A DNA stretch of 64,000 nt from an uncultured Solirubrobacterales bacterium (GTDB lineage Bacteria; Actinomycetota; Thermoleophilia; Solirubrobacterales; Solirubrobacteraceae). A program made the position numbers and the translations under genes. The DNA is taken from contig CAVYDM010000006.1 in assembly GCA_963767255.1 (NCBI GenBank), forward strand, positions 796 through 64,795. Direction: 5' to 3'. Of the stretch, positions 1 through 64,000 are shown piece after piece (position 1 is the first letter of the stretch; each line of letters begins with the position of its first letter). Under the pieces are notes generated by a model. That model was not told the DNA's origin and searched no databases. It saw nothing but the letters and a program-made list of their open reading frames with translations.

Positions 1-1040
1 TCGACGCGGGCGAGGTCGAGGGCATCGAACAGCTCGCGCGTGGTGCGCAGGGTGATCAGGCACGGGCGCGTGGGCTGGCCGGTGCGCGGGTCGATCGTGT
101 CGACGTGCCCGTTGAAGACGAGGGACTCGATGTGCTGGGGGCGATCTGACTCGAACATCTCATGGACGGTGCGCAGCGTCACCTCCGAGACGACGCGGGA
201 GTACAGCGCCTTGCGCTGTGAGGCCGGCCGGGCCTTCGCGACGATCTCGTCTTTCGCTTTGACGTACCGGTACTCGAGCTGCTCCGGTATGACGTCGAAC
301 GTTGGGAGGTCCATCTCGATCACGAGCTGACGGGACTCCGGTACGTAGGCGATCTTGTGCTGCTGGGGGAAGGCGTCAGGGTATTGGCTGGCGGCAAGCA
401 CAAGCGAGCAGTAGGTGACGAGCGCTTCTGGATTGCGCTGTTCATAGCTCTCATGGAAAGAATCGACCTCGGCATGCTGTGTCGCAACGCGCTCAGCCTC
501 GGCCTCGACTTTCTTCTCGTGTTCGGTTTTGGCCTCGGCGAATGCGGCCTGTCGGTCACGCTCAGCCTGAACGGCCTGCGCCAGCGTTTCGGCAAAACGC
601 CTCTCGGTTTCCTCCACAGCCTGCGCGTGCTTGGCCTTGGCGCCCGGAATAAGCTTTTGCAGGATCCCAAGGGGGGCAGGAGGTTCCTTGACTGGGGGCG
701 TGAGTGGCGTGGCGAGCGTGTCGGGCTCGAAGGGAAGCGGCGTGGGCTTTTCCTTCAGGGCCTCGAAGTCGACTGCGTCGTCGAGCGCCAGCGCGGATGT
801 GAGTAGTCCTTCAAGGCTCGCGACGGATGCGGCGAGCTCGCGGCTGAGCTGGTCGGCCTCTGCAGAGCGCTCCTCGAGGTAGAGCCGCTTGCGCTCTTTC
901 TCGTCGTAGGCGCGCTGGCGGGTCGCTTCTCGCTCTTGTCGGGCGCGCTCGCGCTCGAGAGCGCGCGCTGCGCGCTCGGCGTCTCGCCGACGGCGCTCGG
1001 CTTCGCGCTGCATCTGCACCCAAACGCTACGACGTGCCAT
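1..1040 (-). CDS. Mrr-like restriction endonuclease, N-terminal part (runs off the window edge)
   Basis: Manual translation from ATG at 1040 (GGAGGAGG upstream): MARRSVWVQMQREAERRRR coiled coil, then QLVIEMDLP...YRYVKAKDEI...LYSRVVSEVTLRTVHEMF...VFNGHVDTIDPRTGQPTRPCLITLRTTR, typical of actinobacterial Mrr_cat proteins. The catalytic domain would lie outside the window. Confidence 0.75.
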   Translation of the reverse strand, partial: MARRSVWVQMQREAERRRRDAERAARALERERARQEREATRQRAYDEKERKRLYLEERSAEADQLSRELAASVASLEGLLTSALALDDAVDFEALKEKPTPLPFEPDTLATPLTPPVKEPPAPLGILQKLIPGAKAKHAQAVEETERRFAETLAQAVQAERDRQAAFAEAKTEHEKKVEAEAERVATQHAEVDSFHESYEQRNPEALVTYCSLVLAASQYPDAFPQQHKIAYVPESRQLVIEMDLPTFDVIPEQLEYRYVKAKDEIVAKARPASQRKALYSRVVSEVTLRTVHEMFESDRPQHIESLVFNGHVDTIDPRTGQPTRPCLITLRTTRELFDALDLARV

Positions 1041-1243
1041 TACGCCCACCTCCTCCGTGCTGTCTCAAGCCGTCCTCGTCTCTTGATCCGAATGTTCCAC
1101 GCGCTCCGTCCAGTGATCAACGGAGAAATACTAATGATTGCTCCGTGCCCAGCTCTTGATACCAACGCTCCTGCTCGAAGGCCTCGCCAATCTCGTACCA
1201 ATGCGCTACGCATGGCGGAGCTCATTGCGTTAGTCCCCCGCCC

Positions 1244-1471
1244 TCAATGACGGGATGCGACGGCCCTGAGCAGGACAGCGGGCGAGACTTCCAGTGCGTC
1301 GGCTAGGCGAACGAGCGTCGTGAGGCGAGGATCACGGAGACCGCGCTCGATCCTGGAGACCTCGGTCACGTGGATGCCCGAGCGATGGCTGACCTCTTCT
1401 TGGGTGAGGTTCTGTCGCTTTCGGGCCCGGGAGACGTTCTGTGCGAAGACATCGAGGGGAGGCACCCCCAT
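1244..1471 (-). CDS. XRE-family HTH regulator (controller-protein-like)
   Basis: 75 aa, RKRQNLTQEEVSHRSGIHVTEVSRIERGLRDPRLTTLVRLADAL; co-oriented upstream of the endonuclease. Confidence 0.9.
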   Translation of the reverse strand: MGVPPLDVFAQNVSRARKRQNLTQEEVSHRSGIHVTEVSRIERGLRDPRLTTLVRLADALEVSPAVLLRAVASRH

Positions 1472-1477
1472 GATGGT

Positions 1478-1517
1478 CTTGTGAAGTTGGCCTAGCCGCC
1501 AGAGGGAATTTCACAAG
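1478..1517. promoter_or_regulatory. Inverted-repeat operator upstream of the XRE gene
   Basis: CTTGTGAAGTT (1478-1488) and AATTTCACAAG (1507-1517), 10/11 complementary. Confidence 0.55.
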
Positions 1518-1797
1518 TCGGTCTCAAAATCGAGTAGGCTGATTCGTCGGTCGAACCCAAACGGCAGAACGGGAGTGGAGTGGGACGAGCAGTGCCAATG
1601 ATGACGAGGAGCCTGACGAGCATCACGGCGGCGCTCACGCTGATGCTGGCGCTCGCGCCGTCAACGGCCGCGGCGGCCACACACGCGCATCGTCCGCGAC
1701 AAGTCATGGTTGCCAGCCCTCTTCACGGACGGTCGTCGAGTCGGCGGGTGATCGCTCAAGCCGTCAAGCTCTCCGGAAAGCGGGTCGACGAACAGGC

Positions 1798-2502
1798 ATG
1801 ACTCCGCTTGGCAGTATCGAGCAGAAGCACGGACTGGACGAGTCCGAGGATGGGTCGCCCCCGGACGGCCCGGATGGTCCAAACGGACCAAGCGGGAGCG
1901 GACCTAAACGGCGCTGGATAGCGTCGCCGGTAGTCATCATCGCTCTAGTCGTAGCGGGGATCGCGTGGGGCATCCCGATCCTCCAAGGCTTCCACTTCGG
2001 CTGCAACGTCCTCGCGGGCGACATCTACCGGGAGTCTCGGCTAGGCATCGAAATGTGCCGGGGCATAAATCACGCCGAAGTCACCGCCGCAAAAGAAAAG
2101 TTCCAGCACGAACAGGAAGCTCAAGCCAACCGCGAAGCTGAAGCAACGCGCACCGCAAACGAACAGACCGCACAGAAAGAACACGAAGCGCAGCAGACCA
2201 AAGAAGCAGAACGACCGGGCCTTGAAGCGGCGGCATCGAAGCTAAAAACCGAAGCGGCGAGTTGGTGGCAGAAGCTACGGCGAGAAGAAGGCGTGAAGAA
2301 GCACGACGAATCAGAAGCCGAACGCCTCAGCAACGACGCGAATCGGGCAGAAGGTGAAGAGTCGGACACGCTCAACGAACAATCCGATAATTACAACGGC
2401 GATGCTGATACCGCTGAGGGAAACATCGACTCCGACAAATACGAAGCGGAAAACAAGCAATCAGAAGCCGAAGCAGATTCCAAAACGGCGTCCGAAGACT
2501 AG
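1798..2502 (+). CDS. Hypothetical single-pass membrane protein with acidic coiled coil
   Basis: TM segment WIASPVVIIALVVAGIAWGIPIL followed by an E/Q/A/D-rich helical region. Confidence 0.7.
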   Translation: MTPLGSIEQKHGLDESEDGSPPDGPDGPNGPSGSGPKRRWIASPVVIIALVVAGIAWGIPILQGFHFGCNVLAGDIYRESRLGIEMCRGINHAEVTAAKEKFQHEQEAQANREAEATRTANEQTAQKEHEAQQTKEAERPGLEAAASKLKTEAASWWQKLRREEGVKKHDESEAERLSNDANRAEGEESDTLNEQSDNYNGDADTAEGNIDSDKYEAENKQSEAEADSKTASED

Positions 2503-2538
2503 CCCCAGAGAGCTCGCCCAAAGCGTGCCCGGCATACC

Positions 2539-3276
2539 TCAGTAGACCCGTTTCCAGCGCTTGAAGGCTTTCACGTCGGCTGCACTGAGCTTGAACCACT
2601 CCCCACGCATCCGCTTCGCCTCTAACCGCTTGTGCCAGTACGCCTCTACGCCGCTAGGGTCGTCGGTCTTTATCTCGTGAACCAGCTCGTGTTTGATGGA
2701 CGCTGTAGCACCAAGTTCAGATAGCCGGCGGTCTACCAACTTGGTGTGACCGATCTTGTACTCACCGGGATGCCCCTTGACCAAATAGACAAATCCGTAG
2801 CTCGGCTTCTCATTGTTTACATCAACATCATGGCTCGCTCCGTCAGATGGGTCTACCTCGACGAGCGGCTTGAGAATCTTTACGACATCGGTGTATTCAG
2901 GCTTATCCGCACAGTACGCCGCTAGCTTGGCCACCATTTGACTCTTGCTGCCGAATCGTCTTGGGAACACCGTATGGCTAGGGAACTCAGTGTCGGTGTG
3001 AGCCTTCGTCACAAGCTCCTTGGAAGTGGGGAACTTTCGTTGCTCGCGCGTGAATGCGATGAGCTTCTCAAAAAGGTAGGCGTCCTTATAGGCGCCCTGC
3101 AATTGATTGGGCGCAAAGCCGGCATCGCGCTGCACATCGCCAAACCGCGGCCAGTACCGCATCCAATCAGACGTGCCTATGCCTGTGGCTCTCTCAAAGC
3201 GAGCCATGCCAAGAGGTCTACCGCCGTTTTCATCGGCGGTTCGCCTCATCGCGTCTAGGATCTCGGCCCTTTCCAT
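2539..3276 (-). CDS. GIY-YIG (T5orf172/MUG113-type) nuclease with N-terminal homing-endonuclease-associated repeats
   Basis: GFVYLVK...YKIGHT...RRLSEL...VEAYWHKRL..KRMRGEWFKL; the N-terminus has two helical repeats ending PRFG/RRFGS. Confidence 0.85.
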   Translation of the reverse strand: MERAEILDAMRRTADENGGRPLGMARFERATGIGTSDWMRYWPRFGDVQRDAGFAPNQLQGAYKDAYLFEKLIAFTREQRKFPTSKELVTKAHTDTEFPSHTVFPRRFGSKSQMVAKLAAYCADKPEYTDVVKILKPLVEVDPSDGASHDVDVNNEKPSYGFVYLVKGHPGEYKIGHTKLVDRRLSELGATASIKHELVHEIKTDDPSGVEAYWHKRLEAKRMRGEWFKLSAADVKAFKRWKRVY

Positions 3277-3382
3277 CGCCGCGGAGCATATCCGGCGTGC
3301 TGGTCACTTCCCCCGTCACGACTCCGAGTAGGTTCGGTGGCGTCGGGGTACGTGCCACTCCTCTTTAGGAGGTACTGCCGAC

Positions 3383-4878
3383 GTAACTGTTCACGTCGTG
3401 TAGGGTTGGGCAGGATTCGGTGCGTGTGCAGGGAAGTTTGCGTGTGTGGTGGATGCGGAGGATGTCGCGGGGCGGCCGAGCTATGAGGAGCTCGCGGCGT
3501 TGGTGTTCGATTTGAGAGCGGAGATCGTTGAGTTGAAGGTGCAGTTGGCGGCCAACTCGCGGAACTCGTCGCGGCCGTCCTCTTCGGATGGGCTGGCGAA
3601 GCCGGCGGTCGATCCGAAGAAGCGGAGCTTGCGCCGCTCGTCGGGGCGTAAGCAAGGTGGGCAGGAGGGGCATAAAGGCGCGCGGCTTGACCGCGTCGCG
3701 ATCCCGGATGGGAGCGTTGAGTACCCGCCGGAGTGCTGTGAGGAGTGCGGCAAGGATCTCGGCGATGCTGAGAGCGTTGTGGGCGGCGAATCGCGTCAAG
3801 TGTTCGATGTTCCCCAGCAGCGCGCGTTGTCGGTGATCGAGCATGTCGCGACGCTACGGCGGTGTGATTGCGGGCATGTCAGCTGTGGTGAGTTCCCGAA
3901 CGCGGTCACAGCGCCGACGCAGTACGGGCCCGGGGTCCGCGCGCTCGGCGTATATCTGCACGTCTTCCAGCATCTGCCGTATGACCGTGCCTGCCAGGCG
4001 CTGAGCGATCTGGTCGCTGCGAAGGTGTCAACCGGGACGCTGACCGGTTGGGTAACGGTCGCAGCTGAGGGACTGTGCGACTTCGACGAGCGGCTGCGGG
4101 CGTTACTGGCGGACGCGCCGGTCTGCCATTTCGATGAGACTGGTGCCAGGATCGCCGGCCGGCTGGGATGGGTGCACAGCGCCAGCACCGAGACGCTCAC
4201 CCGGTACACCTCGCACGAGCGGCGCGGCAGCGACGCGATCGACGACGCTGGCGTGCTCTCCGCTTTTAACGGCATCGCGATCCACGACGGCTGGGCGCCG
4301 TATCGTAACTACACCGATTGCGAGCACGGCCTGTGCAATATCCACCACCTCCGCGAGTTGCAAGCCGCGATCGAGGCCGGGCACAACTGGCCGCTGGCGA
4401 TGAGCTGCCTGCTTTTGGACACCAAGGATCTCGTCGCCAAGACCATCGCCACCGGCGGGCAGCGCCTCAGCGCCCGCGCCTCACGGGAACTCACCGCAAG
4501 CTATCAGACCGTGATCGACATGGGCCACGAAGAGCATCCCGTCACGACCGCCAGAAAGACCAAGCCGCACAACCTGCTGTTGCGCCTCGAGCGCCATCAG
4601 CCCGATGTGCTGCGCTTCGCCAACGACTTCAAGGTCCCATTCGGTAACAACCAAGCCGAGCAAGACATCCGCATGGTCAAGCTCCAGCAAAAGATCTCCG
4701 GATGCTGGCGCACCACCAGCGGCGCGCAACGCTTCCTCACCATCCGCAGCTACCTCTCCACCGCCCGCAAGAACGGAATCGACGCGCTCCACGCCCTCGA
4801 CGCGCTCACCGCCGGAACACCCTGGCTACCCGCCTCCCCCTGACCAAACCCCGGGCCCGCCACGACGTGAACAGTTAC
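3383..4878 (+). mobile_element. Complete single-ORF IS66-family element (ISBst12-like group)
   Basis: Perfect 18-bp TIRs GTAACTGTTCACGTCGTG (3383-3400 / 4861-4878); 8-bp TSD CTGCCGAC (3375-3382 / 4879-4886). Confidence 0.95.
3446..4843 (+). CDS. IS66-family transposase
   Basis: NSRNSSRPSSSD, GGQEGHKG, Zn-finger CEECG/CDCG, HFDETG, HDGWAPY, HGLCNIHHLREL, NNQAEQDIRMVK. Confidence 0.95.
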   Translation: MVDAEDVAGRPSYEELAALVFDLRAEIVELKVQLAANSRNSSRPSSSDGLAKPAVDPKKRSLRRSSGRKQGGQEGHKGARLDRVAIPDGSVEYPPECCEECGKDLGDAESVVGGESRQVFDVPQQRALSVIEHVATLRRCDCGHVSCGEFPNAVTAPTQYGPGVRALGVYLHVFQHLPYDRACQALSDLVAAKVSTGTLTGWVTVAAEGLCDFDERLRALLADAPVCHFDETGARIAGRLGWVHSASTETLTRYTSHERRGSDAIDDAGVLSAFNGIAIHDGWAPYRNYTDCEHGLCNIHHLRELQAAIEAGHNWPLAMSCLLLDTKDLVAKTIATGGQRLSARASRELTASYQTVIDMGHEEHPVTTARKTKPHNLLLRLERHQPDVLRFANDFKVPFGNNQAEQDIRMVKLQQKISGCWRTTSGAQRFLTIRSYLSTARKNGIDALHALDALTAGTPWLPASP

Positions 4879-4979
4879 CTGCCGACGTCATAACGACGCC
4901 GCCCGCGACGTGCCGGCGCTCTCACCGCAGGTCTACTTGCACTATGACTCGTACTGCTCGCAGGAGCGGTCCTGCGACG

Positions 4980-7616
4980 TCAGCGTCCGCGATTTACGCT
5001 GCGATCGACGGATCGTGTCGGCTGGACGAGCGAACGTGCAAGACGCAGCGGTCGCGAAAGCCCAAGCTCGAACCCAAGGTCCCGGCGGGGGTCGGACATC
5101 TCCCGGTAGGCCAGTGAGGGTGTTCGTGCTCTGCTTGACCGCATGTGCTGGGCCAGGCGCGTGATGCGCTGGGGGTCCTGTCCTTCGGTGCCGAGGTTGT
5201 CGCGGGCGATGAACCAGTCGGTGCCGTGGCGGGCACGGGTGGCCTCGACGTAGGCAGTCTCCTTGCTGGTTTGCCAGCCGCCGGTGAGCACGACGGAGCG
5301 CTCGACGGTCGCGCCCTGCTGACGGTAGACGTGCTGCGCGTAGGCGAGCCGAAGGGAGTCCAGGTCCTCGTCGGCGAGCTGGACCTTGCGCTTTGACCCG
5401 TCGAGCATGATGGTCACGCCTCGCTCGTGGATCGTGCTCACCTGGCCGCGGGTGCCGTTCTCGACACGCGGCTGCCCCGGCGGGCGGTGCTGAGCGGTGA
5501 ACGCGATGAGGTCGCCTTCGCGCAAGCCGTAGTGGACGCCGGGTAGCGCGATGTCGTGGTGGCCGAGTTCGCCGCGCTCGGCGCGTAGGTGTTGTGCGCG
5601 GGCGTTGAGCCGGTCGATCTCCTGATTGGAGGCGTCGGCGATCAAAGCGACCTCGCGGATATCGCGTCCCTGCGTGAGCGCAGCCCATGTTTGGACGGCT
5701 TGCTCTGCCGCCTGGTCGCGGGTGTCGGAGAGGTGGAGCTGGCCGCGTGAGGCGTAGTGCGCCATCGCGCGCTCGGGTTCCCCTGCGCGTAGCGCTTGCC
5801 ACGCGCGCTGGTCGGCGGGGTCCTTGGTGCGATGTATATCTGCAAGCTCAGCGGTGGGCGCATGGCCGGCGAGCCGGTCGAACATGCCGCCGGGTCCGAT
5901 CGAGGGGAGCTGCTTGCCGTCGCCGACGGCGATCAGCTTGGGCCCGGAGCGCTCCACCAGTTCGGTGAGCGCGTCGAGGCGCTTGTGGTCGACCATCCCG
6001 GCCTCGTCCAGGATGACCGTCGTGTCGCGGCCCACATGAATGGCGCCGGTCTTGGCGCGGGCGACCAGCGAGTCCAGAGTGAGTGTCTGTCCGGCCAAGG
6101 CAGGGCTGTCCGCTCCGAGGCGCTCGGCTGTGGAGCCCGATACGGCGACCCCGATCGTCTCGCGTCCGGCGTGCTGCTCTGCACGGGCGGCGGCGTCGAT
6201 CACTACACCCTTGCCGGTCCCGGCGGGGCCGACGAGCACCGCGGCGCGCTCGGGGCCGGTAAGGACTTGGAGCGCGTGGTGTTGCTCGGGATTGAGTGGC
6301 CCGCCGATGCGCTCGGCGACCTCACGGGCAGCGTGATTGCGTGCGATCCCGCCGACGTCTCGGCCTGCGGGCTGCGCGAGCTGGGTGGCGCGGCGTTCGA
6401 TTGCCTGCTCCTGGGCGCGCACGGCCGGGGTGGTCATCCGCCCGCCCTCCAGAGTCAGTACCCGCCGGTCGAGGACCATCTCCCGGGCGATCCCGAGTGC
6501 CTGATCCGGCGCGATCTCTCCGGCGGCCTGCTCCAGTAGGACCGCGCGGAGGTCGCGTTCCTCGAAGACGGCGTGCTGCTCAGTCAGCTTCATCTCGACC
6601 CGATCCTCGATCGCGCGATCGGCTACTGGACGCTCGGATGCGCCGATCAACCGCACAGCCTCATCCGGACCGAACCCGTGACCGCGCCCGGTCTGAGCCC
6701 ATACTCGTTGTAGGTCTGAGCGTGTAGTCAGCTCCTTTGCTCGGCGGTTCTCGAGCGCGAGATTGCGCAGCTCGCCGCGTTCGGGTGCCCGGCCGTAGCG
6801 GGCACGGAAGCGCTCCGCCGCACGGGCGACCTCGCGGGAGCGCCCAGAGAACACCTCGCACAGCTCCTTCGGCACACCGGCGATCTCGAAGTACCGGCCA
6901 TCCTTCCCAGTGCCCTGCTCAATTGCGTATCCCTCCCGCACGAGCTCCTCAGCGAGTGCGGAACGGTAGAACGCGCCCAGCTCCCGAGCGCAGCGAAAGA
7001 TCGGCCGCGACGCGACCGCCACAATCCGGTTGTCCTCACGGACAGCGCCGGTGACCACGACATGACTGTGCAGCTGCGGGTCCGGCGCCTGGGCGCCCGA
7101 GACGCCGCGGGCGGTCGTGTGCCGATACTCCGTCGCGATCACGTCCTTGGCGTGCTCTTCCACGACCTGTCCGCTGTAACGCCGCCGCACGACCGGCACC
7201 TGCTCACGCAGGTGGTGGATGGTCTGCTCGACCGCGCGACCGTGGGCCTGCTCGATCTGCTCGCGCTGCCACGGATCGCCAAGCGCCCACACCGTCGAGA
7301 CGGACTTCGGTGCGCTGAACGTCACGTCGATCCCACCGCCTCGGCCGCCGCCAGCGCCCTCGGGCCGCAGCCAACGACCTGTCCCGGGGTGGCGGCCCTC
7401 CATGAGCGCGATGAAATCAGCGCCATCCACTGGCCTGTCCGCCTGGACTCCCAGCCTGTCCAGGGTCTCGGCATCGGCGAGCCACCGGCCGGGAGCTTGG
7501 GCCATCTCGCCGTCCGGCGTCAGGTAGTAGTCCCCGCGCTCTGGCTCCACCGTCTTGCTCTCCAGGTAGCGCGCGTACCCGCCACCTCGGGACGCACCTA
7601 TGCTCGCCGCAGTCAT
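4980..7616 (-). CDS. MobF (TrwC-like) relaxase-helicase
   Basis: Likely start ATG 7616 (MTAASIG); GDYY, DVTFSAPKSVS, HTTARG, DPQLHSHVVV (HUH), Walker A GPAGTGKG, ILDEAGM, VGDGKQL. Confidence 0.95.
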   Translation of the reverse strand: MTAASIGASRGGGYARYLESKTVEPERGDYYLTPDGEMAQAPGRWLADAETLDRLGVQADRPVDGADFIALMEGRHPGTGRWLRPEGAGGGRGGGIDVTFSAPKSVSTVWALGDPWQREQIEQAHGRAVEQTIHHLREQVPVVRRRYSGQVVEEHAKDVIATEYRHTTARGVSGAQAPDPQLHSHVVVTGAVREDNRIVAVASRPIFRCARELGAFYRSALAEELVREGYAIEQGTGKDGRYFEIAGVPKELCEVFSGRSREVARAAERFRARYGRAPERGELRNLALENRRAKELTTRSDLQRVWAQTGRGHGFGPDEAVRLIGASERPVADRAIEDRVEMKLTEQHAVFEERDLRAVLLEQAAGEIAPDQALGIAREMVLDRRVLTLEGGRMTTPAVRAQEQAIERRATQLAQPAGRDVGGIARNHAAREVAERIGGPLNPEQHHALQVLTGPERAAVLVGPAGTGKGVVIDAAARAEQHAGRETIGVAVSGSTAERLGADSPALAGQTLTLDSLVARAKTGAIHVGRDTTVILDEAGMVDHKRLDALTELVERSGPKLIAVGDGKQLPSIGPGGMFDRLAGHAPTAELADIHRTKDPADQRAWQALRAGEPERAMAHYASRGQLHLSDTRDQAAEQAVQTWAALTQGRDIREVALIADASNQEIDRLNARAQHLRAERGELGHHDIALPGVHYGLREGDLIAFTAQHRPPGQPRVENGTRGQVSTIHERGVTIMLDGSKRKVQLADEDLDSLRLAYAQHVYRQQGATVERSVVLTGGWQTSKETAYVEATRARHGTDWFIARDNLGTEGQDPQRITRLAQHMRSSRARTPSLAYREMSDPRRDLGFELGLSRPLRLARSLVQPTRSVDRSVNRGR

Positions 7617-7620
7617 CACA

Positions 7621-7890
7621 GGGTTAATGACCGCCAGCACCTCAAACCGGCCAAGGACTTTGCACAGCGCTCGCTGTGTCGCCGCACGGCCGTGCATGTT
7701 GTCTGTGCAGGCCGTTGAAGTGCCGCGTCGGCGAACGGCGGAGGACGCCGGCGCGGCCGTGGGTTTGCGACCGCTGGTGAGCGCCGGACAGGCCGGTTGA
7801 GGGTGCGCAAGATCGCGTCGGGGATGTCGTGCTGGGGCCACGGGCCGAAACTCGTTGGCCGGTTCTGGCGAGTCCCGGTCATTAACACTG
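7621..7890. promoter_or_regulatory. Candidate oriT / divergent promoter region
   Basis: Nested inverted repeats between the relaxase and excisionase starts (see findings). Confidence 0.5.
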
Positions 7891-8211
7891 ATGGCTTCAA
7901 ACAACCACCCCCCGGCAACGGGCCTACCAGGAGTGCCGCCAACCAGCCGAGTTGACCGTCATGACACTCGCGAGCTGGCTGCGGAGCTCGCCACCCTCAT
8001 CGGCCAGCAGGCCACGCCGCCGTTGCTCGATTCAGGCCAGGCCGCCGCGATCTTGAACGTGCCGCAATCGTGGATCGCCGCCGAGGCTCGCGCCGGCCGC
8101 ATTCCGCACGTGCGCCTCGGCCGCTACGTGCGGTTCAACCGCGACGAGCTGATCGCGTGGTGTGACGGTCGCTCTGTGGGTCCGCGAACCAAGCGCAGGA
8201 CGGCGGCGTGA
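7891..8211 (+). CDS. Excisionase-family (HTH_17) DNA-binding protein
   Basis: LLDSGQAAAILNVPQSWI...GRIPHVRLGRYVRFNRDELIAW. Confidence 0.85.
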   Translation: MASNNHPPATGLPGVPPTSRVDRHDTRELAAELATLIGQQATPPLLDSGQAAAILNVPQSWIAAEARAGRIPHVRLGRYVRFNRDELIAWCDGRSVGPRTKRRTAA

Positions 8212-8246
8212 CGGTCGGCTGGCAGGGTGATCGCCGCTGGGGATCG

Positions 8247-8495
8247 TCAGCTTTCCCGCGGGTCCTCGCCGCCGGCGTGGTCGAGTACGTCCTGGAGCTG
8301 AGGCAGGTCCGCATCGAGGGCGACGAGCAGGCGCTTGAGGGTGCTCCAGCGAATGTCGCGCCAGCCGCCCTCGACGCGGGAGAGGTAGGGGGCTGTGATG
8401 TCGGCGCGCGCGGCCAGTTCCTCTTGTGTGAGTCCGGCTCGCGCGCGAAGGATGCGCAGTGCATCTCCGATATCGGTCTGTCCGGGACTTACCAT
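8247..8495 (-). CDS. XRE-family repressor
   Basis: LRARAGLTQEELAARADITAPYLSRVEGG; divergent from the integrase. Confidence 0.88.
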   Translation of the reverse strand: MVSPGQTDIGDALRILRARAGLTQEELAARADITAPYLSRVEGGWRDIRWSTLKRLLVALDADLPQLQDVLDHAGGEDPRES

Positions 8496-8584
8496 ATAGT
8501 AAAGGTTATGCTGTGTTGGATAGCGCAGAACATAGTTGGCGCCTGCACGAGTAGGACCGCCGGGCGCCGCAGGGGAAGATCGCG

Positions 8585-9751
8585 ATGACGGCGGCCGGCA
8601 CGGCGGCGCGTCGGTCGTATGGCAGCGGGCGTGTGTATGTCCGTACAGACAGCGCGGGTCGGGAAACGTTCTATGGCTCGTGGTGGGCGAACGCCCGCCG
8701 GGTGAACCGCCGGTTGGGTGTCAAGCGCGCACGCGGCAGCAGAGAGGGGCTGACAGCCGCGCAGGCGGAGGCGGAGCTGCGGCGGCTGATGGGGGAGGTC
8801 ACCCCGAACGTGGCACAGGGCGACCGGCTGGATGTGGCAGAGGTCGGCCGGCGCTACCGCAAGCACCTGGAGGCTCTTGGCCGCAAGCGCAGCACCCTCG
8901 CGGCGGTCGAGATGGTGCTGCGGGTGTGGATCGAGCCGCATCTCGGGGGTCGAGCTCTGGAGAGCGTGCGATCCGAGGACGTCGAGGACATGATGCGCGC
9001 GATGACGGCCGACGGGGTGGGGGCGAAGTCGATTCGCAACTACATCGGGACGCTGAGCGCGCTCTATCGCTACGCGATGCACCCTCGTAGGCGATGGGCG
9101 ACGTCCAACCCCTGCGACATGATCGACCTGCCGCCGCTCACGGTCTCAGACGAGATCCGCTTCCTGACCACAGCCGAGGTCAACGCGCTCGCGTCGGCGG
9201 CGGGGGCGGGCGAGCACCACGCGCTCGACCGAGTTCTCTATCTGACGGCGGCGATGACTGGTCTGCGGCAGGGCGAGCTGATCGCGCTGCGCTGGCAGGA
9301 TCTGGATTGGGCTGCCCAGCGGGTCAGGGTTCGTCGCAACCATGTCCTCGGCGAGTTCGACACACCCAAGAGCCGTCGCTCGACGCGCAGCGTGCCTATG
9401 AGCCGCCGTGTCGCTCGCGGGCTCGGCCAGTGGCAGAAAACGACGCGCTGGGCGGGTCCGGCCGATCTCGTGTTCGCTGAGCCCGTGTCGGGCGAAGTGC
9501 TCCGCCGCGGAGCGCTCATGCGCCGCTACCGCCGGGCGCTGAAGGCCGCCAAGCTCGAGCCGACGCACCGCTTCCACGACTTGCGCCACACGTTCGGGAC
9601 CGCGATGGCCGCCGCCGGGGTGCCGATGCGGACGCTCCAGGAGTGGATGGGCCACCGCGACATGGCGACGACGCAACGCTACGCCGACTACGCGCCGAAT
9701 GAGCGCGAGGTCGAGATGGTTAACCGGGCATTCGGCGATCCGGGCGCGTAG
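8585..9751 (+). CDS. Tyrosine recombinase/integrase
   Basis: Catalytic set TGLRQGE, TPKS, FHDLRHT, MGH, TQRYA; N-terminal YGSGRVY arm-binding region. Confidence 0.95.
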   Translation: MTAAGTAARRSYGSGRVYVRTDSAGRETFYGSWWANARRVNRRLGVKRARGSREGLTAAQAEAELRRLMGEVTPNVAQGDRLDVAEVGRRYRKHLEALGRKRSTLAAVEMVLRVWIEPHLGGRALESVRSEDVEDMMRAMTADGVGAKSIRNYIGTLSALYRYAMHPRRRWATSNPCDMIDLPPLTVSDEIRFLTTAEVNALASAAGAGEHHALDRVLYLTAAMTGLRQGELIALRWQDLDWAAQRVRVRRNHVLGEFDTPKSRRSTRSVPMSRRVARGLGQWQKTTRWAGPADLVFAEPVSGEVLRRGALMRRYRRALKAAKLEPTHRFHDLRHTFGTAMAAAGVPMRTLQEWMGHRDMATTQRYADYAPNEREVEMVNRAFGDPGA

Positions 9752-9766
9752 GTAGTCTCGCCCGCC

Positions 9767-10516
9767 ATGCCGGTTCTCGACCCACACCATCTGTTCATCG
9801 ACGAGTCAGGCGACTCTGAGCGGACTCTCCTGCTGTGCGCGTTGAGCCTGCCTGAATCGACGGTGCCGGCAGCGAGGGCGAGCACGGACCATCTCGTGGA
9901 GGGTATGGCGGCGCTACTGCCCGGATTCGCTCGGCAGCCTGAGTTGAAGGCAAACAGGCTCGCTCGACCGCTCCTGCCGAACGAGATCGCCAACCTCGCC
10001 GACTTACCGCCGTTCCGCACACATGAGCGCGAGTTCGTCTATCAGCACGCTCTCCATCATGTCGCTGGCCTGACCGAAGCGAGGGTGTACGCGGTGCTGT
10101 GGCATTGGAATGGGCCGGCGGCCCGTGGCGGTCGTAGGTATCGGCTGCTGCTGGAACGTTTGATGGAGTGGGTGCTCGAAGATTCTGAGCCTTTGTCCAA
10201 GATCGTGATCGACCGGGCTGGCCAGGAGCCCTATTACCGCCAGGCTCTCGACGCGGTAGCGGCAAGCGCCTCGATGGAGTGGACCGTGGAGATGCCAGCC
10301 TCGCATGAGGATCGAATGTTGCAGCTCGCCGATCTAGCAGCGTTCGCTGCATGGCAGGCGGCGACGCCGGGCCAGAGCCACTCCAAGCCTCACATGAGAT
10401 CCTGGTATCGGATGGCTCTAAGCGACTTGTTTGCGCCGCATGGCGATGGATACGGCTTGCGGCACTTCGACCGCGACGACGCGCACGCTAAACACAACTA
10501 CCGACGTCAGCGCTAG
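9767..10516 (+). CDS. DUF3800-family protein (RNase H-like fold)
   Basis: N-terminal FIDESGD, ELKA, IVID, C-terminal LQLADLAA. Confidence 0.85.
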   Translation: MPVLDPHHLFIDESGDSERTLLLCALSLPESTVPAARASTDHLVEGMAALLPGFARQPELKANRLARPLLPNEIANLADLPPFRTHEREFVYQHALHHVAGLTEARVYAVLWHWNGPAARGGRRYRLLLERLMEWVLEDSEPLSKIVIDRAGQEPYYRQALDAVAASASMEWTVEMPASHEDRMLQLADLAAFAAWQAATPGQSHSKPHMRSWYRMALSDLFAPHGDGYGLRHFDRDDAHAKHNYRRQR

Positions 10517-10536
10517 GCCGAACATCGGACTCGGCC

Positions 10537-10566
10537 AAAAAGTTGCCCCGGGTGTTACCCCGGGGC
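10537..10566 (-). terminator. Intrinsic terminator of the putative sRNA
   Basis: Minus strand GCCCCGGG-GTAACA-CCCGGGGC-AAC-TTTTT. Confidence 0.7.
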
Positions 10567-10613
10567 GTGGTCGAGACCAGAGTCGCCTGTTGCGCAGACG
10601 GTCCGACCTCGTG
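10537..10613 (-). ncRNA. Putative DUF3800-associated small RNA, convergent on the gene
   Basis: Minus-strand promoter, two stem-loops and a U5 tail; the 5' end is estimated from the -10 position. Confidence 0.6.
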
Positions 10614-10619
10614 ACACGC

Positions 10620-10648
10620 ATGATAGACGGTCCCCGGTCGGACCGCAA
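10620..10648 (-). promoter_or_regulatory. Sigma70-type promoter TTGCGG-N17-TATCAT
   Basis: -35 at 10648-10643, -10 at 10625-10620, exact 17-bp spacer. Confidence 0.6.
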
Positions 10649-10802
10649 GGGGGCGCGCCGGCAGGCGCGGCGTCGAGTGCTTCGTGCGGCTTTGCGACCA
10701 ACGCTTCGGACGCGCTGGTGGTCTCCCAGGCGCGCGCCTCGCGAGATGCCTCCACGTATTGATGGTGACCGATAACCTGATCGTCCGCACCGGAGGAGAA
10801 CT

Positions 10803-12062
10803 ATGAAGGCTCATCAGACCCCCTGGACTCCCGACATTGCTCACAAGATGCTGGGCAAGATCGACCCGAAGCCGCAGTATCAGCGTGGGTCTGTCTGGAC
10901 GCGGAAGCAGAAACAGCTGCTGATGGACTCGATTCTCAGAGGGATGGACATCCCGAAGCTCTATCTCAGGAGCGTCGGTGACGGCTCGACGGGTTCCTAT
11001 GACTTCGAGGTCGTGGACGGGCAGCAGCGCCTAAGAGCGATCTGGGAGTACTTCGATGGCGAATATGCGCTTTCGAAGGATTCCGAACTCGTCATCGCCG
11101 GCGAGGACCTTCGTGGCCGGAAGTACCAGGACCTTTCGAAGGATGCCTGGATCGAGTTGGGTCGGTACCCACTGACCGTAGTGGAGCTGGATGCTACGGA
11201 CGACGAGGTGGAGGAGATGTTCGTCCGTCTGCAGAACGGCACCACGCTTCGTGCGGCCGAGATACGCAACGCCATGCCCGGCAACATGAAGGAGTTCGTC
11301 AGAGAACTGGCCGACCACTCGTTCTTTCCGAGCTGTCGCTTTGCGAACAAGCGACGCGACTACGACCACGTAGCGGCGCAAATGACCCAACTCGAGCTTG
11401 CTGGTGAGCCAACGGACGTCAAGAACACACGCCTTGAGGCGATGTACCGTGAGCGCCAGGATTTTGACCCAAGTTCCGATAAGGGGAAAAAGGTCCGTCG
11501 GGTCCTCGACTATCTTGCCGCGATGTTTCCAGCCAAGAGCCCTTTTCTGGAAAAGTACAACGCTGTCGCGCTCTATCTTGTCGTTTCGCATTTGATGGAG
11601 AATTTCCACATTGCGGGACGTGAGGCTGAGCTGACGAACTGGTTTGAGGATTTCGAGGCACTCCGACTTGCTGATCGAGACAAGCCCGAGGACGAGCGCG
11701 ATCCAGCGCTTGTGAGCTACCAAGAGCGTACGAGTCACGCAACGGACAGCGTGGATTCCTTGCAGTACCGCATGGAGAGTCTGCTCGAGAGGCTGCACGG
11801 CGCGATCCCCGATCTTGCGCCGCTCGATCCTCAGCGGTCGTTTACCGACGCGCAGCGGAAGGTGATCTGGCTCGGGGATAACAAGCGATGTCAAGCGCGC
11901 ACTCATTGCGATGGCACGGAGTGCGATTGGGACAATTGGCACGGTGACCACAAGATCCCGTGGTCGAAGGGCGGGACGACCACGGTCGAGAATGGACAGG
12001 TGTGCTGTCCAGCTTGCAATCTTGCCAAGGGCGCGACGCTGTCAGGCCCGATCCCCGCGTGA
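10803..12062 (+). CDS. DUF262 (ParB/Srx-like) + HNH endonuclease, GmrSD-like
   Basis: PQYQRGSVW, VVDGQQRL, FVRLQNG (DGQHR family); C-terminal HGDHKIPWSKGGTTTVENGQVCCPACNLAKG; RBS GGAGGAG. Confidence 0.9.
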   Translation: MKAHQTPWTPDIAHKMLGKIDPKPQYQRGSVWTRKQKQLLMDSILRGMDIPKLYLRSVGDGSTGSYDFEVVDGQQRLRAIWEYFDGEYALSKDSELVIAGEDLRGRKYQDLSKDAWIELGRYPLTVVELDATDDEVEEMFVRLQNGTTLRAAEIRNAMPGNMKEFVRELADHSFFPSCRFANKRRDYDHVAAQMTQLELAGEPTDVKNTRLEAMYRERQDFDPSSDKGKKVRRVLDYLAAMFPAKSPFLEKYNAVALYLVVSHLMENFHIAGREAELTNWFEDFEALRLADRDKPEDERDPALVSYQERTSHATDSVDSLQYRMESLLERLHGAIPDLAPLDPQRSFTDAQRKVIWLGDNKRCQARTHCDGTECDWDNWHGDHKIPWSKGGTTTVENGQVCCPACNLAKGATLSGPIPA

Positions 12063-12088
12063 GCGCGGTGGTTGGCAGCAGGCGTGGC

Positions 12089-12112
12089 CAAGGTTCCATT
12101 CAAGGTTCCGTT
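12089..12112 (+). repeat. Tandem 12-bp repeat, probable integrase arm-type sites
   Basis: CAAGGTTCCATT CAAGGTTCCGTT about 80 bp inside the att core. Confidence 0.55.
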
Positions 12113-12191
12113 TTGAGCAAATCTCAGAGAACCTGAGATCACCCGAGCCCAGCAAACACGGGGAACATCACCCAACCTGAGGCCCCCGGTG

Positions 12192-12214
12192 TGGTTCGAG
12201 CCCAGTATCGCCCA
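12192..12214 (+). other. att site: duplicated 3' end of a tRNA (Val-like)
   Basis: TGGTTCGAGCCCAGTATCGCCCA = T-arm plus acceptor 3' strand with no 5' half upstream; followed by an imperfect GAAA-loop hairpin. Confidence 0.75.
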
Positions 12215-12377
12215 TCGCGATAACCCGCTGGAAACGGCAGGTTTTCGTGTCTCAGCAGCGCCGCCGGGGAGAGGCTGCGGCAGGGCCGCGTCCTTCTCGC
12301 GTCCTTCACTGGGAGCCTCACCAAGCTGGGACTCATGACGCATTGCCAACTCGCTGGGGCCACCGTACTATTGGAGC

Positions 12378-12905
12378 ATGGAGTTCGACTTCGAGCCCGA
12401 CCAGGCACGTGCGGCGATCGACTTTTGTGCGCGTGCCATACGGGCGATCACGGCCCTCGATCGCCTTGACGATGAGCGTCCCCTCGCGTTGGCTTCGGTA
12501 CAAGAGAGCATGGGCGCTCTTGCCGCTCGCGTTCCAGACGTCGCTTTGGCTTCGGATGAACGCCTTGCTGATGCGCATGCTGCTCGGACGGCCATGATCG
12601 ACCAGCTACATGGCCTACGGTGTACGCTCGGCGATGTTTTGATGGATGCGCGTGCGGCAAAGCCGCAAGGGATGCTCGTCGCGGACGTAGAACCCCAGGT
12701 TCTGCCGGCTCCTCGCCCACTGCGTGGGCTTGTGCTCAACCCGGTAGAGATTATGCGCGTGCTGCTGGAGATCGAAAAATGGGTGGGTCAACAAACGGGC
12801 TATTGGTTGCGCGAGCTCAAGAGCGGGCTCGGGGGACTATGGGCCACCTCGCACGCGGTGCTGGCGACCACGATCGTGTGCCCGTACTGCCCCAGCTCGC
12901 CGTGA
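12378..12905 (+). CDS. Hypothetical protein, possibly 3'-truncated
   Basis: ATG 6 nt after TACTAT (leaderless); its end collides with the recombinase fragment. Confidence 0.5.
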   Translation: MEFDFEPDQARAAIDFCARAIRAITALDRLDDERPLALASVQESMGALAARVPDVALASDERLADAHAARTAMIDQLHGLRCTLGDVLMDARAAKPQGMLVADVEPQVLPAPRPLRGLVLNPVEIMRVLLEIEKWVGQQTGYWLRELKSGLGGLWATSHAVLATTIVCPYCPSSP

Positions 12906-13072
12906 CGGTTGTCGCCCGCATTGCGCATCACGGCGATGATTTCCTCGACGGTCGGCGGGTCGGCCGGGTAGCACATCCCCTTGTTGCGAGGCGAACGGCC
13001 GGCGTGGAAGCCGGGCAGAGTCGCCGGTGAGCGACGCCGCCCAGCGGAATCGAGAACAGCGGAAACAGTCAT
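12899..13072 (-). pseudogene. N-terminal fragment of a tyrosine recombinase
   Basis: MTVSAVLDSAGRRRSPATLPGFHAGRSPRNKGMCYPADPPTVEEIIAVMR resembles the start of a recombinase family I recall from Solirubrobacterales; it breaks off before the catalytic Arg. Confidence 0.65.
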
Positions 13073-13191
13073 GGGATCCTCCTCGGGGATCGAACAGCAA
13101 ACGGTTCTCGCTGCTCTATCGGCCTGTCGAACAACTCCCAACATGCCTCGCCGATCCAGTTCTTGTCGCGCTCAGGCGCTACCCTAGGATC

Positions 13192-13359
13192 GTGAAACAT
13201 TCGGTTCTGAGCACAACCCCGACCGCCGAGACCCCTGCGCTGAGCGACGAGGAACGTGCCGAGCGCTTGCGGCGACTCGCCGAGCGCATGTTCAGCCCGG
13301 ATGGGTTGGATCGGGACACGCTTGAGCACATTGAGCAGCTGACGGCCGACGAGTCGTAA
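13192..13359 (+). CDS. Putative VapB-like antitoxin (start uncertain)
   Basis: Small acidic ORF directly upstream of the PIN gene. Confidence 0.5.
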   Translation: MKHSVLSTTPTAETPALSDEERAERLRRLAERMFSPDGLDRDTLEHIEQLTADES

Positions 13360-13370
13360 GCGAACCTGCC

Positions 13371-13811
13371 GTGGATGCTGTCGAGCTGTTGGGAGGCGAG
13401 GCGCCGTTCATTGCCGACACCTCAGCGTGGTGGCGGTTCTCCTCGCTCCCTGATTAGCTTGCCGGATTGATCAAAGCAGCGGTAGCCGACGAGCGGCTGT
13501 GGACGACACCGATCGTGCGGATGGAGATCCTGTACTCCGCTCGCAGCACCTCCGAGTACATCGTGCTGGAGACAGAACTCGACGCGTTGCGAATCCTGCG
13601 CAACGATCGCGCTGTCGCCGACGCCGCGATGAGCGCGATCGGCGAGCTGGCGGAGCACAGCGACGGGTATCACCGCGTGCCGCTGACCGACGCCCTGATC
13701 GCCGCGGCTGCCGCCGAACACGGCGGCATCGCGGTGCTCCATCGCGATGCGCACTTCGACAAGCTCGCCGAAGTCCTGACGTTCGAGAACGTCGAGCTTC
13801 CTGGATCCTGA
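13371..13811 (+). pseudogene. VapC/PIN toxin with in-frame TAG at 13455-13457
   Basis: FIADTSAWW...PD*LAG...RMEILYSAR...LTDALIAAAA...VLHRDAHFD. Confidence 0.8.
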
Positions 13812-13968
13812 CCCGCCGTCTACACCGCCGCGGCGAACACCGCAGCCACCAGCTTTCTACGAAACGCCTCGGCATCGTCCGCAGCAGGCGTGGGCTGGGA
13901 ACAGGCGAGACGCTCGGAGCGATTGTCCGGCGCACGTGCGCCTGACGGGCGTCTGTCCATGGTCTAGT

Positions 13969-14005
13969 ATCCAACCTACTGGTTTATCAACCACTATGAT
14001 GAATA
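13969..14005. promoter_or_regulatory. Probable ArsR autoregulatory operator
   Basis: AT-rich tandem imperfect palindromes CAACCTACTGGTTT / TCAACCACTATGATGA just before the start codon. Confidence 0.45.
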
Positions 14006-14006
14006 C

Positions 14007-14354
14007 GTGATGACGACCGACCAACTCGACACTACGTTCGCGGCCCTCGCCGACCCCACTCGTCGCGCAATCCTCGCGCGGCTCGCGCAGGACGGCGAAG
14101 TCACGGTAAACGAGCTCGCCGAGCCGTTCCCCGTCAGCGTGCAGGCAATCTCCAAGCATCTGAAGGTGCTCCAACGGGCCGGGCTCATCACGCGGGGGCG
14201 GACGGCCCAGCTTCGTCCGTCCCGCCTCGAGGGTGCCCCCCTGCGCGACGCAGCGGACTGGCTGGAGCAGTACCGCGAGGTCTGGGAGGGCCGTTTGGAT
14301 CGCCTCGCGAGTCATCTACAGGACATACAAGGAAAGGCAGGCAGAGATGAGTGA
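14007..14354 (+). CDS. ArsR/SmtB-family regulator
   Basis: FAALADPTRRAILARL...AISKHLKVLQRAGLI. Confidence 0.92.
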   Translation: MMTTDQLDTTFAALADPTRRAILARLAQDGEVTVNELAEPFPVSVQAISKHLKVLQRAGLITRGRTAQLRPSRLEGAPLRDAADWLEQYREVWEGRLDRLASHLQDIQGKAGRDE

Positions 14355-14818
14355 GCAGTTCGAGATGGCCGAGCACACGATCGTGATCGAGCGCGAGTTC
14401 GATGCGCCGCGCGAGCTTCTCTGGAGGGTGTGGACTGATCCGGACGAGGTGACGAAGTGGTGGGGGCCGCGCCCAGCCGGAGCACTTCACGACGCCCCGC
14501 GAGAAAATCGAGTTCGACCTGCGCACGGGCGGGGTCTGCCGGATGACGATGGTCGGGCTCGACGGGGTCGAGTATGCAAACGACGGCCACTTCGGGATCG
14601 TCGAGCCGCCCGCACGGCTGTCGTTCGCGCAGGAGACCACCGACAACCCGATGATCGAGTCGGGTGAGACGACGGTCGAGTTCATCGATCTCGGTGAGGA
14701 CCGCACGAAGCTCGTCATCACATCCCGCATGATCTGCGCCGAGCAGCTCCTCCCCATGGCCCAGGCCGGCTGGAGTAGCCAGCTCGACAAGCTCGAGCGC
14801 CTGCTTCGGAATGCGTGA
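14347..14818 (+). pseudogene. SRPBCC/AHSA1-domain protein, frameshifted near 14470
   Basis: IEREFDAPRELLWRVWTDPDEVTKWWGP, an apparent 10-nt insertion, then EHFTTP...EFDLRTGG...GWSSQLDKL. Confidence 0.8.
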
Positions 14819-14878
14819 GTCTCACCAACGCCTCGACGAATGGCTCGAGGCGATCCACGACGAAACCGAACGGAGGCA

Positions 14879-15451
14879 ATGATGGGCAAGCTCATCGAGG
14901 CGGCCCATGTCACGCTTGGCGGCGAGGTCGGCTCAAACGACTGGGCGTTCCCCTACCTCGACGAACAGCACTCGCAGTACGCCATGGAGCTCCTGACGGG
15001 AGCGGACGCCCTCCTGCTCGGGCGACTGACGTACGAGGGTCTCTCGGTCGCCTACACCAGAATGGCCGATCAAGCAGCCGCCGATCGAACACCCGCCGGT
15101 GTTCCCTCTGACTTCATCGGGCGGATGAACAGCATCCCGAAGTTCGTCGCTTCGACCACACCCAGCGGGCTGACCTGGAACGCCACGGCGATCGACGGCG
15201 ATGTCGCCTCATTCGTCAACAATCTCAAGCGCAATGCTGGCCAGAATCTCTTGAAGTACGGAAACGGACCGCTCGATGCCACGCTTATGGAGCACGGGCT
15301 GATCGACGAGTTCCATCTCTTCCTCACCCCGGTCGCCATCGGCAAGGGCAAGCACCTCTTCGAGAGCATCGACACCGCGCCCCACCTCCGCCTCGTCAAC
15401 GTCACACGATTCGATAGCGGCGTGCTAATCCTCGTCTACGCGCCCAAGTAG
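14879..15451 (+). CDS. Dihydrofolate reductase/RibD C-terminal family protein
   Basis: ADALLLGRLTYE, MNSIPKFVAS, GLIDEFHLFLTPVAIGKGKHLF. Confidence 0.9.
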   Translation: MMGKLIEAAHVTLGGEVGSNDWAFPYLDEQHSQYAMELLTGADALLLGRLTYEGLSVAYTRMADQAAADRTPAGVPSDFIGRMNSIPKFVASTTPSGLTWNATAIDGDVASFVNNLKRNAGQNLLKYGNGPLDATLMEHGLIDEFHLFLTPVAIGKGKHLFESIDTAPHLRLVNVTRFDSGVLILVYAPK

Positions 15452-15710
15452 CCCGTCTCTCTCAGCGCTCGCGCCGACGACCGGCACCCAATGGGTCTCT
15501 TGTGTGAACGATGTCCGCCAAAGCCTACGGGAGCGAGCGTACCCCGGCTGGCAGCGCGTGCGGCTTCTCGTCGTCCCAAGCAGTAGCGGGCTGGTCGAAC
15601 CCTGAGACGCTCGCGTCCTGCCCGGAGCGCGATACGGAAGCTTCGAGCGAGACGCGCCCGGACGGCGCGGCATTGAGGTCTGCTACGCCCAGGCCGGACA
15701 GGGGTACACC

Positions 15711-15739
15711 AAACTCCCCACCAAACCGGGGGAAGTCCA
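15711..15739. mobile_element. Possible solo IS3-family terminal inverted repeat
   Basis: Reverse complement TGGACTTCCCCCGGTTTGGTGGGGAG resembles actinobacterial IS3 ends; no transposase nearby. Confidence 0.4.
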
Positions 15740-16037
15740 GTGAGTGGTACGAGGCTGGAGAAAAGTGAGGATGGTCGCCGAATAGCGGAGGCAACGTACG
15801 CACGGCACGCTAGGCTGACGAGTGCCGCGCCACCGTCGTCGTGGACGATGACACCGAGTTGATGTTGATCCCGTTTCCGCGCAGCTTCGTAGACCGGCTG
15901 CGTGGGAGTGTCCGGGTACGCGTGACGCACCGGCCGCACGGGCACGTCGCTGCGTATGCGACGGCCAGCACGCTGGGCCGCATCCGGTGCGTGAGATGCG
16001 CGATCTGGCGCACGCCTAACTTCCGGAAGACTGGCGC

Positions 16038-16838
16038 TCAATAGACCGCTCCGGCCGCGATGAGGCGTCCGTCTGCGTCCACCGCATAGCCAGGCAGCGC
16101 GAAGCGAGTGGCGAGGAGCTCCGGCACGGCATCGCGCTCGACCGGGGTGACGGTGGCGCCCGCGGGCGTTCGCTCGGTCAGCGCGAGCTCGCCCCAATCG
16201 CTCAGCACCGTACGGGTGCCGTCGTGTGTCTGCGCGGCGACGATCAGGCCGGTCACGAACGGCGAGGCGGGATGTGTCGAGGTGAACCAGTTGCTTGTTT
16301 CGAGGTCGACGAACGGGACGGGGTGTGGAATGAAACCGTAAACGTCGATCCACTCGTCCTCATTGATCGTCTGGAGCACGAGCTCCGGATCCTGCTGGAC
16401 GACGCGAAAGCGCCAGCCCGATTGCTCATGCTCCGCGCCGGGGCCGAACGGGAGCGGCTCGAGCAGGCTGGCGTTACCGAAACCGACGTCCCCATGCCAG
16501 TCTGACCCCTCAGCGCGAACGCGCAGGACGAGATGACTACGCGGGCGGGTCACGCCGGGCGGCGCCCCGAGACGCACGCGCGCGAGGAACAGATCGACCT
16601 CTGCACCGAGCGCCTCCAGCGCGGCCTTCAGCAGCAGGTTCTGCTCGAAGCAGTACCCGCCACGGCGCTCCTCGACGAGCTTGCGCTGTAGATCCTCGAC
16701 CGCAAGCGACACCGGCATCCCGCAGTGCGGATCGAGGTTCTCGAACGGAATCGAGGTGACATGCGCACGATGCACCTCCGCGATGCTCGGACGCCCGTGC
16801 AGGCCGATCCTTGCGAGATACGCATCGAGGTCGAACAC
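16038..16838 (-). CDS. nat: Arylamine N-acetyltransferase
   Basis: FDLDAYLARIG, IPFENLD, RRGGYCFEQN, SHLVL, DVGFG (Cys-His-Asp triad). Confidence 0.93.
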   Translation of the reverse strand: MFDLDAYLARIGLHGRPSIAEVHRAHVTSIPFENLDPHCGMPVSLAVEDLQRKLVEERRGGYCFEQNLLLKAALEALGAEVDLFLARVRLGAPPGVTRPRSHLVLRVRAEGSDWHGDVGFGNASLLEPLPFGPGAEHEQSGWRFRVVQQDPELVLQTINEDEWIDVYGFIPHPVPFVDLETSNWFTSTHPASPFVTGLIVAAQTHDGTRTVLSDWGELALTERTPAGATVTPVERDAVPELLATRFALPGYAVDADGRLIAAGAVY

Positions 16839-16910
16839 CGCGGGAACTCTAATCGACCTCACTGACTCCATCAAACCCGGCCTGGTTCATAAGTCCAGCC
16901 TGGCGGGGGC

Positions 16911-17600
16911 TTGGGTAAGGTCCCGGCGCCGAACGGCCGATGGATGATCGTGGCGTGCGATCACTCGGAATGGTACAGCGGCGCGACGCGTTACCTGCGC
17001 GAGGCGGCTCAGCTGCGGCTGGTGCTGGTGTGCGATGTCTGTGGAGCCGAGCGAGCCCAGCTTGGGAGGATCGACTACCGCCTCCAACCTCGGTGCTTGG
17101 TCGTTCACGTGGCGGAGTTGATCGCGCGAGAGCTGGGTTTGAGCGAGGATCAGGCCATGAGAGTTCGCTTTGCCGCGATGGTGTCTCGCGCAGGGCGCGA
17201 CCGGCTCTCACCCGAGATCGTCAACAAGAAAGGCCCGCTGACCCGGGAGGAGTGGACCGAGGTTCGCCGTCAGCCCGAGCTCGCAGCGGCGGTTCTGAGC
17301 GATGTCGATTTGGAAGACATACGCGGGTGGATCCTCTGCCACCGCGAGCGCCCCGATGGTCGCGGTTATCCACGTGGCCTCGTCGGCAAGCAGATTCCCC
17401 TGGAGGCGCGCATCCTGGCGGTGGCTGACGCCTACGCGGCGATGGTGAGCGACCGTCCGCATTGCGTTCGCCGCGATCACCAGGACGCCTGTCTGGAGCT
17501 GGTGCGCTGCGCCGGGACCCAGTTCGATACTGCCGTTGTCGAGGCGTTCGTGGCCGCTTCGACGGGACGCAATCCGCTGCCGCTCAGCGTGGCTGCCTGA
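16911..17600 (+). CDS. Degenerate HD-GYP domain protein
   Basis: ERPDGRGYPRGL, ARILAVADAY, AGTQFD present; the HD dyad is replaced (MVSRAGR). Confidence 0.8.
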   Translation: MGKVPAPNGRWMIVACDHSEWYSGATRYLREAAQLRLVLVCDVCGAERAQLGRIDYRLQPRCLVVHVAELIARELGLSEDQAMRVRFAAMVSRAGRDRLSPEIVNKKGPLTREEWTEVRRQPELAAAVLSDVDLEDIRGWILCHRERPDGRGYPRGLVGKQIPLEARILAVADAYAAMVSDRPHCVRRDHQDACLELVRCAGTQFDTAVVEAFVAASTGRNPLPLSVAA

Positions 17601-17758
17601 TCTGAAGCGGCGGCTTCATCGCCTCCGCCGGGGGTCGGCAGGCCGGCCCGGTGCCGTGAAAGGCATGCTCGGGCCAGCGAGGCGCCCGAGCGTGAGTCCG
17701 AGTCGAGTGCCGAGACGTGCGCCTCGAGCCACGCCGCCCCGGCCGGGCGCCGGCCCGA

Positions 17759-18094
17759 CTAGCGATCGGCCGCCTGCTGCTCCTCGACCGTGAGCTCGGC
17801 TGTCGGCAGCGCTTGCAGGCGCGCATCGGGGATCGGCTCTCCGCTGAGGACGGAGAGGCCGTAGGCGCCCGCGGCGAGCCTGGCCTCCGCGCGCTCAACG
17901 GCAGCGAGCTGCTCGACGAGGTCTTCGGCCAGGCCCGCGTCGAACTCCTTTTCATAGAGCTCCTCAGAGCCCTGTTCGCCAGGTTCGCCCTGCTCGGCCA
18001 CCGCCTGCTCGTCATCCCTGCCAAGCTCGGCGATGGCCCGCTCGACCCGCTCGCGCTCGTGTGCGAGTAGCTGGCGTGCGAGCTCCGCGTCCAT
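17759..18094 (-). CDS. TraR/DksA-family protein lacking the C4 zinc ligands
   Basis: LAAVERAEARLAAGAYGLSVLSGEPIPDARLQALPTAELTVEEQ. Confidence 0.85.
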   Translation of the reverse strand: MDAELARQLLAHERERVERAIAELGRDDEQAVAEQGEPGEQGSEELYEKEFDAGLAEDLVEQLAAVERAEARLAAGAYGLSVLSGEPIPDARLQALPTAELTVEEQQAADR

Positions 18095-18132
18095 CGACGG
18101 CAGCATAGTGCTGTGCGTGCATCCGCGTCGCG

Positions 18133-18420
18133 TCAACGACTGCCCGACGTGCGCTGTCGCAGATCATTTCGGGCGATCTCGTGCAGGCGATCGATGTCTG
18201 CTTTTACCGTCTGTCGTGCAACGTCGCCGATCACGGCATCGAGCGCCCGCTCGCGTGTGCCCGCGGCCTGATCGTGCCCACGCGTGGCATAGGCTCGGTG
18301 GCGAGAGGATGGATCGCCGTACAGCGTGCGGATGACCTCGGCCTCGACCTGCGCGTCGTCGTGTGTCAGCAACTCGCGGCGGGCGGTGCCGAACACCGGA
18401 GCGTTGAGCTCAGCCGCCAT
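18133..18420 (-). CDS. Hypothetical protein
   Basis: 95 aa ORF tightly following the GT4 gene. Confidence 0.5.
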   Translation of the reverse strand: MAAELNAPVFGTARRELLTHDDAQVEAEVIRTLYGDPSSRHRAYATRGHDQAAGTRERALDAVIGDVARQTVKADIDRLHEIARNDLRQRTSGSR

Positions 18421-18426
18421 GACCGC

Positions 18427-19641
18427 TCAACCTGCCCTCTGCAGGATCGACGATCGCGCGCCGCGGCGCGGCCCGCGATCCATGACGTCGGCCTGGAGCG
18501 CCGGCTGGCCACGCGCGGCGAACCGCGGGAGTCCGCCCGCCGCTGAATGGATCGCGCGGTCATAGACCTCCTCGTAGCCTTCGGCGACGATCGTCGCGGC
18601 GTATCGCGAGACGACGCTCGCGCGGCAGCGGGCCGGATCGATCGTCTGCAGCGATCGCGACGCCTGGGCCATCGCCCGCACGTTCCCGACGTGGAAGCCG
18701 TTCTCCCCGTCGATCACGATCTCGCTGGCGGCGCCCGCGGGGAAGGCGATGACGGGGGTTCCGCAGGCGAGCGCCTCGACCATCACCATCCCGAACGGCT
18801 CCGGCCAGCTGATGGGCATCAGGAACGCCCTCGCGCGGGCGAACAGCTCCTTACGGCGTACGCCGCCGACTTCGCCGACGTATGCGACCTTGTGGCCGTC
18901 TACGTGCGGCTCGATCTCGCGGCGGAAGTATTCCTCCTGCCCTGGCTGAACCGGCCCCGCGAGCACGAGCCTGATACCGGCTGCTCGCGCCGCCGCGATC
19001 GCGCGCTGCGCGCCCTTCGCGGGATCCATCCGTCCCATCCACAACAGGTAGTCGTCCTTCTCTTCGCAAAACGGCCAGTCCTCGACGCGGATCGGGTTGG
19101 GCACGACATCGGCGACGCGGACGCCGGGCGGCGCGTGCTCGAGCTGGAAGTTGCTGATCGCCACGAGTCGCGCCTTGTGGCCGTGGCGCGCATAGAACGG
19201 ACGTGTCTCATCGTTGAACGGGGCGTGCAGGGTGTGCACGACCGGCGCCGATACGTGGTTGGCCATCGCGACCGCGGTGAAGCCCGAGTGATCGTGCACG
19301 AGATCGAAGGGCCGGCCCTCAGCGCCGGCGCGCTCGATTGCGTCATAGGCCGAGCTGACGTGATCGGCCTCATACAGCGAGGAGCCGATCTGCTCGGGGT
19401 GGGCGCCTTCCAGCGGGCAGCAGACGTGAGCGGCCGAGTGCGAGCCGGGCGCGGCGAACAGCGTGAGCTCATGACCCCGCGCGACGAGCTCGTCGCACAG
19501 CAGTGCGACGACCGCCTCGATCCCGCCGTAGCCGGGCGGTGGTACCGGGATCCAGGGCGGCGCGAGCACCGCGATGCGAAGCGCGCTGCGCTCCACATGC
19601 GGGAGAGAGGCGAGCGTGTGGTGGGCGGAGGGCGCGTTCAT
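18427..19641 (-). CDS. Glycosyltransferase family 4
   Basis: PVPPPGYGGIE, GRMDPAKG, EPFGMVMVEALACGTPVI. Confidence 0.93.
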   Translation of the reverse strand: MNAPSAHHTLASLPHVERSALRIAVLAPPWIPVPPPGYGGIEAVVALLCDELVARGHELTLFAAPGSHSAAHVCCPLEGAHPEQIGSSLYEADHVSSAYDAIERAGAEGRPFDLVHDHSGFTAVAMANHVSAPVVHTLHAPFNDETRPFYARHGHKARLVAISNFQLEHAPPGVRVADVVPNPIRVEDWPFCEEKDDYLLWMGRMDPAKGAQRAIAAARAAGIRLVLAGPVQPGQEEYFRREIEPHVDGHKVAYVGEVGGVRRKELFARARAFLMPISWPEPFGMVMVEALACGTPVIAFPAGAASEIVIDGENGFHVGNVRAMAQASRSLQTIDPARCRASVVSRYAATIVAEGYEEVYDRAIHSAAGGLPRFAARGQPALQADVMDRGPRRGARSSILQRAG

Positions 19642-19827
19642 GGGGGAGGGGTGCGGCTATGGGTCAGCGCGGGCACCGCCGGCGGACATGTTTGGACTGC
19701 ACGATGCAACCTAATGTCCAGCGGACAGACGGACATCAGCAGACTGCCGCGGGGGTCGTGGTGGAACTACTGAAAACGGACCAGCGGAAGCCCCCATTGG
19801 GATCGCCGTGGCGCAGCGTAGGATCGG

Positions 19828-22152
19828 TTGACACCCGATGAGACCGGACAAGAAAGCGAGCCAGGAGCGGTGAAGCCGACGGGCGACGGTCGGCGATCCA
19901 GGGAGGGCCGTGGGTCCGGCGCTGCCGCGGCCGAGCGCTCGGTCCTGAGCCCGCGCGGCGAGCAGTTCGAGGTCCTCGGTCGCGCCGGCCCTGTCGAGCT
20001 CCGGGGGGCCCCGGAGATACCGGCCGAGGCGCGTGAGGAGCTGCTCGTGATCAAGGACGGCGAGCTCTTCCTGTGCGCACGCACCGACGGCGACGTCGCC
20101 GCACCGCGGGTCTCGGGCGAGGGCTTTTACGCCCACGACACGCGCTACCTGTCGGAGATCCGCTTCGAGATTGGGGGCGCCGCACCGGTTGCGCTCTCCT
20201 ACGCGGCGGTCGACGATCGCGCGATCGTCGACTCGACGAACGCCAACCTGGCGCGCGGGACGCGGGCGCCCGTGCCGCAGCAGTCCTTGAGCATCAGCCG
20301 CGAGCTGATGATCGCCTCCGGCCGCCTGTACTACCTCGTGCGCGTGCTCAACTTCCTGCGCGAGCCGGTCACGACGAGCGTCTCGCTCGCTCTCGCCGCG
20401 GACTTCGCCGACATCTTCGAGGTGCGTGGCGGTCCGCGCAGAAAGGCGCGCGGCCATGTGCTCGCTCCCAAGCAGCTCGAGCGCGGGCTGGCGCTGGCCT
20501 ACGTCGGCGAGGACGAGATGTTCCGTGAGGCGGTCATCGAGCTCGACCCGCAGCCCGCCCAGGTTGAGCTGGACGCGGACCGCGTGCGGGTGCACTGGCT
20601 GCTGACGCTCGAGCCTGGGGCGCCGGTGACGGTGCTGATGACGGCCGAGCCCTCGATCGGCGGTCACCGGCGTTCGCGACGGCGTATCGAGACGGCGATG
20701 GCAGAGCTCGAGCAGCAGAGATCGGAATGGGAGTCACGCTGCACGCGCATCGTCAGCGACAACGAGCTGTTCGGTGGTTTGATCGCGACGTCGAATCGCG
20801 ATCTGCGGGCGCTGGTCATGCCCGCACCGGGCGGGCAGATCGTCTCCGCGGGGATTCCCTGGTATGTCGCGCCGTTTGGGCGCGACGCGCTCGTGACAGC
20901 CAGCGAGGCCCTGCTGCTGAATCCCGACGTGGCGCGCGATGCGCTCGGCGTCTTGGCCAAGCTCCAGGCGAGCGCCGACGACCCTTGGCGCGATGCCGAG
21001 CCGGGCAAGATCATGCATGAGTTGCGCGTCGGCGAGCTGGCGCGGACAGGGATCGTCCCGCACACCCCCTACTACGGCACCGTGGACGCGACGCCGCTGT
21101 TTCTGATGTGCGCCGCCGACTACTACGCCTGGACGGGCGACCTGCAGACGCTGCGCACGCTGCGTCCCGCGCTCGACGCGGCGCTGCGCTGGATCGACGA
21201 GTTCGGCGACCGCGACGGCGACGGGTTCATCGAGTACGAGCGCCGCTCACCCGCGGGTCTGGGCAACCAGGGCTGGAAGGACTCCCACGACTCGGTGGTT
21301 CACGCCGACGGCAGCCTCGCCGAGGGTCCGATCGCGCTCGTCGAGGCGCAGGGCTATGTCTATCGCGCCAAGCTCGCGATAGCCGACGTCTATGCCGCGT
21401 TCGGGGCGACGGACACGGAGCTGCGCCTGCGCGGCGAGGCGCAGCACCTGCGCGAAGCGTTCAATGAGGCGTTCTGGAATCCGGAGGAGGGAACGTTTGC
21501 GCTGGCGCTCGACGGACGCAAGCGCCAGGTCGCGAGCGTCACCTCCAACCCCGGCCACTGCCTCTACTGCGGGATCATCGAGCCGGAGAAGGCCGCGGCG
21601 GTGGCTGAGAGGCTGATGGCGCCGGACATGTTCTGCGGGTGGGGCGTGCGGACGCTGTCGAGCGGCTGTCCCGCGTATAACCCCATGAGCTACCACAACG
21701 GCTCGGTATGGCCGCACGACAACGCGATCATCGCCGCGGGCCTGAAGCGCTATGGCCACGACGGCGCTGTCCGGCGTATTGCCGACGCGCTCTTCGACGT
21801 CGCCACGAGCGCGCGCGACTTCCGCCTGCCGGAGCTTTATTGCGGCTTTGACCGCCTCGAGCGCGCGGCGGTCGTCGCCTACCCGGTCGCCTGCATCCCG
21901 CAGGCGTGGGCCGCGGCGGCGCCGTTTCTGCTGTTGCAGACGATGCTCGGCATCTCGCCCGACGCGCCCGGCCGCGAGCTGAGGATCGAGCGCCCGGTGC
22001 TGCCCGACTGGCTGCAGCTGGTCCGGCTGGAGGATCTGCGCGTCGGGCATGCCAGCGTGACGCTCGATTTCAAACGCGACGGTCGCGTCACGAGCTTCGC
22101 GCTGCTCGAGCAGGACGGCGAGCTGGACGTGACACTGGCCGCCGCTCCATGA
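19828..22152 (+). CDS. Amylo-alpha-1,6-glucosidase / glycogen debranching family (GDE_N + GDE_C)
   Basis: AGIPWYVAPFGRD, EPGKIMHE, YYGTVDATPLF, NQGWKDS, YHNGSVWPHDN, PELYCG; start uncertain. Confidence 0.92.
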   Translation: MTPDETGQESEPGAVKPTGDGRRSREGRGSGAAAAERSVLSPRGEQFEVLGRAGPVELRGAPEIPAEAREELLVIKDGELFLCARTDGDVAAPRVSGEGFYAHDTRYLSEIRFEIGGAAPVALSYAAVDDRAIVDSTNANLARGTRAPVPQQSLSISRELMIASGRLYYLVRVLNFLREPVTTSVSLALAADFADIFEVRGGPRRKARGHVLAPKQLERGLALAYVGEDEMFREAVIELDPQPAQVELDADRVRVHWLLTLEPGAPVTVLMTAEPSIGGHRRSRRRIETAMAELEQQRSEWESRCTRIVSDNELFGGLIATSNRDLRALVMPAPGGQIVSAGIPWYVAPFGRDALVTASEALLLNPDVARDALGVLAKLQASADDPWRDAEPGKIMHELRVGELARTGIVPHTPYYGTVDATPLFLMCAADYYAWTGDLQTLRTLRPALDAALRWIDEFGDRDGDGFIEYERRSPAGLGNQGWKDSHDSVVHADGSLAEGPIALVEAQGYVYRAKLAIADVYAAFGATDTELRLRGEAQHLREAFNEAFWNPEEGTFALALDGRKRQVASVTSNPGHCLYCGIIEPEKAAAVAERLMAPDMFCGWGVRTLSSGCPAYNPMSYHNGSVWPHDNAIIAAGLKRYGHDGAVRRIADALFDVATSARDFRLPELYCGFDRLERAAVVAYPVACIPQAWAAAAPFLLLQTMLGISPDAPGRELRIERPVLPDWLQLVRLEDLRVGHASVTLDFKRDGRVTSFALLEQDGELDVTLAAAP

Positions 22153-25100
22153 ACGACGTCCCTGCGCTGCCTGACGAGCTCGACAGGCGCTTTGAGGCGC
22201 TGATCTTCGACTGGGATGGCACGGCGGTTCCCGACCGCGCAACCGATGCCAGCGACCTTCGCGCTGCCGTTGAGAGCGCCTGCCTGCTCGGCCTCGATCT
22301 GGCTGTGGTCAGCGGCACCCATGTGGGCAACATCGACGGCCAGCTCTGCGCGCGCCCGCACGGGCCCGGCGAGCTTCATCTGCTGCTCAACCGAGGCTCG
22401 GAGGTGTTCCGCGCCACCGCAGAGGGCGTCGAGCTCCTCGCGCGGCGCACGGCCTCCGAGGCGCAGGATCGCGCGCTCGACCGGGCGGCGGCGCTCACGG
22501 TGCAGCGCCTCGGCGCGCATGGCCTGGAGGCGAGGATCGTCTCGCAGCGGCTCAACCGCCGCAAGATCGACCTGATCCCGACCCCGGAGTGGGCCGAACC
22601 CCCGAAGGCCCGCATCGCCGAGCTGCTGGCCGCCGTTCAGGCGCGTCTACGCGAGCACGCACTGGATGGCCTGCCTGCGGCGGTCGAGCTGGGCCGGGCA
22701 GCAGCCGCCGAGGCCGGGCTCTCGGACGCGTGCGTGACGAGCGACGCCAAGCACATCGAGATCGGCCTCACCGACAAGTCCGACTCCGCCCGCTGGTGCT
22801 TCGAGCATCTGTGGCTGCGTGGCATCGCTGCGGAGCAGGTGTTGATCGTGGGCGATGAGCTGGGAGCTCTCGGCGGCCTTCGGGGCAGCGACTCGATGCT
22901 GCTGATCGACGACGCCGCCGGCGCCACCGTGGCGTCGGTGGGTGTCGAGCCGGCCGGTGTGCCGGACGGCGTGCTCGCGCTCGGCGGTGGTCCGGCCGCG
23001 TTCGTCCGGTTGCTGCACCGGCAGCTCTCGCTGCGCCGTCGCGGCGCTTTGCCGATCGTCTCATCCGATCCCCGCTGGACGCTTCGCATAGAGGGCGTCG
23101 AGCACGAGCGCGAGCGTGCACGCGAGTCGCTGCTGACGCTGGCCGATGGCCGCCTCGGGACCCGCGGCAGCGTGCTTGTGCCACATGGCGGCTCGACCCC
23201 GGCGGTCCTGATGGCAGGTATCTACCGCGGCCACGGTGAGATTTCCGAGCTGCAGCCGGCGCCGCTGTGGAACCGCTTCGCTCCGCTCTCACCCGACCCT
23301 TCCGGTGGCCTGCAGCATCGCGTCCTCGACCTGCATGCCGGCGTGCTCCGCCAGGAGGTCTCGGGCGAGATGCAGGCGCTGCAGTTCTCTTCACTGGCCG
23401 AGCCCGGACTCGCGGTGTTGCGCACACTTGCGCCACGAGCGACGCTCGAGGGCAGCCCGCCGCTCGTTTCACCGCCGCACGTGCATGCCGAGCGTCTCGA
23501 GGACGGCGCGGTGATCCGCATTGCCGTTGCAACCGGCGTGCTCGAAGCGGCCGCGGTGCAGTCGATCTCCGGGCAGGGCCAGGAGGCGGCGCTCGAGCGC
23601 GTCGCGGCCTACGTGGCAACGACCGCCGGAGACTCGAGCAAGCCGGCGCTGCGACGCGCGCGCCGGGCCATCAAGGCCGGGCGCGAGCGGCTGCTCAGCG
23701 ATCATCGTCGTGCCTGGGCTGGGCGCTGGGATACCGCCGACGTGCGGATAGACGGCGATCCGCAGCTGCAGCTCGGCGTGCGCGTGGCCCTGTTTCACCT
23801 GATGGCCTGTGCCGGGGACCAGGGCGAGGCGGCTGTCGGGGCGCGCGGTCTGAGCGGCCGCGGGTATCGCGGGCATGTCTTCTGGGACAGCGACGTGTTC
23901 GTGCTGCCGTTCCTCGCCGCCACCCATCCGCCGGCCGCGAGGGCGATCCTCGAGTACCGCATCCGGCGTCTGCCCGCAGCCCAAGCGGCCGCACGCGCAG
24001 CCGGCCGCGCCGGCGCTCGCTTCGCCTGGGAGTCGGCCGCGAGCGGCGAGGATGTCACGCCACGCGCTGCGCGCGACCGTGCCGGGCGGAGGGTGGCGAT
24101 CTACACAGGCCAGCGTGAGGAGCACATCGTCGCCGATGTCGCCTGGGCGGCCGGCTGTTACATCGACTGGACCGGCGACCGCGCGTTTCGCGAGGGGCCG
24201 GGTGGGCGACTGTTCGTCGAGACGGCCCGCTACTGGGCCTCGCGCGCGGAACGCGACAGCGATGGGAGCGCTCACATTCGCGGCGTGATCGGACCAGACG
24301 AGTATCACGAGCTCGTCGATGACAACGCCTACACGAACGTGATGGCGCGCTGGAACCTGCGCCGCGCCTTCGCGGAGACCACCGACGCCGTCCTCGACCG
24401 GGCCGAGCGAGCGGCCTGGCTCGATCTCGCCGACGCGCTCGTGGACGGCTATCGAGCCGAGAGCGGCCTGTACGAGCAGTTCGCCGGCTTCTTCGAGCTG
24501 GAGCCGCTGGTCATCTCCGAGATCGCACCGCGGCGTCCGATCGCCGCCGACCTGCTGCTCTCGCCCGAGCGGGTGCACCGGGCACAGGTCGTCAAGCAGG
24601 CCGACGTGCTGATGCTCCATCACCTCCTGCCCGATGAGGTCCAGGCGGGGTCGCTCGCGGCAAACCTCGCCTTCTACGAGCCGCGAACCGCCCATGCGAG
24701 CAGCCTCTCGCCCGGCGTTCACGCCGCGCTGTTCGCCCGCGCCGGCAGGCTCGCGCAGGCACGGGAATTCCTGGAGCTGGCGACGCGCATCGACCTCGAC
24801 GACGTATCGGGGTCGACCGCCAGCGGCGTGCACATCGCCGCCATGGGGAGCGTCTGGCAAGCGCTGGCGCTCGGCTTCGCAGGAGCCCGCCCGCGCGAGG
24901 GCATGCTCGAACTGGATCCGCGGATCGCGCCGGAGTGGAGCCTGCTGGAGCTGCGGTTGCGCTTCCGGGCGGCGCAGCTGAAGGTGGGGGTGAGCGCTGA
25001 CGCGGTCGAGGTGAGCAGCGACCGCCCCACGCTCCTCAGCGTCGCCGGCGCCGATCCGGTGATCGTCGGGCCCGGCGGTGCGCGCTTCCAACGGGCGTGA
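22149..25100 (+). CDS. HAD-phosphatase + glycoside hydrolase family 65 fusion
   Basis: N-terminal IFDWDGT; GH65 ARGLSGRGYRGHVFWD, GPDEYHE..DDNAYTN, KQADVLML, SSLSP; ATGA overlap with the upstream stop. Confidence 0.9.
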   Translation: MNDVPALPDELDRRFEALIFDWDGTAVPDRATDASDLRAAVESACLLGLDLAVVSGTHVGNIDGQLCARPHGPGELHLLLNRGSEVFRATAEGVELLARRTASEAQDRALDRAAALTVQRLGAHGLEARIVSQRLNRRKIDLIPTPEWAEPPKARIAELLAAVQARLREHALDGLPAAVELGRAAAAEAGLSDACVTSDAKHIEIGLTDKSDSARWCFEHLWLRGIAAEQVLIVGDELGALGGLRGSDSMLLIDDAAGATVASVGVEPAGVPDGVLALGGGPAAFVRLLHRQLSLRRRGALPIVSSDPRWTLRIEGVEHERERARESLLTLADGRLGTRGSVLVPHGGSTPAVLMAGIYRGHGEISELQPAPLWNRFAPLSPDPSGGLQHRVLDLHAGVLRQEVSGEMQALQFSSLAEPGLAVLRTLAPRATLEGSPPLVSPPHVHAERLEDGAVIRIAVATGVLEAAAVQSISGQGQEAALERVAAYVATTAGDSSKPALRRARRAIKAGRERLLSDHRRAWAGRWDTADVRIDGDPQLQLGVRVALFHLMACAGDQGEAAVGARGLSGRGYRGHVFWDSDVFVLPFLAATHPPAARAILEYRIRRLPAAQAAARAAGRAGARFAWESAASGEDVTPRAARDRAGRRVAIYTGQREEHIVADVAWAAGCYIDWTGDRAFREGPGGRLFVETARYWASRAERDSDGSAHIRGVIGPDEYHELVDDNAYTNVMARWNLRRAFAETTDAVLDRAERAAWLDLADALVDGYRAESGLYEQFAGFFELEPLVISEIAPRRPIAADLLLSPERVHRAQVVKQADVLMLHHLLPDEVQAGSLAANLAFYEPRTAHASSLSPGVHAALFARAGRLAQAREFLELATRIDLDDVSGSTASGVHIAAMGSVWQALALGFAGARPREGMLELDPRIAPEWSLLELRLRFRAAQLKVGVSADAVEVSSDRPTLLSVAGADPVIVGPGGARFQRA

Positions 25101-25227
25101 GCTTCGGCCGGCACCGCGCCCGTCGGCAGGTGCCCCGCGATCGCGCTCGACCAGTAGTAGACCGCAGCCCCGATCAGCACATGCTGCCGATGCGCCGAGC
25201 GTCGGCTGCGGCGAACATTGTCCCGTG

Positions 25228-26649
25228 ATGGAGCGTGACGATCTCGTGACAGCGCTTGAGGACGTGTGGGGAGCCCATGCGAGCGCGGCGACGTTCGAGC
25301 TCCCGCGGGATCGTGGAACGGACAAGATTCGCTTCGCCGATCGCCACGATGCGGGGCGCCGGCTCGCGGCGCTGCTCGGCGATTTCCGTTACGAGAACCC
25401 GGTCGTGGTGGGCATGGCGCGTGACGGGATGCCGGTGGCGGCCGAGGTCGCGCGCGCGTTGCAGGCGCCGCTGGAGGCCGTCGTGGTGCGCAAGATCGCA
25501 GCGCCCAAGACGCCCGAGCGCTCGCTCGGAGCGCTCGCCGAGGGAGACATCGAGGTCATCGACGACGAGCTCGTGCGCCGGCTTGGACTGAGCGCCGTCG
25601 AGCTCGGAGCGATCGTGACGCGCGCGCGCCGCGAGCTGGCCGAGCGACTGGCCCGCTATTACGCCAAGCGCCCGCGGCTGGGGCTTGCCGGACGGACGGT
25701 GCTGCTCATCGACGACGGCCTCGCGAGCGGTCAAAGCGCACAGGCGGCCGCACGCTCGCTGCGCAAGCGCGGCGCGACTCGCGTGATTCTGGCGACACCG
25801 GTCGCCGCCGCCGCGTCTGCCCACGAGCTGGACGAGTGGGTCGATGACGTGGTTTGTGTCGAGATGCCCAAGCGTCTGTGGGGGATCGGACGCTGGTATC
25901 AGGACTTCAGGTCGACCTCCGACGAAGAGGTGGCGGCGCTGCTGTCCGAGCATGCCGGCGCTGTCGCGCGTGAGGTGACGATCGAGGCGGCGCCCGGCGT
26001 CGTGCTGAGCGGCGATCTGACGGTGCCGTGGGGCGCATATGGACGCGGGGTGGTGGCATTCGCACACGGCTCCGGGTCGAGCCGGCTGAGCCCGCGCAAC
26101 CGGATGGTCGCGCGGGCGCTCAACCAGGCGGGTTTCGCGACGCTGCTGCTCGACCTGCTGACCCCGCGCGAGGAGGTCGATCGCAGGAACGTGTTCGACA
26201 TTCCGCTGCTCGCGCGGCGGCTCGTGGCGGCGACGCACTGGCTGCGTCGCCAGCCCGAAACGGCTCAGCTGGCGCTCGGTTACTTCGGCGCCAGCACCGG
26301 CTCGGCGGCCGCGCTGCTCGCCGCGGCAGAGCTGCGCTCGGGCGTCTGCGCGGTCGTCTCACGCGGCGGGCGCCCCGATCTGGCGCAGGCGCGATTGGGG
26401 GAGGTGGTGGCGCCGGTGCTGTTGATCGTCGGTGGCGCCGATGAGGCCGTGCTCGAGCTCAATCGCGAGGCACAGCGGCGCCTGTGCTGTGAGAACGAGC
26501 TCGTCGTGGTCAAAGGCGCGACGCATCTCTTCGAGGAGCCCGGCGCGCTCGAGCATGTCGCCCGGCTGGCGACCGACTGGTTTACCCAGCACCTCTGTCA
26601 GGGCGCAGCCACACCCGACGGCGACGCTCGATCGAACGTGAGCGTGTAG
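25228..26649 (+). CDS. Phosphoribosyltransferase + dienelactone-hydrolase fusion
   Basis: FADRHDAGRRLA, LIDDGLASG; FAHGSGSSRLSPRN, YFGASTG, SRGGRPDL, ATHLFEEPG. Confidence 0.9.
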   Translation: MERDDLVTALEDVWGAHASAATFELPRDRGTDKIRFADRHDAGRRLAALLGDFRYENPVVVGMARDGMPVAAEVARALQAPLEAVVVRKIAAPKTPERSLGALAEGDIEVIDDELVRRLGLSAVELGAIVTRARRELAERLARYYAKRPRLGLAGRTVLLIDDGLASGQSAQAAARSLRKRGATRVILATPVAAAASAHELDEWVDDVVCVEMPKRLWGIGRWYQDFRSTSDEEVAALLSEHAGAVAREVTIEAAPGVVLSGDLTVPWGAYGRGVVAFAHGSGSSRLSPRNRMVARALNQAGFATLLLDLLTPREEVDRRNVFDIPLLARRLVAATHWLRRQPETAQLALGYFGASTGSAAALLAAAELRSGVCAVVSRGGRPDLAQARLGEVVAPVLLIVGGADEAVLELNREAQRRLCCENELVVVKGATHLFEEPGALEHVARLATDWFTQHLCQGAATPDGDARSNVSV

Positions 26650-26652
26650 AGG

Positions 26653-26895
26653 ATGTCGCTCGCTTCCCTGCTTCGTTCCGGCCCTCGCTCAGCGCCTCCC
26701 GCGCCGCTTCGCTGCGGCGGCTACGTCACGGATGGCCACAGGCTGTTCCGGGTCGTCTCGCAGTTCGCGACCGTTGGAGATCACATGTTTGCCTCACTCG
26801 AGGATTGCGCCACGCTGGAGGTCCAGGCCTACGCGCCGGGCGAGCTTTACGCCATGGAGTTGCGAGCGGTCCAGGCCATCGCCGAGCGACGCTGA
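26653..26895 (+). CDS. Small hypothetical protein
   Basis: 80 aa in-operon ORF (GGYVTDGHRLFRVV...LEDCATL). Confidence 0.6.
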   Translation: MSLASLLRSGPRSAPPAPLRCGGYVTDGHRLFRVVSQFATVGDHMFASLEDCATLEVQAYAPGELYAMELRAVQAIAERR

Positions 26896-26944
26896 CGAGC
26901 GTGACGAAATTCCCAGCCATCCGGTTTCACGTCGAGCACGCTCG

Positions 26945-27745
26945 ATGAAGGTCATCGCTGCGATCACCGATGACTCCGCGGCGACGGTCGTGCTGGCGAG
27001 CGCCGGCGCCATCGCCGGCCTGTTTGCCGCGGACGTCGAGGCGCTGCATGCGGGTGAGGCCGACCCGGCGGTGGCGCTGGCGGCGCAGCAGGCAGGGGTG
27101 ACTCTGCGGGCGGTCGCCGGGCGGGCGGTCGAGGCGATCGCCGACGCGGCCGCAGCCGAGGACGTCGCCGTGGTGGTGATCGGAACGCGAGGCACCGCCG
27201 CTGGCGATGGGCCGGCCGGCTGCACGGCCATGGCTCTGGTCACGCTGTTGGACAAGCCGGTCGTGGTCGTGCCCCCGGGCGCGCCGGTCGTGCATCGGAT
27301 CGACAGCGTGCTCGTGCCACTGGATGGAACCGCCGCGAGCACGGCGGCGCTGCAGGAGATCGTGGAGCTGGCCGCAAGCGCCGAGCTCCAGATCGTCGTG
27401 GCACACGTATACGAGGAGCGATCGTTGCCGGCGTTCAGCGATCACCTGCCGCACGAGGTGCGTGCGTGGCGAGAGGAGTTCATCGCCCGCCACTGTCCAA
27501 CGGTGGAGGACGCAAGCCTCGAGTTGCGTGTGGGCGAGCCCCGCGAGCACCTGCTCGACATCCTTCGTGTGAGCCGCTGCAAGCTGGTGGCGCTCGGCTG
27601 GAGTCAGAACCTGACGGGCGGTCATGCCGCGGTGGTGCGCCAGATGCTCGCAGAGTCACCCGTGCCGGTGCTGCTCATGCCCGCAAGCCGCAAGACAGCA
27701 CGACCACGCCTGCATCGGCGTCTCTCCAGCACGAGCCTACGGTGA
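26945..27745 (+). CDS. Universal stress protein, two USP domains
   Basis: VVVIGTRG, KPVVVVP, VLVPLDGT, SPVPVLLMP. Confidence 0.85.
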   Translation: MKVIAAITDDSAATVVLASAGAIAGLFAADVEALHAGEADPAVALAAQQAGVTLRAVAGRAVEAIADAAAAEDVAVVVIGTRGTAAGDGPAGCTAMALVTLLDKPVVVVPPGAPVVHRIDSVLVPLDGTAASTAALQEIVELAASAELQIVVAHVYEERSLPAFSDHLPHEVRAWREEFIARHCPTVEDASLELRVGEPREHLLDILRVSRCKLVALGWSQNLTGGHAAVVRQMLAESPVPVLLMPASRKTARPRLHRRLSSTSLR

Positions 27746-27796
27746 TCGAGCAGCCTGCGTTCGAAGCGCTGGTAGGCACAGGCAGGCGAGCGTGGA

Positions 27797-29158
27797 TCAG
27801 AGCGCTGTGGGGTAGGTCTCGGGTGGCTCCCCGAGCTCCCAGGCGCCGGTCCGCTCCAGCGGCTCCACCGCGCGGGTGACGTCTATGTGCAGGAGCGCAT
27901 CGAACTGCTGTGAGGCGCACGCGGCGAACCAGTGGCTCTGGCGTTCGGTCTGCGGTCGGTAGATGACGCCGATCGCACGCTGCAGTCGCGGCTCGCGCAG
28001 AGCGCGCCCACTGGCGCTCGTGCCCAGCGGGCACAGCAGGAAGGCCGGGATCTCCGTGGCGTGCAGGAGCGCCTCGTAGCTGTCGGGCAACGCCGGTCGG
28101 ACGCGCTTGCGCTCGGCCTCCGCGCCCCACTCAGAGGCGGCCGTGACCGTGCCGCTGTAGGTGCTGAAGCCCACCAGCACCACGTCGTTGCCGTGGCGCT
28201 CGCGCATCAGCTGCCCCACGTTCAGCTCGCCGCGCTGGGCCATCTCGGTCGAGCGGGCATCGCCCACATGCGAGTTGTGCTCCCACACGACGATCTTGCC
28301 GGCGTCCCCATGGCGAGCCAGGTGTATCTGGAGCTGGTCCAGGGTGTCGGCCATGTGCCGGTCGCGCAGGTTCCACGACGAGGCGGGGCCGGCGAACATC
28401 GTGCGGTAGTACTCCTCCGCGTTGGCCACCACGGAGGCGTTCTGCTCGGCCAGGAAGTATCTGTCCTCGGCCACTGGACCGTCCTCGCGCAGATAGTCGC
28501 CGGCGTGACGTCGCAGCTCGACCAGCTGCTCCAGCACGCGCCGGCGGCACGGCTCGCTGACGCCGAGCAGCACCGCCTGCCCGTAACCCGCGCTGTCCGC
28601 GGAGAAGGGGTGCAGACACTCGTAGCGAAGGCGCGCCCGCGCGGCGCCGGGCGGGTCCACCTCATCCAGATAGGCGACGACAGCCTCCATCGAGGCGCCC
28701 AGGCTGTAGAGGTCCAGGCCGTAGAAGCCCACGCTTACTCGCGCGGGCGCAAGCCGTTCGTTGTGGGCGCGCAGCCACCCGACGAAGTCCAGCACCTCGG
28801 CGTTGCGCCACATCCAGGTCGGGAACCGCCGAAAGCCGCGCAGGGCCTCCTCGGCGTCGGCGTCATCGCCGAAACCCTGCACGTAGCGGCTGACGCGGTC
28901 GGCGTCTGGCCAGTCGCCCTCGACGGCCACGGCCGCGAAGCCGAGCTCCTCGATCAGCCTGCGGGTGATCCGTGCGCGCTCGCGGTAGAACTCGTGAGTG
29001 CCGTGGCTGGCCTCGCCGAGCAATATGAGCCGCGCGTCCCCTACCCGATCCAGCAGCGCGTCATGGTCAGACGCAGCGCCCTCCAGCGGATGCGCATCCA
29101 GGCGCACCGCCTCGAGGGCCGCGCTTTCACCGACGGGGAGGGTCAGCTGCGAGGCCAC
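27797..29158 (-). CDS. Erythromycin esterase-family protein
   Basis: LLGEASHGTHEFY, AVEGDWPD, FPTWMWRN, WNLRDRHM, VWEHNSHVGDAR. Confidence 0.92.
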   Translation of the reverse strand: MASQLTLPVGESAALEAVRLDAHPLEGAASDHDALLDRVGDARLILLGEASHGTHEFYRERARITRRLIEELGFAAVAVEGDWPDADRVSRYVQGFGDDADAEEALRGFRRFPTWMWRNAEVLDFVGWLRAHNERLAPARVSVGFYGLDLYSLGASMEAVVAYLDEVDPPGAARARLRYECLHPFSADSAGYGQAVLLGVSEPCRRRVLEQLVELRRHAGDYLREDGPVAEDRYFLAEQNASVVANAEEYYRTMFAGPASSWNLRDRHMADTLDQLQIHLARHGDAGKIVVWEHNSHVGDARSTEMAQRGELNVGQLMRERHGNDVVLVGFSTYSGTVTAASEWGAEAERKRVRPALPDSYEALLHATEIPAFLLCPLGTSASGRALREPRLQRAIGVIYRPQTERQSHWFAACASQQFDALLHIDVTRAVEPLERTGAWELGEPPETYPTAL

Positions 29159-29161
29159 GGC

Positions 29162-29896
29162 TCACCTCGTCCCCGACAGCGCCTCACCGGTGCTCTTTCC
29201 CGGCGTGTCCGCCGGCGTGCCCGGCTTGGGCTCTTGCGTGGGCGATGCCGGAGCGCTCTCGCCCTCGCCGGCTTCGGCCAGCAGCGCTATCACCTGCTCG
29301 TCTGGCACTGGTGCGAAGTCGCGGTACCACATACCCACTCCGAACAGGCGTGAGGGCACCTCCAGGCAGACGACGCGGTCGGCCTCCTTGGCGAGCATCG
29401 ACACTGCCTCGCTGGAACCCACCGGCACCGCGACGACGATGTGGCGGGCGCCTCGCTTGCGCACCGCGCGGACAGCGGCGAGGTCCGTCAGGCCGGTCGC
29501 CAGGCCGTCATCGACGATGATCACCGTTCGACCGACCAGGGAAACCGATGGCCGGTCGTCGCGATAGCGCTCCACTCGGCGGCGCAGCTCCTGCGACTCC
29601 AGCGCGAGCGTCGTCTCGAACGCGGCTTGGGTCATGCCGAGCATGGCGGCCGAATATGGGTCGAGGACGCCCGTGCCATCCTCCGCGACCGCACCTACGC
29701 CCAGCTCGGGGTTGCCGGGGGCTCCCAGCTTGCGTACCGCGAGGATGTCCAGCGGCGCGTGGAGCGCACGGGCGACCTCGAATGCGACCGGTACGCCGCC
29801 ACGCGGCAGAGCGACGATCACCGGCCGCTCCTGCGCGAAAGACTCCAGCTCGGTTGCCAGCCGACGACCGGCGTCGTGGCGATCGAGAAACTCCAT
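29162..29896 (-). CDS. Phosphoribosyltransferase-family protein
   Basis: FLDRHDAGRRLA, ALPRGGVPVA, IVDDGLATG. Confidence 0.92.
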   Translation of the reverse strand: MEFLDRHDAGRRLATELESFAQERPVIVALPRGGVPVAFEVARALHAPLDILAVRKLGAPGNPELGVGAVAEDGTGVLDPYSAAMLGMTQAAFETTLALESQELRRRVERYRDDRPSVSLVGRTVIIVDDGLATGLTDLAAVRAVRKRGARHIVVAVPVGSSEAVSMLAKEADRVVCLEVPSRLFGVGMWYRDFAPVPDEQVIALLAEAGEGESAPASPTQEPKPGTPADTPGKSTGEALSGTR

Positions 29897-30064
29897 ACGG
29901 GAATCGTCCCCCCTCCGGGCGCCCGGCGCGTCCGGGAGATGTCCGCTAACCGACGCGGCGGACTACTGAAGTCGATTCGCTCACGCCACTCTCAGCATGG
30001 TGCCGTCATGGTTGTTGCGGCCAATCGCGGATGCCGATGGCCAGCAGGCCCGCGTTGGCGGGCG

Positions 30065-30621
30065 ATGGTGTGCGCGATGACCAGGCTGCTTGGCCCAGCC
30101 CGTCCTCAAGCCGGTGGCCAGGCTGCGACGGCGGCGAGGTCGGCGGTCGGCCGCTCCTCCTCTATCTGAGATCTCCGGGCGCCAGATCGTCGCGGCGACC
30201 GCTGTCCCCGCCCAGCCCGGGGTGGTGTGCTCGTGCGCGCGCCCGGATCGGCGCTCTCGGAGCGGGGCGCGGCCTGGTGGCGCGCGTGGCCGGGGACGTG
30301 GCCTCCCAGGGCGCGATCTCGCGGGTGCTCAGCGTCCTCGACGCGCGGCGGCCGAGCGGGCTGGTCTCGCGGGATGGCCGCGCGACGGTCGTGCTGGGCT
30401 ACATCGGCGCACACGCCTCCGAACGCGCCGCGACGGCGGCGGCGCGGCAGATCGCGCAGGACCTGCGTGGCGTCCCCGGCGTGACGGTCGGCGGCGACCA
30501 GCTCACGTTCAGCCAGCTGGAAGACACGATCTCCGATCAGCTGCCGAAGGTCGAGCTGAACTCCTGGGCGCACCCGGCCGACGCCGTCCGCGAGCGCGTC
30601 TCGGCGGCGCATCATCGCTGA
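30065..30621 (+). pseudogene. Degraded MMPL/RND transporter N-terminal fragment
   Basis: LVSRDGRATVVLG...GVTVGGDQLTFSQLEDTISDQLPKVEL, then loss of similarity and no TM block. Confidence 0.55.
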
Positions 30622-30699
30622 CGGTAGGCTGCCGGGGGCCCGATGCCCGGGACCGGTAGTGCAACACCCGACACGGAGATTGACCACGGAGATTGACCA

Positions 30700-31047
30700 A
30701 TGAGTGAGACGAGCACGCCCGAGCCGGCCTACCACCTCTTCCTCGACCCAGACGAGGCGCCCATACTCACCCTCGCGCTGAACCTCTTCATCTCCGACGA
30801 GGCCCACGAGCAGCAGATCCGTGGGCTGGCGCGCGAGATCCTCGCCTGCCTGCAACAACAACCCCCCGGTGACGCGGGCACGCTCACGGTCACGCTCACC
30901 CCCCAGCAGATGAAGATCGCTCACGGCGCCTTACGGTTGATGCTCAACGACTCCCAGCGCGGACAGGTCGCGGAGCGTGAGCACCTGCACAACATCCTGA
31001 ACAAGCTCCCCGACGAGCACACCATGCGCGCGATCGAGCTGGAGTAG
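30700..31047 (+). CDS. Hypothetical helical protein with an internal two-fold repeat
   Basis: RBS GGAG; halves ALNLFISDEAHEQQIRGLAREIL / ALRLMLNDSQRGQVAEREHLHNIL. Confidence 0.75.
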   Translation: MSETSTPEPAYHLFLDPDEAPILTLALNLFISDEAHEQQIRGLAREILACLQQQPPGDAGTLTVTLTPQQMKIAHGALRLMLNDSQRGQVAEREHLHNILNKLPDEHTMRAIELE

Positions 31048-31074
31048 CGGCTTCATCGAGCTGACGATGTGCCT

Positions 31075-31216
31075 TGGCGGCGCATGCGCCGCCAGGCGGG
31101 GACGCACGTGTGCGTCCCCGAGACTGCTCGCATGCGAGCAGTCTTCCGGTGGGCACATGTGCCCACCGGCGGGCCCGCACATGTGCGGGCCCGAGCCCCG
31201 CCGCATGCGGCGGGGC
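31075..31216. repeat. Array of six abutting palindromes with 24-25 bp periodicity
   Basis: Units 31075-94, 31097-120, 31121-44, 31146-69, 31170-93, 31195-216. Confidence 0.95.
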
Positions 31217-31265
31217 CACAAACGGCGCACGCACAATGGGCGCATGCGACGACCAGGCGGCAAGC

Positions 31266-32867
31266 CTACGCCCCACGCCTGTCCACCGCGCGCGCGATCT
31301 CCGCGACCTGCGCGTCCAGGGACCGCGTGGTGTCGAGCCGCAGCACCTCACCGGCTGAGAGCTCGTCGAGCTCCTCGAACGCCAGAGATTGATCCCTCGC
31401 GATCTGCGGTGTCGCGTCGGAGATGCGCCGTGGGTCGTGCAGACGCCGCGCGGCGCGCTCGAGCGCAACCTCGAGCGGGAGATCGCAGCGAACCACCAGA
31501 CGCGTCATGCCGACCCGTCGCAGCCTGTCCAGCAGCAGCGCGCGATCCTCGCGCGAGCGGCAGGTCGCGTCCACGATCACACCGTCGCAGCGGCGAAGCT
31601 CGAGCAGCGCGTCGCGGCCGAGCTGCTCGTAGGTGGCGCGCGTGAACCGAGCGCTGTAGTGCTCGGCGCGCGCCTGCTCGTGCTCGTGGACTCCGGCCAA
31701 TCGCTTGCGCACGGCGTCCGATGAGACGACCGGCATCTCCGAGCGTCGTGAGAGCTCGGCGGCCAGCGTCGACTTGCCGCTGGCGGCGGGCCCGCAGATG
31801 ACGATCGCCAGGGGCGTGCGGGCGCGCCAGCACAGCCGCTCGCTCAGCGACCACAGCCGTTGCGCCTGCTCTGAATGCTCGCTGGCTGCGCCGGTCTTTG
31901 CGCTGGCGTGCTCGGCCGCGGCGATCAGCTCCACCTTGGCGCGCACGAGCGCCCAGTGGGCGGCGTAGAACGAGCGCAGCGCCTCGCCGCCGGGGCTGAT
32001 GCCCGCATGGCGGTAGGCGTGGATGAGCTCGCGGGCCGCCCAGCGCTGCCCGCGAGCCTCCAGATCCATCGCTAAGAACGCCAGATCGCAGGCGACGTCG
32101 GTGCGGCGCAGCTCGGGGTCGAACTCGATGCGATCGATCACGCGGACGGTCGATCCGGCCAGCACGTGCTCGCAGCGCAGGTCTCCGTGTCCGTCGCGCG
32201 CGAGTCCCAGCAGCGCGCGCCGGCGCAGCTGCAGTGAGTGCCTCTTGACGAACGTCTCGCCGAACGCGGCGGGGACGTCCACGGGCCATCCGCGCGGATG
32301 GCCCGTGCCTTCGAGCTCTTCGACGTTCCGGCGCCAGACGGCGAGCACCCGGTCTGGACCCCAATCGGCGACGATGGCCGCGGAGCGGTGAAAGTCCGCA
32401 AGCAGGCGGGCCACCGCGACGACGTGCGCTGCAGTGAGAGCGCCCGAGGCGATCAGACCGGCGAAGGTGTCCTTTTCGCTGAAGCTGCGCATCTCCACGG
32501 CATGCTCGACCGCGCCCGGGGCGCCATCGCGGCCCAGGCGAAAGCCGGTCGGGCTCCCGGGGCTCCTGAGGATCGCGCGCACGCCGAGATAGATCCCGGG
32601 GGCGAGCGCCCGGTTGACGCGCACCTCCTCACGGCAGGCGCTGTGCCGGCGTGCCGGCGTGCTGTAGTCCAGGAAGCCCAGCGACACGGGCTTCTTGATC
32701 TTGTACGCGCGATCGCCCGCCACGAACACCCACGAGGCGTGCGTCTCGTGCACGGTCACCCGGGGCTGGCCCTCATACATGGCGGGCGCGGCGAGGGCCC
32801 GCAACACGTCGGGATCGCCGCGGTGCTCCCCGCTGGAGACGATCTGCGTGGGGGACGAGCTCAGCAT
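31266..32867 (-). CDS. Aminoglycoside-phosphotransferase-like kinase + AAA_33 P-loop fusion (Rv2004c-like)
   Basis: ETHASWVF, YKIKKPVSLGFLDYST, DGHGDLRCEH, DLAFLAMDL; CGPAASGKST, SSDAVRK, SDAT. Confidence 0.9.
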   Translation of the reverse strand: MLSSSPTQIVSSGEHRGDPDVLRALAAPAMYEGQPRVTVHETHASWVFVAGDRAYKIKKPVSLGFLDYSTPARRHSACREEVRVNRALAPGIYLGVRAILRSPGSPTGFRLGRDGAPGAVEHAVEMRSFSEKDTFAGLIASGALTAAHVVAVARLLADFHRSAAIVADWGPDRVLAVWRRNVEELEGTGHPRGWPVDVPAAFGETFVKRHSLQLRRRALLGLARDGHGDLRCEHVLAGSTVRVIDRIEFDPELRRTDVACDLAFLAMDLEARGQRWAARELIHAYRHAGISPGGEALRSFYAAHWALVRAKVELIAAAEHASAKTGAASEHSEQAQRLWSLSERLCWRARTPLAIVICGPAASGKSTLAAELSRRSEMPVVSSDAVRKRLAGVHEHEQARAEHYSARFTRATYEQLGRDALLELRRCDGVIVDATCRSREDRALLLDRLRRVGMTRLVVRCDLPLEVALERAARRLHDPRRISDATPQIARDQSLAFEELDELSAGEVLRLDTTRSLDAQVAEIARAVDRRGA

Positions 32868-32936
32868 CGCCTTTCTCTCTCGCCACGCGCCGGGCGTCTG
32901 AGGATTACCGGCCGCGGCCCGGAGTGACGGCTGCGA

Positions 32937-33794
32937 TCACGCCGGTATCGCGCCCGGCGGCGTGCCGTTGGTCGTATGGGCCTCGGCGCTCGCGCCATCG
33001 GGCGCAGGAGCTGCGCTTGCGCCTGCGCCACCGTCGCCCACCGCCGCGATCAGTGGTCCGATCAGGTCGATCGGCAAGGGAAAGACGATCGTGGAGTTCT
33101 GCTCGCTGCCGATCTCCAGCAGCGTCTGCAGGTAGCGCAATTGAATCGTGACGGGATTGCGGCTGATCACATCGGCCGCCTCGCCGAGCTTGGCGGCGGC
33201 CTGGGCCTCGCCCTCGGCGTTGATGATCTTCGCGCGGCGCTCGCGCTCGGCCTCGGCCTGCCGCGCGATCGCGTGCTGCATGTCCGGGGGGATCTCCACG
33301 TCCTTGATCTCCACCGCCGTCACCTTGATGCCCCACGGCTCGGTCTGGTCGTCGATGATTTTTTGCAGGTCTTCGTTCAGGCGCTCGCGCTCGGCGAGCA
33401 GCGTGTCGAGCTCAGCCTTGCCGAGCACCGAGCGCAGCGTCGTCTGGGCGATCTGCGAGGTCGCCGCGAGGACGTCTTCGACCTCGACGACCGAACGGTT
33501 GGGATCGACGACGTGGAAGTAGGTGACCGCGGTCACGCGCGCCGGCACGTTGTCGCGGGTGATCACCTCCTGGGGCGGGATCTGCTGCGTGACCGTGCGC
33601 AGGCTGACGCGCACCATCCGGTCGATGAACGGGATCAGCAGCACGACGCCCGGTCCCTGCTGGTCGAGCAAGCGCCCGAGGCGGAACACGACGCCACGCT
33701 CGTACTCGCGCAGGATGCGCACCGACGCCGAGGCGAGGATCAAGCCGAGCGCCAGCAGCACGACGAGGACGACGATGATGACCGTGACGATCAT
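32937..33794 (-). CDS. SPFH/band 7 (slipin) protein
   Basis: [43 protein letters not shown]. Confidence 0.95.
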
Positions 33795-34261
33795 GGACTC
33801 AGCTCCCATTCCTCGGCCTCGCGCACGCACAAGGTCAAGCCGTTGACACGTTCGACGACGACACGCTCGCCGTCCCGCAACTCAGCTTCGTGATGAACCG
33901 GACTCGGCTCGGCTCGCCACAGCGACCCGTCGAGGAAGACCTGCGCCTCGGGGCCCTCACCGCAGCGAACGACGCCGACATGGCCGACGAGCGCCTCCCT
34001 GCCGGTGCGTGGACGCAGCCTCAGCGGGCTCAGGATCCGGCGCCTGGCGAGCACCAGCAACGACATCGACGCCGCCGCGGCACACAGCGCAACGATCAGC
34101 ACGATCGCCGCGCTCGCGCCGGCGGCCAGCAGCAACAGTGCCACGCCGGCGATGGCGGCGACGCCCGCACACATGCCGATCAGCCCGCCGGTCAACAGGT
34201 GCGCCTCGGCCAGCAGCAACACCACGGCCATCACGAGCAGGACCAGGCCGAGAGCGGTCAT
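33791..34261 (-). CDS. NfeD-family membrane protein
   Basis: TM helices plus TGREALVG...[10 protein letters not shown]...VNGLTL; coupled to the SPFH gene. Confidence 0.9.
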
Positions 34262-34485
34262 GATCTGAGTGCGGGGTCAGCGCTGTTCATCGCCCTGCGA
34301 ACGTAGCGCCCACGAGGCCGACCGCCATCGGGCGATTCCCCGCCGGCGACTGCGGATAACTACGTTCATCGCTTCGTTGATCGCCGGCCGGCGTCCGATC
34401 GGCGGGAATCGACGCGTATGCCCAAACACGAGCAAAGAGCAGAGCGCAACGGCTCAGTCCACAGCGGCACCCGGCAACATCGGCG

Positions 34486-35217
34486 ATGCTTCGCGATGTG
34501 ATCGACCTGCACTGCCACATCCTGCCCGGGCTCGACGATGGCGCGCTCGATCTCGAGGACAGCCTGGCGATGGCCGGCCAGGCCGAGCAGGACGGCATCG
34601 CGGTCGTGTGCGCGACGCCTCATATTCGCCACGATCACAACGTGCGCATCGAGGAGATCGCCGCGCGCGTGGACTCGCTGCAGGCCAGCCTGGACGCTCA
34701 TGAGCTCGGCGTTCGGGTTCTCCCCGGCGGAGAGCTGGCCCAGACGCAGGCCGACAGCCTGAGCGACGCCCAGCTGCATGCGGTGGCGCTCGGCGGGAGC
34801 GGAGGGTGGATCCTGCTGGAGCCGGCCCCCGGGCCGCTGGGCGATGGCCTGGACGAGCTGGCCGGGCGACTCGCGCGGCGCGGGCTCAGGAGCGTCATCG
34901 CACATCCCGAGCGTCACGCGGGCGCGGACTTCTCCGAGCGCCTTGCGCGACTCGCCGGCGAGGGCTGCCTGATCCAGTGGACGGCCGAGTTCATCGCCGA
35001 AGCCGAGCCTGGGGGGTTCGTGATGGAGCTGGCGCGGGAGGGGCTGGTGCACCTGCTCGGCAGCGACGCTCACACCTCGCGCGCGGGCCGTCCCGTCGCC
35101 CTGGCGGCGGGATACGCACGTCTGGCAGAGGTGCGCACCTCCGAGCAGATCGCGTGGTCGGCCCAGGTTGCGCCGCGGGCGATCGTGCACGGCGATCCCG
35201 TCATCGCGTGTCCATGA
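34486..35217 (+). CDS. CpsB/CapC-type PHP protein-tyrosine phosphatase
   Basis: IDLHCHILPGLDDG, ATPH, IAHPER, GSDAH. Confidence 0.92.
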   Translation: MLRDVIDLHCHILPGLDDGALDLEDSLAMAGQAEQDGIAVVCATPHIRHDHNVRIEEIAARVDSLQASLDAHELGVRVLPGGELAQTQADSLSDAQLHAVALGGSGGWILLEPAPGPLGDGLDELAGRLARRGLRSVIAHPERHAGADFSERLARLAGEGCLIQWTAEFIAEAEPGGFVMELAREGLVHLLGSDAHTSRAGRPVALAAGYARLAEVRTSEQIAWSAQVAPRAIVHGDPVIACP

Positions 35218-35256
35218 AGATCTCCGTCGGCGATCGCAACCTCGCCCGCGCGATCC

Positions 35257-36267
35257 TCACCCTCGATGCTCACTCTCACTCTCTCGCTCGGTATCCGTGA
35301 TCGGCTCCAGGACGACGCTGTCCACGAGTCGCTCCACGACCTCGCGGGAGGCGCTGCCCAGCCCGTGACGCAAGAAGTTGGCCGCACCCGCGGCGGCGCC
35401 GATCTTTAGCGCCCGCTCCAGGGACTCGCCCCGCGCCCACGTGGCAGCGAGAGCGCCGAACATCGCATCGCCACACCCCTCGCGATAGCCGCGCGTCAGA
35501 CGCGGCGGCGTCAGCCACAACGCTCGCTCGTCTCTGGCGAGCACGAGCGCGGGCTGCTCGCCACGTGTCACGATCACCGCGCCGGCGCCCTGCTCGCACA
35601 GTCGCTGAGCCGCGTCGCGCAGCTGTCCGGGCTCAGACACGGGACCGCACACGAACTGGGCCAGCTCCCAGTCGTTCAGTTTCACCAGATCCGGTTCCCC
35701 ACGCAGCGCGCTGTTCAGACGTGGCGCTGAGAGATCGACCAGCGTGCGGCATCCTCCGGTGCGCGCGTCGGCGATCAGATCGCCATAGATCTCCAGCGGC
35801 AGCGCATCGCCGGGCATCGGGTTGGTGATCAGCAGCCAGCCGTCGGCGATCGCCTCGGCGCAGGTGATCGAGAACAGCTCGTCGAGCTCGTGGCGCGACG
35901 GTGGATCGCTGAGCGCGCAGGTGAGCAGCTCACGCTCGCCGGAGCGGCGGTCGGTCACATAGCAGCCGCTCGCGGACGTGGTGGACACCACGCGCCGCTC
36001 GCCGCCGACCCGCTGCAGCAGGCCGTCCAGCAGCTCGCCGCTCTCTCCTCCGAGAAACCCGCACAGCACCGGCTCCGCTCCCAGGCACGCGGCCATGCGC
36101 GCCACCCACACTCCCTGTCCACCGGGATGGAAGTGAACCTGCTCACGCTCCGATCCCTCACGCTCGAGCGTGACCGTGAGCAGCGGGTGGGGCGCGAAGA
36201 TCGCGACGCGCGGTGCGACCGACGGGGCGTCGGCGTCGGGCGCCGCTGGGCCAAATTGCTCGATCAT
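35257..36267 (-). CDS. PfkB / 1-phosphofructokinase-family sugar kinase
   Basis: PGGQGVWVAR, LVKLNDWEL, GCGDAMFGALA. Confidence 0.88.
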   Translation of the reverse strand: MIEQFGPAAPDADAPSVAPRVAIFAPHPLLTVTLEREGSEREQVHFHPGGQGVWVARMAACLGAEPVLCGFLGGESGELLDGLLQRVGGERRVVSTTSASGCYVTDRRSGERELLTCALSDPPSRHELDELFSITCAEAIADGWLLITNPMPGDALPLEIYGDLIADARTGGCRTLVDLSAPRLNSALRGEPDLVKLNDWELAQFVCGPVSEPGQLRDAAQRLCEQGAGAVIVTRGEQPALVLARDERALWLTPPRLTRGYREGCGDAMFGALAATWARGESLERALKIGAAAGAANFLRHGLGSASREVVERLVDSVVLEPITDTERESESEHRG

Positions 36268-36320
36268 CGTAGATGCATCCTTGCGCGTATCCACTGGGCG
36301 CGGCTGGCTAAGGTGCAGCT

Positions 36321-37536
36321 GTGGCACTCATCCAAGCAAGTCGCCCGCTCAGCCGAGCACTGCGCGAGACGCTCCCGGAGCGGCCATTTCACGTGCGCTT
36401 CTGGGACGGCGGATACGTCGAGGCGACGAGCTCGGGGGCGCCGAGTTTCTTCGTCAGGCGCCCGTCGGCCATGTCGCAGTTCCTGCGCTCGCCGGGGACG
36501 CTCGGTCTCGGGCGTGCGTATGTGGAGGGCTCGCTGGACGTCAACGATCTCGACGCGGCGTTCATCGTGGTCGACGAATGGGAGCCGCCACGGCTGAGTC
36601 TCGCCGACCGGGCGCGGCTGGGGTTGGCGGTCGCCGTGGCCGCGCTGCCGGGCGGGCTGCCTCATCGCCCGAGCCTCGAGCTGATCCTGCGTGGCGAGCG
36701 TCACACGCCAGAGCGCGACGCCGCCGCGATCCGCTACCACTACGACGTCGGCAACGAGTTCTTCGGCCTCTTCCTCGACGAGTCGATGACCTACAGCTGC
36801 GCGATCTACTCCCGGGGCGCCCAGACGCTCGAGGAGGCCCAGCGCACGAAGCTCGACCTCGTCGCGAGCAAGCTCGAGCTGAAGCCCGGCATGGCGCTGC
36901 TGGACGTCGGCTGCGGATGGGGCAGCTTCGCGATCCACGCGGCGCAGAACTACGGCGTCACGGTCACCGGCCTCACCCTCTCGCCCTCGCAGGCCGAGCT
37001 TGCGCGTGAGAAGGTCGCGGCGGCGGGGTGCGGCGAGCGGGTGGAGATCCGCGTGGCCGACTATCGCGAGCTGCCGGGAGGATCGTATGACGCGATCGCG
37101 TCGATCGGCATGTCCGAGCATGTCGGCGAGAGTCAGATCGACCCTTACGCGGCGTCGCTGTACGCGCTGTTGCGCCCCGGCGGTGTGCTGCTTGAACCAC
37201 GCGATCGCGGCGCTCGATCCCGAGTACGAGTCGCTCGACGACGAGTTCTCGATGCGCTACGTGTTCCCGGACGGAGAGGCTTTGGCGCTCTCCCGGGTCC
37301 AGCTCGCGCTGGAACGCGCCGGCCTGCGCATCGACCATGTGGAGGGGTTCAGAGAGGACTACGCACAGACCCTGCGTGAGTGGACCAAGCGACTGGACGA
37401 GCACCTGGAGCGGGCCGAGCAGCTGGCGGGCGTGCAGCGCACACGTATCTGGCGGCTCTATCTGCGCGCCGCCAGGCATGGCTTTGACACGAGCATCACC
37501 GCCGTCTACCAGATCCGCGCGCGCAGGCCTGCCTGA
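36321..37536 (+). CDS. cfa: Cyclopropane-fatty-acyl-phospholipid synthase family (+1 frameshift near 37192)
   Basis: HYDVGNEFF, MTYSCA, LDVGCGWG, SIGMSEHVG; continues in another frame as LNHAI...YVFPDGE...RIWRLYL. Confidence 0.88.
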
Positions 37537-37576
37537 GCGCGCACCGGCGTGGCGGGCCAGTAGCCTCCAGCGACCG

Positions 37577-39601
37577 ATGCCCATCACGGTCACCCTCCCG
37601 GACGGAACACCGCTGCAGCTGCCCGACGGCGCCACGGGCGCCGATGCCGCCGCGGCGATCGGACCCGGTCTGGCCAGGGCGGCGCTGGCGATCGAGATCC
37701 GTCGTCCGGAGGCGGCGCACGAGCCCGGTGCGGGGGAGGGCCCCGAGGTTCGCGACCTGGCGCGACCGCTGCCCGACGGCGCACGGATCGCGATCCTGAC
37801 GAAGCAGAGCGGCGAGCGGGCGCTCGCGCTGATCCGCCACGACGCCGCGCACGTGCTGGCGGCCGCCGTGATGGAGCTGTATCCGGGGGTGAAGATCTCG
37901 ATCGGGCCGCCGATCGAGCAGGGGTTCTACTACGACTTCGAGTTCCCCGAGGGCACCGTCGTATCGGAGGCCGAGTTCCCGCAGATCGAAGAGCGGATGC
38001 GAGCGCACGTCGCGGCAAAGGAGGCATTCCAGCGCCGTGACGTGACACCCGCGCAGGCCCGTGAGCGGTTCGTCTCCGAGGGGCAGGACTACAAGGTCGA
38101 GCTGATCGACGATCTCATCGCCGGCGCGCGCGCGAGAGGGCAGGAGCTGCAGAGCGTCTCGCTGTATACGAACGGTCCCTTCACCGACCTGTGCCGCGGG
38201 CCGCACGCGCCGAGCACCGCCAGCATCGGGGCGCTGAAGCTGCAATCGGTCGCCGGCGCGTACTGGCGGGGGGACTCGACGCGGACGATGCTGACGCGCC
38301 TCTATGGCACGGCGTTTCACTCCAAGGGCGAACTGGCCGAGCACCTGGAGCGTCTGGAGCAAGCCAGGGCGCGCGACCATCGCAAGCTGGGACGCGAGCT
38401 CGACCTGTTCACGTTCTCGGACGTCTCGCCCGGCGCGGCGTTCTGGACGGGTGCGGGGACGAGATTGTGGAACAGGCTGGTGGCGCTCTCCCGCGAGATG
38501 GGGGCTTCGCGCGGGTACACCGAGGTCAAGACGCCGCTGATCTACGACGCCGAGCTGTGGAAGACCTCCGGACACTGGGGCAAGTACAGGGAGAATATGT
38601 TCGTCATCGACGTGGAGGGCCGTGAGATGGGCGTCAAGCCGATGAACTGTCCCGGGCACGCGCACCTGTTCTCGACCAGACGGCACTCCTACCGGGACCT
38701 TCCGGTGCGCTATTCGGAGCCCGGGCTGCTGCACCGCAATGAAGCTTCCGGGGTCCTTCACGGGCTCCTGCGCGCGCGTCATCTGGCACAGGACGATGCG
38801 CACATCTTCTGCACCGAGGAGCAGGTGCAGGACGAGGTCCGGGGCTGTTTGGAGATGGCGTTTGCCACATACGCGCGCTTCGATTTCGACATGCGCATCG
38901 AGCTCTCCACCCGTCCCGAGCAACGCGTGGGCAGCGACGAGATGTGGGACCGCGCGGAGGGCGCGCTCACCACGGCCCTGGACGAGCAGGGGCTCAGCTA
39001 TGAGCTGAACCCGGGCGACGGGGCCTTCTACGGCCCGAAGATCGACATGCACATGACCGATTCGATCGGACGGTCGTGGCAGCTGGGAACGGTTCAGCTG
39101 GACTACTCGATGCCGGCGCGCTTCGAGCTCGCCTACACCGGAGCGGACAACTGCGAGCACACGCCGGTGATGATCCACCGGGCGCTGTTCGGGTCCTACG
39201 AGCGGTTCATCGGGATCATGCTCGAGCACTACGCGGGCGAGCTGCCGCTGTGGCTGGCGCCGGTGCAGGCGATCGTGCTGCCGGTGTCCGATCCGTTCAA
39301 CGAGTATGGATCGGACGTCGCGGCGCAGCTGCGCGCGCGGGGGGCGTATGTGGAGCTCGACGAGCGCAGCGAGTCGGTCGGGCGCAAGATCCGCGACGCG
39401 GAGCTGCGCAAGATTCCATACATGCTGATCGTCGGCGAGCGCGAGCAGGCCGATGGTACGGTGTCCATTCGCCGGCATCGTGAGGGCGATGCCGGCGCCA
39501 TGGTCGTGAAGGAGTTTGGCGAGCGGCTGCATGGAGAGCTATACTCGGCCTCGTTGACACCACGTAAATCCTCAGAGCGCGACGCACAGCACTCCGCTTG
39601 A
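37577..39601 (+). CDS. thrS: Threonine--tRNA ligase
   Basis: RHDAAHVLA, DLCRGPH, RDHRKLG, KPMNCPGH, GAFYGPKID, TVQLD. Confidence 0.98.
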   Translation: MPITVTLPDGTPLQLPDGATGADAAAAIGPGLARAALAIEIRRPEAAHEPGAGEGPEVRDLARPLPDGARIAILTKQSGERALALIRHDAAHVLAAAVMELYPGVKISIGPPIEQGFYYDFEFPEGTVVSEAEFPQIEERMRAHVAAKEAFQRRDVTPAQARERFVSEGQDYKVELIDDLIAGARARGQELQSVSLYTNGPFTDLCRGPHAPSTASIGALKLQSVAGAYWRGDSTRTMLTRLYGTAFHSKGELAEHLERLEQARARDHRKLGRELDLFTFSDVSPGAAFWTGAGTRLWNRLVALSREMGASRGYTEVKTPLIYDAELWKTSGHWGKYRENMFVIDVEGREMGVKPMNCPGHAHLFSTRRHSYRDLPVRYSEPGLLHRNEASGVLHGLLRARHLAQDDAHIFCTEEQVQDEVRGCLEMAFATYARFDFDMRIELSTRPEQRVGSDEMWDRAEGALTTALDEQGLSYELNPGDGAFYGPKIDMHMTDSIGRSWQLGTVQLDYSMPARFELAYTGADNCEHTPVMIHRALFGSYERFIGIMLEHYAGELPLWLAPVQAIVLPVSDPFNEYGSDVAAQLRARGAYVELDERSESVGRKIRDAELRKIPYMLIVGEREQADGTVSIRRHREGDAGAMVVKEFGERLHGELYSASLTPRKSSERDAQHSA

Positions 39602-39620
39602 CGCGCAGTCACGACAGCTA

Positions 39621-40430
39621 GTGCCGGTACCACGCAGGTTCGACCGGCGCCCGCCCGAGCGGGACCAGACGAGGATCAACGAGCGCATCCGCGTGCCCGA
39701 GGTGCGCGTGATCGACGATGAGGGCAATCAGATCGGCGTGATGAAGACGCCTGACGCGCTGAAGCTCGCCCAGGAGCGCGACCTCGACCTGGTGGAGGTC
39801 GCCCCGGAGGCGCACCCGCCGGTGTGCCGGGTGCTGGACTACTCCAAGTACAAGTACGAGCAGGCCCAGAAGGTCAAGCAGGCGCGAAAGCATCAGCAGC
39901 AGATAACGGTGCGCGAGATCAAGTTCCGCCCGAAGATCGCCCAGCACGACTACGACACCAAGAAGCACCACGTCGAGCGCTTTTTGCGCCACAAGGACAA
40001 GGTCAAGGTGACGATCATGTTCCGCGGGCGCGAGGTCACCCATCCCGAGCGCGGCACGGCGATCCTCGACCGGCTCGCCGAAGAGCTCTCCGAGCTCGGC
40101 GTCGTCGAGCAGCGCCCGATGCAGGAAGGGCGCAACATGACGATGATGATGGCGCCCTCCAAAGCGGTGCTCGCCGGAGCTGTGCCGGACGGGGTCGCTC
40201 CGACTGCGCCGGATGGGGTCGCGCCGGATGGGGCTGCGCCGGATGGGGTCGCGCCGGATGGGGCTGCGCCGGATGGGGTCGCGCCGGATGGGGCTGCTGT
40301 GCCGGATGAGTTGGCGCCGGCCGAGACAGCGGTCCTCACGAGCGAGAACGGGGGCGCTCCGGCGGACGCGGGGGCCGCCGGCGAGGTTCCGGCCGCAGCC
40401 GACGGCGAGGGCGCGGACACGGCTGCCTGA
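39621..40430 (+). CDS. infC: Translation initiation factor IF-3 with low-complexity tail
   Basis: RINERIRVPEVRVI, LDLVEV, DYSKYKYE, EIKFRPKI, FRGRE. Confidence 0.97.
   Translation: MPVPRRFDRRPPERDQTRINERIRVPEVRVIDDEGNQIGVMKTPDALKLAQERDLDLVEVAPEAHPPVCRVLDYSKYKYEQAQKVKQARKHQQQITVREIKFRPKIAQHDYDTKKHHVERFLRHKDKVKVTIMFRGREVTHPERGTAILDRLAEELSELGVVEQRPMQEGRNMTMMMAPSKAVLAGAVPDGVAPTAPDGVAPDGAAPDGVAPDGAAPDGVAPDGAAVPDELAPAETAVLTSENGGAPADAGAAGEVPAAADGEGADTAA
40179..40310 (+). repeat. Coding tandem repeat (15-bp units, APDGV/APDGA)
   Basis: GCGCCGGATGGG(GTC/GCT) repeated six times with degenerate flanks. Confidence 0.9.
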
Positions 40431-40490
40431 AGCGCGCCCGGCTTTAGAGCCGGCTGGATAGGGCGGGCATGTCATACTGTTGCGCTCGAT

Positions 40491-40691
40491 ATGCCCAAGA
40501 TGAAGACACACTCCGGCGCAAAGAAGCGCTTCAAGGTCACCGCCACCGGCAAGGTGCGCGGCAGGCACGCGTTCACGAGCCACATCCTGGAGAAGAAGTC
40601 GCCCAAACACAAGCGCGAGCTGGGCCATCCCGCCCTGCTCTCCGACCATGACTCACCGCGCGTGAAGAAGCTGCTGGGGGTCGGGAAATGA
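40491..40691 (+). CDS. rpmI: 50S ribosomal protein L35
   Basis: [17 protein letters not shown]. Confidence 0.98.
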
Positions 40692-41047
40692 CACGGGTGA
40701 AGCGCTCGCTGCACGCGCGTAAGAAGCGCAAGGCGACGCTCGAGCAGACGAAGGGGTTCCGCGGCCAGTCGAAATCGAACTACAAGCGCGCCAAGGAGGC
40801 CCTGATGAAGGCGGATGCGTACGCCTACAGGGATCGGCGCAATCGCAAGCGCGACTTTCGCCGCCTGTGGATCACGCGCATCAACGCCGCGGCGCGACAG
40901 AACGGGATGAGCTACTCGCAATTCATGCATGGCCTCACGCTGGCCGGCGTCGAGCTGGACCGCAAGGTGCTGGCCGACATCGCCGTGCGCGACGCCGACA
41001 CGTTCCGACGTTTCGCCGAGACCGCCCGCGAGGCGTCGGCTGCCTGA
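40688..41047 (+). CDS. rplT: 50S ribosomal protein L20
   Basis: MTRVKRS...[23 protein letters not shown]. Confidence 0.98.
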
Positions 41048-41076
41048 ATCCGGCAGCCGGCAGAAGTGCCTCCCGG

Positions 41077-41109
41077 GCGTCGCTCCTGATCCAGGACGGC
41101 GCTTTTTTT
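41077..41109 (+). terminator. Intrinsic terminator after rplT
   Basis: GCGTCGCTCCTG-ATC-CAGGACGGCGC followed by T7. Confidence 0.75.
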
Positions 41110-41874
41110 ATGACCGTCATCACCTCCCCACACAATCCCCATCTGAAGGAGCTGCGCCGGCTGGCGCGCAAGCGCGACCGTGAGCGCAGCGGGCGGTTCG
41201 CGGCCGAGGGCGAGGATCTGGTCGATGCGGCAGAGATGTCCGGATGGCCGGCCGTGGAGGGATACCGCGTGGCCGGCTCGGAGCTCGGCGGCCCGAAGTT
41301 CACCGACGTGGAGGAGGCGGCGCTCGCGGCCGTGTCGACGCTCGGCTCGGGCACGCGCGCGATCGGCGTCTACGAGCAGCGCTGGCTGCCGGCGCCGGTG
41401 GGTCCGCTGTGCGTGTATCTGCACGGCGTCGGCGATCCGGGCAACGTCGGCACGGTTCTGCGTGGCGCTCTGGCGTTCGGGGCGTCGTGTCTGGCGCTGG
41501 GACCGGGCTGCGCCGATCCGTACTCGCCGAAGGCGGTCCGCGCGAGCATGGGCGCGATCTTCGGTGTCGGACTCGCGCGGGTATCGGATACGGATGTGGG
41601 GAAACTGCCCGGCGAGCGCGTCGCGCTCATCGCCGGCGCCGGCGAGCCCCTGGCGGAGCTGCCGGCGAGGCTCGCGGGATCGACAGCGCTGACGCTGCTC
41701 GTGGGGGCCGAGCGCGAGGGGCTTCCGGAGGATGTGGTGAGCGCTTGCGAGCGGGTCGCGCACATCCCGATCGCGACGGAGTCGTTGAACGCGGCGATGG
41801 CCGCGACCGTGGCGATGTATGAGATGACCCGCGGCCTGCAATCCCCGCCCGACCGTAGGATGCCCGGAGCATGA
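41110..41874 (+). CDS. TrmH/SpoU-family RNA methyltransferase
   Basis: DPGNVGTVLR, KAVRASMG, VGAEREGL, ESLNAAMA. Confidence 0.93.
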   Translation: MTVITSPHNPHLKELRRLARKRDRERSGRFAAEGEDLVDAAEMSGWPAVEGYRVAGSELGGPKFTDVEEAALAAVSTLGSGTRAIGVYEQRWLPAPVGPLCVYLHGVGDPGNVGTVLRGALAFGASCLALGPGCADPYSPKAVRASMGAIFGVGLARVSDTDVGKLPGERVALIAGAGEPLAELPARLAGSTALTLLVGAEREGLPEDVVSACERVAHIPIATESLNAAMAATVAMYEMTRGLQSPPDRRMPGA

Positions 41875-42989
41875 GCGCCCAGGACCCAACAACTGCGGCC
41901 GGCGACGGGCTCGGCCAAGACCCGCTCCAGCAGATCGCCCAGATCGAGCGCGACGCGCGCGCGGCGGTCGCCGCCGCGGACGACAGCCGGTCGCTGGAGC
42001 AGGCGCGTGTGACCTACCTGGGACGCAAGGCCGCGCTGCCGCAGCTGCTGCGCGGCGTGGCGCAGTTGGAGCCGGCGCAGCGCGGGGCCGTGGGCAAGGC
42101 CGCCAACCAGGCGCGCCAAGCGCTCGAGGATCTGATCGAGTCACGCGCGGGCGAGCTGAGCGGCGCGGAGCTGCAGCGGAGCCTCGCCCGGGAGCAGATC
42201 GACGTGACGCTGCCCGGCAGCCCGCCGCAGCCGGTGGGCAGGCTGCACGTGCTCACGCAGACGACGCGCGAACTGGAAGACATCTTCCTCGGGCTCGGGT
42301 TCACGGTGCTCGAGGGTCCGGAGGTGGAGACTGTCCACTACAACTTCGACGCGCTCAACCACTCCCCGACGCACCCCGCTCGCGCGCACACGGACACGTT
42401 CTATCTGGGCGCGGACGTCGTGTTGCGGACCCACACCTCGCCGATGCAGATCCGGGCGATGGAGGCGCACCCACCGCCGCTGTACGTGGTGATCCCGGGG
42501 CGCGTCTACCGGCCCGACTCCGACGCGACGCACACACCCCAGTTTCACCAGATCGAGGGGCTGGCGGTGGATGAGGACATCACGCTCGCCGACCTGAAGG
42601 GGACGCTGCTCGCATTCGCCCGGGCGGTGTTCGGCGAGGAGCGCGACGTCCGGCTGCGGCCCCATTTCTTCCCATTCACCGAGCCGAGCGTCGAGGTGGA
42701 CGTCTCCTGCTTTCACTGCGACGGACGCGGCTTCCTGGGCGACGGCGCACGCTGCTACCTGTGCAAGGGCGAGGGCTGGCTCGAGGTGCTCGGCGCGGGC
42801 GAGGTAGACCCGAATGTGTACTCCTACGTGCCAACCACCGAGCACAACGCGCCTGGTTACGACCCCGAGCGGGTGCAGGGGTTCGCATGGGGGATGGGCG
42901 TCGAGCGGATCGCGATGCTCAAGCACGGCATCCCCGATCTGAGGCTGTATTACGAGAACGACATCCGGTTCCTGGAGCAGTTCGGATGA
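41871..42989 (+). CDS. pheS: Phenylalanine--tRNA ligase alpha subunit
   Basis: NFDALN, LRTHTSPMQ, HTPQFHQIEG, FPFTEPS, GFAWGMGVER. Confidence 0.98.
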   Translation: MSAQDPTTAAGDGLGQDPLQQIAQIERDARAAVAAADDSRSLEQARVTYLGRKAALPQLLRGVAQLEPAQRGAVGKAANQARQALEDLIESRAGELSGAELQRSLAREQIDVTLPGSPPQPVGRLHVLTQTTRELEDIFLGLGFTVLEGPEVETVHYNFDALNHSPTHPARAHTDTFYLGADVVLRTHTSPMQIRAMEAHPPPLYVVIPGRVYRPDSDATHTPQFHQIEGLAVDEDITLADLKGTLLAFARAVFGEERDVRLRPHFFPFTEPSVEVDVSCFHCDGRGFLGDGARCYLCKGEGWLEVLGAGEVDPNVYSYVPTTEHNAPGYDPERVQGFAWGMGVERIAMLKHGIPDLRLYYENDIRFLEQFG

Positions 42990-45475
42990 GGGTTCCGCTG
43001 AGCTGGCTGCGCGAATACTGCGATCCCGGCCTCGACGTCGGCGGGATCGAGGAGCGGCTGACGATGACCGGAACCAAGGTCGAGGCGATCCACCATCACG
43101 GGGTCGGCGCCACGGAGGGATTCGTCGTGGGGAGGGTGCTCACGTGCGAGCGCCATCCCGACGCGGATCGGTTGAGCGTCTGCACGGTCGAGCTGGGCTC
43201 GGCACGCGAAGGGAACGGCCCCGCGACGATCGTCTGTGGCGCCCCGAACGTCGCCGTGGGTCAAACGGTGGCGGTGGCGCTCCCGGGTGCGGTGATGCCG
43301 GGGGGGATGGTCATCAAGCGCGCGAAGCTGAGAGGGGTCGTCTCCGAAGGGATGATCTGTGCCGAGCAGGAGCTCGAGATCGGGCCTGGCGGGCAGGGGA
43401 TTCTTGTGCTGGACGACCTGACGCTCGATGCGGAGCTCTTGCCCGGAACACCATTGGCCGATGTGCTGCCGATCGTGGATGAGGTGATCGAGCTGGAGGT
43501 CACGCCCAACCGGCCGGATTGCCTGGGTGTGTACGGGGTTGCGCGCGAGCTGCACGCCGCCACTGGCGCGCCGCTCGCACCCGAGCCGTGGCGTGAGGAT
43601 CCGGGCTCGCCCGGAACCGTGGCGGGCGTCGAGATCGCGGTCGAGTGCACGGATCTTTGCCCGCGGTTCACCGCGCGCGCGTTCGATCGCGTCACGATCG
43701 CTCCCTCGCCGCCGTGGTTGAAGGCGCGGCTGAGCGCCGCCGGGCAGCGGCCGATCAACAACGTCGTTGACATCACCAACTACGCGATGCTCCTGACCGG
43801 CCAGCCGCTGCACGCCTTCGACCTGGATCGGATCTCCGGCTCGCGACTTACGGTGAGACGCGCGCGCGAGGCCGAGCAGGTGCAGACGCTCGACGGGCAG
43901 ACACGCACGCTGGACTCGGAGATGGTCGTGATCGAGGACGCAGACGGACCGACATCGATCGCGGGCCTGATGGGGGGCGAGCGCTCGGAGGTGCAGCCGG
44001 ACACCACGCGCGTGCTGCTGGAGGTAGCCAACTGGCACGGGCCGAACATCCACCGCACCTCGTGGGCGCTCGGTCTGCGCAGCGAGGCCTCGTCGCGCTT
44101 TGAGAAGGGGCTCGCGCCCGAGCAGTGTCTGTGGGCGCAGGCGGTCGCGAGCACGCTGATGGTCGAGCTGTGCGGAGCGACCGTGCAGCCCGGCACGATC
44201 GACATCGGCGGCGATCGGTGGGTGGGCTTCACTGCGCCGGAGATCAGGCTGCGCGAGGCGCGCGTGCGGGCGATCCTCGGAATCGAGGTTCCCAGGGCGC
44301 GCCAGGCGGAGATCCTGAACGCGCTCGACTTCGCCACCGCCGAGGCGGATGACGGCCTGGATGCGATCCCCCCGCCGGTCCGGCGCGAGGACGTGACGCG
44401 CGAGGCCGACCTGATCGAGGAGGTGGCCCGAATCGACGGTCTGGAGCGGCTGCCGGTGACGCTGCCCGCCCGCCGGGGCGCCTACGGCGTGCTCTCGCAC
44501 GAGCAGCGGTTGCGCCGGCGCGCGCTGGAGGTGCTCGCCGGGCGCGGTCTGTATGAGGCGGTGGGGTGGACGTTCGCCTCGCCGAGCCTCGCCGATCGCC
44601 TGCGCCTGGACGTCGAGGACCCGCGACGGGACGCGCCGGTGGTGGAGAACCCGCTGTCCGAGGAGCAGTCGCTGCTGCGCGCCACCCTGCTCGGCTCGCT
44701 GCTGGACACGGCGTCGCGCAACGCCGCGCGCGGCATGGGCGACCTGCGCCTGTTCGAGACAGGGACCGTGTTCGCCCGGTCCGGCGTCTCCGCCGCCGGC
44801 GCTGGGTCCTCGTCCGCGGTCGACGCTCGCCGCGATACGGGTGTGTCCGAACACCGGTCTCTGGGAGTGCTGCTCGCCGGCGGGGCTCACGAGCCGAGCT
44901 GGCGCGTGTCCGAGCCGGCGGTCGCGGACTTCTACGCGGTCAAGGGGGTGCTCGAAGCCCTCGCGGCGGCGCTGCGCGTGGACGGCATCGAGCTTGCGTC
45001 CGACCCTCAGCCGTTCCTGCACCCCGGCCGCGCCGCCGCCGTGTCGGTGGGCGGCGATCGGATCGGCTGGCTGGGCGAGCTGCACCCGCTCGTCGCCGAG
45101 GAGTGGGAGCTGCCGGGCGCGAGCATGTTCGAGATCGATCTCGACCGGCTGATCGCGGCCGCCCCCGCGGAGACGGGGTATGAGGATCTGATCGGCTACC
45201 CGCCGCTGCGCCAGGACCTGGCGGTCGTGCTGCCCATGGACGTGCCCGCCGCGAGCGTTCTGTCGGCCGCGCGCGAGGCCGCCGGCGAGCTGCTGCGCGA
45301 CGCGCACGTGTTCGACGTCTACACCGGCGCCCAGGTGGGGGAGGGCCGGCGCTCGCTGGCTCTGGCGCTGTCGTTCCGGGCCTCGGACCGGACGCTCTCA
45401 GACGAGGACATCGCGCCCGTGCGCGAACACATCGTGGCTGCGCTCGGCAGGCTGGGGGGTGAGTTGCGTGGCTGA
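42986..45475 (+). CDS. pheT: Phenylalanine--tRNA ligase beta subunit
   Basis: MRVPLSWLREY, HPDADRL, CGAPNV, TPNRPDCL, PINNVVDITNY, FDVYTG. Confidence 0.98.
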   Translation: MRVPLSWLREYCDPGLDVGGIEERLTMTGTKVEAIHHHGVGATEGFVVGRVLTCERHPDADRLSVCTVELGSAREGNGPATIVCGAPNVAVGQTVAVALPGAVMPGGMVIKRAKLRGVVSEGMICAEQELEIGPGGQGILVLDDLTLDAELLPGTPLADVLPIVDEVIELEVTPNRPDCLGVYGVARELHAATGAPLAPEPWREDPGSPGTVAGVEIAVECTDLCPRFTARAFDRVTIAPSPPWLKARLSAAGQRPINNVVDITNYAMLLTGQPLHAFDLDRISGSRLTVRRAREAEQVQTLDGQTRTLDSEMVVIEDADGPTSIAGLMGGERSEVQPDTTRVLLEVANWHGPNIHRTSWALGLRSEASSRFEKGLAPEQCLWAQAVASTLMVELCGATVQPGTIDIGGDRWVGFTAPEIRLREARVRAILGIEVPRARQAEILNALDFATAEADDGLDAIPPPVRREDVTREADLIEEVARIDGLERLPVTLPARRGAYGVLSHEQRLRRRALEVLAGRGLYEAVGWTFASPSLADRLRLDVEDPRRDAPVVENPLSEEQSLLRATLLGSLLDTASRNAARGMGDLRLFETGTVFARSGVSAAGAGSSSAVDARRDTGVSEHRSLGVLLAGGAHEPSWRVSEPAVADFYAVKGVLEALAAALRVDGIELASDPQPFLHPGRAAAVSVGGDRIGWLGELHPLVAEEWELPGASMFEIDLDRLIAAAPAETGYEDLIGYPPLRQDLAVVLPMDVPAASVLSAAREAAGELLRDAHVFDVYTGAQVGEGRRSLALALSFRASDRTLSDEDIAPVREHIVAALGRLGGELRG

Positions 45476-46523
45476 TCCGAACCCGTCGCAGACGTTCGCC
45501 CCGGACTCCCCGCGCGTGATGGTTGCGGGCGCGACCGGGTTCGCAGGTGCATTGGCTGCGCACCTGCTGTGGCGCCATCCTCAGTTCGAGCTGATCGGCG
45601 TGACCGGGCGCTCGGAGGTGGGCCGGCGTCTGGACGAGCTGTACCCGCGCTACCGGGTGCCGCTTGGAATCGAGCAAATGGATCTCGATCGGCTGGCAAC
45701 CGACCTGGACACCGGCGGGCGTCTGGACGCGGCCGTCGTCGCCTACCCGCATGCGGCCGCTGCTCCGACCGTCGGCTTGCTGCGTGAGCTGGGCGTACGC
45801 GTGGTCGATCTCAGCGCCGACTTTCGCCTGTCATCGCAGGCGACGTACGAACAGTGGTACGGCCCCCACCCGCGCCCGGACCTGCGCGACGGGGCGGTGT
45901 ACGGGCTGAGCGAGCTGCACCGCGCCCAGATCGCCGGCGCGGGCCTCGTCGCCAACCCCGGCTGCTATCCGACCGCGGCCGTGCTCGGGCTCGCGCCGCT
46001 GGCCCGCGCGGGCCTGATCGCCGACGTCGTGATCGACGCCAAGCAGGGCATCTCCGGCGCCGGGCGCACGTTCGACGAGACCACCCACATGTCGATGGCG
46101 GGCGAGAACATCCTGCCCTACCGCGTCGCCTCCCACCGGCACACGCCCGAGATCGAGGAGCAGTTGGGGCTGCTCGGCGCTGAGCTGCCCGTCCAATTTC
46201 AGGCTCATCTCGTGCCGCTCGATCAGGGGGAGCTGGCCAGCTGCTACGTGACGGCCACCCGCACAGTCGCGCCCGGCGAGCTGAGCGAGCTATATGACGA
46301 CGCATACGCGCACGAGCCGTTCGTGGAGGTGGCCACCGTAGCCCCGGGCACCCGGGACGTGCTCGAAACCAACTTCTGCCGCATCTTCGCCGCCGCCGAT
46401 CCCCACACCGGCAAGGTGGTCGTGCTGTCGGCGATCGACAACCTGTGGAAGGGCACCTCCTCGCAGGCCGTCCAGAACTTGAACATCATGTTCGGGTTCT
46501 CCGAGGGGGAGGGGCTGCTATGA
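45468..46523 (+). CDS. argC: N-acetyl-gamma-glutamyl-phosphate reductase
   Basis: GATGFAG, DLSADFRL, ANPGCYPT, GISGAG, IDNLWKG. Confidence 0.95.
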   Translation: MADPNPSQTFAPDSPRVMVAGATGFAGALAAHLLWRHPQFELIGVTGRSEVGRRLDELYPRYRVPLGIEQMDLDRLATDLDTGGRLDAAVVAYPHAAAAPTVGLLRELGVRVVDLSADFRLSSQATYEQWYGPHPRPDLRDGAVYGLSELHRAQIAGAGLVANPGCYPTAAVLGLAPLARAGLIADVVIDAKQGISGAGRTFDETTHMSMAGENILPYRVASHRHTPEIEEQLGLLGAELPVQFQAHLVPLDQGELASCYVTATRTVAPGELSELYDDAYAHEPFVEVATVAPGTRDVLETNFCRIFAAADPHTGKVVVLSAIDNLWKGTSSQAVQNLNIMFGFSEGEGLL

Positions 46524-47826
46524 GCGCCGGCAATGACGTATGGGGGGATCGGACCTCCGATGGACCTCCACAGCCGTTCTTCGGATCGCGCTGGACGCCC
46601 AGACCCGAGCACGTGCGCGAACTGGAGCCCACCGCCGGCCTGCCCGCCGGGTTCAGGGCCGCGGGCGTCGCCTGCGGGATCAAGCCATCCGGCAACCCCG
46701 ACCTCGGAATCGTGATCTGCGACTCGGATCGACCGGTCAGCGCCGCGCGCTTCACGGCGACCGCCACGCCCGCCGCGCCCGTGCTGCTCAGCCAGCAGCG
46801 CTGTCGCCTGGACGGGCTGCGCGCGGTCCTTGCCAACTCCGGTTGCGCCAACGCCGAGACCGGTCAGCGCGGCCTCGACGACGCGGCGAAGACCCAGGGC
46901 GCCGCCGCGATCGCGCTGGGCGTGCAGCCCGAGGAGGTGGTTCTCGGCTCGACCGGCGGCATCAGCTGGTATCTGCCGGTCGATGCGGTGCTGCGAGGGA
47001 TTCTCGACGCCAGCTCGCAGCCTGCGCCGCGAGGGCGACGCCGACTTCCAGCAGGCGATCCAGACGACCGACGCCTTCGAGAAGCGCGCTTGCTTGGAGG
47101 TGCAGCTGCCGTCCGGGCACTGTTCGCCTGACCGCGCAGTGCAAGGGCGCGGGCATGATCTCGCCGAACTTCGCCACGATGCTCTGCTTCGTGCAGACCG
47201 ACGCTTCGTTGACGCCCGCGACCGCCGACCTGCTGCTCGGGGTCACGGTCAAGCGCTCGTTCGACCGCTGCTCGGTCGACGGTCAGCTCTCCACGAACGA
47301 CACCGCCGTGCTGATGTGCTCGGGCGCGTCCGGCGTCGAGATCCAGCCGGAATCCGAGGACGAGCTGCGCTTCGGCGAGGCCCTGGACGCGCTCTTGCGG
47401 GCTTTGGGGATCATGATGGTCGCCGACGGCGAGGGCGCCCAGCGGATCGCGCGGGTCGTGGTTCGCGGAGGACATCTCGAGGGCGTTGAGGCGGTCGCGC
47501 GCGCAGTCGCCAACTCGCCGCTTGTCAAAACCGCCCTGCACGGCGCCGACCCCAACTGGGGACGCCTGATCCAGGCCACCGGCGCCGCGCTGGCCGGCAC
47601 AGACTGGTTTCCCTCACCGCTCGTGCTCGACCTGTCGATCGAGGGCACGCTCGTCTGCTCGGCCAGCACCCCGGTCGACTGCGACCAGGACGCGCTCGCC
47701 CAGGCGCTTCAGGGGCGGGAGATCGAGTACGAGATCACGCTGCCGGGCTCGGGCGCCGAGGCCGAGATGTTCTTCTCCGACCTCGGCCATGAATACATAC
47801 GTATAAATGCGGAGTACACAACGTGA
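46520..47826 (+). CDS. argJ: Bifunctional ornithine acetyltransferase (two +1 frameshifts near 47021 and 47116)
   Basis: ANSGCANA, STGGI, TTDAFEK, KGAGMISPNFATML, LSTNDT, DGEGA, SPLVKTA, INAEYTT spread over three frames. Confidence 0.9.
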
Positions 47827-47836
47827 GGAGTCGGCG

Positions 47837-48686
47837 ATGCGGGACGTAGGCACGCTGCTGGAGGCATTGCCGTACATCAGGGAGTTTCACGGCAAGACGG
47901 TCGTGATCAAGTACGGCGGCGCGGCGATGAACGATCCGGCCCTGCGCGAGGAGTTCGCGCGTGACGTCGTCCTGCTCAAGTACGTCGGCTTGAATCCGAT
48001 CGTCGTGCACGGCGGCGGCCCCGAGATCACCGCCTACATGGAGCGTCTCGGGCTGCCCGTCGAGTTCGTCGGCGGCTTGCGCGTCTCCGACGAGAGCACC
48101 GTCGAGGTGGCCAAGATGGTGCTCGTCGGCAAGGTCAACACCGAGATCGTGCTGCGCATCAACCGCCACGGCCAGCCCGCCATCGGTCTGTGCGGCGACG
48201 ACGGCTCGCTGTTTCGCGTCACCCGCCGCGCCGCCCCCGGCGGCGAGGACATCGGGTTCGTCGGGCGCATCGAGCGCGTGGACGTGGACGTGCTCAACCA
48301 CGTCGCAACCGACTACATCCCCGTGATCGCCTCCGTCGGCGCCGACCGCGACGGGCGCTCCTACAACGTCAACGCCGACGAGGCCGCCGGCGCCGTCGCG
48401 GGCGCGCTCGGCGCATACAAGATCGTCTTTCTCACCGACGTCCCCGGCTGGCTGGAGCGATCCGGCGGAGGAGGACTCGCTGATCGGGCAGGCGAGCACC
48501 GAGCAGGTGCGCGCTGCGCTGCATTCGCTGGAGGGCGGCATGCGCCCCAAGCTGCAGGCGTGCGTCGATGCGATCGGGGCCGGCGTCTCGGCGGCGCACA
48601 TCCTTGACGGTGGACTCGCGCACTCACTGCTGCTCGAGCTCTTCACCGATGCGGGCATCGGAACGAAGATCGAGGCCGCCGCGTGA
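47837..48686 (+). CDS. argB: Acetylglutamate kinase (+1 frameshift near 48454)
   Basis: EALPYI, IKYGGAAM, VHGGGP, NVNAD; C-terminus GGMRPKL...LLELFTDAGIGT in another frame. Confidence 0.92.
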
Positions 48687-49840
48687 GCCTCACGGAGTTG
48701 CAGGCGCTCGAGCGCGCCCATGTGATCCCCTCCTACGCGCGCGCGCCCGTGCAGTTCGTGCGCGGGGACGGCCCCTGGCTGTGGGACGAGGACGGCCACG
48801 AGTACCTCGACTTTTTGTGCGGCATCTCCGTCACGAACATCGGTCACTGCCACCCGCGCGTGGTCGCCGCCGTGCGCGAGCAGGTCGGGCGATTGATGCA
48901 CGTCTCCAACCTCTTCTACACCGAGCCCTCGATGCGCCTGGCCGAGCGGCTGTCGCGCTCCTCGCTCGGCGGCAAGGTCTACTTCTGCAACTCCGGCGCC
49001 GAGGCGAGCGAGGCGGCGATCAAGCTCGTGCGCAAGGCCCGCCCCCGGGGGGAAGTGGTCGTCGTGCACGGCGCCTTTCACGGGCGCACCTACGGCGCGC
49101 TCTCGGCCACGCCCCAGGAGTCAAAGCAGGCGCCCTTCGCGCCGCTCGTCCCAGGCTTTCGCGCGGTCGATCCCACGCCCGAGGCGATCGCCTCCGCCGT
49201 CGACGAGCACACGGCCGCGGTACTGCTTGAGCCGATCCAGGGCGAGTCCGGCGTGAACGTGCTCTGCGAGGAGACGCTCCAGGCCGCGCGCGCCGCCTGC
49301 GACGCACATGGGGCGGCGCTCGTGTTCGACGAGGTCCAGACCGGCATGGGTCGCACCGGCACGCTGTGGGCCTACGAGCAGACCGGCGTCACGCCCGACG
49401 CGATCACCGTGGCCAAGGCGCTCGGCGGCGGCCTGCCGATCGGCGCGCTCGTAACCGCTCCGCGGCTGGCCGACGTGCTCCAGCCCGGCGATCACGGCTC
49501 CACGTTCGCCGGCGGGCCCGTCGTCGCGGCGGCCGCGCTGGCGGCGCTGGAGGTCACTGACGATCCAGACCTGCTCGCGCGCGTGCGCGAGCTGGGCGGG
49601 CGATTGCAGGCCGGCCTCGAACGCCTACCTCATGTCGTCTCCGTGCGCGGGCGCGGACTGATGCTCGCCTGCGAGCTGGACCTGCCTGCGCCCGATGTGG
49701 CGCGCCGCGCGCTGCTGGAGCAGCGGCTGATCGTCAACGCCACAGGCCCCACGACCGTGCGCCTGCTCCCGCCTTTGATCGTCTCCGAGGCCGATGTCGA
49801 CCTCGCGCTCGAGCGTCTTGGTGCGGCACTTGCAGGCTGA
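48683..49840 (+). CDS. argD: Acetylornithine aminotransferase
   Basis: NSGAEA, FHGRT, EPIQGE, DEVQTGMGRTG, AKALGGG, HGSTF. Confidence 0.95.
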   Translation: MSLTELQALERAHVIPSYARAPVQFVRGDGPWLWDEDGHEYLDFLCGISVTNIGHCHPRVVAAVREQVGRLMHVSNLFYTEPSMRLAERLSRSSLGGKVYFCNSGAEASEAAIKLVRKARPRGEVVVVHGAFHGRTYGALSATPQESKQAPFAPLVPGFRAVDPTPEAIASAVDEHTAAVLLEPIQGESGVNVLCEETLQAARAACDAHGAALVFDEVQTGMGRTGTLWAYEQTGVTPDAITVAKALGGGLPIGALVTAPRLADVLQPGDHGSTFAGGPVVAAAALAALEVTDDPDLLARVRELGGRLQAGLERLPHVVSVRGRGLMLACELDLPAPDVARRALLEQRLIVNATGPTTVRLLPPLIVSEADVDLALERLGAALAG

Positions 49841-50001
49841 GCACGTCGAGCAAGCTCCTCACCCGATGTGTCTGCTGAGAGTCAAACAGCGGCGAGGGCG
49901 TCCGCCAGCTCATCCGGGTTGGTCTCGATCGTCTCGGGCATCGTGACGACCAACCTTGCGACCACTTGCCTGATGCCGTCCGGGGGACTAGAATAAATGC
50001 C

Positions 50002-50664
50002 ATGACGATTATCGCATCTGCGCCTGAGTTCATTATGGAGGGTCTCTCGCCCCGCGAGCGCGAGGTGGTTTCCGGGGTATATCTGGAAGGACTGACGAGC
50101 CGCGCGGTCGCCAAGCGACTCTCCATCAGCGAGGGGACGGTCCAGAAGATCCTGGTGAACGCCACGAGGAGCCTGTTCACGGACCTGGCGCGGACGGTCG
50201 GTACTCGACGGCGGCTGGAGGACCTGATCGACGTGATGCTTCCCGAGTCGGTTCCTTCGCCTGCGGAAGCATGGCACGCCCAGCAGAGTGCGCAGGCGCG
50301 CAGCGAGTTGCTGAAGGAGTTCGAGGCGCTCACAGCCGAGCAGGTGGCAGACCAGGCGGGCTCAACAGCCAGTAACCGCTCGGCGCTGGCGTCACGATGG
50401 CACGGCGAGGGACGGATCATCGGAGTGCCGTTGCGCGGCCGCACGCTGTATCCGGCGTTTCAGTTTCGCGACGGACGGCCGAGTCCGATCGTCGAGCGCG
50501 CGGGGGCGATCCTGCGCAATCGGGGCCTGAGCGGCTGGCCGCTCGCGCTGTGGTTCACCACGCCGAGCGGCTGGCTGTGGGATCGCCGCCCGGTTGACCT
50601 CCTCGACGAGGATCCCGAGCGGGTCCTCGCGGCGGCCGGCGAGACGCTGTCGCTTCCCGCTTGA
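50002..50664 (+). CDS. Xre/MbcA/ParS-like antitoxin with N-terminal sigma-region-4-like HTH (start uncertain)
   Basis: LSPREREVV...AVAKRLSISEGTVQK; YPAFQF; WFTTPSGWL..RRPVDLL. Confidence 0.75.
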   Translation: MTIIASAPEFIMEGLSPREREVVSGVYLEGLTSRAVAKRLSISEGTVQKILVNATRSLFTDLARTVGTRRRLEDLIDVMLPESVPSPAEAWHAQQSAQARSELLKEFEALTAEQVADQAGSTASNRSALASRWHGEGRIIGVPLRGRTLYPAFQFRDGRPSPIVERAGAILRNRGLSGWPLALWFTTPSGWLWDRRPVDLLDEDPERVLAAAGETLSLPA

Positions 50665-51302
50665 GCGGCCTTCCGGAGCCGCCCGCGCGAGGCCGGCTCG
50701 CGCCGGAGCTTGAGACGATGCCGGCAGGCACGCGCCTGGTGCGGGTCCACGACCGCTATCGCGGTGCGATCGACTTCAACTCGTCTCCAGAACCGATCGC
50801 TCGGTTTCGCCCGATCGGCAAGCCGGTGGTCCCGACCCTGTATGCCGGGGTGGACGAGGACGTGGCGCTCGCCGAGGGCCTGTTCCATGACGTTCCAATA
50901 CGTCCGGATGTCATCAGGCAGTACTTCCTCGCCGGTCTGAACGGCCGGGTCATCAGCGAGCTGGTGCCCACGCGGGGGCTCACCCTCATCCAGCTTCACG
51001 GATACGGGCTTCAGCGACTTGGCCTCACGCACGGCGAGCTGATCGAGACGCCGGCGGCAGAGTACGAATGGACGGCGCGATGGGCACGTGCCCTCCACGC
51101 GGCCGATCCGCGAGCGGACGGGCTGGTGTGGATGAGCCGGCGCTTCACAGGGCGCAGGGCGATCATGCTGTGGCGGGGCAAGGGAAGAGCTGGGCACAAT
51201 GACCTCATCATCACGACGCCAGCGCGTCCGCTGTGGGAAGGCGCTGGTCGTGAGCTTGTCCTTGAAGCAGCGCAGCGGGCTGGCATCCGGCTCATCGCGT
51301 AG
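50661..51302 (+). CDS. RES-domain toxin (NAD+ phosphorylase-like)
   Basis: RVH, ARF, TLYAG, ALAEGLFHD, DGLVWMSRR; 4-bp overlap with the antitoxin. Confidence 0.88.
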   Translation: MSGLPEPPARGRLAPELETMPAGTRLVRVHDRYRGAIDFNSSPEPIARFRPIGKPVVPTLYAGVDEDVALAEGLFHDVPIRPDVIRQYFLAGLNGRVISELVPTRGLTLIQLHGYGLQRLGLTHGELIETPAAEYEWTARWARALHAADPRADGLVWMSRRFTGRRAIMLWRGKGRAGHNDLIITTPARPLWEGAGRELVLEAAQRAGIRLIA

Positions 51303-51493
51303 ACATCCCGCTAAAGCGTCGGCGTCGACGTGGGCGGTGCTCAGCCCGGAGGACTGTGCGGGCACAAGCTGAATCTAGCTGTGCGTCCGGCTGGCGTACC
51401 TGCGAGATATGTACTATATTTAGGCCAGTTGGCCGTTATCTAGGTCACTACGTGACCACCGTAAGGCACCCGTCGCTCAGGATGTCATCACAG

Positions 51494-52111
51494 ATGAACG
51501 TCTCCAAGCCATTCACAGCCCTTTCCCCGAGCGTGGACCTCGACGTCCTCGCTGTGCTCGCCGGATCCAGCGCGCCACGCAGCGGCCGGGAGATCGCGCG
51601 TCGCGCCGGACGCTCGAAGACCGGTGTGCAGCACGTGCTGGATCGCCTCGTCGACCATGGCCTCGTTGATTGCCTATACAGCGGTCGCACCCGGCTCTAC
51701 ACGCTCAACCGCCACCACCTGCTCGCGGGCACCGTCGAACAGATGGCAGGCGCACGAACGGAGCTGATCCGTCGTCTGCGGGAGCAGATCGGCAGCTGGG
51801 AGACGCCCGTCATGCACGCCTCGCTGTTCGGCAGCACAGCACGCGGCGACGGAGACGCGCACAGCGACATCGACCTGCTCATCATCCGTCCCATGGACGT
51901 CAGCGCTGAGGACGAGACCTGGCGAAGGCAGATCGACGACCTGGCCGACTCCGTCAGACAGTGGACCGGCAATCATGCGGGCATCGCCGAGGTGTCCGAG
52001 GCAGACGTGCGTCGCCAGTACAGCGAAGGTCCCCCCGTTCTCGAGCAGGTCCGACGGGACGCGATCGATCTCGCCGGCGAACCCGCCAAGACGCTGCTCC
52101 GAGGCATGTGA
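51494..52111 (+). CDS. HTH + minimal nucleotidyltransferase (MNT-type antitoxin)
   Basis: SGREIARRAG HTH; LFGSTARGDGDAHSDIDLLI. Confidence 0.88.
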   Translation: MNVSKPFTALSPSVDLDVLAVLAGSSAPRSGREIARRAGRSKTGVQHVLDRLVDHGLVDCLYSGRTRLYTLNRHHLLAGTVEQMAGARTELIRRLREQIGSWETPVMHASLFGSTARGDGDAHSDIDLLIIRPMDVSAEDETWRRQIDDLADSVRQWTGNHAGIAEVSEADVRRQYSEGPPVLEQVRRDAIDLAGEPAKTLLRGM

Positions 52112-52290
52112 TGGCGCAGGCACGCAACAGGACACGCCGTTTGCGCGGCGCCCGCCTCGTCGGTTCGCGTCCCGGACCCGCAGCGGCGGGACTGTTGGGC
52201 GGGCTGCCCGGCGCCCTCGATGCGGAGGCGGGACCGATGTGCGTGCTCGATGCGCGATAGGAGGAAGGGAGCCTTGCTACCGTGCTATCT

Positions 52291-52866
52291 GTGATGCGTA
52301 GGAGGCCGCACCTTCTCATCGTCGGTGTCGTCGCGCTGACCATAGCCGGCCCGGCCGGCGCGTCATTCAGCTCTCGGGCCGTGTCCGTCCATGTGCAGCA
52401 CAAGCTGAGCGTTGCCCGTAACGTCCACGTCAGTTTCCAACCCGCCGATCGTTTACCGGCGGGCGGCTACTACTACGCGGTCATCGTCCTGAAGCCCTAC
52501 AGGCACTACACCCAAAAGACACCACCGCCGTGCGCGACCTCCAGCGACATGGAGCGAACCGACTACGGCTACCAGCACCCCGGGCGCCCGGTGAGGCTCG
52601 CGCTCACCCCGGCCAAGTCCGCCGCCGGGCACTGGTGTCGTGGCGGCGTCTACAGCGGCGGTATCTATGCGGTGCCGTACCCGCCTCCCTGCAACAGCAC
52701 GTACCCCTGTCGCAGCGAACCGTACAAAGAACCCTGCGCCGGCGTCCGGCCCGGTTGCGTGGAGGGCGTCGTCGCGAGGCCAAGTCTCTACCGCTACCCC
52801 GACGGATTGCCCGCGCCCCTCGCCCAAGGCGCCCGCATCATCGGCCACTTTCAGGTCACGTTCTAG
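52291..52866 (+). CDS. Secreted Cys/Pro/Tyr-rich hypothetical protein
   Basis: Signal peptide RRRPHLLIVGVVALTIAGPAGA. Confidence 0.7.
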   Translation: MMRRRPHLLIVGVVALTIAGPAGASFSSRAVSVHVQHKLSVARNVHVSFQPADRLPAGGYYYAVIVLKPYRHYTQKTPPPCATSSDMERTDYGYQHPGRPVRLALTPAKSAAGHWCRGGVYSGGIYAVPYPPPCNSTYPCRSEPYKEPCAGVRPGCVEGVVARPSLYRYPDGLPAPLAQGARIIGHFQVTF

Positions 52867-53214
52867 CGCGGGAAGAGCGCTTACCACGAGCGAGGCGGGA
52901 GCGACGATCACGTTCCCCGGACTCGCGAGGGGCACTGGGCGCTCATCTGGATCCAACCGTGTGCCTGCCAGTTGTGACATGGATGAGCGCCTGCAGTGGC
53001 TGACGTGTCGTCCCAGCAGCGCGACGATGACCGTCACCATTTGCTCACATTCGAGAGCTTCCACCTGTGCTAATTTGCCCATCAAGCAATCTCGGGAGCC
53101 GCAGGGGCACGTGAGTGATTGGTGTTTCCGGTCGTCAATCCATCAGCCGTTTGACGAGGCTCGCCGATAGAGCTCGGTTGAGCAGCTTTGCTCACGGCGG
53201 AGCGGTCTCCGTCG

Positions 53215-54141
53215 ATGAGCGTCGAGCTGCGGCATCTTCGCTATTTCGTCGCGCTCGCTGAGGCGAAGAGCTTTGGCCGGGCGGCTGCCGTGCTCGGGAT
53301 CGCTCAGCCCGCGCTCAGCCAGCAGATTCGCAAGCTCGAGGACGAGATGGACGTCGTGCTGTTCACGCGCGGCAACGACGGAGCGCATCTCACTGCGGCG
53401 GGCGAGGCGTTCCTGGCGGGAGCGAGGGCCAGCCTCGCCGGCGCTGCTGAGGCGGTGAAGCGACTCCGGAGGGCGGGGCGAGGCGAATGCGGCCGCCTCA
53501 ATATCGGTTTCATCGGCTCCTCAGCGGACAACTTGATCCCAGCCGCGCTTCGTCTCTTTGCGAAAGAGCGCCCCGACGTTGAGATCTCGCTCATCGAGAC
53601 GGACCTTGCCCAGCTGTTGGGATGCTTTGAGCGGGAGGAGCTTGACGTGGCTTTCGTGCGCCGGCCCGTTGACGATCCAACGCTTCTGACCGAGCTCGTG
53701 GCGGTGGATGATGTCGTGGCCGTGCTTCCGGACGACCATCCGCTCGCCGCTCAGCAGTCGATCCCGCTCGCCGCGCTCGCAGGGGACGCTTGGGTTGTCC
53801 CTCCGGCGTCCGCTTCGAGGGCATACCGGGAGATGTTCTTGGCCGACTGTTACCGCAGCGGCTTTGAGCCGACGATCAGCGCGGAGGCGGCTACACCTGA
53901 GGCCATTATCGGCCTCGTCGCTGCCGGAACCGGTGTGTCCATGCTGCCGAAGGGATCCCACTCGCTTTCCCGTGAAGGCGTCTGCACGGTGCCGGTTCAA
54001 GGCGAGGAGTCGGTGGTGGTCATGGCCTGGCGCGAGGATCGCCGGACCCCGATCGCCAGCATCTTCATGAGCCTTGCGCGCCAGATCGCACATCCCGACG
54101 GCGTTGGCCAGAGCGGAGCCGGTCGTCCTCGCAGCCACTAG
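53215..54141 (+). CDS. LysR-family regulator
   Basis: ELRHLRYFVALAEAKSFGRAA..LGIAQPALSQQIRKLE. Confidence 0.95.
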   Translation: MSVELRHLRYFVALAEAKSFGRAAAVLGIAQPALSQQIRKLEDEMDVVLFTRGNDGAHLTAAGEAFLAGARASLAGAAEAVKRLRRAGRGECGRLNIGFIGSSADNLIPAALRLFAKERPDVEISLIETDLAQLLGCFEREELDVAFVRRPVDDPTLLTELVAVDDVVAVLPDDHPLAAQQSIPLAALAGDAWVVPPASASRAYREMFLADCYRSGFEPTISAEAATPEAIIGLVAAGTGVSMLPKGSHSLSREGVCTVPVQGEESVVVMAWREDRRTPIASIFMSLARQIAHPDGVGQSGAGRPRSH

Positions 54142-54312
54142 AGATCACACGCATTCCTAGCCTTCGATGGGCTTTCGCGGAGGGGCTGCACAGCGAAAAC
54201 CGAGAGCCTTCTCGTCAGCGTAGAACTTGACTCTAAGACGGTACACTGCTGCGAGGTCATTCTTCAGTGCGCCCGGTTTATAGCCGGGAGTCTCGGCTGC
54301 CGTGCGGATAGC

Positions 54313-55745
54313 TGTAGGACGGCCGCAAGCACATCGTTTACGTCTGACCGCAAGCACATCGTTTACGTGGCTGAGCGCTGAGCCGCGAGCACATCGTTTA
54401 CATCGTGGCTGGCGTGGCACCTCGCGCGCTCTTGTTGAGCGAGCGTGGAGGTGTTCATGTCGGAGGTGGAGGTGGCGTTGCGTCGCGAGGCGGCGCGGCG
54501 GCGGTTGGCGGGTGAGTCGCCGGAGACGATCGCGGCGGATCTGGGGCGCACCAGGCAGTGGGTGGCGAAGTGGGCGGCGCGCTATGACCCGCACGACCCG
54601 TCGTGGGCGGATGGCCGCTCAGGGCACCAAGCGCGTGGCGAACCGTACGCCGGAGGATGTCGAGGCGCGGGTGCTCGCGATCCGCTCACGGCTGGCCGAG
54701 AACCCGTGGGCACAACTCGGCGCGGAGGCGATCGCGTGGGAGCTGGAGAAGCTCGGTGGGCCAGTGCCGCCAGTGCGCACGATCGAGGAGATCCTCGCGC
54801 GCGCCGGCGTTACGCAGACGGGCCGTGTGAGTCGCAGGCGGACCTCCAAGGGCCTGCCCTACCCGCGCCGGCGGCGAAGCGGCCGGGTGACGTCGTTCAG
54901 GCCGACCTCATCGGGCCGCGTCATCTGGACGGCGGGGCGCGCTTTCACGCGCTCACCCAGATCGACGTGGCCTCCCATCACGCCGGGATCGAGATCATCA
55001 CCGACCGCGGTGATCAGCGCGTGCTTCAGGCGCTCTACGCCCTCTGGGAGCGCCATGGGCTGCCGCGACGCCTGCAGCTGGATAACGGTGGCCCGTTCGT
55101 CTCACCGACCGGCCTGGGGGAGGTCGTGCGGGTCTGCCTGCACCAGCAGGTCACGCTCGTGTTCATCCCGCCACGCGAACCATGGCGCAACGGCACGATC
55201 GAGCACTTCAACAATACCTTCCAGCAGCGCTTCTTCCGCCAAGAGCGCTTCGACGGACTGCCCCACCTCATCGAGCGCACGATGGCGTTCGAGCGCTTCC
55301 ACAACAGTCAGCACCGCTACAAGGCCAGCGGCGGACGCACCCCTGAGCAGAGCATCCCGGCCAAGCCGCGCACACCCCGCCCGGCCAGCGAGATCCCCAT
55401 CGGCTGGCCCGAGCACGGCCGGATCGAGTTCATCCGGTTCATCCGTTCCGACCTGCGCCTGCGAATCCTGGGCCGCGCGATCCCGATGCCCGACGACAGC
55501 GCCTACCAGTACGTCACCGCCACGCTCGACCTCTCGCTCACCGAGGGCGAGAACCTGCACGTCAGCGACACCGACGGACAACTGCTCACCACCGGCCAGC
55601 TGAGCACCCCACGCCGCCGGTGAGGACCCCATCGGACGACGCGCCGGGGATTTCTCATTCCGCTCCGTCCTACGGACTCCGCTACATGAGAAATCCCCGC
55701 TACAAGCCTTCACCCGGTAAACGATGTGCTCGTGGTGATCCCTCA
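54313..55745 (+). mobile_element. IS481-like insertion sequence with reiterated end motifs
   Basis: 29-bp imperfect TIRs TGTAGGACGGCCGCAAGCACATCGTTTAC / TGAGGGATCACCACGAGCACATCGTTTAC; no TSD seen. Confidence 0.8.
54457..55623 (+). CDS. DDE (rve) transposase with compensating indels near 54620 and 54865
   Basis: HTH LGRTRQWVAKW; middle VANRTP...LGAEAIAWEL in another frame; QADL, LQLDNG, PWRNGTIEHFN. Confidence 0.85.
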   Translation: MSEVEVALRREAARRRLAGESPETIAADLGRTRQWVAKWAARYDPHDPSWADGRSGHQARGEPYAGGCRGAGARDPLTAGREPVGTTRRGGDRVGAGEARWASAASAHDRGDPRARRRYADGPCESQADLQGPALPAPAAKRPGDVVQADLIGPRHLDGGARFHALTQIDVASHHAGIEIITDRGDQRVLQALYALWERHGLPRRLQLDNGGPFVSPTGLGEVVRVCLHQQVTLVFIPPREPWRNGTIEHFNNTFQQRFFRQERFDGLPHLIERTMAFERFHNSQHRYKASGGRTPEQSIPAKPRTPRPASEIPIGWPEHGRIEFIRFIRSDLRLRILGRAIPMPDDSAYQYVTATLDLSLTEGENLHVSDTDGQLLTTGQLSTPRRR

Positions 55746-56068
55746 CCCTCAACGGTCAACGATGCGCTTGCGGCTGTGAGCTAGCAGCTTGTCCTCCGCG
55801 TGTGCATCCGAAACCAACTTGGCGACACGTGGCAACTTGCGGTCTGCCTTCACCATCGAAAGAAAGTTTGCACTGTCCTTCCGTTCCGTTTGGGAGCTAA
55901 GGGCTCTGCCGTCGCAATGCACGGTGTCGAACGCGGCCGCAAGGCGTGCTTCGGCACCCTTTGTTGAAGACACCCCACCACCACAGCCCGCCAGGACAGC
56001 CACGAGACAGCAGGCCAGAACGACCGCAGCAATCATCCTCGCTTGATCTCGCCCTAGCATCACTCCAC

Positions 56069-57167
56069 CTAGTGTCCTGAGTCAGTAATTCGTTCGCAAT
56101 ATGCTGCGAGTGTGTCGAGTATTTGCTCGGCGGTCTTGGTCCAGACGTAGGGGCGGGGGTTTTCGTTCCAGTGCTTCATCCAGTCGCGGATGTCTTGGTT
56201 GAGCTCCCGGACGGAGCGGTGTGTGCCGCGTCTGAGCTTGCGTGAGGTCAGCTCGCCGAACCACCGCTCGACGAGGTTCAGCCATGATGAGCCTGGTCGG
56301 GGTGAAGTGCAAATGGAAACGCGGATGGGCGGCGAGCCAGCGCTTGATGGCGGGGGTCTTGTGCGTGGAGTAGTTATCGAGGATCAGGTGAACGTCCAGG
56401 TCGGCGGGGACTTCTTGGTCGATGGTGATGAGGAATTTCTTGAACTCGATCGCGCGGTGCCGGGCGTGCAGTGACCCGATGACCTTTCCCGAGGCGACGT
56501 TCAGTGCGGCGAACAGGCTGCTCGTCCCGTGACGCTTGTAGTCGTGGGTGGCACGCTCCGGGACGCCGGGCATTACCGGCAGGATCGGCTGGGAGCGATC
56601 AAGCGCCTGGATTTGGCTCTTCTCATCCACGCATAGGACCATTGCGCGCTCGGGCGGGTCGAGGTAAAGGCCGACGATGTCACGGACCTTCTCCACGAAC
56701 AATGGGTCCTTGGAGAGCTTCCAGTGCTCCACGCGGTGAGGTTGCAATCCAAAAGCACGCCACACCCGCGAGATCGTGGACTGCGAAAGCCCCGTCCGGG
56801 CCGCCATCTGCCGCGTGGACCAGTGCGTACCACCGTCCGGCGGGGCGCTCTCCAACGTCTTGACGATCACATCCTCCACATCATCGTCAGAAACAGTCCT
56901 GGGGCGCCCAGGGCGGGGCTCATCCACCAACCCATCAAGCCTTGACGCGATGAATCGCCGGCGCCACTTACCGACCGTCGCCGCGCTCACACCAAGCCGC
57001 GCAGCGACATCCTTATTCGACGAGCCGCCAGCACACTCCAAAATGATCCGAGAGCGCGACGCCAATCCCTGCGCCGTACGCCGCCGCCGCGCCCACCGCT
57101 GCAACTGCACACGCTCACCATCCGTGAGGTCCAACACCGCCTTGGGACGACCAAAAGTAGTAGCCAT
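56069..57167 (-). CDS. IS630 transposase (+1 frameshift near 56293)
   Basis: PRPGRP, THWSTR, CVDEKSQIQALDR, LDNYSTHK; SSWLNLVERWF...ITDSGH* in the shifted frame, with the stop formed at the target site. Confidence 0.92.
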
Positions 57168-57214
57168 AACGACACACTACCACACTTACCACCCGAACTT
57201 AAGACTCAGGACAC
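56072..57214 (-). mobile_element. Complete IS630-family element
   Basis: TIRs GTGTCCTGAGTC at both ends, each flanked by TA in a CTAG context (56069-72, 57214-17). Confidence 0.92.
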
Positions 57215-57411
57215 TAGCACCCACTCTGAATCAGTCCGGCTCCGCGTCATATAAGTAACGTGCATGGCCGCATAGCCGACAGATACTAGACAGCCGGAAC
57301 GCGCGGATGTAGCTTCGGTGGCCACACAGGAACGTCGCGGTAGATAGGGAGTCCTTCATACGGAGTCCTTCCGATACGGCCATGATTCGTCTCAGCAACT
57401 TGGAGGATCTT

Positions 57412-60408
57412 ATGCAACGCAAACCGCATGCTCCTACCGTCTTCGTCGTCGTGACCTGCGCGGCACTTCTCTTGGGGCAAGCGTGGATAGCCTCTGCCGA
57501 GGCGTCATCACGTCCGGCATGCCCGGTCGGGGTCAGTCCCTATAGTCTTTCATCCGAAGCACTTGCTGCGTGCGGCGATCACCTGCTGCCACGGAGGTCG
57601 ACGACGACGCTCCCGGGCGGTGGCTCCCAAGCTAACTACATGGAGTCGAACGGGACGGAAACCTCCGTGACAGTGCCACCGCCGTCCTTCGATGCAGCTA
57701 CGGCGTCCCCCGCGGAACTGCGGCTTTACGGAATTCCCCCCGAACCGGCGGCCGACTCTCCGGAATACCCGAAATGGAAGCAGATGATCGATGGCCCTAT
57801 GTACTGGGCGCCTGCGCCCGAAGCTCTCGTCGAAGTGCCACCGGTATCTCGACGCGAAACCGAATCCACATCTCCCGACTCGGGCGAGAAGACAACCGAA
57901 CCACCTTCCAGTGCCACCACAGGCTCCGATAGCCGGTGGTCGGGATACATGGACTGGAACGGCGGCGGCTGCTCTGGGATTTGCTCACCGATCTACACCC
58001 ATTCAACCGGCTACTTTATTGAGCCCGCGAGCAGCAATACGACTCCCGGGTGCACAGATGTGGCGTCTTACACTTGGGCGGGCATTGGTGGATGGCATTC
58101 CAATGAAAGCACCCTCGCACAGGACGGAACCGGTCAGCAGGCGCCTAACTTAGGTCCCGATGAAGCTTTTTACGAGGTGGTCCACCCGAACGAAGGGGGC
58201 GGAGGGACGATCGCTACGAAATTCCACGCGAGCCCAGGGGAATATTTCATTGCGGATACGGAATACACGGGTAGCGATAAATACAGTTTCTATATGTACA
58301 ACTATGAAACGCACCGGCCCTTCCGTACCACCGCGACCGGCGCCCTTTGGGGCAAGACCGCTGAGTTCATCGTCGAGCGACCTCGTGAACACAACCTTTA
58401 CAATTTCAAGTCCGTGACCTTTCAAGGGTTTACCAACGGCAAAGCGTTTCGCCAGTATCCAAACGAGCGCATAGATATGCAAAGTGGCGACTTTGTAAAA
58501 GAACAGGGCTTCCTCAACGCCGCCGCACCTACCAACATCATAAACAACTACCAATTCAATGATGTATTTCACATCTGCACAAAAGCAACGGAAAAGACCA
58601 TAGAAGAAGAACTGGAAGGCGCCGGCAAGGGAGGGAAACTGCCTCACGCCGTGACGGAAGGCAGCTCTGAACAAACGGGGACTACCGTAAAGCTCAGCGG
58701 GAGCGTAGACCCAGAAGGTACGTACACAACGTACCATTTCGAATACGGCACGGAAGCTGAAAACTACAGCGCCGCCACACCCGAGAACAGCGCGGGCGAA
58801 GGCTCAACCTCGGTGCCCGTTAGCGCCACTGTCACGGGATTGCAGCCCGGCACAACCTACCACTACAGAATCACTGCAAACAGCGCCGAAGGAACGGCCG
58901 TTGGCACCGACGAGACGTTCAAAACGAGTGGAACGCCTCCGCCACCGCCACCAATCGTGACAACCGAAGCTGCGACTGGCGTGACGGCGGACAGCGCAAC
59001 GCTCGAAGCGAATATAAATCCCAACGGTGCTGACACTCATTACTATTTCGAATATGGGACTAATGCCACGCTGCTCGACCGGACCGTGCCGGAACCTCCG
59101 GGTAGTGACGCAGGCAGCGGGACCTCATCGGTGCAAGAGAAAGTGGGGCTGTCGGGACTCACCCCATCTACCACATACTACTACCGTGTTGTCGCGGCCA
59201 ACTCGACCGGAACAAGCTACGGAGAAGAACAGCAGTTTACGACGCCGCCGGCATGGACAATCCAGACGACGATCACGCCGCCGGGTGAACCGACGGACGC
59301 GCGACTGCAGGGTGTGTCTTGCTGGTCGTCGGTCGCCTGCGACGCGGTCGGTGTGTACAACAACCTGGAAGGCAAAGGCATCGCGTTGGTCGAGGGCTGG
59401 AACGGCGCCACGTGGGAAGTCCAGCCCACGGCAAGCCACACCGAATCCATCCAGAACGTCCTGGAAAGCGCCTCCTGCCGATCGGCGAGCGAATGCACTG
59501 CGACCGGCTACTACGAAGTAAAAGGGGGCGAACACCACACGCTCGCGGAGCGATGGGACGGCTCGGTGTGGACGGTCGAGACGACGCCCACCGAAGGCAA
59601 CTCCGATGACCTCGTCAGTGTGGCGTGCGCGGCCGCCGACGCATGCATGGCCGTCGGCTCGTATAACTCTGGGACCCCGACGAGAAAATACCCGGTGACC
59701 GAGCTGTGGAACGGCAAAAAATGGGTAGTGAAGGCGAGCGCGAAACTACCGGAAGAAGACAAAAATGTGGTCTTTGAATCCGTCTCCTGCCCCACGGCGA
59801 AAGCGTGTACGGCCGTCGGTTACGTGGTGAATCACTCGCAGGGCGTGGAAGCCCTCGTCGAGAGCTGGAATGGCAAACAATGGACTGTTCAACCAACGCC
59901 CACCCCGCCGCACTCGCTCTACCCGTACCTGTTCGGAGTCTCGTGCTCGTCCACGACTGCGTGCATGGCGGTCGGGACATACAAGAACACCGAAGCGGGT
60001 GGAGAAGTCAAAAACACCGAATTTCACGGACGGGAAGCGCTCATCGAGCGGTGGAACGGGACCTCGTGGGAACTGCAATCGTCCCCGAGCCCGATCGGCA
60101 AACCAAAACCCGAAGGCGAAGCGCGTTGGGAACTCACGCGGATCTCCTGCTCGTCGGAAACGTGGTGCGTGGCTACGGGTTACTACATACAGAGCGAATC
60201 CGGCGCTCCCAGTGCGCTCCTGGGTGAGCGGTGGAAAGGCAACGAGTGGGAACTGGAACTGCCGGTGAACGTCGCGGGCGCGGCGCTCAGCAACCTGGAA
60301 GGGCTCTCATGTACCGCGGAATTCGAGTGCACCGCGGTCGGTAACTCGCTCAAAGCCCTTCCGTTCGGGCCACAGGCAACCCTGGCCGAGAGGCTCGAAC
60401 TGCCGTAG
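57412..60408 (+). CDS. Secreted G1 (eqolisin-like) glutamic peptidase + 2 FN3-like domains + Cys-repeat C-terminal domain
   Basis: Signal peptide; RWSGY, TWAGIGG, LAQDGT, AEFIVERP; YHFEYGT/GLQPGTTYHYRI twice; six VSCxSxxxCxAVG repeats. Confidence 0.85.
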   Translation: MQRKPHAPTVFVVVTCAALLLGQAWIASAEASSRPACPVGVSPYSLSSEALAACGDHLLPRRSTTTLPGGGSQANYMESNGTETSVTVPPPSFDAATASPAELRLYGIPPEPAADSPEYPKWKQMIDGPMYWAPAPEALVEVPPVSRRETESTSPDSGEKTTEPPSSATTGSDSRWSGYMDWNGGGCSGICSPIYTHSTGYFIEPASSNTTPGCTDVASYTWAGIGGWHSNESTLAQDGTGQQAPNLGPDEAFYEVVHPNEGGGGTIATKFHASPGEYFIADTEYTGSDKYSFYMYNYETHRPFRTTATGALWGKTAEFIVERPREHNLYNFKSVTFQGFTNGKAFRQYPNERIDMQSGDFVKEQGFLNAAAPTNIINNYQFNDVFHICTKATEKTIEEELEGAGKGGKLPHAVTEGSSEQTGTTVKLSGSVDPEGTYTTYHFEYGTEAENYSAATPENSAGEGSTSVPVSATVTGLQPGTTYHYRITANSAEGTAVGTDETFKTSGTPPPPPPIVTTEAATGVTADSATLEANINPNGADTHYYFEYGTNATLLDRTVPEPPGSDAGSGTSSVQEKVGLSGLTPSTTYYYRVVAANSTGTSYGEEQQFTTPPAWTIQTTITPPGEPTDARLQGVSCWSSVACDAVGVYNNLEGKGIALVEGWNGATWEVQPTASHTESIQNVLESASCRSASECTATGYYEVKGGEHHTLAERWDGSVWTVETTPTEGNSDDLVSVACAAADACMAVGSYNSGTPTRKYPVTELWNGKKWVVKASAKLPEEDKNVVFESVSCPTAKACTAVGYVVNHSQGVEALVESWNGKQWTVQPTPTPPHSLYPYLFGVSCSSTTACMAVGTYKNTEAGGEVKNTEFHGREALIERWNGTSWELQSSPSPIGKPKPEGEARWELTRISCSSETWCVATGYYIQSESGAPSALLGERWKGNEWELELPVNVAGAALSNLEGLSCTAEFECTAVGNSLKALPFGPQATLAERLELP

Positions 60409-60418
60409 CGCAAGGGAT

Positions 60419-60446
60419 CACGGTCCGGTAGCCTGCCCGGACCGTG
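60419..60446. terminator. Hairpin after the peptidase gene
   Basis: CACGGTCCGG-N8-CCGGACCGTG, no U tract. Confidence 0.55.
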
Positions 60447-61090
60447 AACGCGCCCAACGCCAGCCGACAGTTCCCCCCGCGCACCGCCTCCTACGAGGCC
60501 GACCCCGCCGAGGTTTCCCGTGTGCTGCCGCTCCGAGGTTCACAGCGCTGACGGAGATCGTGGGATACTGGCGTCATGGGCGGGCCGTGGGCTGCGGAAT
60601 GCCGGTGCGCGTTGAGGAATCAGTGCTGGCGTGCTTGGGCATTCGCTGTGTTTGTCTGGGCGGTGGCAGGTTTGGCATCGGCTTCAACCAAGGGCGGGAA
60701 CTGATCACCCTCGCGTTCCGGTGGCCCGCGCTGGTCGTGGTGGAGACGACGAGCGCCCCTTTGCTTCCGAGCGAAGTGCACTGCTGGAGCGGTGAATTTG
60801 GTCCGGCGAGCAAGCCCTTCCTCGGGATCTTCGACCTGGCCCGCAGCGAGCCGTTCGTGCCGGCACCGGCCCTCGTTCACGTGCCACCGAGCAAACCGCT
60901 GACAAACTGTGGGCCGGCGCCACCGTGACACTGCGCTGGGCTACGGGCCGCGACTTGGCGGCTCTGCCCAGACCTCAATGTCGTCGTCGGGAGGCAAAAT
61001 CCGGACCCGGTCCCCGTTGCTCCCGTACTTTACCCTCGCCGGTTTCCCAGGCGTGGGACGGCGGTCGCGTGGGAAGAATGGCAGGAATGG

Positions 61091-62029
61091 GTGTATCGTC
61101 CGGGACCAGTGAGGAATACGACCGAGCCACCCGCCGTTTCATCCGGCGCATCTCGCGCCTGGCCGTTGGTTCTGCTGCTGGGCGCTTTTGCGCTGGCATT
61201 GATGGTCGTCGCCGGCCTCTCGACTCGCCCCGCAGGCGGCGAGTTGGCACAGGCCGGCGAAGCGGTGATCGGCGTTTCAGGAGAAACGGTTCCCGGCAAG
61301 TTGCCTCGCTCGCGCATGGTTCCGGCGACGCTGCGGCTGGGGTTCACCTCCGAGGCACCGAGCACGCCCACAACCCCCGAACTCACCGCAATCAGGCTCG
61401 AAGTCTCTCGCAACCTGGTATTTCAGACAGCGGGTTTGCCGAGTTGCCCCATCTCGGAGCTCTACTCCGAATCTTCGGACGCGAGGCAGATATGCGCGGG
61501 GTCGCTGGTCGGCTCCGGCATCGTGATCTCAGAAGTAACTCTGCCAGGACAGGCGCCTGTGACGATCGAAGGGCGCCTTTCGGCTTTCTATGACTTCGGG
61601 GAAGGCCAGCCGCGTATCCTCGCGCAGGTCAGGAGCACCGGTGCTCTGCCGCTCACCTATGTAATCCCGTTCACGATCTACAAGGAACCTGGGGTCTTCG
61701 GGACCGTCCTATCGGTGGAGCACATGCAATTCATCTCGGGCATTTGCGCGCCACGGCGCACGAACTGCTTCTCTCAGACCTACACATATAAGGGCATCTA
61801 CGGACACATCTCGAAGTTCGAACTCACTCTCGACCGTCAATTCGTCCATGCAGGCAAGAGGACTAGTGTCGTGAGCGCGGATTGCCCCGCTGGCGGTAGC
61901 TCATCGAGCGCGACCTATCCCCTCGTGAAGGTGAACCTCGCTTACTCCGGAGCGATATCGCGGAGCCAGGTCGCGACTCGCCGGTGCGAAGTCTCAGCTT
62001 CGCGGCACCGTCGCCGAAAGCGGTCGTAG
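61091..62029 (+). CDS. Secreted hypothetical protein
   Basis: Signal/TM segment, PGKLPR..VPATL, GLPSC, CAGSLVGSG, VSADCPA. Confidence 0.75.
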   Translation: MYRPGPVRNTTEPPAVSSGASRAWPLVLLLGAFALALMVVAGLSTRPAGGELAQAGEAVIGVSGETVPGKLPRSRMVPATLRLGFTSEAPSTPTTPELTAIRLEVSRNLVFQTAGLPSCPISELYSESSDARQICAGSLVGSGIVISEVTLPGQAPVTIEGRLSAFYDFGEGQPRILAQVRSTGALPLTYVIPFTIYKEPGVFGTVLSVEHMQFISGICAPRRTNCFSQTYTYKGIYGHISKFELTLDRQFVHAGKRTSVVSADCPAGGSSSSATYPLVKVNLAYSGAISRSQVATRRCEVSASRHRRRKRS

Positions 62030-62124
62030 ATTTTAGAGGTACGATTGTGCGCCGCGGCGTTGCCAGCGCAACGTCCGCGGCGCATCGATCTCGGCAGTGA
62101 GACGGACTGCTATGATCAGCGGTC

Positions 62125-62739
62125 ATGCTGAGAGCATTGCGCGAGCGTATCAGCTACGCGAATGTCATGGCCACGCTCGCGATGTTCGTCAGCCTTGGGG
62201 GAGCCTCCTACGCCGCGATCACGCTGCCCGCGGGCAGCGTCGGGCCCCGACAGCTGCGCGCTCATGCCGTCGAACTAAAAGATCTCAACTTCCCGCTCGG
62301 ATATGCCTCGATAACCGACGACAAGACCAAGGAACTCGCAGGCGCCTGTCCACCACCGACCCCAGGCCCCCCAGGCCCTGCCCCCGACCTCGCACCTCCG
62401 CCGGACCAAGGCCCTACTCCTGGCCGGGAAGTCCATCTCCACTTTCAAGCGGATGGACGGCTGGCGGTTTCAGCGACCGCTCGCCTTGAAAATGAAAGCG
62501 CGGAGCCGGATGGCGTGTTTCTCGAATTGAGGATCGATCAACACGAGGTATCCCGCAGCTACGTGACCGTCGCGGCTGGTCAAACTGTTCAGACGCCTAT
62601 CCAAGGCTTCAAGAAGGTCGCAGCCGGTCCACACACGGCGGGACTCGCGATCGAATCTCAGCAGCAATGCCTGAGCAGCCCAGGGCGTCTAGTCGTGTCC
62701 AACGTCACCGTCAGCGCCAGCGCATTCCCTCTCAACTGA
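62125..62739 (+). CDS. Secreted hypothetical protein
   Basis: N-terminus ISYANVMATLAMFVSLGGASYAA..LPAGSVGPRQLR, a leader I associate with Solirubrobacterales. Confidence 0.75.
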   Translation: MLRALRERISYANVMATLAMFVSLGGASYAAITLPAGSVGPRQLRAHAVELKDLNFPLGYASITDDKTKELAGACPPPTPGPPGPAPDLAPPPDQGPTPGREVHLHFQADGRLAVSATARLENESAEPDGVFLELRIDQHEVSRSYVTVAAGQTVQTPIQGFKKVAAGPHTAGLAIESQQQCLSSPGRLVVSNVTVSASAFPLN

Positions 62740-62765
62740 TCCGTTTGCCCGTCGACCGCACCACA

Positions 62766-62789
62766 GGGCCCCCACCTGGGCCCCCACCT
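62766..62789 (+). repeat. Perfect tandem 12-bp repeat
   Basis: GGGCCCCCACCT x2. Confidence 0.7.
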
Positions 62790-62931
62790 GGCCGACGTCA
62801 TCATATCGACTGGCGGACTTTCGCGCTGTGCTCGGGGATCGATAAACGGCGCCCGGCGGATGCGACATGCCCACGTGGTTTTCGTCTCCGGTGTGTGTGA
62901 TGGATGTGCGACCCTGAGCGTAGTTAGGGTG

Positions 62932-63516
62932 ATGAGCAGACCCGTGTCCTCGTCTGATGAGCATGGCCGGCGGGCGATCGTGCCGGTAGCGCCCGGCGGC
63001 GCGTTCGACGCGGAGGCCTGCGAGGCGCTCTTTCAGGAGTGCGCCGCCGACGTGCACGCGTATGTCATCTTGCTGCTCGGCGATAGATCTGCGGCGGAGG
63101 ATGTGACCGCGCTGGCGTTCGAGCGCCTCTACCGCTCGCGCGCGCGTCTGGACCATCGCCGGGGCACCCCTCGCGCGTGGCTGTTCGCGATCGCTCGCAA
63201 CGCGGCGCTGGACGAGCTGCGCCGCCGGCGACGCCAGCCCCGGTATGCGCTGGAGGAGGAGCTCGTCGCCGATCGCGACTGCGCAGAGGCGCTCGAGCAC
63301 GTCGAGCGTCGTGCGACTGTGCGCGACGCGCTTGCCGCATTGCCCACGCGTGAGCGGGAGGTGGTGCTGCTCAAGTTCCACGGCCAGCTCTCCAATGGCG
63401 AGCTCGCGCGGGCGCTCGGTATCAGCGAGTCAAACGCCGGCACCCGTCTGCATCGCGCGCTCACGCGGCTGCGCGAAGGGTGTCTTCAGGCGGAACGACG
63501 GGAGGAGATCGCATGA
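62932..63516 (+). CDS. ECF sigma-70 factor
   Basis: AAEDVTALAFERL, AWLFAIARNAALDELRR, LPTREREVVLLKF, RLHRALTRLR. Confidence 0.93.
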   Translation: MSRPVSSSDEHGRRAIVPVAPGGAFDAEACEALFQECAADVHAYVILLLGDRSAAEDVTALAFERLYRSRARLDHRRGTPRAWLFAIARNAALDELRRRRRQPRYALEEELVADRDCAEALEHVERRATVRDALAALPTREREVVLLKFHGQLSNGELARALGISESNAGTRLHRALTRLREGCLQAERREEIA

Positions 63517-64000
63517 AGGTCATTCCCTTTCCAGGCGGTGGCTCCGCGGGCCCCGACGAGTCCTGGCTGGCGGAGCTCGAAGCGGCGCTGAACGGCGAGG
63601 GCGAGGGTCCGGTCGCAGACTCCTGGCGCGAGCTGCGCCAGGACGTGCGAGCGCTTGCGCCGCCGATGGATCCCGAGTTCGAGCGCCGGCTCAGAGCGCG
63701 GATCGCCGAGCGGAGCGCGCGCTCCGCGGCGGAGCCGCCGCGTCACCCGAAGCAGCCGGACCGGCCCACGAGCCGCCCCGAGGAGCGCCATCGCCCCTGG
63801 CGGCCGCACCGCCGACTTGGCCGGCTGCGTCCGACTCCTGTCATGCTCGCCGCCGTCTCGGTCACGTTCGCGACGATCGCGGCGGTGCTGATCGCGGCGC
63901 CCTGGCGACCGGCCGGTCATACAGTCGCGACCTCGCCGAGATCGTCTTCCCTCGCCAGGCGCGCGGATCAGCTCGGCCCAGCGTCCGGCCCGGCTGAAAG
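63513..64000 (+). CDS. Probable anti-sigma/membrane protein, 5' part
   Basis: ATGA overlap with the sigma gene; MKVIPFP...LAELEAAL...LAPPMDPEFERRLRARI, then a TM segment. Confidence 0.65.
   Translation, partial: MKVIPFPGGGSAGPDESWLAELEAALNGEGEGPVADSWRELRQDVRALAPPMDPEFERRLRARIAERSARSAAEPPRHPKQPDRPTSRPEERHRPWRPHRRLGRLRPTPVMLAAVSVTFATIAAVLIAAPWRPAGHTVATSPRSSSLARRADQLGPASGPAE

Follow-up and report, generated by a model that had tools for sequence, protein, structure and literature searches.

An apparently undescribed family of dispersed, self-symmetrising palindromic repeats in soil Solirubrobacteraceae

Introduction

Here I describe what is apparently an undescribed, self-symmetrising kind of dispersed bacterial palindromic repeat, represented by six abutting palindromes in the window, which is the whole 64,000-nucleotide stretch of DNA analysed from an uncultured Solirubrobacterales bacterium (GCA_963767255.1, contig CAVYDM010000006.1). 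The reading I prefer, held with confidence and doubt in about equal measure, is that of a non-autonomous REP/MITE-like repeat that acts and restores its own symmetry at the level of DNA, and that was inserted at gene ends, probably by an enzyme acting in trans. Such repeats are a natural experiment on palindrome evolution, in which about 1000 units change sequence yet stay paired; their rate of change, beyond what stepwise compensation allows, makes arm-to-arm copying in bacteria directly accessible and bears on a long-standing question, namely how REP-like repeats keep their symmetry, and copies that lie in frame write repeated peptides into housekeeping proteins. Throughout, G000 is the genome holding the window, G230 is an array-free relative, and g1, g12, g15 and g26 are genera, the genus sample of 120 genomes being g1.

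The array in the window

All six palindromes lie where an earlier note on this DNA had placed them, with centres 24, 24, 25, 24 and 24 bp apart. That note had called their arms unrelated, which is wrong, since the arms fall into three position classes common to arrays genome-wide, and on the minus strand the window array reads D-B-A-D-B-A. The features are listed below, with the module score taken from a model built from 55 modules of relatives and compared with 20000 random places.

30700..31047, plus strand: host open reading frame of 115 aa, of no Pfam family, whose stop codon adjoins the element; not part of the element
31048..31072, plus strand: A-end terminal module, decayed (6.5 bits on the inner-module score, p=0.0008)
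31073..31096, no strand: unit 1, class A, perfect over 31075-31094 with 10-bp arms
31097..31120, no strand: unit 2, class B, 11-bp arms and one central G.T mismatch
31121..31144, no strand: unit 3, in a D-like position, perfect 12-bp arms, with a presumed place in the D-B-A order
31146..31169, no strand: unit 4, class A, perfect 12-bp arms
31170..31193, no strand: unit 5, class B, perfect 12-bp arms
31195..31216, no strand: unit 6, class D, perfect 11-bp arms
31217..31250, minus strand: flank of the D end, in which a lone core lies at 31241-31248; possibly a decayed module
31266..32867, minus strand: host gene of 533 aa with a C-terminal AAA_33 kinase-type domain, convergent on the element

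A weak hairpin at 31054-69 and a lone CGCATGCG at 31241-48 had also been pointed out, and both are present. The hairpin is really part of the decayed terminal module (p=0.0008); the lone core, 39 nt from the last centre, sits at the distance where intact modules begin, as in five other D ends, although its module scores are not significant (p=0.16 and 0.40). When folded, the window array forms stacked hairpins with z-scores of -8.6 as DNA and -7.5 as RNA (0 of 200 shuffles as good). The 115-aa reading frame has homologs in relatives, where they stand in other contexts with no array beside them; more generally, array neighbours are unrelated housekeeping genes that differ from copy to copy, so the array is no device belonging to the window's convergent gene pair. 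Window positions 21906-36327 hold glycoside hydrolase 65, two phosphoribosyltransferase-like, universal stress, erythromycin-esterase-like, AAA_33, SPFH/NfeD and PfkB genes, a cluster mostly without a close match in the fetched part of G230.

A family of polar arrays

A scan of G000 that allowed any palindrome centre and counted chains of three or more phased units returned 33 chains, all centred on CATG; two of them, at C12:19245 and C26:2879, lie on overlapping contig ends and are one array counted twice in the assembly, leaving 32 distinct arrays of 3-7 abutting units of 22-24 bp. CATG is the centre of 154 of the 156 units, nearly always inside YRCATGYR, and these units have 143 distinct ten-base arms, which pair at 98-100% out to 11 bp, at 81% at 12 bp and at 6% at 13 bp, while 78 of the 124 steps between units measure 24 bp and 123 of them 23-26 bp. 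Chains of at least three units were absent from five of five first-order Markov resamples of G000 and from 2.226 Mb of the array-free G230; single or double units were not found in G000, where CATG itself is not avoided (observed/expected 1.02). The observation is confirmed as real, non-random and not local, and I agree with the earlier judgements that plain tandem duplication cannot explain the array and that a dispersed REP-like family is at hand.

Across 175 arrays (760 units) the two ends differ and the arm classes run D-(D)-B-A, often repeated, with 108 transitions from D to B, 118 from B to A and 13 from B to D. A terminal module of the form RCATGCTT-(A/T run)-AAGCTGAT, in which the A/T run varies in length, sits inverted at both ends of 10 elements of 175-249 bp, one of them in G000, and an arm-like half unit (arm plus core) stands outside the terminal modules; the G000 element folds as a closed five-hairpin junction (z -10.1). 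The strict module pattern occurs in 9 of the 120 g1 genomes, all array-rich with at least 78 two-core matches each, and every one of its 21 matches in that sample adjoins an array or a contig end. In G000 the inner module is kept at p<0.01 at 14 of 64 array ends, and 50 of the 64 carry no recognisable module. Element ends both open with a self-complementary RCATGY, readable as repeat or as duplication, the empty sites being very diverged. The arrays are not the only dispersed palindromes: a second, small one (module E), whose loop has three bases, is joined to some of them and elsewhere stands alone, with 9 copies in G000 (C17:125, C3:35734, C18:38165, C2:15757 and C20:32625 among them) and 10 in G230, where it occupies a site at which G000 has an array.

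Distribution and site history

To judge from genome sequences, the family is restricted to a few soil Solirubrobacteraceae genera, at about 30 copies per genome. A search pattern of three cores found matches in 28 of 89 Solirubrobacteraceae genomes (g1 13/15, g12 8/23, g15 6/7 and g26 1/4, the g26 match not being palindromic) and in none of 211 genomes from the order's five other families, and 400 other genomes of the phylum sample gave one match, also non-palindromic. Among at least 80 titled loci from a species collection, 69 belong to Solirubrobacterales or Solirubrobacteraceae and 2 to unnamed actinomycetes, all of these palindromic, and 9 of those listed come from other taxa and have no palindromic units. 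Inside one genus array copy number runs from none to about 50, and two-core matches range from 2 to 244 per g1 genome (control 0-18; 120 genomes). Viral contigs gave 18 motif matches and no array, and the arms, for which kinship with phage or plasmid sequence had been considered, matched none of 50,697 phage or 72,556 plasmid records by BLAST. With variable parts that are self-complementary arms, no such match and housekeeping genes as neighbours, the array is not CRISPR, as had been said. In three related AT-rich viral contigs (L058-L060), two CATG-centred palindromes stand alone, separated by about 2.7 kb; their arms are similar and they form no array.

Of 129 arrays, 41 lie in convergent gaps, 57 in tandem gaps, 20 in divergent gaps, 7 in frame within genes (one of them, in ftsZ at L117, perhaps a start-site error) and 4 at edges; the 41 of 129 compares with 126 convergent gaps among 865 in the background, and arrays lie a median of 14 nt from a stop codon vs about 60 from a start. 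These 129 arrays form 88 site groups, and many sites are common to several species. Comparison of orthologous regions, which the earlier note had proposed, reveals that units, unit numbers and sometimes polarity differ between species at common sites, both polarities having been seen at one of them. In the fetched part of G230, 14 of the 32 G000 sites are syntenic and all 14 are empty; at one, the stop codons are 1 nt apart vs 138 nt in G000.

An ABC-F linker (G000 C22:18885-20987; L195-L224) holds 0-5 in-frame units that are intact, decayed or absent, and their presence requires 9 changes on a 31-row tree, vs a mean of 9.8 with shuffled labels (two loci left out); in one close pair, 48 bp between cores have been deleted from one member. 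Decayed ABC-F copies remain as low-complexity linker. Arrays in frame in the ABC-F linker, in leuS and in a desaturase gene encode His-Ala/His-Val repeats every 8 residues. The leuS array of G000 (C24:14216-16809) has four units, and the reading frame is broken just upstream near a G run, probably through a long-read error, the G259 copy being intact with three units.

Arms are no more often identical within genomes (0.40%) than between them (0.45%) in the array-rich clade, so there is no sign of current movement in it, and I infer early spread followed by evolution in place in that sampled clade; in g12 and g15, copies look by eye more uniform within genomes. Sites common across species fit old insertion plus loss equally well.

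How the arms stay symmetric

Mismatches affect 68 of 7600 stem pairs. In RNA stems the substitution pattern is expected to tolerate G-U pairs; here, G-U in the sense strand was counted 3 times vs 5 for A-C and is thus not favoured, and polarity is independent of transcription (29 with, 26 against). Matched orthologous units contain 716 double changes, 364 of them transversions, vs 60 mismatch-involving positions. Nineteen orthologous pairs, chosen for equal unit number, non-independent, two of them without four-fold sites and one maybe misaligned, hold 138 double changes and 15 mismatches in 658 stem pairs, and their divergence is 0.21 in arms vs 0.36 at four-fold sites, i.e., about 0.6 of the four-fold-site rate. 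By a simple calculation, a stepwise model with 1-2% mismatch occupancy reaches only 0.02-0.04 of the neutral rate. The arms therefore change far too fast for stepwise compensation, which argues for one-step arm-to-arm copying, and symmetry is likely to come from copying one arm onto the other in DNA.

A process of this kind is on record, since template switching perfects quasi-palindromes in E. coli, and in the part of that account relevant here an imperfect inverted repeat is perfected in one step and its spacer can invert (PMC7202029). Template switching is nevertheless a mutational process that alone leaves the conserved core, the period and the spacing unexplained. The CATG core is present in 545 of 552 internal units, and transitions make up 49% of changes in arms vs 33% in flanks; with arms evolving more slowly than four-fold sites and transitions enriched, some selection on the arms is indicated. 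In some lineages symmetry has been lost by asymmetric decay, which generic template switching alone does not predict.

On the preferred reading of a non-autonomous, self-symmetrising repeat, copies would have spread in bursts early in each lineage and would now be evolving in place in the sampled clade. A mismatch in a short GC-rich hairpin would provoke polymerase template switching, by which the mutation would be either erased or placed on both arms in one step; units could be lost or gained via slippage between phased cores, and arrays could invert between their own terminal modules. The near-invariant core and fixed arm length suggest that a putative protein reads the extruded hairpin or cruciform, and the same putative protein, or its mark, may keep new copies away from old ones.

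Spacing along the chromosome

The mutual avoidance of copies is real. G000 has 2 gaps under 30 kb vs 8.9 expected (P=0.0006), and five single-contig genomes have 1 gap under 10 kb vs 12.8 expected and 8 under 20 kb vs 24.4, figures of which G322 and G369 alone are individually significant and to which related genomes contribute sites in common. The spacing set is that without two non-palindromic rows (G337 2824.5 kb and G005 126.7 kb), and the G322 positions were sampled with a pattern whose yield in G000 is 25 of the 33 arrays, with 100 of 107 matches listed. Close pairs exist, at 6.2 and 12.3 kb in G000 and 8.6 kb in G322, and loci L083/L084 and L088/L089 are about 4 and 5 kb apart. Target immunity is known for mobile elements, and the avoidance points to either target immunity of a miniature element or a chromosome-organising role.

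Search for a carrier protein

No mobilising gene was found beside the 129 arrays. Neither of the carriers put forward earlier is supported: RAYT/Y1 proteins occur in 4 of 120 g1 genomes, none of them array-rich, and beside none of the 129 arrays, with no PF01797 (Y1) match in G000, a genome that is 82% complete; DUF559 was not found in g1 and g15, the genera richest in arrays (0/8 and 0/9), and gave weak N-terminal matches only, in 4 of the 120 g1 genomes. Its AbiEi-DUF559 form adjoins an array at one site in two g12 genomes and was rejected, 30 other loci examined (L309-L338) having no array. Of 251 Solirubrobacteraceae genomes, 208 carry that single-gene family in several copies (a tally that takes in the unpublished G418, G512 and G533, which are used nowhere else), and many of these copies, which occupy unrelated sites as those of a mobile gene would, have a short hairpin immediately before the start.

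Other candidates fared no better. IS110 has no match in the 82% complete G000. The ImuB cassette was rejected, since the 98 of 120 genomes that have it do not include the richest in arrays (G322 and G396) and do include array-poor ones. A D12-class adenine methylase gave no match in G000 and G003 and is present in the array-free G230, which, together with the unsuppressed frequency of CATG, gives no support to restriction-modification. Proteome subtraction against G230, covering 2.226 of its 2.626 Mb (85%), left 757 of 2092 predicted proteins missing or distant and, by eye, no convincing candidate among the matches listed.

Relation to described repeats

One close likeness is to REP/BIME repeats, which in the relevant parts of two sources are short, GC-rich, extragenic palindromes in regularly spaced clusters near stop codons, sometimes intragenic; there, variant REPs of Stenotrophomonas BIMEs keep pairing, and a CAT(G) centre is found in some REPs of Pseudomonas putida and of Stenotrophomonas (PMC2817692, PMC3733652). 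However, REP/BIME repeats carry a 5' GTAG or CGTC foot tag and the array family carries neither: of 422 array ends, 30 have GTAG within 9 nt (4 in a control interval) and 3 have CGTC, and internal units adjoin so closely that a tag would not fit between them. Whereas REP/BIME repeats have linkers between units, imperfect stems, monomers, hundreds of near-identical copies and a RAYT gene flanked by repeats, the arrays have no linkers or monomers, perfect stems and mostly unique arms, and no such gene was found for them; in addition, REP copies cluster and array copies avoid each other. A match to a described REP/BIME family, raised earlier as a possible objection, thus fails on tag, RAYT and copy identity.

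Similarly, the arrays resemble MITEs and REPINs, as part of one account presents them, in being about 100-250 bp long, non-coding and dispersed, full copies being closed by inverted terminal modules and truncated ones being REP-like, and in being present or absent between relatives (PMC10969869). Unlike MITEs, their modules contain a variable A/T run and their interior is a phased stack of self-correcting palindromes, and neither the target duplication nor the cognate transposase of MITEs was found for them. The Rickettsia palindromic elements, in the same partial account, also place a palindromic repeat in frame in housekeeping proteins, but form single families of about 150 bp, whereas the arrays consist of 24-bp modules whose number varies in frame-preserving steps (PMC10969869). 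The main texts of two inverted-repeat surveys (PMC4060949, PMC13155455) do not mention the group, and a published description of the family was not found in a search of main texts, supplements apart, that took in few subscription journals. For a REP/MITE-like family without the defining tag and transposase, the carrier would have to be a protein of a new kind, either mobilising or structure-reading.

Competing explanations

A bolder form of the preferred reading, which I offer tentatively and as a minority view, is that of a polar, terminally closed multi-cruciform whose dedicated, non-RAYT reader of the 8-bp core would both rewrite one arm on the model of the other and enforce an exclusion of 10-20 kb, giving self-correcting, evenly spaced DNA-structure sites along the chromosome.

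Doubtful, in my opinion, is the explanation that the arrays, whatever their origin, are chromosome-architecture sites maintained by the host as a spaced set of cruciforms, each a platform for a protein of nucleoid, gyrase or other type that reads DNA structure. The over-dispersed spacing would suit it, as would the invariant core, the fixed period, the symmetry at DNA level and the keeping of sites over long times, even in frame in proteins, and E. coli BIMEs are described in part of one source as binding gyrase and IHF (PMC2817692). However, a copy number that runs from none to about 50 in one genus is hard to reconcile with such a duty, ABC-F presence needs as many changes as shuffled labels do, close pairs exist (6.2 kb in G000 and 8.6 kb in G322), and the spacing could instead reflect target immunity or the loss of unstable close pairs.

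It is unlikely that the arrays act as RNA-level hairpin stacks that end or protect transcripts arriving from either direction and are symmetric since both strands are transcribed. The strong bias towards 3' ends and convergent gaps and the very stable RNA fold would be expected of such stacks, but G-U is not tolerated even where one strand is transcribed, half of the double changes are transversions, and the 20 divergent and 7 in-frame arrays stand where termination would harm. No terminator-like site was found in 30600-31500, and Rfam returned 7 weak matches, all well under the gathering score. Given also a polarity independent of transcription, the earlier denial of an ordinary terminator holds, and its alternative of selection for a multi-hairpin RNA is disfavoured.

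The other process suggested by the earlier note, in which a nick at the CATG core and fold-back synthesis on neighbouring DNA would build each unit singly and de novo, is very unlikely. Its attraction lies in the sharp arm limit at 11-12 bp, the 143 distinct arms in 156 units and the half units outside the terminal modules. Against it, arms obey a class consensus and a fixed order, orthologous units are related by descent with few changes, and lone or double units are missing from G000, which together make de novo building improbable.

Finally, although some libraries are known to yield perfect palindromes as an artefact and none of the contigs listed as matching the window crosses the middle of its array, the chance of an assembly or fold-back artefact is negligible, this reading being refuted by the same architecture in dozens of independent assemblies, long-read and short-read, at orthologous sites, in frame and with lineage-specific decay. 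At the window itself, short-read contigs from other runs are identical to the array edges (X3, 30733-31082 and 31183-31377), and a further one (X6, 31183-31534) matches the right edge with a single change, at 31318.
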